In this document: one piece after another, positions 1 to 64,000 of the stretch
Numbering within the stretch: position 1 is the first letter of the stretch
Layout of the letters: the number at the start of each line of letters is the position of its first letter
Origin: Hormiphora californensis
Lineage: Eukaryota; Animalia; Ctenophora
Assembly: GCA_020137815.1 (NCBI GenBank)
Contig: CM035357.1
Coordinates: 4,836,001-4,900,000 of the forward strand
Direction of reading: 5' to 3'
Length of the DNA stretch: 64,000 nucleotides
Program-made: the position numbers and the translations under genes
Notes under the pieces: model-generated
What the model was told of the DNA's origin: nothing
Seen by the model: the letters and a program-made list of their open reading frames with translations, nothing else
The model's database searches: none

Positions 1-164
<164 letters not shown>

Positions 165-339
165 AGATCCTCGAGATCAAATACTATCGAGTGTGTTGTT
201 ATAGTTGTGACACTGACATTACAATATATCTTGTCTGGTTTAGACTGTCTCTCAAACTCACAGCCCCAATTCGCTCGTTACATAGCGATTCGTTTCACTT
301 GCTTGTCTCTTGAGGGTTCCAAAAATTCCCGTCTTCAGA

Positions 340-450
340 TCAGATCACATTACCCCGACCCATGATCACATCCCTTAGCTGAGGATCAGATCACCACACT
401 GAGGATCAGATCACCACACTGAGGATCAGATCACCCTACTTAGAGGATCA
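340..450. repeat. 20-bp minisatellite (ctgaggatcagatcaccaca)
   Basis: About 4-5 tandem, partly degenerate units. Confidence 0.8.
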
Positions 451-1163
451 GCGACGGGTCCTTGTCCCCTTTTCGGCCGAAGGCCGAATTGCATCGACTA
501 TTTTTGTATAAACAGCTGTTTGACCGTTTTTTACTATAAACGATTGACAATCGTCGATTGTTTAAACAGATTTCAGATCGATCGATTTCAGATCGATTCA
601 ATTGCTTGTACATGAATGCCTACATGACAGCATCGAGTCTCGAATTCAATACAGTCTCTTGCATGACTCATCAATTGTTGCCCTAATTAATGCTTTGTGT
701 TACCTGTGAGTGCTAGCACAAAATAGAACATGGTAAGCCAGCCCATGGTTTAGTTCTTGCTCCTCCGCTCAACTCAATTCATATTCCCAAACTCTTTTGA
801 TATTTTATTATTTTCTACAAAACCATAAGGGTTAAACATTTGAACAAATTAAATGATCAATCAATCAATTATCAATTTTACTAGGGCGATTTACACAAAT
901 AAAAACTTCACAATTCACGCCCGGCAAACATCCTGATAGCGACGGATCAATCACACTGACCAGCTTACACGCTAGCATGCCCTTCCGACCTTACCATACC
1001 GGTGCTTAAGTGTGAGCAAGATACGTGATCCAGACGATCCGCGAGTGTACTATTCATCATGACCTCACAGTACTGTCACATACAGTACATGATACACAAA
1101 AACATACACATAAAATATACACAAAAATACAGCCTAGTACATGGAACAAATATGTACCTATAA

Positions 1164-1349
1164 GGGGCCATTCAAAAAGGATGTCCATGATTTTTGGTAA
1201 TTTTTTACCCCCCCCCCCCCTCCCTCCCCCTGTCCAGGCCTGTCCGAATTTGCCAGACCCCCACCCTCCCCTGTCTTGGTAACGTCCGTGGTAATGTCCG
1301 AAATTGGCTACCTCCCCCCTCCACTTGGACGTCCTTTTTTAATCGCCCC
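1164..1349. mobile_element. Tourist/PIF-Harbinger-like MITE
   Basis: Imperfect TIRs GGGGCCATTCAAAAAGGATGTCC / GGACGTCCTTTTTTAATCGCCCC, with TAA on both sides (1161-63, 1350-52). Confidence 0.7.
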
Positions 1350-1763
1350 TAAGTTACAATGATTATCAGCATATTCTAAATTCTGATTTCTTGCGAGCTT
1401 GTTGACAATCTTGTCCTCCTTTACAATAACAATATTGTCCAAGATACGATTTCCCAGGAAAGTCATCCCTACATGATTATCCGACCTCGATCGTTTCCCG
1501 CCAAGATCATCTATTAATAGACAAAGATCTATTTTAGATAATAATACCGTTGATATCATCAGATTTGCTGGTCACGCACAGTTGTCACTATAGCAACTTT
1601 AGGCTGACTTTATTTAGCTGCCAGAGGAATCCAATAATTGGGTATCTATAATTGTGCTTAGTCCGGTATAGATATTTCCCACAATTGACAGAGAGAAATA
1701 GAGGGAAAGAGAGAGAGAGATGGAGAGGGAGAGAGAGAGAGGGAGAGAGAGAGAGAGAGAAAG

Positions 1764-1812
<49 letters not shown>

Positions 1813-2738
1813 ACTTAACACGCTGGGCTATTGTCCTGCACGCCTCATGATGCCAGTTTTCTCTCCCCCTATATCTCTCTCTCTCTCTCTCCTATGATTG
1901 TGGCATGCTTGTGGGAATTAGGTAACGACCTCCCGACTTCCCATGCCGTGATAAGTACTGGTCGTGCACTGACTTACAATTACCAGTTCCTTGCTGATCA
2001 AAGTTCATAGGCACATCATGGCTGGATCAGTGTGTTGAATGTTCATTGAATCTATATTTTGTTCATTGTTGAATCCCCTAACAGTTGAATTGAATAAAGG
2101 GTGTCTCATGACCGGTCATGACCTAAAGTCAGCAAACTGTGAAATTTGTTGGTAGTTCGACCTGCACTGTATAATAGTGGCGCCATTTGATTCTTAGACA
2201 GACAGGACCTGCATCTGTTTTAAGTGTGCTAAAGTGATTCATGTCTCATTAATATGTACAGAGTGTTGAAAAGTGTGCAACTTTAAACTTTCACAGCTCT
2301 CTATCGCTCTCGCTATCTCGTGCTTATATCTTGCTGTTTGTAAGTACAAACTATCTAGTTAGTTTGTGAATTGTGGTTCTCGTTTTTCATAGCTCTCTCG
2401 TTTAGTACAGTACAACCTCGTTTCCTTCTCTTACTATCCGGCCAATACATGCACGTGGTCGTAAAGCTTGGCACTCTATTGCATTATAGTCGATCTATGA
2501 AGTTCTGCACTATTTCCGGCTTCAGCTACTGTGGACTGATTTGTCAACCTGTCGTTGGACTTGAAGTATAGTTTATTTAGTTCAGTTCTTTTCCCATTAG
2601 TTCAGTTCTTTCTCAATCTCAATTTCCGGCCATTCTGGGAATCTGGAATATATCAGTGTGGATCAGCTCTGAATATAACGACAGCTTTCCTTCTGTGTTA
2701 ACTACTTGACCCTAGCATGTAGGACAATGGGATGGGTC

Positions 2739-2819
<81 letters not shown>

Positions 2820-2977
2820 TTTATTAATGGCCATAGTAGCTGCTGGTCCCTTGAGATCTGTCCTTCATCCAATTCCATTTTCCTAACCCATTTATACATT
2901 CCTTCAAGATCATGTGGAGGGAGAGAGAGGGATAGAGAGAGAGACTAGAGAGGGGAGAGAGAGAGAGAGAGAGAGAG

Positions 2978-3099
<122 letters not shown>

Positions 3100-3202
3100 A
3101 TGCGAAAACATCATATAAGTTTATGACCTGACGCTCTCGACCTGGTATAAATTAATGTCCAAAGTAGTTGCTTTCCCCCTCTCTACTCTCCCTCCCTCTC
3201 TC

Positions 3203-3233
<31 letters not shown>

Positions 3234-3402
3234 CCCTCTAGTCTCCCTCTCTCCCTCTCTATTTTATTGTTACCTGCAGTCTCAACACCATTTGATCTTG
3301 TCCATCTACGTTAAAACTATTAGGTGTATAACTACTACCAGTACTGCAGCATTTACATCAATGACATCACACCTGATCACGTACCGTTACCTAGTAAAAC
3401 TA

Positions 3403-4751
3403 TTGGTATCGAAGACACCTCACACTCTGTGGCAAGGGGTTGTTGTTGTTGTATGCGCCTCCGCTTCCAATCCTCTACTTGTGATTTTATCCCGTCCGGC
3501 AGCCAGTTCCTCACGCCCGAGAAGGACGGAGCTCAGGTTCCAGAGTTTCCTCTTTCCCCCGGGAGAGTTTTCTTCCTCCGTCTTATGTCCATGGTTTTGG
3601 AGATAAGGGTGGAATCGTCTCCCATAACTATCTTAACAGGTCCCATGAAGAGGACCGCACCAGCACTGTTTTCACATTGTGCCAGTCTCGGATATCTCCA
3701 GCGACCCTTGGTGAGTGGCATCTCAGCATTGATCGCTCTAGATGTGGCCTTGGCTAGGACAATTCGGACGCTCCATTGACTATGGCACCTTTGTAGATTT
3801 TGCGCTGCCAACCTCTGATTTGTAATCAGTACTCCATGTGGGTTCATGGAACATCACTTTTTGTTCGTGATGCAGATGCAGCGTCCGGCCGTTCATGGGG
3901 TAGTTAGGGCAGGTTCCTTCCCAATTAACGGAACTCTGGCGTGTGAAATGTTTAGTGGGTTAGGTATCTATGTGCGTCACTCATAGAAATTTGTTTTGTA
4001 GCATGGGATAGTGGTTTGTTCTGTTTGTTGATCAGGTTTTTGTGGAGGCTTGTTTGTTGGTAGAGAGTGATGATGTTGGTTTGTTACCTTCATCGTTTGG
4101 GGGGTAATCGCCATTTCGGAATCTCCTACGCTTCTCATGGACTTTTGAAGAAGCGTAGGTAGTAGCGAGGCTACTGGTTAGTGTAGTTTCTCCCTGTTGG
4201 GCTACGGAAACACCCCTTGAGTTTATCTCGACCTCGGCGTGGGAATTTTGCCGAGAGTCGGTGGTAGCTAACCAGTTATGACCTAGCTTGTTAGACCTTT
4301 TATACCTGTCCAGAGGCTAGGTGGACAGAAGGTAGAGGGGGGCCAGTTGAGATTAGACCTCCTCCAGCCTGGACTTTTGCTGGAGGACGGGTTTTGGCCG
4401 GTATTTAGCCATCTACTTTGGCCCAGTGCACAAGGCTGGGGAGATGGTGTAATACCGGCCGGGGGGTATCTCTATTCAGAGAGAGATGAGTCATGAGCGG
4501 ATTAGAGAAAGGAAGAGAGAAAAACACACCACCCAAGGAGGGCAGCTCTGTTTCCTTGGAGTGGTATGTGAGATGCTCCAGGCAGTTCAAGAGCTTCATG
4601 GTTTACCCCGGGGTATGCCGGGTCACCCCTGAAGATTCCCTGCCTGGGACACTATTGCTATCTAAAAAAATAGACATTAGCCGCGGCCTGCATCTCAAGG
4701 GCGTGGGAAGGAATCTCACCCTCCTGTGGCAAGGGGTAACTTCGTAACCAA
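3403..4751. mobile_element. Mini-MITE of the TTGGTTACGAA...TTCGTAACCAA family, split by a LINE insertion
   Basis: Ends ttggtatcgaag / cttcgtaaccaa; perfect 9-bp TSD gtaaaacta at 3394-3402 and 4752-4760. Confidence 0.75.
3441..4723 (-). mobile_element. 5'-truncated, degenerate non-LTR retrotransposon (LINE 3' end)
   Basis: (CAA)n tail on the minus strand at ~3441-3452; 13-14-bp TSD ctgtggcaagggg(t) at 3427 and 4724. Broken frames give a KQCWCG zinc-knuckle-like remnant and an RNase H-like TGIKG remnant. Confidence 0.6.
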
Positions 4752-6436
4752 GTAAAACTAAGCAGAAACTTTAAACTACTTCGTTGATTCGTTTGTTGGC
4801 TGCATATCGCCAATTTAATTTGAAGGGAAGCAAAGTAATTACAATGTCTGACGGCGCCAAACCCCTGATCCTGGAAAGTAAATTGATGGTTAGGTCTGTT
4901 TTCCACCAAATGGGGGAGGGGGGTATATGTAATGGTACGCCGCGGGTCTGTACCATTTGTTTATGTAGTGCATCTAATACACTCAGGCCCATCTGCCGAA
5001 ACACACAATAATACATTCACATGATAGTTGTTGATATTTGGTATAAACATATCCGTTGTTTTGAACAACTACGACATTTTTCTTGCATGCATTGAGCCAG
5101 TGTTTAAGTGTTTAGTATAACTTTATACCTCCCATTTATTTCCTTGAGTGGTCCCTCCTCATGGGGCTAAAATATCGAGAGATCCAAACATTAGCACCAG
5201 GAAGTTCTACCCCTCCTCTATAATAATGGTATCCTACTCCATCTTACTGCATCTCAGGGGGATCCAGGGGGACCTCATCATCATCACACTAGGGTGGGAT
5301 ACAAAGAAATCCAGGAAGTGATGCGTGTCAGTATAATCCATGAGTGCTGGAAAACACCCTTGCTATGGAAATGTCCCATGTGGCTAGTACTTGGTAGTAC
5401 TTGGATACGTTTTGGTAGCCACATGGAATAAACCAGCTTTCTAAAAAGTGGCAACTTTTTGTCTCATTCAGGCATTTTTAGTTGGTGAACGTTCTTTTAG
5501 ATCTGCGATCACGATCGCTTCGCCGTCCGAGTCTCTATAGTGAGGCAGTCTCTATAATAGTGAGGGAGTGCAGCAGTTTACAGATATAGATCAAAATGTA
5601 GATGCAATGATGCAATGATGCATCATGCAGAAATACAGCTCAAATTGCAAATGAAGCTTCGACCTAAATGTGCATACATGTCCAGCACATGTAAATAGAT
5701 ACTACCCAATTTGTAGTACTACATATATGTAGATCAGTAACAACAAGTATTATATAGCTGAAGTAGACACAGCTCCCTGTGTCTCTGTAGTAGTAGGTGA
5801 TAATAGATGTATTATCGTAGCACCTGATTTGACTGTTTGTCTATTTTCTGTAGACTCTATAGCCCTACATTCACAGCTCTGATTTCCCTCAAGAGACACC
5901 CACGTTTTTAGTTCTTGTTTGTGAGATTTTTACCCAGCTGATAGAACAACGTCTAATTTAAGTCACGATTAACGCAGATACTTTCATTACCTATCACGTC
6001 AATATAAATGACAATAATATGAGTGTCATCTAATGTTGTATGATCATATGCGGTTATGCAGTCATGTGCATTCGTTAAATATGAGAATTTCCCGAAGATT
6101 CGCCTGATCGCCAATTATAGACTTTATTTTAAGCTAATTTCTCATAATCTCTCTCCTTAGTTTGAGGTATAACATGTTCTGCCAACGCGTCTGTTATGAA
6201 AATGTGATTTCTTGTGCTCTCTCATGTGCTACTCAGTAAGCTATTTCAACGAAATTTATTTTAGTTTACATCTCCATTTGTTCTTTTAGTTTTAATAAAT
6301 GCAACTAAATATGTATTAGCATTGACCAGTTCTGAGTGCCCAAAATTCACCATTTATTACTTGAAAAAGAAAAGTACGATTGTCCTGCAAATTATCCCAA
6401 GGAGTCGACAACCTGCACACCAGCTATCAATTTGAT

Positions 6437-6590
6437 AAGTCCAAAAACCAATTAAATAAATTAGTTTGGATGCCCGGGCCCATGTGGTGTCACGGGGGTA
6501 ACACCTTTAGGCTACTGCCATAATTAACGGCATATCTCGTTAATTGTTAATTGTTATCCTTCAATCTTTCTATCTCTATCTATCTCTCTC

Positions 6591-6642
<52 letters not shown>

Positions 6643-6868
6643 TATTTCTCTCTCACTGTTTCTTTCACTATATCTCTCTTTTTTCTCTCTCCTCTTATTT
6701 ATCTCTCCGTCTTTCTTGATTATATCTCACTCTTTCTATCCTAATTTCTTTTGCCTTTATCTCTCTCGATATCCATCATTTATGACAGTAGCCTAAAGGT
6801 GTTACCCCCGTGACACCACATGGGCCCGGGCATCCAAACTAATTTATTTAATTGGTTTTTGGACTTAA
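6437..6868. repeat. ~86-bp inverted repeat pair (transposon-end-like) flanking a CT tract
   Basis: 6437-6522 is the near-perfect reverse complement of 6780-6868. Confidence 0.75.
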
Positions 6869-6939
6869 TTTCTGTTCTTTTTGGTGTTAAATAGAAAAAG
6901 CTATTTTTTCTGATTTCTGCATATTTTCGAACTTGAATA

Positions 6940-7930
6940 CTTAGTTCATAAACATGCGAATAACGACTTAACGGTGAGAGATACGACTTTTTGTCAGGGT
7001 GACGACCCCCCATAAAACGACTATTCTGCGCCGGAATATGTCCATGAAAACGTTCTAGGACCAGCCGAAGTGGAAATATTAAGAATATGCATTAAATCAT
7101 GAATCGGTGCATAAATATGCAAATAACGGCTTAACGGTGCCAGATAGAGATTTTTGTCCCGAGTAAGACCCCCCATAAATCGACTATTTTGCGTCGAAAT
7201 ATCTCCATGAAAACGTTCTAGGATCAGCCGAACTGGAAATATTCAGAATATGCATTAAATCATGAATCGGTGCATAAATATGCAAATAACGGCTTAACGG
7301 TGCGAGATACGACTTTTTGTCCGGAGGACGACCCCCCCATAAATCGACTATTTTGCGTCGAAATATGTCCATGAAAACGTTCTAGGACCAGCCGAAGTGA
7401 AAATATTGAAAATATGCATAAAATCGTGAATAGGTGCATAAATATGCAAATAACGGCTTAACGGTGCGAGATAGAGATTTTTGTCCCGAGTAAGACCCCC
7501 CATAAATCGATGATTCCGCGTCGAATAAGACCGGTTTTAAGATTCTATGACCTTCGAGTCGTGTCATAATCGCGACCATGGTTTAAATGAATATTTACTG
7601 AACTAATTAATGATAATTAATGAACTATGGCGATTTTGAAGTTCTACACAGCTATTACCGCAGCGCAATGTGTGTAAGGAACCAATGTTCCAAACGGCAA
7701 GTCTCTACTATTTGTGGTTTAGGAGAACACTCAAGATAAAAAGCGTCCTCCCCCTCCCCTCCCCCCTCCCCCTCCCTCCTACTTTTTTTTGCATTTGGGA
7801 CCCCTCTGGCAAATTTTTACCTTACTCTCCGATCGTTCTGAAAATTTGTATGCCTCTTCTCCTATATGAGGGCACTCAGAGTACAAAATTTCAGCTCTCT
7901 ACTTCATCTGGAACATGCTTTTTTAAAAGC
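6940..7930. mobile_element. Non-autonomous element body with tandem subrepeats; the 7640-7930 part recurs inverted at ~58100-58320
   Basis: Recurring blocks gcaaataacggcttaacggtg...gaccccccataaatcgac. The motif gttccaaacggcaagtc...ctatttgtggtttaggagaacact is shared in reverse with ~58250-58300. Confidence 0.6.
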
Positions 7931-10037
7931 ATCAAAACCTCGAAATCTGCAATGGTATATAGTAGCACTGGCAGGTTTTCACGCGCTTGTGTGTAGAAGT
8001 GTTGCGTGTGCTCTCTCTTTTGTTTTTTGAGTTAGAGGGTATTTCTAAGGTGGGGGCACCCCCCCTTTTGGGCCCGGGGCACTTGCCAGTGCTATGATTT
8101 ATTTTCAACACCAGGTGAAATATATTTCCATTATTCAATCTGGTCTGTATACAGCTACTATTGCAGCTGAGTCACACCTGTGAGCAGCTGCTAGAGAACT
8201 CACAAAATCCTGAAATTAATCTTCGACACACATCAATCAACTTAGAACTGTCATATACCTTAGAAGTGAGGATTTGGGAGATGGGAGAGAGAGAGAGAGA
8301 GAGAGAGAAGAGAGAGAACGTATCTAAGCATATATATAATAGACAGTAGAGCGAGATCTCTCTCTCTCGCTCTCTCTCTCTCTAGTCTACCTCTACCTAG
8401 CTATCTCAACGCTCTCATCCTCTCTCGCTCTCTCCTCATCCCCTCCTCTCTCTCGCTCTATCAGAGAGACGCTCTATATTCTCTATCTCTCTTCTCTATC
8501 TCTATAGCTCTGCTCTCTACCTCCCGCTATTCCTCACTCTCGCTCTTCCCTCCAGATTCTAACGGAGTGCATTTGGATGCTGTTGATGATGGTGTATCAA
8601 TTCTGAAGAGTGTCCTTCGCTTGTGCCATGTGACCCTGTATCGCGGAATATGTGACCGAATCAAGACAGAGTCTGTACTAGTTTACATAGGTTTGGAGAG
8701 ATGTCTTCATCAGTTCTACTATAGTGTTGATTCCGAGAGACATACAGTCATGCTGGCATTATGCCCAAATCAACATGCTCAAATCATAATTATGTTACAT
8801 GTCATGCTGATATATATCTCCTTTATTAATCAAACTGCATGTCTTGGTCTTTTGTTTAGCAACACCATGTCATATGGTCTGATATTATTTGGGTCGATAT
8901 ATAGGGTCATTTAGATGCACTAGTCCGAGTATTAATAATGTGGTCATTGCATACTACTGCAGTTGATGTATGGCAATTGAAGATTGAAGATTAACAATGA
9001 AGTCTAGTCACACTACATGCATTTGATTTTGCATTGTGTACCGTGTGATTTAGAAGCTCCAATGTTCACGTGTCTAGAAATGTGTTTAGACAATATCACC
9101 CTACTATTGATTCCAAATGATATTTGATTGAAAGTGCATCTACATTGATTGAAGATTATTTCAGTTATTTTAGTGCCCCAATGTACTATAGTTTATGATT
9201 TTGTAATATATTTTGAAACAGCTGGTTCCCCGTATCAGTGCGTCACATATCATTTGAACACCAAGAATTGAAAGAAACTGATACCTTTCATAACCTTACC
9301 ACTGGCATTTCTGATCTTTTTGGGACACCTTGCTGAAGTTGTTGAACATACACACTTCATAGTTTTAATAGCCATGCGTCGGCGGGAGTTTTGGATTCTT
9401 AGCCATGTTTCGGTGGGAGTTTTGGATTTTTTGGATCGCGGTAAATATCATCAGCTGTGTTTCAAAAGTGGGCATGTTTGTCATAGCAGGTCATTATTCA
9501 TTGCCTAGTTACTGCAGCCTAGCTGTCTCTTATTCAATTTATATTTAATAGCTCGTGGTAAATGGGTTAATCTGACGAATCATTTCGGCGTAATAACATC
9601 TGCAGATTTGATATGTTGATGAGTTGTTTAACCACATTTATCTTTGTCTAAAAACTCATTATATTCAATCTTCCCTCCCCGGCATATATTCAGTTACGTC
9701 ATTAGTAATATATTGTGGGGGAGAAGTCCTTGTTGAGATGTGGATGTACTTAATTTCGTTATTCACGACATTTAGTTTTCTATTCCTTCAACGCGTCACA
9801 CCGACACATACCAGGCTGTGTTGCAGATGTCTGTTATATGATGTAATTTAGGTTGTCAACAGGGCCGAGTCAAAGTAATTTACCTCCAGTTTGTTTCTTT
9901 TTAACTATTAATTATGTTGTAACTCTTTTGTAGCTAAAGAGAGATTTGAGAAACAGAACCGCTCCAGAATCTCAATACCAGAATATTGGAATATTGGAAT
10001 CAGAATGTGAATACATACATGATATTTCTGTGAAGAC

Positions 10038-13000
10038 ATGCGCCTTCTATGTCTCATCCTTCTCTTTCCTGTGCTTGTCCGGGCGGGTGAAGAATGGCCC
10101 CATTTCAAGGTGGCCGCAATCGTTGAGAACATGGGAGATGGAAGTGATGATTCCTGGCCGAGACTTGCGAATGAGTCACTTATTGTTGCTAAGAATCTGA
10201 TCAAGGAGAGATTGGGGATCAGTCTGGATTTGAGATTTGTCTTCTCAAAGTGTAACACAAAGATTGGTCTTATTGAAACTACCAAGTGTCTCATTGATCA
10301 AAATTTGGTTGAAAACGATTCGGAGACCGAGTAAGTGGCGAATGAGTGTTTGTTTCAAAACCATAGAAGTTATTTGTTGGTCTAACTCAAAGTTTCAACG
10401 CCAAGAGTGCTAATTCAACCATAACTTTTACTAACTGCATTGTTTTCAGTGAGCGTGTAGACGTGTTTGTTGGCCCAGGATGCTCAGAAGTTTGCAAAAA
10501 TACCGCGTACATTGCCTCCAAAGAGGGATTCAACGTCCCAATGGTAAACAATATCTAAATGATTTGTTAAATATGTTTAGTTCTGATATCATATCTGATG
10601 TCTTATCTCCCCAAATTCCCTTCCCATATCTTCTATCCCCCCAAACTCCCTCTCCATATATCCTATCCCCCCAAACTCCCTCTCCATATATCTTATCCCC
10701 CCAAACTCCCTCCCCATATCTCGTATCTCCCCAAACTCCCTCCCCATATCTCGTATCTCCCAAACTTCCTCCCCAGATCTCGTATCCCCAAACTCCCTCT
10801 CCAGATCTCCTATCTCCCCAAACTCCCTCCCCATATCCCCCCAAACTCCCTCCCCAGATCTCCTATCCCCCCCAAACTCCCTCCCCATATCTCGTATCTC
10901 CCAAACTCCCTCTCCAGATCTCCTATCCCCCCAAACTCCCTCCCCAGATCTCTTACCTACCCCCAAACTCCCTCTCCAGACCTCTTACCTACCCCCAAAA
11001 TCCCTCTCCAGACCTGTTATCTCCCCCAAACTCCCTCCCCAGATCTCCTATCCACCCAAACTCCCTCTCCAGATCTCCTATCCCCCAAACTCCCTCCCCA
11101 GATATCCTATCCCCCAAACTCCCTCCCCAGATCTCCTATCCCCCCAAACTCCCTCTCCAGATCTCCTATCCCCCCAAACTCCCTCTCCATATCTCCTATC
11201 CCCCCAAACTCCCTCCCCATATCTCGTATCTCCCCAAACTCCATCTCCAGATCTCCTACGCGTGCACACTGGACAGTTTGAGTGACCGGAACGATTACAG
11301 TACCTTTGCCCGGACGGTTCCCAGTGTGGGGTCCAATGCTGTTCCCATGATTACCATTATCAAAGAAATGGAATGGGAACGGGTGGGAATAATTTACAGA
11401 AACATTGGACTTTACGAGGTAAGAGCAATGAGCAAATTGTCGTCTTGTCGAGTTCAGTCGTTCGATATCATTTTAAATTTCACCCTGGAGAAGAATGGAT
11501 AGAGGGAATTGATATTAATAGTATAGATACAGATAAACTTTTTGCTCTACATATTTAAGTTTCAACATCCCCTATTTCAGGAGGCTGCTGCCAGTTTGAA
11601 AAAGGAGCTGGAGAAAAGTCTTGGATCTGATCCAACAATGGAGTTTGGGTTTCAGGTCAGTTGTACTGTGTATTGTTTCTAGGTATTCGTCTTGACGCGG
11701 CTCCGATAAGAAACATGGCTTGAAGCCAAGCAAGGTGTGCTGCGTATCAGATACACTATTCCTAGGATAAACAGCTACACGATCAGACTGCAGAGAGAGA
11801 GAGAGCCTACTTGAAATCCTTGGTTACGAAATAACCCCTCTCCGGGCGACCTTCGCGCGCGCTGGCAAGGGGTAACTTCGTAACCAATTGAAATCCTTCC
11901 AGGTGAAATGTTACAAAGTTTGGTATTTTGATGATGACGATAAAGACGAGAAGATTGCCACTGCTAAGGACATTAGAGATGAGTGTAAAGACGAAGTTAG
12001 AGGTTGGTTATATAATATATAGCTACCCCTCTTCCGAGAGCCATTATGGATATGTAGAGACTGATATTATACTTGACCAAGTAGTGATATCAACTCGTAG
12101 TGTCATTCTTTTCAAGCAACTAACATATCTTCATTTCAGTTTTCATAATCCTGGCGTATGATTCGAATGTTATTGATTTCCTGAAGCTAGCTTACGAAGA
12201 TACCTCGTTTCCTTATTCTGAATCTGCTTTTATTGCGCTGGAAGTTACTCAGACCACCGTGACCGAAGGTATTATAGCTTTTAAACGGTTGTATCAATTA
12301 ATTTAGATAACATTTCGAGGAGAATTATGAGCCATTAATTATATATCTTGATCCCAATCTTTCGATCTCTGCACATATATCTGATATTACTATTACTGTA
12401 CTCATATTCATAATAATCCGTCGAAATCGTGTATAAAATTTGACAAAACATAAAATTTATAGGGGCAATGTAATTCCTTCACTAAATGGTAGTAATAGGT
12501 CCACCCTACGTAGGCCTACCACCAAACGAAAGTTTACCAACCAACTCCATGGGGGGAGGTCCGATAATTGGCCTTAATTGACACCTGTATTTTCAGTATG
12601 GGTCCAAAACCATAAGTACCCTTAGAATAGGAGTAGAGAAAAAACCAAGGGCATTAAAGTGATCAGCGTCCTCGCATTAGTGGGGGTAGGTGCTGGAATC
12701 AAGTCTCTATCTCATCAGGTTAATTAGATATTTGGATAATTAGATATGTGCATAACCGTATTTTGGCTATATGGCTATAGCCACTTAGGAATGGTTTAGA
12801 GACTTTTCACTGGTGCCATTTTGTAGGCAATGGTCAAGTTATGGGGGGTCGACGTCGGACTTTTAAGCTCTATTTTTAACCGTTTAGCCGTTATTCGGCT
12901 TTAAAAGTGCTCAAAATGAGCAAAAAATGGTAAAAAGCCCGATTTTTAGCACCTTTAAAGCCGAATAACGGCTAAACGGTTGGAGATAGAGCTTAAAAGT

Positions 13001-16000
13001 CCGACGTCGACCCCCCATAACAAGGCCATTGCCTACAAAATGGCACCAGTGAAAAGTCTCTAAACCATTCCTAAGTGGCTGTAGCCATATAGCCAAAAAA
13101 CGGTTATGCACATATCTAATTATCCAATTATCTAATTAACCTGATGAGATAGAGACTTGATTCCAGCACCTACCCCCACTAATGCGAGGACGCTGATCAC
13201 TTTAATGCCCTTGGTTTTTTCTCTACTCCTATTCTAAGGGTACTTATGTTTTTGGACCTATACTGAAAATACAGGTGTCAATTAAGGCCAATTATCGGAC
13301 CTCCCCCATGGAGTTGGTTGGTAAACTTTGGTTTGGTGGTAGGGTGGACCTATTAGTACCATTTAGTGAAGGAATTACATTGCCCCTATAAATTTTATGT
13401 TCAAAGCACGATTTCGTCGGATTATAATGAAAGTTTACACGCTGTACTCAGTACTGAGTGCCCACGTGCACTTGCCATCATTAATCACAGAACAATTATA
13501 GAACGAGAGCTGAATATTCTTTCTATACAATTCCATACAAAGTATACGTGTACAATTAAATTATACAATCTCAACACTCATATGTTACTACAATATGATT
13601 GTGTAGGGAGAACTCTACAGAAAAATGGGATTTCTCCGGAGTATATTTTACAAAACAAAACACTCGTGTTATACATAATATCCTACAGAGACGAAAGAGT
13701 ACACACGTGGATTGCTATCTCTCAGTCTCAGGGAACCGGACAACGAAATGTTTCGAAATCTCACCCGGGAAGTCGGTGAAATGGTCAACGAAACCGTTAC
13801 TGTAAGTGAGGTTGATGATCGGAACAAAATTTGATAGTTAATTCATTGAATAACCGTTTAGCAATCCAAACTGAAACAATTTCTGATAACTGACATCCCC
13901 CTCTCCTCTCAGCTCGATGTGTACAGTGCGACGTTATTTGACTCCCTCCTCACCTATGCCTACGCAGCTAAGAGCATCATCGACTCCTACACACCAACAA
14001 ATTCATCCGAAACAACGGAAGAAAAGGAGACAAACATTTACACCAAAATAAAAAATGGAACCCTGGTTGCTGAGGTCATTGCGGGGTTGGAAACGTTCTC
14101 AGGGGCCTCGGGGGACGTATCATTTGACACTAATGCGGATAGGAAGGGGTCCATAGAGGTGTTTCAAGCACAGACGGCATCTGGTTCTTTAAAATTAGTG
14201 ACAATATTTGAAACAGTGGATGGGGAGCTGGAGAATGTGGAAAATGTTCCATATCAGTGGAACGATGGGAGTGATGTAAGAAAATTCCTTGAATACCTTG
14301 TTTTGTTCAAACCCTGGTCGTGGGAAAACAGAATGTGCCCCCCAATAACACGTGTTCCCCCTAAATTTAGAACGTGCCCCCATCCGCCAATAACACGTGT
14401 TCCCCCTAAATTTAGAAGGTGCCCCCATCCCCCAATAACACGCGTTCACCCTAAATTTAGAACGTGCCCCATCCCCCAATAACACGCGTTCACCCTAAAT
14501 TTAGAATGTGTCCCATCCCCCAATAACACGTGTTCCCTTTAGAACGTGCCCCCAGCCTGTGGGGAGGGGAGGGAGCTTTGTACAGAACCCGATCTAACAA
14601 AAACAGTCCTCCTTGTGGTTTTACCCATTGGTAAGCTAATTGATACACGCGTGCTTATATGGCTACACCTAATATTGGACCTTAATTATTTTTGAATTTT
14701 GAAGTTCCACCATTAAATAGTTGTTTAGTTAACAGCTTTCTTTCTAAATTAAACTGAATATTCATACAGGTGTCCTATTATTGGTTATTCTGGCTGTTCT
14801 ATTAATTTTCATGTTGTGGAGGAGCAAGGTTCAGAGGCTACAAGATCGGTGTTTATGGAAAATTAAATCCAGCGATGTGGAATTCAAGGATGCTGGCGCC
14901 CAGTCTGGAAGGTAAGGCTAGCATCCCACGAGTTATAGACATGACAGCTCTAAAAGTGTAGTTTAAATGATCTGAAAAATTCCGAAAGCATACCGACTCC
15001 GATTTACCCGAGCATACCGGTAAAATTCAAAACTAACAAGGCCAATATTTTCATATGCAGGTTCAGATCGGTGGATAGAAGTATGTCCCGGGTATCGACT
15101 ACCTCCGATGCCAGCCTTAATCATGGCATTGTGGCGTACTTCAAAAATGATCCGGTGTACTTGAAACATCTGAAAACTGATGTAAAACAATTCAACGTTA
15201 CGGATGATATTATTCTTGAATTTAAACAGGTCGGTGCAGTGGTACCAAGCAGCGCATACTGTTGATTGTGTATTTGTACTATCATGCACATGAGCCATAT
15301 TGGAGTATAGAATCCCAAAATTGAAGATTGTTAACCTGATTCTATTGCAGGTCCGTGAGTTGACCCAACAAAACCTAAATCCCTATATCGGGTCCTGCGT
15401 GGAGGTCCCAGATAATTTCTTCCTTGCATCCAGCTATTACCGTAAAGGATCCCTTCAGGATGTCCTATCAGATCAGAATTTAAAACTTGACGACATGTTT
15501 AAAATGTCATTCATCTTTGATATTTGCAAGGTAATTATAGTTATTGATCAATTATATTTGTTCATGATTTGGAAATTAAACGTAAGGCTTTTGAAATTAA
15601 CAAATCGATAATCAATTCAGCTAATTGTCTAACTATTATTCCTCAAATATCAGGGAATGCAAGCGATTCATAATTCTCCGATAAAGTTTCATGGGCGGTT
15701 AAAATCGTGTAACTGCGTCATTGACTCTCACTGGGTCCTTAAAATCACCGACTATGGACTTCGTGGATTCCTTTCAGAATATGCCCTGGTAAGACTTCTA
15801 AACATCAAATACAGTACAGACCCCGATTTACCGGGCCCCAATTTACCGGAACCCCCATTTACCGGGAGGATAAAATTCCCCCGATATAGGAAATTAATGG
15901 CAATTGACCCCGATATACCGGGCACCCCGATTTACCGGTCAAAACCCTTTCCCCTGAGCATCCCGGTAAATCGGGGTCCGACTGTAATACCACACCTGGT

Positions 16001-19000
16001 TGTGAGTGTTTATGATTTGTCTGATTACTATCGTAACTCCAATCTCAGATCGATCCGATGAAGTCAGAAGATGGAATTTATTTTGACATGCTATGGTCAG
16101 CGCCAGAACTAATTGGCTACGCTGAGGCCGGGGACAGAAAACTAAGTGGAAGTCAGAAGGGAGACATTTTCTCTTTTGCAGTCATTGTAACTGAAATAAT
16201 GAGTAAAAATGTGCCATACGGTGACCAGTTTAACTGTTCAGCAAAAGGTACGCCAATTGCTTCCATCTTTCGGGTTGTTGAGGAGCACTCAATAACTTAC
16301 GGGTGGGCCATATGGGCAATTTCTCATTTGCCGCATACGGCGTCTAGACGGCGTCGCACCGCCGTCTAGACGGTGTCTAGACGGTATACCGGCTAGACGG
16401 GTTTCGATAAAAATCAGCTAAAAACGGTACCAAAATTGCTTGAAACGGGTTATAGACGGTATCAGACGGTCTCTAGACGGGTTATAGACGGTATCAGACG
16501 GTGTTGCGACGGTATCAGACGGTCTCTAGACGGTACCGTCCCGGTGTCTAGACAGTGTCTGGACGGTCTCTAGACGGTATCCGTCCAAAGTTGAGACGGC
16601 ACGTCTGAAAATTGTACCAGACGTTGAGACGGACTTTTAGAACTCCGTCTGTATTTCAGATACCGTCTAGACAACTTCTCCAGCAATTTCGATACGAATA
16701 CCGTCTAAACAACGTCTAGACAACGTCTCAAATGCAGCTGTAAATAGAAATGTAAAAAGGAGATAATACAATATTAAAGTAAAAGTTGCCTAGACGGTAT
16801 TTGAAACTGAATCGCGAGATTCTGTTTAGACGTTGTTTAGACGGTATGTTGACCGGTTTCAGTTGAGACGTTGTTTAGACGGTACTTTCATCGATTTTCC
16901 TTTAGACTGCGTTTAAACGTACTTTTAAAACTCCGTCTGAAATACAGACGGAGTTCTAAAAGTCCGTCTTAACGTCTGGTACAATTTTCAGACGTGCCGT
17001 CTCAACTTTGGACGGATACTGTCTAGAGACCGTCCAGACACTGTCTAGACACCGGGACGGTACCGTCTAGAGACCGTCTGATACCGTCGCAACACCGTCT
17101 GATACCGTCTATAACCCGTCTAGAGACCGTCTGATACCGTCTATAACCCGTTTCAAGCAATTTTGGTACCGTTTTTAGCTGATTTTATCGAAACCCGTCT
17201 AGCCGGTATACCGTCTAGACGGCGGTGCGACGCCGTCTAGACGCCGTATGCGGCAAATGAGAAATTGCCCTCATATAGACACCTGGCGCGAGCTCAATCT
17301 CGGTCGCGCCAGGTGTCACCAACCCTGAACCGGGCCAAATCGCTATAAGATACATTTCGCCGACACACTCACTAGGGACTATCGCATCAATTTGATAGTC
17401 CCCTCCCTAGTGTGATCCCCAGACTCAGGCAAGAAGAAGAAGTAAAACGATAAGTATTTTTATTTTTTTAATGCATTCCAAATTCTACTCAATTCTCAAA
17501 ATTTTGAAAACAAAATATTTCTATAATCACACTCGGCGTTTTAGCCTGTAAGGTCCAATAAAGAAGGTCTAATAGGACCAATGTCCGATTACAGACCAAT
17601 TATAGACCAATTACCAACAAATTGTGGGCCCCCAACCACAAAGTACGCAGTCGGAATTAACACCTTTACAGTCGTCGTTAGTGTCACATCCAACATACCC
17701 GGCCTGATTGCCCCTTTGCCAGCACCATTGCCCAGTTTTCCCACACCACTTCCAGCAACTCCCATTACAACACTCACTTGCTGAAATAAAGGGGGGGGGG
17801 GTAAATGATAACCTGATATGCACGTTTTTGACCATAACTCAGCCATTTCTTGACCAATTTGCAAAATCTTGGGCTCATTGGAAAGAGGACATTGAGCTCT
17901 TTCAAGTGAGCCCAAGCAGAAAACTGCTGATTTGAAATTACATTTTGTGCCACTTTTTGGGCGATTTTTAACCCCTACTCCAATCCAGCAACTTTTTCGG
18001 CTCAAAATGGGTTGTTTACGATGACAACTGATAGAATGGACTACTTTATATGTGAAAAAGGCCAATTCTCAAAAATTTTACTTGCATTTTGACCATATTT
18101 TGATACGTGAGACGGCGTAGTGGCCAACCACTAGAAAACGGGCTATAGCCTTTGGAAGAAAAATAGACTGGTCCCTAAAACTGGTGTTGTGAGATCAAAA
18201 TTTCGTGCCGAACCGGTTCCTGTAAAAATTTTAGGGCTCCGATGAACGAAACCCCGAAAAAATAGCTTGCGAAAATCATTATCAATCTAATATTTGTATG
18301 TATACATATTTATTATATATATATATATTTAATATACACATTATATCGTCACCTTAAAGTGTTACAAAGTGTTACATAGTGTTACAAAGTGTTACATAGT
18401 GCAGTGTTACAAATTGTTACAAAGTGTTACAAATTAAAGGAAGTAATTTTGATATCTCCTTCTGGTGATCAACACACACACACGCCCTCTGTACAACAGT
18501 TTAATGGGGAATCTCACACATACACGGGCAGAACTCGGTTAAGGAGAGATTAATTAGTATTCTGAATAAAGAGTTCAGAGCAAGAATTAAATAGGGAAGA
18601 AAATCGAAAAATACTGGGTTTGACCGGGAATAGGGTTTGGTAGCTTAGTGGTTTATAGCTCCGAGCATGTCTCTCTGGAGGTCCCTGGTTCAATTCCCGG
18701 TCAAACCCAGTATTTTTCGATTTTCTTCCCTATTTAATTCTTGCTCTGAACTCTTTATTCAGAGTGTTACAAATTGTTACAAAGTGTTTCAAAGTGTTAC
18801 AAAAAGTGACCAAAAAATTTTTCTAGCGTAAAATACTGAAATAAATTTGTATTTGGCTGAACCTGACACTGTTTCATGGTGTTTTATACAACATATCCGC
18901 TTAAAATCGGGTGTACGGACCATATAAAATATGTAACACTATGTAACATTTTGTAACACTTTGTAACATGTGCAGAAAACTTTTTGTGCGTGTTACATGT

Positions 19001-22000
19001 TACAAAGTGAGAAAGTTTTGTTTTCTCCTTCCGGCTGGACAAATGAGTAGACGTGGTTTTTATTGTAGAAGAACGCAATAAAAACCACGTCTACTCATTT
19101 GTCCAGCCGGAAGGAGAAAACTAAACTTTCTCACTGATATGCGGCTAATAAACAATCAACCGATCCTTATTCTCTTATATGTTACAAAGTGTTACAAAGT
19201 GTTACGTGTCACCCCCCCCCTATGCAAAAAACTGCATCAAAATTGAGGTTCTGGATCGTTCTGGAGATATTGTCAAAAACGGGGTTTTACATCAAAATAC
19301 ATGTTAGTCAAAATCAGTTTTTGGCGTTTTTCTCAAAACTATGATATCCTTTCAACTTGAAGGTAACGATAGGGTAAGCTGGGGTGAAATGGCCCACGGG
19401 GTAATGTGGCCCATGTATGGGGCAAAGTGGCCCTAGTAATAACATGTGGTCACGTGACTTTTTCTCCAGCGGAGACCTGCTCGTTCTGTTCCGAATTTTC
19501 GCTTTAAAACTGCTGTCATTTCTGTTTGGGTTGGCCGATTTTAATTTTGCAAAAACTGCCAGTTAGGCTTTATAATTCTCTAAAACGTGGTATAAAAATT
19601 TTGAAGAAATTGGCAATTTTTTTGTCTTAATTGTCAATTTTGTGAAATCGGGGCAAATATGGCCCACTCTCCGGGGCAAAGTGGTCCACCTCTAGGACCA
19701 ATGAAATGGCGCCTGCAATACCACGTGACATTGGAATGCACTGGGGCAAATTGGTCCAGAACAAAAATGTAGTCCAGACGGTCAAATTAGGGGCAAAGTA
19801 GCCCATGTTCCGGTGCAGAACATGGGCCACTTTGCCCCTAATTTGATCGTTTCGTCCAACAACACCAGGCACGTGATAAAATCGAGCAATGCTATTGGCT
19901 TGGGCCACTTTGCCCCGGTGCAAAAAAAGCCCCGGTTCCAAAAAAAAGCCTCACCAAATTATTTGAATTGATTAATTAACCCATTAAATAAAACTTGTAG
20001 ATTTTAAAATTTAGCTCGGCTGAAAGGAAAAGGTTTCATTGGATAGCCTATATATTTTTTCTTCCTGCTGTATAAATTGGCAATTTATTAAATTGCGTAT
20101 TTTAGAACCTAAAATGTTAAAAGTGGGCCACTTTTACCCCAGCTTACCCTATACATACCCTATAAAATATTAATTGATCTTACCTTCGCTGGGCAGGGCG
20201 AAGAGCAGAAGAGCAAAGGTGCACAAAATCAGTGTCACTTTCATAGCGGTGTAGCTGTAGTTGATCAAAGAATAATATAATTGAGATGCGTATAATATAA
20301 TGTTGATTAGGTATTTCTAACGGCCCCTATTTAAAGGAGGGACCTGTCCTGTCCTATAACCGATCATTACTCTCCAATATGGCAACATGGAGCACTGTCT
20401 CCTTAGAGAACCAATGGTGGAGGGTGCTGCACTTAGTGAAAAATATTAAGCCAAGGTCCTGTCCGATAAACCGATCTTTACTCTCCAATATGGCAACATG
20501 GAGTACTGTCTCCTTAGAGAACCAATGGTGCTGTACTAGTGAAAAATATTAAGCTGTACTAGTGAAAAATATTAAGCAGCTGTCCTTGAATATTATTCAA
20601 GGACAGGCTAAATGTTCAATGAATAAATATGTTTAAATACTCTGAGCTGTGTGAGAGGACACCGTCACGATGTCTTGGTCTAGAAGTAGACGGTATCTAG
20701 ACGTTGTCTAGACACCGTCTAGTAGACGAGGTCGTCGCGAAGTTGAGAGGCACGTCAGAAAATTTTATTAAAAGTTGAGACGGACTTTAACAAGGCAACT
20801 TTTAGCCTGCTCCCTTGTGTGAGGGGATCGCCCTTCGGGCGTGCGAACATGAGGGGCGTGACGACGTGACGTGCCCAATGCAACTTTCCGTTTGCCGCAA
20901 ACAACGTCTAGATCGACTTGTTGAGTAAGGGGGAACTCAACAAAGATCGACAGGGTGTAGCAACGGTGTCCAGACGGTATTATATACTTTTCAGACGGGG
21001 TTGTACAAGCTAAGTCCGTCTCAACTCTTAATCTTAGTAAAATTTTCAAAATTGCCGTCTCAACTTCGCGACGAAACTGTTTAAACAACGTCTAGTCACC
21101 GTCTAGACGGCGGTGTGACGCCGTCTAGACGCCGTATGCGGCAAATGAGAAATTGCCGGCCATATGCTTATCAAGCTGGTGCAGGTACCAGCTGATATTC
21201 TATAAGTTAACAAAATTTCCCAAGGTTTATCGTAATCCTCATTTTCAGAGATTGTAGAGAAAGTGAAGGCGGGTTACAAGCCTCCCTTCAGACCAGACAT
21301 CCCCTTGGAATGTTCGGATGGATTATCAGAGCTGATCACCATGTGTTGGGATGAACAGCCCGCCCTGAGACCTGACTTCCCTAAAATACTGGGATTCCTA
21401 CAGGTCCTTCACCCTCAAAAGTAGGTGCAGTTGTGATCCTAGTGTAATAATGATACACAACATGTTTGTGCCAATTTAAAAAGATGATGATCAAGCTCCT
21501 AGACGACAGACGTGTCCCCTCACACTTCATTAAAAACCTGCCCCTGAGCTAATTCCATGGTTTTCCCCTGAGCAGACAGAGGTCAATAACGGACCGAATG
21601 ATCAAAATGATGGAGCAGTACACGGATAACTTGGAGGAATTGGTGGCAGAGAGGAGTGAGCAGTTAGCAATTGAAAAAGATAAAGCTGATAAACTGTTAT
21701 GCAGGATGCTCCCCAAGTGAGTAATTGCTCGTTAATTGACGTTTAGTTTTATTAATCTAAGCAACTTGTTTTCATTGTTGAATTTGGCTAAATTTTCCTT
21801 TTTTCAGACCAATCGCGGAAAAGTTAAAACAAGGGGAGCCGGTTCAGCCACAAGCATATGACGAAGTTACCATCTATTTCTCAGATATTGTCGGGTTTAC
21901 AGACCTCAGCTCTCAATCAACTCCTTTCCAAGTTTGTGGTGAAAATTAACTATGTTTTCCTAGATCCTTGAGCTCAAATGACCAACTGACTAGCTCGATC

Positions 22001-25000
22001 TTCTTTCTATATCTTCTTCCTCCATGCACTAAAACATCCAGGTGGTGGACCTGCTGAATGACCTGTACAGTTTGTTTGATGGTATAGTGGAGAGGCACGA
22101 TGTCTACAAAGTTGAAACTATCGGTGATGCATACATGGTTGTATCAGGTATGTGTAGAAGCAACTAAATAGCAAAGATAGCTGTGTTTGGTAATATATTT
22201 TAGTAAAGTATTTTAGTAAAGTATTTTAGTAATGGTAACATTTGTTGACGAACTGCTCTCCAAGGAAATCCTTATCAAGATTGATTTCATTTTTTAATAC
22301 CAACTTTGTTTCCCAGGTTTGCCAGTAATCAACGGTAACCGCCACGTGGCCGAGATCGCCAATATGAGTCTGGACTTCCTGAACTCTGTTAAACGGTTCA
22401 AAGTGAGACACAAACCAGACATTCAACTGAGGCTAAGGATAGGCATGCATACCGGTTAGTCGAACAGTTGCTCTCCCAATTCCCCTACCCTGCTCTCGCA
22501 ATTCCCCTCCTACTCTGCTCTCCCAATTCCCCTTCCTAGCCTATCCTGCTCTTGAGAGCTCTCCGACCAAGTTGCTTTATAATCTGCTCTCCCATGTTTC
22601 TAAAACACTTGCCCTCCCAGAACAAGTGTCGTCCTAAGACCTAACCTCCCTGAAACTTCCCCTGGCCTTCCTAACCCCACCTGCTCTCCCTGTTCCCTTC
22701 CTAACCTCATCTGCTCTCCCAGGTCCCTTCCTAACCTCACCTGCTCTCCCTGTTCCCTTCCTAACCTCACCTGCTCTCCCAGGTCCCTTCCTAACCTCAA
22801 GCTCACCTGCTCTCCCAGGTCCCTTCCTAAACTCACCTGCTCTCCCTGTTCCCTTCCTAACCTCACCTGCTCTCCCAGGTCCCTTCCTAACCTCACCTGC
22901 TCTCCCAGGTCCCTTCCTAACCTCACCTGCTCTCCCAGGTCCCTTTCTAACCTCACCTGCTCTCCCAGGTCCCGTCTGTGCGGGTGTAGTCGGGGTGAAA
23001 ATGCCCCGATATTGTTTGTTTGGGGACACAGTCAACACCGCCAGTCGAATGGAGAGCAATGGAGAGCCGCTGAAGATCCACATGAGCGATAGTTGCAAAG
23101 CAGCCCTGGACAAAGTTGGGGGATACGAACTGGAATGTCGCGGAGAAATAGCTATAAAGGTATGCAGTTGAGCTAGAATTACACATGTCATGAAACTTTT
23201 GAAATTGGGAATCCACATGTTCATGTTTGTCAGATTTAGCTTGCGTAAACCTTGTAACCTTGCAACCCACACATTGTAAACAACACATTGTAAGAGAACT
23301 TCATAAGACATCTACCACCTCAATCTTACCTCAATTTTGTACCCTCATCTGTACCCTCATCTGTACCCTCATCTGTACCCTCATCTGTACCCTCATCTGT
23401 ACCCTCATCTGTACCTTCATCTGTACCCTCATCTGTACCCTCATCTGTACCCTCATCTGTACCCTCATCTGTACCCTCATCTTTACCCTCATCTGTACCC
23501 TCATCTGTACCCTCATCTTTACCCTCATCTGTACCCTCATCTGTACCCTCATCTGTACCCTCATCTGTACCCTCATCTGTACCCTCATCTGTACCCTCAT
23601 CTGTACCCTCATCTGTACCCTCATCTGTACCCTCATCTGTACCCTCATCTGTACCCTCATCTGTACCCTCATCTGTACCCTCATCTGTACCCTCATCTGT
23701 ACCCTCATCTGTACCCTCATCTGTACCCTCATCTGTACCTTCACATGTAACAACTCACATGTAACAACTCACATGTAACAACTCACGTGTAACATCTCAA
23801 AGGGAAAAGGCAACATGACAACGTGGTGGTTGCCTGAACGCCCCAGAGGAGGAAAGTAGCCCGGCACATTCCCATATTTAGCAAACAGACCTCTGACTAT
23901 CCTGGCCAATGGGCATTTGGCAGCATTTGCTAATGGGGCCAGACCCCACTCTGGTAGATCTAGAAGGAGCCATTTTACCGTTTCAATGGGGTCTGCTGTC
24001 ACCATGGAAGACAGGAAGACTAGTTCTAAACTTCTTAAGATTTTGTAGTGTGAGTCTCGAGCAGTGGCACAGGATCAGTTTTCGCATGATTATGATATAG
24101 TAATCAGCAGGTTTTCAATCACAGTTTAAGGGTTTTTATCATTTTCTGCATCCAGGGGTCACCACACACCAAAGTTAAAATTAAAATTAAAATTTGACGT
24201 TTTTGGTCATAACTCTCCCATTTCTTGGCAAAATTGCTTCATTTTGGGCTTGTTGGAAAGAGGACATCGAGCCCGTTCTGAACAGCTCATGAAACTTGAA
24301 ATCCGCGCAAAGTGCGCGGCGTTACAGTGCAAAATGTGTGCGTTAAAATTTTAAAATTTTAACACACGCATTTTGCGCCTTAACGCCGCGCACTTTGCGC
24401 CGATTTTAAGTTTCTTGAGCTCTTTAGAACGGGCTCGATGCCCTCTTTCCAAAAAACACAAAATGAAGCAATTTTGCCAAGAAATGGGAGAGTTATGACC
24501 AAAAACGTCAAATTTTAATTTTAATTTTAACTTTGGTGTGTGGTGACCCAAACTTGTTTGATATTTTATCAATTTATAGCATGATTTGATTACTTTTTTA
24601 TGCATCCTACCAGGCACTATTCAAATCAACTTATCTCGAACACCTCCCTATCACTGGCATGATATTGATCTTATCTTGGGTGTTTTTTTAAGGGCAACCA
24701 TGGTTGATGACAATCCATTATTATCTAAAATCATACTGCCTGATTTCAGCTCTAACCCTGAATTTCTCACAGTATCCCTAACAGCTCCCACTCTTCCAAC
24801 AGGGCAAAGGAATCATGGAGACTTGGTGGTTAATGGGGAAAGAAGCAGAGTTGACAGATTCCAATGAGCTGCTGACGAGTATACCGGAACCTACCCCTAC
24901 TGCAGCAGCAACGATCCTAAAACCCAAATCATCCATAAAAAGATCAGCTGAGCGACGGAGTTTCAAGCGAGCGGGAAAACCAAAACAACCAAATAATACA

Positions 25001-25129
25001 GACACAGTTATCAATGTTGACAACAATAATGCAGACCAGAACCATGTCATCAAAAACCGTGCAGCGGTGGAAATAAGACCGAACGGATCTCACCATAATG
25101 GCGCAATGCCGGCAGTCCAAAACTCGTGA
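10038..25129 (+). CDS. Receptor (transmembrane) guanylyl cyclase, NPR/speract-receptor architecture: signal peptide, ANF-receptor ligand-binding domain, TM, pseudokinase, coiled coil, cyclase
   Basis: Phase-compatible GT-AG exons: 10038-10330, 10450-10543, 11251-11418, 11581-11655, 11903-12002, 12140-12268, 13689-13801, 13913-14275, 14543-14630, 14770-14911, 15061-15229, 15351-15530, 15654-15788, 16049-16247, 21249-21420, 21576-21716, 21808-21931, 22042-22147, 22317-22454, 22969-23159, then 23803-23859 or 24803-25129. Motifs: [75 protein letters not shown], GKGxMxTWWL. Confidence 0.95.
10598..11260 (+). repeat. ~30-bp intronic minisatellite containing the splice acceptor (ccccaaactccctctccag|atctcctat)
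   Basis: About 20 units; the last unit is the real acceptor of exon 11251 (ISYACT...). Confidence 0.9.
11820..11887. mobile_element. 68-bp mini-MITE with 9-bp TSD
   Basis: TIRs ttggttacgaaataacccct / aggggtaacttcgtaaccaa; TSD ttgaaatcc at 11811-19 and 11888-96. Confidence 0.85.
12411..13427. mobile_element. Palindromic (foldback) MITE
   Basis: Arms of ~450 bp (12452-~12910 versus ~12945-13397) are near-perfect reverse complements. Confidence 0.9.
14330..14552 (+). repeat. ~45-bp intronic minisatellite containing the splice acceptor (tttag|aacgtgcccc)
   Basis: About 5 units; the last is the acceptor of exon 14543 (NVPPACGE...). Confidence 0.85.
15812..15984. mobile_element. TA-flanked MITE (CAGTCGGACCCCGATTTA family)
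   Basis: TIRs cagtacagaccccgattta / taaatcggggtccgactg, TA on both sides; relatives at 29326 and 47292. Confidence 0.85.
16315..17269. mobile_element. Complete palindromic MITE forming the left arm of the composite
   Basis: Long inverted arms rich in tctagacgg subrepeats; the inner end at 17269 is followed by ctcatatag, not the TSD. Confidence 0.9.
17611..20244 (-). CDS. Secreted cysteine/tryptophan-rich peptide, 76 aa (cysteine pattern resembling Tha p 2-like proteins)
   Basis: Exon 1 20244-20184 ([20 protein letters not shown]+G, donor GTAAG); exon 2 17780-17611 (acceptor tttatttCAG). The phase-1 join gives [76 protein letters not shown]. Minus-strand AATAAA at 17459-64. Confidence 0.88.
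18346..19369. mobile_element. TA-flanked non-autonomous element with gtgttacaaa 10-bp repeats and internal hairpins
   Basis: Short TIRs tcgtcaccttaaagt / acttgaaggtaacga; TA at 18344-45 and 19370-71. Confidence 0.6.
18633..18709 (+). other. tRNA-derived (SINE-head-like) sequence with Pol III A/B boxes
   Basis: Acceptor stem GGGTTTG/CAAACCC, A box TAGCTTAGTGG, B box GGTTCAATTCC; the anticodon arm is irregular, so not called a functional tRNA. Confidence 0.6.
19372..20149. mobile_element. TA-flanked MITE (GGGTAAGCTGGGG family)
   Basis: TIRs gggtaagctggggtgaaatggccca / tgggccacttttaccccagcttaccc; internal ggggcaaagtggccc subrepeats. Confidence 0.85.
20328..20577 (-). promoter_or_regulatory. 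Putative promoter of the peptide gene: TATA-like box plus duplicated ~100-bp CCAAT-containing block
   Basis: TTTAAATA at 20335-20328, ~85 nt upstream of the ATG; direct repeats 20346-20451 and 20456-20554, each with two CCAAT and a GTTGCCAT half X-box-like motif. Confidence 0.45.
20686..21157. mobile_element. Diverged, left-truncated copy of the same MITE family forming the right arm of the composite
   Basis: Shares tctagac, gttgagacggactt and gtccgtctcaact motifs and the terminal ~45 bp with 16315-17269. Confidence 0.8.
22650..22975 (+). repeat. 30-bp intronic minisatellite of branch point plus acceptor (cctaacctcacctgctctcccag|gtccctt)
   Basis: About 10 units; six decoy CAG|GT precede the real acceptor at 22966-68. 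Confidence 0.9.
23339..23795. repeat. 12-bp minisatellite (gtaccctcatct)n followed by a short cacatgtaacaact repeat
   Basis: More than 30 near-identical units; source of the spurious CTLI/YPHL/VQMR ORFs. Confidence 0.95.
23803..23859 (+). CDS. Alternative short terminal exon of the guanylyl cyclase ([18 protein letters not shown])
   Basis: AAG acceptor at 23800-23802, phase 0 after the ...AIK donor at 23159; carries the conserved GKGxMxTxWL motif also found in 24803-25129. Confidence 0.7.
   Translation, partial: GKGNMTTWWLPERPRGGK
24156..24549. mobile_element. Palindromic MITE between the two terminal exons; related sequence at ~17825-17940
   Basis: Inverted arms gggtcaccacacaccaaag...ctttggtgtgtggtgaccc. 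Confidence 0.85.
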
Positions 25130-26498
25130 AGTGGTGTATCAGTGATATATGTATTTTTCTTAATGTTCATATGTTGAGTAACACATGTGTGTGTCAGTGA
25201 GCGTGTGAGAATTGTGTTAAATATGTGACATATGTGTAATGTGTTAAGAGTTCTGTTTTTATCTCTTTTAAATCTGGTGTGTTTGATTTATCATTGATAA
25301 ATATCAAGGTTACCGGAAAAGTTTGGCACAGTAACTTAACCATGACACTGACAATTTTCCCGATCTCCACTGAAAATTCGGCCGCCATCCAGTTGCCAAT
25401 ATTATCATGTTCTTACGATGGCTGGAGAGAAGGTTTTGAGTGATGAGATATGGTCAAGAAACGGTGCAATTGAGGGAGGTACAAATCGCCGGCGCCCGAA
25501 ATTTGGCGTTTTGCGCCATAATATGGTATATGATATACATAGCTCCGTCATTTATTCACAAATCTACCACTTTGAGGGTTAATGACTGGATGGCACAAAT
25601 AAATAACATGATTTAAATACAATTTATATATTTATTACGCATGTTTTATAATTTTCTTTGGAGGGCGCTATCTATTAATAACTGCGCTGCATTTAAAAAT
25701 GCGCGTCAAACTTCAATTTTCTTCTGTGCGCGCGCTCAAACATGCATTCAAAATTTCAGAATTCTAAAGTCGGATTTTTTGAAGTTGTCACCCCCCTTCT
25801 CGTGCGCGGAATGTTTTTGCGCGTCACATCACATGTTAACGTGTGGTGTGCGCGTCAAAATTGATAAATTTCACACGCGCGGTCATTTTGGGGTGACAAC
25901 TTCAAAAAATCCGACTTTAAATCTTGCAAAGACTCACATTTTCAAAATTTTACGTTAATTATTGCTACAGACGTGAGACGATATTAGTTTAATTTTATAC
26001 ACGTATTTTGAATTTTATACTTTATAGCCCGCAACAACTGATCCTTTCAATATCTGACTGCTAAAGTTGAAAATTATGACCGGTTTTCCGTTTTGTATAA
26101 GCCAAAATCAGGCTGAAAGTCGCACAGACCCCTGCACCCCACTGCATCAGTTTCCTTTCACTATGCTGTCAGTTTCCAGCGATCCTAAACATGGCATGAA
26201 TCTGCCTTAATTTGATAATTAGCAAATTGTTCTCATTCCTTCAGCATTCTCATTTTTACTTTTTCTATTGCGTCATTTTTCCCAAGTCATTTTTCTCAAG
26301 TTCAAATTCACATTTGCCGCATAAGAAGGCTGGCTTAAGAGCTCTGGCGTTTTAATTATGAGTTTTTTTTTCTCTGTTTTTTTGCGTTTATCTCTTAGCT
26401 ATATTAAGTCAATTTGCAGGGTATCAAATGTAACAATTGAATTGAATTGAATTGACAGCAGATTGAATTTAGATATTTTAAGTTAATCTCTTTTAGGA

Positions 26499-26730
26499 AT
26501 GCCAAAGGTCAGTCGAATACCCTGCCGATTATACGGCAAGGTTTCGGAAGTCAACTTGGCTGATGATATTAAGAAGGTTGAAAAGCCGAAGAAGCAATGT
26601 TTCTACCAAATTGATGTGTTGTGGAGCGGAGGAGAGGATAGGAGAGTTTTTAGAACGTATGATCAGATTCAGGAGTTTTCTTCCTCAATTGGGTCAATAG
26701 CAAGAGAAATGGGGATGCCCAAGTTGCCAG
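26499..26730 (+). pseudogene. Isolated duplicate (or allelic copy) of the first coding exon of the PX-SH3 gene
   Basis: Identical translation to 28558-28789; lies in a duplicated block ~25420-26840 versus ~27700-28900; no downstream exons follow. Confidence 0.6.
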
Positions 26731-26841
26731 GTAATTGTGCCCTAAAATTAATCTTACATTAGTTGGTGTATCAGTAACTGATATATTCAGTTTCTTGCTG
26801 ATTGTTCAGTGTTGCTAGTCAGTCTATTGCAACCAATTACC

Positions 26842-27123
26842 CGGCAGGTGAGTAGAACTTCGCTCCTAATAAAAGGCTGCAATAAAAGGCTGCAATAAAA
26901 GGCTGCAGAAAAAGGCTGCAGAAAAAGGCTGCAATAAAAGGCTGTAATAAAAGGCTGCAATAAAAGGCTGCAATGGATCACGTATCCAACTGGACTAAAG
27001 CGGGGGATAGACCGAATCGTCCTCCCCTAATAGTGTTTCGTTTCACGTATCGGTCTCTACCATAAGCGGTAGAGAGACCGAATCACCCGCCCCTAATTAT
27101 AGTGATTCGTGCCATGTATCCAC
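26842..27123. mobile_element. Interspersed repeat with 13-bp tandem array (aataaaaggctgc)n
   Basis: The same start (ggcaggtgagtagaa..cgctcctaataaaaggctgc) and body recur at 63175-63480. Confidence 0.75.
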
Positions 27124-28557
27124 TAGGGGGGGGAAAAAGAGTTTTGGGGGGGGGAAAAGAAAAATTTATTAGTATAGGTACAAAATTATGAATGAAGAGA
27201 TAAAAATTTTTCCTTTTGAAATCTTAACCCGGGGCTAAGGCAAGGGGGAAAAAAAGGGGGGGGGGAAAAAGGGGGGGGAAAAGGGAAGAAGGGAAAAAGG
27301 GGGGGGGAAAAAGGGGAAAGGGGAAAGAGAGAAAAGGGTTTTCTCCTTTTTTTAAAAGGGGTTTTTGGGGAAAAAAAGAAAGGGGAAATTTCGGGGGTTT
27401 TTAAAAGTTTTCTTTTTGGGGGGTGTTTAAAGAAAAATTTAAACATGGGGGTGAAAAAAACTTTCCCATTTTTAAAAAAATTTTGTACAAGCTGCAAAAA
27501 ATTTAAAAAAATTTTTACAAGTTTTTTAAAAGGGGAAAAAAATTTTAAAAGGGGGGTGGGGGGGGTTAAAATAAAAATTTTTTTTTTAATTTTCTTTTTT
27601 GGGGGTTTGCCCACACGTCTTCTTTACCCCGAAAAAATTTTCCCCCGCCCAAAAAATTTTCCCAAACCCAAAAAGGGAGTGCAAAATAAAGGGGGAGAGA
27701 GGCTTGAGTGATGAGATATGGTCAAGAAACGGTGCAATTGGGGGAAGGTACAAATCGCCGGCGCCCGAAATTTGGCGTTTTTCGCCATAGCTCCGTCATT
27801 TATTCACAAATATACCACTTTGAGGGTTATTGACTGGATGGTAAAGTGCGTTTCAAACGACTTGACCTGAGATTCCTGGAAATTCAGGATTTCCCCTTTG
27901 TAAATACACGCGCAATGCGCCAAATTCCAAGAATTACGGGTCAAGTCGCTTGAAACGGACTTTACAAATAAATAACATGATTTAAATACAATTTATAGAT
28001 TTATTATGCATGTTTTGTAATTTTCTTTGGAGGGCGCTATCTATTGATAACTGCGCTGCATTAAAAAATGCGCGTCAAACTTCAATTTTCTTCTGTGCGC
28101 GCGCTCAAACATGCATTCAAAATTTCAGAATCTTGCAAAGACTCAAATTTTCAAAATTTTACGAGAATTTTTGCTACAGACATGAGACGATTTTAGTTTA
28201 ATTTTTATACACGTATTATGAATTTTATACTTTATAGCCCGCAACAACTTATCCTTTCAATATCTGATTGCTAAAACTGAAAATTATGAACGGTTTTCCG
28301 TTTTGTATAAGCCTAAATCAGGCTGAAAGTCGCACAGACTGAGACCCCTGCACCCAATTGCATCAGTTTCCTTTTAGTATGCTGTCAGTTTCTAGCGATC
28401 CTAAACATGACATGAATCTGCCTTAATTTGGTTAATAGCAGCGTTGTTCTCATTCCTTCAGCATTCTCATTTTTACTTTTTCTATTGCGTCATTTTTCTC
28501 AAGTTTGAATTCACTCAACCGATTGAAGTTAGATTTTTAAGATAATCTCTTTTAGGA

Positions 28558-30251
28558 ATGCCAAAGGTCAGTCGAATACCCTGCCGATTATACGGCAAGG
28601 TTTCGGAGGTCAACTTGGCTGATGATATTAAGAAGGTTGAAAAGCCGAAGAAGCAATGTTTCTACCAAATTGATGTGTTGTGGAGCGGAGGAGAGGATAG
28701 GAGAGTTTTTAGAACGTATGATCAGATTCAGGAGTTTTCTTCCTCAATTGGGTCAATAGCAAGAGAAATGGGCATGCCCAAGTTGCCAGGTAATTGTGCC
28801 CTAAAATTAATCTTACATTAGTTGGTGTATCATTAACTGATATATTCAGTTTCTTGTTGATTGTTCAGTGTTGCTAGTCAGCCTATTGCAACCAATTACC
28901 CTGTATAAAACCAGGATTTATCGTTGCAGCTAAACGGCCGTTCGAACGGACAGGATCTGAGTCCTATGTGATCAAGAGGTTTCCGGAGGTCAAACAGTTT
29001 ATTGATTGTGTAATGGCGTTACCCCCTTACATTCTACAAAGTGATGGATTTGTATGGTTCTGGGAACAGAATCTGGAGGACCAGAAACTTGCCCAACTGA
29101 GCAATGAAAATAATGATACGGTTAGTTTGGTATCCATGGATAAATTATTAGTTAGTTAGTCGTGAACTCAACACCTAGCAGCTTATGTAGTAGTGTCAAT
29201 GGTGACAATCTTTTCCGTGTTGACTATTAGCCAGTACCTCTCTCTCCCCATCTCTCTCTCTCTCAGCCCATCGCTCCGTCTTTATTTCTTCTTGCATATA
29301 CTTGCTACAAATTAAGAAGCCACTACAGTCGGACCCCGATTTAACGGCCCCCGATTTAACGGCAGTAAAATCTTCCCCCGATATAGAAAATCAACCGTAT
29401 TTGACCCCGAGTTAGCGGAAACCCCGATTTAACGGACAAAACCCTTTCCCCCGAGGGTGCCGTTAAATCGGGTTCCGACTGTACTATACAAAAGTCTATA
29501 ACAATAAGTTCCGTGTACTCCAGTCGGAAGAAGATTACCTCACCATTTAATCTGCTTATAATAAACAATTAAATCCTCTCCATCTTTGCTCTGATGAATC
29601 CTCACCTTGCCTTGCTTGGCTCTGGCCTGTCTCAGCTCTGGTCTCACATGCAGTGTGAGCTACACTGTACACAACCCCATCAGTGTCCCCCCCCCCCCCA
29701 CACACATAATAACACACATTCTCCCCACAGAGAGGACTGCCAGAAACAGACTACATCTGCGTCTGCACTGCCCTGGCATCTTTCGAGGGTTCAATGACAG
29801 ATCACCCTGGCCTAAAGGGACTGACAATAAGAGAGGGAGATGTCATCTATGTGCTGAGAATGGCTGACTGTCCTAACGGATTCTGGATGGTAAGTAGGTC
29901 TCAAGATTCTGCGTCGCCCAGTTTTATATTTGCTGTACTTTAGGGGGCTGGATTGGTATATAAATAGTTGGTGGGATCGCCAACAAGGGTGGCAGTTACA
30001 GGACATGGTACTGTGAACGTGTTTAGATCTCTACATTAGTAACTTTACTCATTCACTATCTGTCTCTCAACTTTTTCAATAACAAGTCGTTAGTATTGTT
30101 AATCACATTCCTCTATCTAATGCTATTTGCCATCCGATGCCCCCTGCTGGGATTAGGTGTGAGGGGGAGACACCCCAATATACCCCCACCTAATTAACTG
30201 CTACCACACCTTCTCCTGCACACTAAAAACACACCCCTCTCTCTCTCTCTT

Positions 30252-30323
<72 letters not shown>

Positions 30324-33280
30324 CCCCATCTAATTGCACAGGACTGGTTAATGCTAATTGGGATAGGAATGTAGCTCCAAAATGCAAGCGCTCCTGGGGC
30401 TGGGTGGTCATTCTCTCCTTAGTCCTTGCACAACTCGGCTGCAGTTCATCATAACCTCCCAATAATGATAACTTGCCTGCGTTACCCCTTTAGAGAACAT
30501 AACAGATGTTAGAACTTTTCTCCTGGGGCACGGTGAGAGAGGGTCGATAATGTATATCAAATATCCCGCTTTACACCTATCTATTTTCCCAGGTTCGTAA
30601 CGTGTTTGGAAGTGAAGGGTACGTTCCACTGACAGCCCTCAGAGTGGACGAAGAATCAGGGCGGAGGTTGGGTAGATCAGTCAGCAAAGTTAATATCATG
30701 AAAAGTGCAGAAAATCTGGCAGACAAACGACGCCAAAGTTCACGATTGGATTTGCTACGATCTGCTGGTAAGTTTGTGAATTGTGTTTTGTTCGTTGTAA
30801 CTGTCTAAAAAACGGGCAGCCTTCGGGGCTATGTCAAATATTGATTCTCTCTATTTCTCTCTCTCTCTTTATTTCTCATATAATGCTCTCTCTTGACCCA
30901 CATATATCTCTAATTTCCTCATCCTTACACACGACAAGCACACCTTGCGACTAAGACTCTCCTCTCGCTGACTTCACGTAACGCGCGGTGACTTTCTTGT
31001 GAGATGTTCGTTTCAATGTCGCGCGCCGCCCACCCTTGGCGGTCAAATCAAACTCTCGGTCTCCTGGATCTATCTCTCTATCTATCTCCTCTATCTCTCC
31101 CTCTATCTCTCCCTCTATCTCTGTCTTCTATGATCCCACTTGGAACCTTTGTAAAGTCGATTATGTGCGATAGTAAACCAACTATCAGGTTCCACTAAAC
31201 CTCCACCCTCTCTTCCAGAAAACTTGAACGATAGAAGAAGATCTCGAGGAGCCCCAGGTGGGGGAATGGGTATCCCTGGATCGGGTATGATGGGATCACC
31301 ACCACTCTCTCGAACACTCCGGGACTTGAATGCGAGTGTTAGAAACTTTATGGAACCACCACCAGCCGCTGGATCTCGCAGGAGATCAGGGCGACAGATC
31401 AACCATCACATGTCCCAAAGTTATATGCACGATGATCGACAGGTGAATTAATTAGTTAACTATCCCTTAATTATTTAGTATTAGTTTATTAAGGCCAGAG
31501 GGGGGGGTCCGAGGGTCAAAAAATGTACTTTTCTGAGGTTCACATATATATATATATATATATAGTCGGTGGTAGGAAACTTTTGGATAGGTTAGCTGCG
31601 CACCAAGTGTATCAGGAGGCCTTGTTTTTTGAGGTTAACTTTTGACCGAAATTGTAAGTTAACCTCAAAAATCTTGTATTTATATCGCCTTCACAGATAA
31701 AAATGGTACCAATCGATAGATCTGATCAAGGAGACCAAATGTTCAAAGTTTCAGAGGTCTAAGCCATATAGTTGTTCGGATATTTGAGGTTAACTTATCT
31801 CCCAAAAAACAACCTTTTTGGTCTTTTTTCACACCTTACTTTTTGAATCGCCACTACATTCAGCTCATAAACGGCTAAGAGTTGGGCCTTGAAATTTGGC
31901 AGGCATGATCCTTAGATAATACACTGTGCTTTGAGTGTAACGATTTTTGATTGAGGCTTCCGTTCCCAAGATATTGAGGTTAACATATTTCACATCTGAT
32001 ATTTTTTAGACGTTAACCTCAATATCTTGGGAACGGAGGCTCCAATAAAAAATCGTTACACTCAAAGCACAGTTTATCATCTAAGGATCATGCCTGCCAA
32101 ATTTCAAGGCCCAACTCTTAGCCGTTTATGAGCTGAATGTAGTGGCGATTCGTAAAAATGTTCCAAGTTATTCACCAAAAGGCTACTTTTGGTGAAATAT
32201 GTTAACCTCTAAATTTAAAGAACTACCAGGAATAGCGCCATAAAATTGCTCACACATGATCTCCTTAGTGATACCTTACTTTTAGAATAGTTTTTATTGT
32301 TTCAATACCTGATCTCTAAGAATTAGAGAGGTTAACATTGATTTTGGGCCAAAAGTTAACCTCAATTTTCTCCCTAACGGTGCGCGCAAAATCGATTCCG
32401 AGTATGTCATCTGATCCGGCTCTTCGAGCCGGGCCAGATACCGAAAGTGACTTTTTATACCCCCGGACCCCCCCCCCCTCTGGCCTTAATTCAGAAATAA
32501 TTAGGTGATGAGACTGCTGAATTTTCTTTAAAACTACATCAATGTTAACTACCCCCTCCCCTCTCCCCCTATTATGTTAACTACCCCCCCCCCCCCCATC
32601 TCTCCATATTATGTTAACTAACCCCCTCCCCCCTCTCTCTCCAGGCGACCCAGGACCTTATCAAGTCCCTCCACGAGACATCCCTGATGCTCCAAGAGAG
32701 GATGGTCATTAATGAACATCAGCAACAGCATCAAACTACACGTCATAGAATGGTATTCGACGAGCCGCTGATAACAAGACCCCGACAATTCGTCAGATCG
32801 CCTTCAAAACGGGGAGTTAGAGTTAGCGCCCGGTTTAAAAGAATGACCCCTTCGCCCGCCAAGATGAGCCCTAGTTGCAGGAAGGGTATCAGGGGGATTA
32901 AACCCGCTGCACCGTCCCCTCTCACATCTCCATCTCAAAACATGACATTTGAAAAGTCGCCGGGAGTAAAACGAGGTCCTGATGCCTCAACTGCGGACCC
33001 AAACCTAACTGGGTCACCCACCAAAAAGCTGCGAGATAACGATTCCTCGGTGAAGGATAGCGGAATTACCAGTGGCAGTGGAGATGGGGTAGCGGTTCCA
33101 CCGAGTAAACCAAGGAGAAGGAGCGACATTGCAAGGAGAGTCAGTCTGAGATTGAAACAGGTTTATGGACGGTCACCAGTGCGACCCTCCCGACGAGGTA
33201 CAACGAGAAAGGGAACGAGTTCGAGAGAGGAGAGGAGAATGGAGCTGGGGAAGGATTCAACTCCCGTGGCGATCAAATAG
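28558..33280 (+). CDS. PX + SH3 domain adaptor with long basic Pro/Ser-rich tail (NADPH-oxidase organiser / SH3PXD-like)
   Basis: Exons 28558-28789, 28930-29120, 29731-29889, 30593-30767, 31219-31442, 32645-33280 are phase-compatible. PX: YQIDVLWS..VFRTYDQIQEF..MPKLP..KRF..LP. SH3: ALASF..LTIREGDVIYVL..GFW..EGYVP. Confidence 0.85.
29326..29481. mobile_element. TA-flanked MITE (CAGTCGGACCCCGATTTA family)
   Basis: TIRs cagtcggaccccgatttaacggc / gccgttaaatcgggttccgactg. Confidence 0.85.
31493..32485. mobile_element. TTAA-flanked non-autonomous DNA transposon (Kolobok-like termini)
   Basis: TTAA|GGCCAGAGGGGGGG...CCCCCTCTGGCC|TTAA; internal palindrome at ~31845-32150. Confidence 0.8.
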
Positions 33281-34555
33281 ATATTGAATACCCGGGGGAG
33301 AGTGACAGAGAGAGACAGAGAGAGACAGAGACTCTTGGTGATGGGACAGATCGTGGCCTTAAAACTTTTTAAACACAGTTTTCGATTACACTTTTGAAAC
33401 ACTAAAGATATTTTCATAATTTAGAGGCTGTTATAGGGAGCAGTAGCATGGTCAATACAGGACTATGCAGAAATTAGTTGTTTTGTCGAGCTAGACAAGA
33501 AATTAGTACAATGTGTGAGAAAACCAGAGATGACATGGTATTGATGGCTGCACGGCTTGATATTTGGAGATTACAGATATATGCAGAGTTTTTTTCTTCT
33601 TGTTTTTTAGAAACAGTTACAGCAAAGAAATAGTTGTAAAAATTGTAGTTCATTATTTTAGTTCTGTGAATTCTGACAATTTATCTTATACCGGGTTCTA
33701 AAAAGGACGGGATCAGATGAAGTTGCAGTGAAAATTGCACCTTGCCAAGCACAGTGTTCAGATCGGACCGATGACTGGCATGCCTACTCCTAGATTTATG
33801 GAGTTCAATGTTTTTAGAAAGGGCAGATGCATGGCACGAGTCATGTGATCTAAATGCTTTACCAAGCTCCCTCCGAAAATCCGAGCAAAGGAAAACTCGA
33901 TATCTCAATGCAATGTTAAGAGATTATTAGAAAGAAACATCAATATTAGTATGACGATCTGAAAAATTAGACCGACCCCCACTTTTTATAGGAGAAATGG
34001 GGGTGAGTCGTGAGAACCGGTCTACAAAAACTCTACAAAATCTCTCACACTGATATTTTAATTGGGTAGCGGAATTGCTGCTACAATTGGGATTGGGATT
34101 TTCAATAATATCTTTAACATAATTATGAAACTGAAAGTTTGTCTCCGCTTCGCTCGGTTCGGAATAATATGTAATAATATGTAATAATATGTAATAATAT
34201 GAGTTAAAAGTTTATTTAATGACCGTCCACCAAGAGTTCGCAAGTTAGGAAGTTCTACTACCACTTTGATCACTAAATAGTTTGACTAGTGTCATATTAG
34301 GGCCAATTTTGAATCCCCAATAAAAGTTTTCTAGTTTGTACCCGACAAGCCTCCATCAGTTTTAAGAGAATTTTGTCAAACCAATGTTCTGACCACAGTT
34401 CTCGCGAGCTGACACTGCTAGAGAGAATTGAAGAAGGCTTGAAGGAGGGGGTCACTGCATATAACAGTCAGAGAAGTTAAGGGTGACAGCTGGTGTCAAT
34501 TACTCTGTAGTTACACGCTTCACAAACTATAGAAGTGTAGTAAATTGTCGGGGTG

Positions 34556-57978
<23,423 letters not shown>

Positions 57979-58828
57979 CTGCAAACGAGATAAAAATGAG
58001 ATGGGAAGGTTGTTGGATTCGATTTGGGTGTGGCTAATTAACCAATTAATTTAAGATGATGAAACTCATAACTTCAATTTCGAAAGTAACCAAGTACGGT
58101 GTTTCAAATAGCAAGGTATAGGTTTAGTTAGTCTCTCTATTATAATTTGGAAATGCAAGTTTTTAAAACGATCGGATGTAAGGTAAAAATTTGCCATCTA
58201 GGGGTCCCAAAATGCAAAAAATGTAAGGGAGGGGATGAGGACGTTTTGTTTAGTGTTCTCCTAAACCACAAATAGTAGGGACTTGCCGTTTGGAACAGTG
58301 GTTCCTTGCATCATTGTGCTTGGTACTATGTAGCTATATATTAGATAGGAAGTACTTTGTTTCTTCTATGAGGTTGTGCATGTTAACTGTTAGCTCAGCT
58401 GCCATCAGGAGGCTGTTCTGCTACTCAACTACAATATCTAGCTGTTACAAGTGGCAATTGATATACGTGGTATAACAGCAGCCTGCAGCAGCTCAATACG
58501 TGTAAACTTATTTTCTCATCAATTCATTATGCCTGTTCTTTGTTCTTTTGGGTTTTGACTTTTGGGTAACTAAGACTGAGTTAAGAGAGGTAATGATATA
58601 TGCCACGTTGCGATTGGACAACAGATAGTGCTGGCATTTGATCAGGCAGAAAGACGGATAGGGTTACAAAATAAGAATATTTGAGCTTCTTTTGGATGTT
58701 GCCTCTCCCCGTGCCTTCCCCTGTTTGTATGTGTTGTCATGGTGAACGATCAACGAATCCATGCCCCAATCTTACTGCTTGACCTTACACTTTTTCACCT
58801 GCTGTAGCGGTGTAAAATACTCTGCACC

Positions 58829-59830
58829 ATGTTATCTGTCCACCATCTCTTCACATGGATACTGGCCGTGTTCCTTATTCCGGTAAGACTAAGATATAAC
58901 ATCAATTGTTGATCAATTATTGTTTATCAGGATACAAAGAATAACGCTGTTTTGGGTAGACTCAATTCATCAAATAAAATCGTGAAAACCGCACAAACAT
59001 CAGCAAATTAGTTCATCAAATAGAACTCGTCACCAGCATTGTGTTCATGTTTTGTTTCATTTAAAATGTTATCATTTCTAGGTTGTTCTATCTGGAGGAA
59101 CAGTAAAGGTTGAATACAGGAGTTTCAAATACGATGGATGTTCAGCCCACACTTCTACATGTCAGATGAAGCTAACAGATTTTCAACTACTTATTGACAG
59201 TGTTGCCATTGTCAACAAGAGTGAGGTTAACCTACCAGCCGGAAACCCTGTGACACTGTCCGATGTTAACTTTTTAAATGACCCTTTTATAAAACAGTTT
59301 AGTGATGCGAATGGAAAAGTTGGAATATACTTCAAAGCATATGACATCACCAGTGGTACTCCAGGTCGATTGATAGACGATGTTACTGAGAACATTGGGT
59401 TCCATCAGTATGATATGTCTACAGTTGTAGACTGGAAAGAAAAGGTTCGCACGAGGTTTTATAACGGCTATGAGTCTAAATTTACATATTGGGTCGAGAT
59501 TACAAAATGTGGTGATAACTTTACAGGACCTGGATGTGGTGATTGCAAAGAGCACTACTATACGACTGAGTGTGATTTGTACTGCAAACCAGTTACAGAT
59601 CAGTACAACTGTATCGGAGAGGGTGTCCGGGAGTGTTTGGGTAACTTTGGGCCAGCAGGAGACTGCGAGAAATGTAACAAGGGGTGGAAAGGCTCAAAGT
59701 GTGATACCTGTGATATTGGCTGGGCAGGTGACAAATTGTGACACTTGTGATTCAAACTACTACCCTGCCGGAGACTGCTCTGACTATGCATCGGCAACTG
59801 TAATTTCCCTGTATAACAGGGAGCTGGTCT
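58829..59830 (+). pseudogene. Truncated, frameshifted copy (or allelic contig end) of the Delta-like gene
   Basis: Exons 58829-58882 and 59082 onward; +1 T near 59736, then several single-base deletions; similarity ends at ~59830. Confidence 0.65.
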
Positions 59831-61160
59831 GTCCGAAATCGGTTCGGTCGTTCGGTTGGGAAAAATTCGGTTTTTTTGGGCGGTCGGTTCGGTTCGGTTC
59901 GGTAGGAAATTTTGGCCGAACCACCGAATTTTTTGGTCAAAAAATGCCCAGAAATCGGGCTTTTTCATGCAAAATTTTTCAATTATTTCACGAAAATTGT
60001 ATGGATTTCAATGTCAATTTCGCCGTATTAACCCTATTTCGAATCAGTGGTGCTATGTGGAAATGATTTCGCTAGTTAGCGGGTTCGATATGGATTGATT
60101 TGATACCTGACTTCCCATAAGAGGGTCAACAATTTCAGAAACTATTTTTCAAAAAATTAATGGAGAGCACCGAACAAGGTGTTAAGAATCATTCTCTGAA
60201 ATTTTGTAAAAAAGTTTGGAAAATATTTCAAAGTCAATTTTATGGAAAATTTTCTATGTCAATTTTTGCGTACGAATCGTGTTTCGAATCGGTATTGCTA
60301 AGCAGGAGTGATGTTGCTAATTAGTGGGTCCGAGATGGATTATGCTGATACGTGATCCCCCATCAAATCTAATTAGGAAGTTTAGGGGAAACGATTCATG
60401 TTTCAGTAAATCCTGCTAATTAGCGAGAGCACTGCCGCATAGCACCACCGATTCGCAACACGATTCGTACGGCAAAATTGACATAGAATTTTTTTTTCCG
60501 AAATTGACTTTGAAATATTTTACAAAGTTTTTTCACAAAATTAAATGGTTCTCTAAAAATTCTTGGAGAGCATCGATCAAGGTATTGAGAATCATTACCT
60601 GAAATTTTGTGAAATTTTTTTTGTGAAAAATATTTTAAGTAAATTATGGTATACGAATCGTGTTTCTAATCGACAATGCTAAACGGGAGTGATGTTGGTA
60701 ATTAGTGGGTCCGAGATGGATTGTGCTGATACGTGATCCCCCATCAAATCTAATTAGGAAATTTAGAGAGACACGATTCATGGTTCGTTTAATCCTGCTA
60801 ATTAGCAATACCATTCCCGTATAGCATTGCCGATTCGAAACACGATTCGTACGCAAAAATTGACATAGAAAATTTACGATAAAATTGACTTTGAAAATTT
60901 TTTTCACAAAATTGACTTTGAAATTTTTTCAAACATTTTTTAACAAAATTTCAGAGAATGATTCTCAATACCTTGATCGGTGCTCTCCATGACTTTTTAG
61001 AGAAACATTTATACAGAAAAAGTTTTGTATGGTTCGGTTCGGTTCGGTTACCGAAATTCGGTTCGGTTCGGTTCGGTTCGGTTCGGTTCGGTAAAAAAGT
61101 TTTTCAAATTCGGTTCGGTTCGGTTCGGTGGAAAAAAACCCGGTTCGGTCGTTTCCTGCT
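59831..61160. mobile_element. Non-autonomous element with (ggttc)n subterminal repeats and internal palindromes; left end truncated
   Basis: ggttc arrays at both ends; internal motifs (gattcgaaacacgattcg, gatacgtgatcccc) shared with 47292-48152. Confidence 0.75.
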
Positions 61161-61650
61161 AGCTATATATGTGAGAATGAAAGGTTTGTGGATAGGAAGT
61201 ACTTTGTTTCTTCTATGAGGTTGTGCATGTTAACTGTTAGCTCAGCTGCCATCAGGAGGCTGTTCTGCTACTCAACTACAATATCTAGCTGTTACAAGTG
61301 GTAATTGATATACGTGGTATAACAGCAGCCTGCAGCAGCTCAATACGTGTAAACTTATTTTCTCATCAATTCATTATGCCTGTTCTTTGTTTTGACTTTT
61401 GGGTAACTAAGACTGAGTTAAGAGAGGTAATGATATATGCCACGTTGCGATTGGACAACGGATAGTACTGGCATTTGACGGATAGGGTTACAAAATAAGA
61501 ATATATGAGCTTCTTTTGGATCTTGCCTCTCCCCGTGCCTTCCCCTGTTTGTATGTGTTGTCATGGTGAACGTTACGAATCCATGCCCCAGTCTTACTGC
61601 TTGACCTTACACTTTTTCACCTGCTGTAGCGGTGTAAAATACTCTGCACC

Positions 61651-63100
61651 ATGTTATCTGTCCACCATCTCTTCACATGGATACTGGCCGTGTTCCTTAT
61701 TCCGGTAAGACTAAGATATAACATCAATTGTTGATCAATTATTGTTTATCAGGATACAAAGAATAACGCTGTTTTGGGTAGACTCAATTCATCAAATAAA
61801 ATCGTGAAAACCGCACAAACATCAGCAAATTAGTTCATCAAATAGAACTCGTCACCAGCATTGTGTTCATGTTTTGTTTCATTTAAAATGTTATCATTTC
61901 TAGGTTGTTCTATCTGGAGGAACGGTAAAGGTTGAATACAGGAGTTTCAAATACGATGGATGTTCAGCCCACACTTCTACATGTCAGATGAAGCTAACAG
62001 ATTTTCAACTACTTATTGACAGTGTTGCCATTGTCAACAAGAGTGAGGTTGACCTACCAGCTGGAAACCCTGTGACACTGTCCGATGTTAACTTTTTAAA
62101 TGACCCTTTTATAAGACAGTTTAGTGATGCGAATGGAAAAGTTGAAATCTACTTTAAAGCATATGACATCACCAGTGGTACTCCAGGTCAATTGATAGAC
62201 GATGTTACTGAGAACATTAGGTTCCATCAGTATGATATGTCTACAACAATAGACTGGAAACAAAAGGTTCGCACGAGGTTTTATAACGGCTATGAGTCTA
62301 AATTTACATATTGGGTCGAGATTACAAAATGTGGTGATAACTTCACAGGACCTGGATGTGGCGATTGCAAAGAGGACCACTATACAACTGGATGTGATGT
62401 GTACTGCAAACCAGTTACAGATCAGTACAACTGTATCGGAGAGGGTGTCCGGGAGTGTTTGGGTAACTTTGGGCCAGCAGGAGACTGCGAGAAATGTAAC
62501 AAGGGGTGGAAAGGCTCAAAGTGTGATACCTGTGATATTGGCTGGGCAGGTGACAAATGTGACACTTGTGATTCAAACTACTACCCTGCCGGAGACTGCT
62601 CTGTACTATGCATCCGGCCAACTGTAATGTTCACCTGTAATAACCAAGGGGAGCTGGTCTGTGAACCTCACGTAACAGGGGACAACTGTGACAGTTGTGA
62701 AAAAGAGTGGGACGTTAGGACAAACTGTACAAGCTGTGCAGATAACTTCTATCCAGCGGGGGATTGCACTGTTTACTGCCTGTCTGATGATAACTTTGCG
62801 TGCACTGCTCAGGGAGTTCGGCTGTGTACAATAGGAAGTACTGCAGAGGAATGTGTTTCCCACAACAACTTGGTCGGGGAAGCTATCCTGGGTGGTATGA
62901 TATCTGGTCTCACTGTGGTTCTACTCGCCGGATTGGTTGGGATAATTGTGGTTACTATTAAAAGGAGGAGGGATACTGCCGCTGAACCGATTGTTCATCA
63001 AGGCCCAACAACAACCCAGCAGGAGGAACATGATTATGTGGAGATGAACGATTACAGAAACAAGCCCATAATACCTGAATCGGGGATTTATAATGATTGA
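61651..63100 (+). CDS. Delta-like type I membrane protein, 416 aa: signal peptide, MNNL/C2-like N-terminus, three DSL-like modules with EGF-like linkers, TM, Tyr-motif tail
   Basis: Exon 1 61651-61704 (MLSVHHLFTWILAVFLIP, donor GTAAG) plus exon 2 61904-63100 in frame. DSL-like: CKEDHYTTGCDVYCKP..YNCIGEGVREC, CDSNYYPAGDCSVLC..FTCNNQGELVC, CADNFYPAGDCTVYC..FACTAQGVRLC. TM ILGGMISGLTVVLLAGLVGIIVVTI followed by KRRR. Confidence 0.85.
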
Positions 63101-63174
63101 GGAGATTAGGATATGATCAAAAACCCTTCACCATAATTTGTGATTTGAACTTTGTGACTAAATATAGGTTGGAC

Positions 63175-63480
63175 GGCAGGTGAGTAGAAATTCGCTCCTA
63201 ATAAAAGGCTGCAATAAAAGGCTGCAATAAAAGGCTGCAGAAAAAGGCTGCAGAAAAAGGCTGCAGTAAAAGGCTGCAATAAAAGGCTGCAGAAAAAGGC
63301 TGCAATAAAAGGCTGCAATAAAAGGCTGCATTAAGGGATCACGTATCCAACCAGACTAAAGCGTGTGATAGACCGAATCGTCCTCCCCTAATAGTGTTTC
63401 GTATCACGTATCGGCTGTAAAGAGACCGAATCACCCTCCCCTAATTATAGTGATTTGTGTCACGTATCCAACTAGACCAT
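63175..63480. mobile_element. Second copy of the (aataaaaggctgc)n-containing interspersed repeat
   Basis: Matches 26842-27123. Confidence 0.75.
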
Positions 63481-64000
63481 AGGCGATAGAGAGACCGAGA
63501 TAGAGAGCGAGTACGAGTGAGAACTGAGAGAGTGAAAAATCAGAATCACGGTATGGTATCACGTACCATGGTATCACGTACCATGGTATCCTCTAATGAA
63601 AAGCGGTTACCAATTGACAATGAGACCTCATCGGTCCCGATACGTGATTCTCTACCGCTATCCCACCGCTATGTATTCTCCATTAGTCTTTCCGTATCGA
63701 TCCACGATTCAGTAGAGGTAGTCAGTAACTACTGAGAGTGTTGGTCTAATGAGGTAGAAAACGGCCGAAATCTCGAGTTCGCTTTTCGTGATTTTAGCAC
63801 TAGAGTCCGCTTACCGATCTATTGATTGAGCGTGTAGCACAATGAGTGCTGGGGGGGCCGGCTGAAGTTTTTGAAGTTTTTGAAGTCGACTTCAAAAACT
63901 TCAAACAGAAACTTAGGGTGGAAAACTTCAAAAACTTCAAAAACTTCAAAAACTCATATCTCCTAAACCGTTGGAGATAGGTCCTATGTTGCTTCATAAC

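Follow-up and report, generated by a model that had tools for sequence, protein, structure and literature searches.

Host gene and termini of the inserted block

The locus studied here lies in a 64-kb stretch of ctenophore DNA, referred to below as the window. A large intron (16248–21248, plus strand; 5001 nt, GT..AG), delimited by the surrounding exons, interrupts a receptor guanylyl cyclase gene in its kinase-like region. The six exons around it are identical to the Pleurobrachia bachei model P0015 at 316 of 318 aligned positions, and the host gene encodes a ctenophore receptor guanylyl cyclase of the Pleurobrachia type. The intron contains a 4.8-kb block bounded by terminal inverted repeats (TIRs) at 16315 and 21157. 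Without the block it would measure 149 nt, and the neighbouring introns measure 121, 123, 260, 155 and 91 nt, the next one (155 nt) lying at 21421–21575. The host splice sites are intact around the block.

According to the first-pass annotation, a single TIR forms both outermost ends in inverted orientation, an exact 9-bp duplication lies outside them, and the inner end of the left MITE (17269) lacks this flank. Both observations were confirmed. The termini at 16315 and 21157 are inverted copies identical at 67 of 69 bases. They are flanked on the plus strand by the 9-mer GGCCATATG, the target-site duplication (TSD), at 16306–16314 on the left and 21158–21166 on the right; these are its only two occurrences on both strands of the window. 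The exact match ends at 9 bp without extension on either side, and the probability of such a duplication by chance, from base composition, is about 3e-6. A scan of the 64-kb window with the TIR 18-mer, allowing up to three mismatches, revealed exactly three sites (16315 on the plus strand, 17269 and 21157 on the minus strand), whereas 0.06 were expected; no TIR ends beyond these three were found in the window. The sequence next to the inner end, 17270–17278, shares just 2 of its 9 bases with the duplication. The perfect inner TIR is flanked by unrelated sequence. This flank occurs once in the block, as expected if it is half of an older target site of the left element.

Two unlike foldback elements

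The left element, A (16315–17269), is a complete foldback MITE with a TIR at both ends, as revealed by arm alignment, 11-bp periods and DNA folding. It is a near-perfect foldback of 955 bp, in which two arms of ~345 bp (16315–16660 and 16936–17269), made of 11-bp repeats, enclose a non-palindromic centre of 275 bp. The arms are identical in 332 of 346 alignment columns, with 2 substitutions and 12 gap columns, and the DNA fold of A has a z of −56 relative to 20 shuffles. Long palindromes can raise the question of an assembly artefact, and several near-perfect inverted repeats do lie within the block. Such an artefact is very improbable, because a mis-join would not place an exact duplication of 9 bp directly against both TIRs in an otherwise intact intron, and because the arms of A differ by these substitutions and indels around a centre that is not palindromic.

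The right element, B (20660–21157, left boundary approximate), was recognised by arm alignment as a decayed foldback of a related subfamily. Of the 87 bases aligned between its arms, 78 agree, and the alignment has 21 gap columns. B has an intact outer TIR, whereas its inner terminus lacks the first ~52 TIR bases, the left arm beginning at TIR position ~53. A and B have the same terminal 69 bp, yet past these they are only ~70–73% alike, A being complete and B belonging to a different subfamily. The first-pass view of two MITE arms therefore needs to be amended: both are foldbacks, but they are not a matched pair, since B is different, decayed and without its inner terminus. A younger age of the outer end of B than of the remaining element was also considered (p 0.035 at 9.5% divergence) but dropped, because the arms of B differ by only ~10% in aligned bases.

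The structure of B bears on whether the block is an ordinary Pack-MULE, in which one B-type element captured the gene and transposed, and its left end was later replaced by an A-type MITE via repair. A and B agree at 67 of the terminal 69 bases, which would be enough to prime such repair, and Ssk-FB4 of Drosophila, discussed below, is a precedent for capture of a nearly whole gene by one element. This history is nevertheless improbable, as nothing of a left arm of type B remains after A, the 8-mer core motif has no copies in the cargo, and both arms of B lie on the right side.

The 64-kb window contains no further copy of A, of B or of the peptide gene described below. None was found in metagenome or viral contigs either, where ctenophore DNA is not expected, so that this negative result carries little weight. 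A TIR scan of the metagenome contigs, a collection not expected to contain ctenophore DNA, gave no matches, and all 11 TIR 18-mer matches in viral contigs were rejected as chance, since none of them extends past 19 bases or carries the core repeat.

A predicted secreted-peptide gene between the elements

The 3.4-kb cargo between A and B holds a two-exon reading frame on the minus strand. Exon 1 (coding part 20184–20244, 61 nt) encodes a predicted signal peptide, judged from hydropathy (mean 2.8 over residues 3–17), and is the sole match of a signal-exon scan of both strands of the 64 kb. Exon 2 (17611–17780), preceded by a pyrimidine tract and CAG acceptor, encodes a 55-residue mature peptide with 10 cysteines, followed by a stop; it is one of four Cys-rich candidate exons in the window. 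The two exons (20244–20184 and 17780–17611) fuse in phase 1 over a GT..AG intron of 2.4 kb (17781–20183; GTAAG donor, CAG acceptor), giving 76 codons with one terminal stop. A TATA-like word (20327–20335, minus strand) is located ~85 nt upstream of the ATG, and a candidate polyA signal AATAAA (17459–17464, minus strand), with ATTAAA 8 nt upstream of it, sits 147 nt past the stop codon. The first-pass annotation had proposed a whole antisense transcription unit here. The two exons and the intron stand as an open frame, whereas the promoter and polyA signal are motif matches only.

Several repeats and inverted repeats are nested in the 2.4-kb intron of the peptide gene, and the peptide frame is intact despite these insertions. 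One is a perfect 71-bp inverted repeat (18561–18763) around a tRNA-Thr-like sequence at 18633–18709 (RF00005, 34.4 bits), found by repeat, tRNA and Rfam searches; it is likely a SINE foldback. Another is a TIR element at 19372–20149 with inverted ends identical at 28 of 30 positions and TA flanks on both sides. Rfam miRNA matches at 19024–19118 were under the gathering score and were set aside as a plain hairpin. Short hairpins number 6 in the 3.4 kb of cargo versus 22 in the 59 kb outside.

As the product, one would expect a small secreted peptide with disulfide bonds. The locus appears to reveal an unannotated, predicted cysteine-rich secreted peptide of a ctenophore. We searched for its relatives widely. 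There was no match in Pfam, NCBIfam or PHROGs, and a word search found no relative among proteins of 30–98 and of 99–2000 residues. With phmmer, no relative was found at a cut-off of E 0.001 among 1.84 billion protein representatives, although the wider collection includes P. bachei gene models; all three hits were discarded as unrelated Trp-repeat and bacterial-type repeat proteins. PDB sequences (best E 0.49) and a phage search (best E 7) gave no relative, and in Atlas the best score was 0.80, with recognition under threshold. The peptide was also not found in viral, metagenome and genome contigs, the single contig locus returned being an 8-residue chance match. For a single-sequence structure model (pLDDT 68, pTM 0.43), fold searches matched nothing (best E 2.4 and 5.9 with Foldseek, best Z 2.4 with VIA); this is not evidence for a new fold. 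A search of the open-access literature on ctenophore cysteine-rich peptides and ctenophore Mutator elements yielded nothing on this element or peptide.

One likeness was seen by eye. The Tha p 2 allergen family of processionary moths shares with the predicted ctenophore peptide a signal peptide, 10 cysteines and a predicted three-stranded sheet (PMC11335235). In an unscored alignment by eye of a Tha p 2-like protein with exon 2, 9 of the 10 cysteines correspond, together with ~20 residues spread over four short blocks. Tha p 2 is longer, with 100 residues after the signal peptide compared with 55 here (PMC11335235), and a Tha p 2-like protein was returned by none of the search tools, nor was one within the phmmer cut-off of E 0.001. 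From its size, its cysteines and this by-eye likeness, our guess is that the peptide most likely has a defensive or surface role.

The lack of a homologue in all these searches would fit a block that moved as a unit with a cargo that is not a working gene, the frame being due to chance or belonging to a silent pseudogene. This explanation, which overlaps the other alternatives, is distinctly unlikely. Among 2000 dinucleotide shuffles of the cargo, none gave a signal exon joined in phase to a Cys exon (a signal exon alone arose in 9, a Cys exon alone in 26), by criteria that were set with the gene already in view. The even cysteine number, the canonical splice sites, the polyA motif and the 9 cysteines aligned with the Tha p 2-like protein also argue against it.

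Probable movement of the block as one unit

The 9-bp TSD and the long TIRs of short tandem repeats suggest that the block belongs with Mutator/Foldback elements, for which a 9-bp TSD and repetitive TIRs are described as the mark (PMC3169594, PMC8277862). Its outer ends belong to two separate elements with the TSD outside only, as in a macrotransposon. The 3.4-kb cargo with its two-exon frame falls in the size range of Pack-TIR elements (100–5000 bp of non-TE sequence between TIR ends, as defined by Tan et al. 2021). None of the 12 open reading frames of 65 or more codons inside the block encodes a transposase. Taken together, the block, with related foldback MITEs on its two sides, is probably a non-autonomous macrotransposon of the Mutator/Foldback type that a transposase moved in trans together with a predicted peptide gene. 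The first-pass annotation had proposed that the 4.8 kb moved as one unit. This is the simplest reading, because the duplication is present only outside the outermost ends, a perfect inner TIR lacks it, and removal of the block leaves an intron of normal size; we retain it as something that we infer. The macrotransposon reading rests on one locus.

The block may instead have been assembled in place: a foldback or an A+B dimer would have inserted first and made the duplication, and the gene would have been copied between the arms later without ever being transposed. Gap repair or template switching offers a route, and most single-copy animal Pack-TIRs are attributed to transposition-independent gap filling in a survey (PMC8277862). 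A single copy is known here, and the inner arm of B is broken off, like a capture breakpoint. However, capture breakpoints fall inside an element, whereas the left junction coincides exactly with the final base of a perfect TIR, leaving A whole. A and B are also of different subfamilies, and the arms of A are nearly undiverged, while several older-looking insertions lie in the cargo intron. We regard capture in place as fairly unlikely.

Under movement as one unit, the older foldback B would have lain, at a donor locus, ~0.4 kb ahead of the start of the peptide gene, and the younger foldback A would have been gained ~0.2 kb past the polyA signal of that gene. A MULE-type transposase from elsewhere may have paired the outer TIRs of A and B, skipping the inner TIR of A, the inner end of B being already unusable. 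The block would have been pasted 66 nt into the ~149-nt host intron with duplication of 9 bp. The host gene would still splice around it, and the antisense cargo would be transcribed on its own, from its predicted promoter to its predicted polyA signal.

It is unlikely that the block represents an active ctenophore foldback macrotransposon family carrying a complete, self-expressing Tha p 2-like peptide gene of defence or venom type to many loci with presence/absence polymorphism; if it did, it would be an animal counterpart of bacterial composite transposons with selected cargo. A complete MITE such as A is normally the preferred substrate alone, which makes it doubtful that the entire block moved repeatedly.

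Comparison with known systems

To our knowledge, whole-gene transport by DNA transposons is known from few animals. In Drosophila, paired FB elements of Ising's TE reportedly bracket and move white/roughest, as two foldbacks bracket a gene here; these units are said to be very large, to have been observed in the laboratory and to end in like elements, in contrast to the A/B pair. The contrast drawn in the first-pass annotation, that Pack-MULEs usually carry gene fragments only, was overstated. According to Tan et al. 2021 (PMC8277862), the Ssk-FB4 Pack-MULE of D. melanogaster holds an almost complete intron-containing gene in a Foldback/MULE with 9–10-bp TSDs, and is multicopy, expressed and repeatedly transposed. 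The present block resembles it in Foldback/MULE-type ends, TSD size, non-autonomy, an intron-containing gene with upstream region, and an animal host. As described there, Ssk-FB4 is a single FB4 element with internal capture that lacks ~200 bp of 3' UTR, whereas here two unlike MITEs enclose a gene with a polyA motif inside. Ctenophores are named zero times in the main text of the same survey of 100 animal genomes (PMC8277862), and its pipeline, by its authors' own statement, may miss cases in which the source copy is linked to the TE (PMC8277862).

In maize Ac/fAc macrotransposons and composite insertions, the ends of two nearby elements are likewise used jointly, the DNA between them moves, and the TSD lies at the outermost ends (PMC9910405, PMC4270019). 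Those are plant elements of the hAT superfamily with an 8-bp TSD and experimentally observed movement, whereas here the ends are Mutator/Foldback-type MITEs and movement is deduced from one locus. The Tm1 Mutator/Foldback family of root-knot nematodes shares composite TIRs of short tandem repeats, a 9-bp TSD and MITE-like members with the present block; one member encloses the transcribed, spliced locus Cg-1, and for this family both an empty site and a transposase candidate have been reported (PMC3169594). Tm1-HH is a single element of ~1 kb with no evident coding potential, unlike the block (PMC3169594).

Thus, this route of gene movement is already known from flies and maize, and what differs here is the ctenophore host, the two unlike MITE ends and an orphan peptide gene that appears self-contained. 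The locus would be a clear record, left in nature, of how two small MITEs relocated a gene together with its intron and its predicted regulatory signals. Should the block prove multicopy and expressed, one could test on it directly how peptide families specific to a lineage expand; a single-copy block would be a good example of a process already known. As for a partner transposase, Pleurobrachia has 16 FLYWCH genes with a Mutator-transposase-derived domain, which the authors read as transcription factors (PMC10027918); we note these genes as a lead only.

Ends of the block and the interrupted intron

The block, about 4.8 kb at 16315-21157, lies between two exact copies of a 9-bp duplication (16306-16314 and 21158-21166). 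The duplicated 9-mer has no further occurrence in the window, and its chance by composition is about 3e-6. Directly inside the duplication, the inverted termini are identical at 67 of 69 bases, confirming the first-pass annotation, which had described the outermost ends as inverted copies of one terminal inverted repeat (TIR) with an exact 9-bp duplication. With at most three mismatches, the terminal 18-mer occurs three times (16315, 17269 and 21157), against 0.06 expected. The copy at 17269 is the inner end of element A, the left foldback MITE, and its flank resembles the duplication at only 2 of 9 positions; the absence of the duplication there had also been described correctly.

The block interrupts an intron of a plus-strand gene, identified as a receptor guanylyl cyclase by Pfam matches (ANF receptor and kinase-like) and by its cyclase relatives. 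Over six exons around the site, 316 of 318 aligned positions match EukProt model P0015, which carries the label Pleurobrachia bachei, and identity to Bolinopsis and Mnemiopsis proteins is about 85%; the window would thus come from P. bachei or from a ctenophore very near to it. The intron (16248-21248, plus strand, GT..AG) is 5001 nt long; without the block and one copy of the duplication it is 149 nt, and neighbouring introns are 121, 123, 260, 155 and 91 nt. In a host cyclase exon at 22039-22456, two overlapping tblastn matches surround a 13-bp tandem repeat; part of the exon may be duplicated there.

Elements A and B

The foldback MITE at 16315-17269, element A, is complete, with arms identical in 332 of 346 columns, 11-bp internal repeats and a centre of 275 bp. 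Element B, the right, decayed foldback (about 20660-21157, left boundary approximate), carries a separate pair of inverted arms (78 of 87 aligned bases identical, 21 gap columns); at its inner end the TIR is missing its first ~52 bases. Close likeness between A and B is limited to the terminal 69 bp, falling to about 70-73% beyond. Thus, arms are present at both ends as had been claimed, but they belong to unlike elements, one of them incomplete. A short hairpin motif in the centre of B (20917-20945) recurs near 48884 (48884-48917), possibly another small repeat family.

A Pfam search recognised no transposase among the 12 ORFs of at least 65 codons in the block; a thirteenth ORF on the list is the host exon. 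The putative assignment to Mutator/Foldback comes instead from the 9-bp duplication and repetitive TIRs, which two papers give as marks of this class (PMC3169594; PMC8277862).

Origin of the block

The best reading of the sequence, at this one locus, is macrotransposition. A and B would have bracketed the peptide gene at a donor locus, a MULE-type transposase from elsewhere would act on their two outer TIRs, and the block would then be pasted into the guanylyl cyclase intron. Because the inner end of B is broken, any use of B would need pairing with a distant end. Macrotransposition would account for three features: a duplication confined to the outside, a foreign flank next to the perfect inner end of A, and an intron that has a normal size once the block is taken out. 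These features favour the earlier proposal that the 4.8 kb moved as one unit. In the main rival reading, the arms were there first and the gene was captured between them. PMC8277862 describes such capture as the usual origin of single-copy Pack-TIRs in animals, but an exact TIR-cargo junction, as at 17269/17270, is less expected under it. As for the partner transposase that macrotransposition would require, one report gives 16 FLYWCH genes in Pleurobrachia and derives the FLYWCH domain from Mutator transposase (PMC10027918); this is only a lead.

The predicted peptide gene

The cargo, the DNA between A and B, contains a predicted secreted-peptide gene on the minus strand. The leader encoded by exon 1 (20244-20184) is first basic and then hydrophobic, and a GTAAG donor follows this exon; exon 2 (17780-17611) is preceded by a pyrimidine tract and CAG. 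Their phase-1 join gives 76 codons, with a predicted mature peptide of 55 residues and 10 cysteines. When both strands of the window were scanned for signal exons, exon 1 alone came up, and a scan for Cys-rich exons gave four candidates, exon 2 among them. Of 2000 dinucleotide-shuffled versions of the cargo, judged by exon criteria fixed after the gene had been seen, 9 gave a signal exon, 26 a Cys exon and 0 both in phase. The claim of a whole antisense transcription unit stands for the two predicted exons, the intron and the open in-phase frame, while its promoter and polyA signal are motif matches only (a TATA-like word ~85 nt ahead of the ATG; AATAAA 147 nt past the stop codon). The predicted promoter region also contains a 111-bp tandem duplication (20346-20554).

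Repeats are nested in the 2.4-kb intron of the peptide gene, suggesting that this gene predates element A. One repeat (17822-17916) has copies outside the block at 24197-24278 and 24414-24508 (76-80%); therefore, the cargo contains the host genome's own repeats. A TIR element flanked by TA (19372-20149) is nested in the same intron, with an internal 33-bp hairpin (19778-19850) and a weak relative near 45903. At 18561-18763 there is a perfect 71-bp inverted repeat, whose loop and right arm are occupied by a tRNA-Thr-like sequence (18633-18709), the sole tRNA call in the window; the whole resembles a tRNA-derived SINE whose 3' part is present a second time in inverted orientation. A hairpin at 19006-19135 (60-bp arms, 98% complementary, 10-nt loop) has no evident flanking duplication, and its Rfam miRNA matches are below threshold.

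Sequence, profile and word searches found no relatives of the peptide (Pfam, NCBIfam, PHROGs, PDB sequences, phmmer and Atlas; phage, viral, metagenome and genome contigs). A single-sequence structure model (pLDDT 68) has three strands and a short helix, and a fold search with it gave no match. One Tha p 2-like protein (PMC11335235, supplementary file 2) has 10 cysteines; in an unscored comparison by eye, 9 of these cysteines align with exon 2, as do about 20 residues spread over four short blocks. According to that paper, Tha p 2 is a moth allergen of unknown function with a predicted three-stranded sheet (PMC11335235). The likeness may be taken as a lead only, because the comparison is unscored and chance alignments can occur among cysteine-rich peptides.

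Comparison with known elements

Paired FB elements in Drosophila move whole genes. The block resembles Drosophila Ssk-FB4, described in PMC8277862 as a multicopy, expressed Foldback/MULE element with 9-10-bp target-site duplications, whose cargo is an almost entire gene including an intron, and the proposed way of working is that of maize Ac macrotransposons, as outlined in PMC9910405 and PMC4270019. It is thus already known that elements of this kind carry genes in animals. What is distinctive here is the ctenophore host, the two unlike MITEs as ends, and an orphan-peptide cargo seemingly keeping its predicted promoter and polyA signal. No report of the present element or peptide was found in the open-access literature. 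That the block belongs to a multicopy, expressed and polymorphic family is improbable.

Elsewhere in the window, a DSL/EGF (Delta-like) coding exon is present twice, in near-identical form, at 59082-59741 and 61904-63100; in the upstream copy the frame stops early, and unrelated sequence comes next.

Follow-up and report, generated by a model that had tools for sequence, protein, structure and literature searches.

A predicted cysteine-rich peptide gene within a repeat-bounded, transposon-like unit in a guanylyl cyclase intron of the ctenophore Hormiphora californensis

Target duplications of 9-10 bp, together with long or subrepeated inverted ends, are the mark of Mutator/foldback elements (PMC8277862, PMC3169594), and animals offer few cases in which such elements have captured whole genes (PMC8277862, PMC6431247). 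The closest described systems are animal Pack-TIRs such as Ssk-FB4 of Drosophila melanogaster (Tan et al. 2021, PMC8277862), in which a near-whole gene and its upstream region lie between foldback-type ends, and Ising's composite TE of Drosophila, in which two foldback elements enclose host genes over hundreds of kilobases and can move with them as one unit (PMC6431247). Tm1, a Mutator/Foldback of root-knot nematodes, has ends composed of short tandem subrepeats of varying number and makes 9-bp duplications (PMC3169594). In Hormiphora californensis, a pleurobrachiid, 2357 nested genes are reported, i.e., genes lying inside one intron of another gene, and elements flank 176 of them on either side (Schultz et al. 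2021, PMC8527503). The nested-gene section of that paper deals with flanking only, without target duplications or a route of arrival, whereas the locus described here offers a candidate route. The literature searched contained no ctenophore case of such gene capture, and a keyword search of the main text and supplements of PMC8277862 likewise returned none.

In the 64-kb stretch of H. californensis DNA analysed here (the window), positions 10038..25129 of the plus strand hold a gene for a receptor guanylyl cyclase with ANF_receptor, kinase-like and Guanylate_cyc domains. The gene is intact, its 12 exons from 14770 to 25129 joining without an internal stop. Two of its kinase-homology exons are separated by an intron of 5,001 bp (16248..21248, plus strand) and, within this intron and antisense to the host, lies the predicted peptide gene. 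It is wholly contained in a unit of 4,843 bp (16315..21157), the outer inverted ends of which (16315-16383 and 21089-21157) measure 69 nt and are 97% complementary. Immediately outside these ends, on the plus strand, stand two exact copies of the 9-bp direct repeat GGCCATATG (16306..16314 and 21158..21166), which is likely a target-site duplication; this 9-mer occurs twice in the window. Subtraction of the unit leaves a computed empty site of 149 bp, and the other 10 host introns measured have a median of approx. 150 bp (range 91-1643 bp). That the peptide gene lies in an intron of the guanylyl cyclase gene, enclosed in a transposon unit with repeats at its boundaries, had not been noticed in the sequence-only reading of this DNA and is the best-supported new fact of the present analysis.

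The left part of the unit is formed by element A (16315..17269), a palindromic foldback-type element of 955 bp with arrays of 11-bp subrepeats and core arms of 251 nt (99%). The right part is formed by element A' (20658..21157), a palindromic relative of approx. 500 bp, the arms of which are 86% alike and the left arm of which lacks approx. 32 terminal nt of the inverted repeat. The word AGACG occurs 48 and 29 times per kb in the two elements vs. approx. once per kb elsewhere. No transposase-like ORF was found inside the unit, where the longest ORF is 159 aa and the three ORFs of at least 100 aa have no Pfam match (three shorter ORFs were outside the scan), and the window contains no autonomous element of the family. 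Three of the features by which Pack-MULE/Pack-TIR elements are recognized are seen, namely outer terminal inverted repeats, a likely target-site duplication of 9-10 bp (with a weaker alternative boundary) and gene-like, non-transposon cargo with no transposase inside. The inverted arms, which are long and contain tandem subrepeats, are as in Mutator/Foldback elements. Duplications of 8-10 bp are also made by other superfamilies, such as Merlin or AcademH, which are alternative candidates for the source of the transposase. Because inverted ends, a 9-bp repeat and an empty intron of typical size are found together, Pack-MULE/foldback capture of a whole gene is likely, and the peptide gene was probably brought into the intron as whole-gene cargo by a Mutator/foldback-type transposon.

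As in Ssk-FB4 and other animal Pack-TIRs, a near-whole gene with its upstream region is found between foldback-type ends, the target duplication falls in the 9-10 bp range and the unit has no transposase of its own (PMC8277862). Unlike in Ssk-FB4, the cargo seems to include a poly(A) signal, has a complete element on one side and a truncated relative on the other instead of being enclosed in one element, and sits in an intron of another gene; its size is also different (approx. 3.4 kb vs. a Pack-TIR median of 224 bp, PMC8277862). The enclosure of a host gene by two foldback elements recalls Ising's composite TE, although here a single gene is held in 4.8 kb (PMC6431247). The subrepeated ends and the 9-bp duplication are like those described for Tm1, but the subrepeats are of 11 bp here vs. 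approx. 14 bp, and Tm1 has an autonomous member (PMC3169594).

Alternatively, the gene might long have resided in the intron as a nested gene, two related foldback elements having landed later on either side and the 9-bp match being due to chance or target preference. Nested genes are common in Hormiphora and often stand beside elements (PMC8527503); indeed, flanking elements alone mean little, because elements abound in pleurobrachiid introns and 176 of the 2357 nested genes of this species are flanked in the same way. Independent landing would also suit the interiors of A and A', which are only 72-83% alike, and the fact that element A alone, with a boundary one base wider on each side, gives a flank match of 5/6. 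However, the exact 9-bp repeat is restricted to the outer ends, the inner end of A having a different 9-bp flank; A' has no inner terminus; the empty intron is of typical size; and the element family would require two duplication lengths, a length judged here from three ends, which are all that the window offers. A 9/9 flank match is expected by chance with a probability of 3e-6 from base composition; for an arbitrary pair of 9-mers from the window, the value is 7e-5. Since CATAT is common to all three flanks, which allows for target preference, this chance could nevertheless rise to approx. 1 in 250 (four remaining letters). In view of these points, later landing around an old resident is an improbable explanation. 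A search for a further copy of the inner flank, which might have revealed a hidden duplication, gave one inverted copy, at 7862, which is unrelated.

If the gene arrived as transposon cargo, as we prefer to assume, a Mutator-family transposase acting in trans would have created the 9-bp duplication, and the peptide gene would be derived from a parent locus. The outer ends of A and A' might have served as those of a single composite unit in which the gene travelled, or the gene might have been copied into an already inserted A' by gap repair from a site at which A adjoined the gene; neither route appears more probable than the other. The locus would thus be the molecular scar of a route of arrival for a nested gene, and such scars can be sought genome-wide, as target duplications just beyond the elements on either side of nested genes. 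Capture by such units could be one source of the nested genes that are common in these animals.

The peptide gene is supported at the sequence level as a two-exon gene for a secreted, Cys-rich peptide (20244-17611, minus strand). The coding part of exon 1 (20184..20244, 61 nt) comprises the ATG, one Lys, a 15-residue hydrophobic core and the start of a cleavage region, i.e., a predicted signal peptide, with a 9-residue hydropathy of up to 2.9. The coding part of exon 2 (17611..17780, 170 nt) comprises the last signal residue, the 55-residue mature peptide P0001 and the stop. The intervening GT-AG intron of 2,403 bp (17781..20183) contains several small inverted-repeat elements. It had been proposed from the sequence that exons of 61 and 170 nt join in phase 1 to give 76 aa, that the 55 aa following SEA contain 10 Cys and 6 Trp, and that the gene had escaped the ORF track. 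The recomputed junction indeed yields 76 codons plus a stop in phase 1, the residue counts agree, and the peptide frame has no stand-alone ORF of at least 100 aa; over exon 2, the ORF list has one of 159 aa, which is in a different frame and has no Pfam match. The donor, GTAAGA, scores 9.4 and the acceptor, a pyrimidine tract with TTTCAG at its end, 10.8 with matrices built from 11 host-gene introns, the in-sample host ranges being 7.4-11.7 and 7.3-16.1; equally high scores are reached by 24 of the 7418 GT and 45 of the 8208 AG sites in the window. With either of two other nearby AG sites as the acceptor, the product would be of 22 residues or poor in Cys. Upstream, a predicted core-promoter-like sequence (20298..20335, minus strand) consists of a TATA-like TTTAAATA at 20335 and an initiator-like TCA approx. 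31 nt downstream, followed by a leader of approx. 60 nt with no upstream ATG. Tandem duplications (20346..20577; a 111-bp unit, x2.0, 87%, and a 23-bp unit, x2.1, 100%) lie upstream of the TATA-like box. Poly(A)-signal-like motifs (17459..17472, minus strand), ATTAAA at 17472 and AATAAA at 17464, are found approx. 140-150 nt past the stop and precede a T-rich tract.

The exon pair might, in principle, be a chance reading of TG-rich intronic DNA that was never a gene. Exon 2 is 37% G and is also open in another frame, and a weak 11-bp repeat reaches its stop. Furthermore, incorrect frames of GC-rich DNA can yield Cys/Trp/Gly motifs, as at 94 of the 151 pattern loci listed in the scan described below. 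Nonetheless, only one in 20,000 dinucleotide shuffles of exon 2 had a stop-free frame with at least 10 Cys in any of the six frames. A scan for a signal-like first exon paired with a Cys-rich last exon returned the peptide gene as the single pair in the window, and a pair in none of 60 Markov-simulated windows (17 of which had a Cys-rich exon alone), its filters having been chosen after the peptide gene was seen; the first-exon filter also picked up the signal exon of the host gene at 10038. Moreover, the signal-like exon, the even number of Cys, the TATA-initiator spacing and the poly(A)-like signal are all consistent with one gene, which makes a chance reading very improbable. The window does hold low-quality tracts.

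Among the elements within the peptide intron are an inverted-repeat element of 778 bp with TA on both sides (19372..20149, presumably Tc1/mariner-type) and an element with 10-bp GTTACA-type arrays (18356..19205), which encloses two smaller palindromes, one at 18561-18763 with a tRNA-like core and the other at 19006-19135. Three of the four elements measured are considered young because their inverted ends are 98-100% identical or nearly identical. The survival of the frame despite these insertions had been taken as a sign of selection. The frame is intact, but this is weak evidence of function or selection because the elements are young and a neutral copy would be stop-free with a probability of 0.55 at 5% divergence, in an estimate that considers substitutions only. 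There is an appreciable, though clearly smaller than even, chance that what the unit brought in is the copy of a genuine gene and is now silent cargo, a young, undecayed pseudogene, the working gene being the parent elsewhere. Captured cargo consists mostly of fragments and is transcribed only in part (PMC8277862, PMC6431247), the peptide gene is antisense to its host, and the probability that a neutral copy is stop-free amounts to 0.55-0.89 at 5-1% divergence. On the other hand, the copy possesses promoter-like and poly(A)-like motifs as well as splice motifs, and the frame would be kept together with all Cys with a probability of 0.15 at 5% and 0.005 at 14% divergence, 14% being the arm divergence of A' and not a dated age of the capture. 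We are inclined, with some reservation, towards a working copy: transcription would start at its own promoter, and the spliced product would encode a peptide that is cleaved after Ala21 and folded with five disulfides.

The precursor has 11 Cys, one of them in the signal-like part; in the mature peptide, Cys is found at 3, 4, 8, 12, 19, 31, 37, 44, 47 and 54 and Trp at 9, 11, 18, 20, 49 and 55. With four Lys/Arg and five Asp/Glu, its calculated net charge is -1.6 (pI 4.8), which argues against a classic cationic antimicrobial peptide. HMMER-type and other sequence searches found no homologue, and the 64-kb window contains no paralogue. A word-index search with the 55-residue peptide (proteins of 30-97 aa and 98-2000 aa) returned no candidate, Pfam gave no match to the whole peptide, the best solved-structure sequences had E values of 0.49 and 1.2, and the best score in the atlas comparison, 0.80, was under its threshold. 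Several candidates were rejected. The three phmmer matches at E <=0.001 among 1.84 billion representatives are unrelated long bacterial Kelch/Ig-repeat proteins paired via Trp-rich repeats, and the only one of 53 metagenome candidates to pass matches over 16 residues in an incorrect frame of a bacterial gene. A long Cys-pattern scan gave four viral loci, three with stops or out of frame and one in a short unrelated frame. An N-terminal pattern scan gave 31 viral and at least 120 prokaryote loci; the motif appears in one frame at 94 of the 151 listed and extends into the C-terminal half at none, as expected of chance frames. The predicted structure is of low confidence (pLDDT 64.7). A structure search of the PDB and viral libraries gave no match at E 0.001, and a wide fold search gave a best Z of 4.2 and none of at least 5; because the model has a pLDDT of 65, these searches say nothing on fold novelty. 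Among the papers listed in literature searches, none dealt with such a ctenophore Cys-rich peptide. The peptide appears to be a small orphan of the kind that gene annotation tends to overlook, cheap to synthesise and assay, in a phylum, Ctenophora, with secreted effectors that are little known.

A likeness to Tha p 2 proteins had been suggested by the sequence-only reading. The by-eye resemblance is real, but membership is not supported by search tools. No function is known for Tha p 2, and all reports of it are from processionary moths (PMC11335235); disulfides C1-C8, C2-C6, C3-C7, C4-C10 and C5-C9 on a three-stranded sheet are predicted for its family. Like the family member U-TPTX4-Tp1 (PMC11335235), the peptide is predicted to be secreted, has 10 Cys and is rich in Gly and Trp. 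In a post hoc alignment by eye, 19 of 55 residues are identical (9 Cys and 10 others), 9 of the 10 Cys can be aligned, and the intervals between Cys agree in 4 of 8 cases. Four short motifs are common to both (G-x-C-W-x-x-C-G, W-C, Y-V-x-C-x5-C and C-x-x-C-G), with a joint chance of approx. 4e-7 (Cys fixed, post hoc, independence assumed), and both models show a small antiparallel sheet. A remote Tha p 2 member that irritates or poisons prey or predators, by which the fold would be extended from moths to ctenophores, is nevertheless unlikely: no search tool recovered the family, the alignment needs five gaps, the family is known from processionary moths alone (PMC11335235), and peptides rich in Cys, Gly and Trp converge easily. 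Since, in addition, the Cys intervals differ (0,3,3,6,11,5,6,2,6 in the peptide vs. 5,4,3,13,14,5,2,2,3 in U-TPTX4-Tp1) and the 37-residue N-terminal extension is absent (2 vs. 37 residues ahead of the first Cys), membership is not established.

Another lead comes from the hevein motif, SX-aromatic-X-aromatic-CGX4Y (PMC5093130). A relaxed form, with Trp replacing the last Tyr, is present at residues 7-18, the strict form being absent, and it arises in 232 of 2,000,000 shuffles. As in hevein-like peptides, Ser and three aromatics stand at 0, +2, +4 and +11, with C-G and the following Cys in register; unlike in them, the last aromatic is Trp, Lys takes the place of a small residue, an extra Cys lies within the loop and the cystine-knot Cys spacing is absent (PMC5093130). 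Pfam showed no chitin-binding domain in the peptide at E 10, and the hevein fold test rests on the low-confidence model (best Z 4.2), which places Trp18 in a strand. The motif may serve as a post hoc lead to function. The likeliest single function, although a doubtful one, would be that of a binding peptide in extracellular defence or prey handling, in which the aromatic patch (Ser7, Trp9, Trp11 and Trp18) would bind chitin/GlcNAc glycans as hevein does, rather than lysing membranes as cationic peptides do. A far-reaching combination, in which foldback/Mutator composites actively drop whole working ctenophore genes into introns and the cargo is one expressed member of a hitherto undescribed family of ten-Cys defence peptides that shares a remote ancestor with Tha p 2 and has acquired a hevein-like chitin-binding patch, seems rather improbable; if true, this route would account for part of the thousands of nested genes of ctenophores.

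In other animals, disulfide peptides, e.g., natriuretic peptides, guanylin and eclosion hormone, act as ligands of receptor guanylyl cyclases. A secreted disulfide peptide nested in a gene of the peptide-receptor type could, by analogy, be a signalling ligand, e.g., for the host receptor. However, the peptide has no dibasic processing sites and no family match, which leaves a ligand role very unlikely, and its proximity to the host receptor carries no functional weight because the location is explained by insertion. A neighbouring DSL gene is indicative of a Pleurobrachia-like ctenophore, since its best relatives are found in Pleurobrachia bachei.

The exon positions proposed in the sequence-only reading for a secreted, cysteine-rich peptide are borne out: on the minus strand, a predicted exon 1 of 61 nt (20244-20184) joins a predicted exon 2 of 170 nt (17780-17611) through a GTAAGA donor and a TTTCAG acceptor in phase 1, giving 76 codons and a stop. 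Residues 1-21 of the predicted precursor comprise one lysine, a 15-residue hydrophobic core, and Pro-Ser-Glu-Ala ahead of the likely cut, and the remaining 55 residues (the predicted mature peptide, P0001; 6.07 kDa, pI 4.8, charge -1.6) include 10 Cys and 6 Trp. On the same strand, the TATA-like motif TTTAAATA begins at 20335 and is followed approx. 31 nt downstream by an initiator-like TCA; the leader is free of upstream ATGs, and the motifs ATTAAA and AATAAA come approx. 140-150 nt beyond the stop. Both splice sites score inside the range of the introns of the host gene (n=11), and equally high scores are reached by 24 of 7418 GT and 45 of 8208 AG sites. When exon 2 was shuffled 20,000 times, a stop-free frame with ten cysteines arose once. 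When the window was scanned for pairs of a signal-like first exon and a cysteine-rich last exon, with filters set post hoc, once the gene was known, this pair alone emerged; none of 60 simulated windows contained such a pair, and a cysteine-rich exon without a partner arose in 17 of them. Very probably, the exon pair stems from a genuine peptide gene.

The peptide gene lies antisense to its host, a receptor guanylyl cyclase with ANF_receptor, kinase-like and cyclase domain matches, and within a single intron. The 12 host exons lying between 14770 and 25129 give a joined frame free of internal stops. The intron concerned (16248-21248) measures 5,001 bp, whereas the other ten measured span 91-1643 bp (median near 150); without a putative mobile unit of 4,843 bp (16315-21157) and one 9-bp repeat, it would be 149 bp. 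Three exact copies of a 20-base terminus are present in the window, one forward at 16315 and two reverse at 17269 and 21157, and the outer two form a 69-nt inverted repeat (97%). Immediately outside each of these two ends stands GGCCATATG, a 9-mer with just two copies in the window, and the flank of the inner end at 17269 differs from it. The chance of such a 9-bp match is 3e-6 by composition, or 7e-5 for any two 9-mers; however, CATAT is common to all three flanks and might reflect a target preference, in which case the surprise would drop to approx. 1 in 250. The left part of the unit, element A, is a 955-bp palindrome that contains 11-bp subrepeats and whose core arms agree at 99%, and the right part, element A', is a related sequence of approx. 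500 bp with arms at 86% and an inner arm that lacks the terminus. Elements A and A' enclose a cargo of approx. 3.4 kb, in which the whole of the gene model, from promoter-like region through the two exons to poly(A)-like signal, is contained, and no transposase-like frame was found within the unit. With its boundary set one base wider, element A has a flank match of its own (5/6), which counts against reading the whole as one mobile unit.

Passages of PMC8277862 and PMC3169594 present 9-10 bp duplications and long, subrepeated inverted ends as the mark of Mutator/foldback elements, and it is likely, with good confidence, that the peptide gene was brought in with or through a foldback unit. Two routes can be envisaged. 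In the first, the gene would have been flanked at its parent site by element A and a truncated A', and the outer ends would have been mobilised together, much as in the Drosophila composite foldback elements described in part of PMC6431247. In the second, A' would have inserted first, and gap repair would then have replaced its left end using as template a site where element A adjoined the peptide gene; gap repair is the route proposed, in the relevant section of PMC8277862, for most single-copy animal Pack-TIRs. Either route would make the peptide gene an immigrant in the guanylyl cyclase intron. The nearest known case is Ssk-FB4, described in the same section of PMC8277862, where FB4 has taken up an almost complete gene. 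Hormiphora has 2357 nested genes, 176 of them with elements on both sides, and the nested-gene section of PMC8527503 that reports them gives no route of arrival. No ctenophore case of such capture was found in the literature searched, which included few subscription papers, and the ctenophore words looked for occur in 0 of the 12 supplementary files of the Pack-TIR survey (PMC8277862). The mobile mechanism is of a known kind; what sets this locus apart is that the probable cargo is an entire gene, placed between two related elements in a ctenophore intron and coding for an orphan peptide.

Two hairpin-forming palindromes at 17278-17413, between element A and the peptide 3' end and without a second copy in the window, may be what is left of a further element that came from the parent site. 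A tRNA-like sequence (18633-18709; Rfam tRNA, 34.4 bits; tRNA-Thr TGT by ARAGORN) sits inside a 203-bp palindrome (18561-18763) whose 71-nt arms match at 100%. No other tRNA is called in the window, and the palindrome might be a tRNA-derived element with arms overlapping the acceptor stem.

The intact frame had been taken as a sign of selection, an argument that proves weak. Only substitutions being counted and indels excluded, 36 of the 684 possible changes create a stop, so the probability that a neutral copy is still free of stops at 5% divergence is 0.55. The elements inserted in the peptide intron seem to be recent, with arms at 98-100% for two of them. For a neutral copy to retain all the cysteines along with the open frame would be less likely (0.15 at 5% and 0.005 at 14% divergence). 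A silent young copy is a less probable but serious alternative, and the gene in this intron is somewhat more likely than not to be expressed.

No relative of P0001 emerged from word search, phmmer, Pfam or solved structures, and the atlas, pattern scans and a scan of metagenomes were likewise negative. A single-sequence model (pLDDT 64.7) shows four strands and two helices, all of them short, and its fold search gave no clear match. The suggested likeness to Tha p 2 holds in part: aligned by eye with five gaps to U-TPTX4-Tp1 (sequence from a supplement row of PMC11335235), P0001 shares 9 Cys and 10 other identities over 55 residues, but the N-terminal extension is absent. Four motifs common to both have a joint rate near 4e-7 with cysteines fixed, as a post hoc product of rates. 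Residues 7-18 fit the hevein chitin-binding motif as excerpted from PMC5093130, except that Trp replaces the last Tyr; the relaxed motif appears in 232 of 2,000,000 shuffles, the strict motif fails, and Pfam finds no chitin-binding domain. The favoured though tentative reading is that P0001 would be an extracellular binding peptide, applying this aromatic patch to chitin/GlcNAc glycans in defence or prey handling. The next rival is a Tha p 2-like irritant; the function of Tha p 2 itself is given as not known in the part of PMC11335235 concerned. The predicted negative charge of P0001 speaks against a classic antimicrobial role.

In the guanylyl cyclase gene, the last coding exon exists in two related forms (23803-23859 and 24803-25129), one stopping after 18 codons and the other long-tailed, possibly alternative C-termini or a decayed duplicate. 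Its introns also hold palindromic elements at 12415-13423 (approx. 1 kb, flanked by an AT-rich repeat of 5 bp) and 24156-24549 (394 bp, related to 17822-17916 in the peptide intron). Long intronic tandem arrays lie at 10530-11285, 22600-22968, 23310-23750 and 53843-54990; their numerous open low-complexity frames were rejected as genes. Long homopolymer runs at 27120-27680 resemble unpolished long-read sequence and call for caution over assembly quality. On the minus strand, 39874-57220 holds what look like pieces of an adhesion-GPCR-type gene, with GPS-like, LDL-A-like and LamG-like exons recognised by eye. Two DSL-domain genes stand in tandem (59082-59830 and 61904-63100) and agree at 808 of 832 aligned bases; beyond 59735, the first has many length differences of 1-2 bases, and it is either a pseudogene or affected by uncorrected read errors. 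For the second, 5 of 2368 candidates are relatives at E 1e-20 or better, and the best two (60 and 69% identity) are proteins of Pleurobrachia bachei, so that a pleurobrachiid ctenophore is the likely source of the window; P. bachei has a family of DSL-domain genes.
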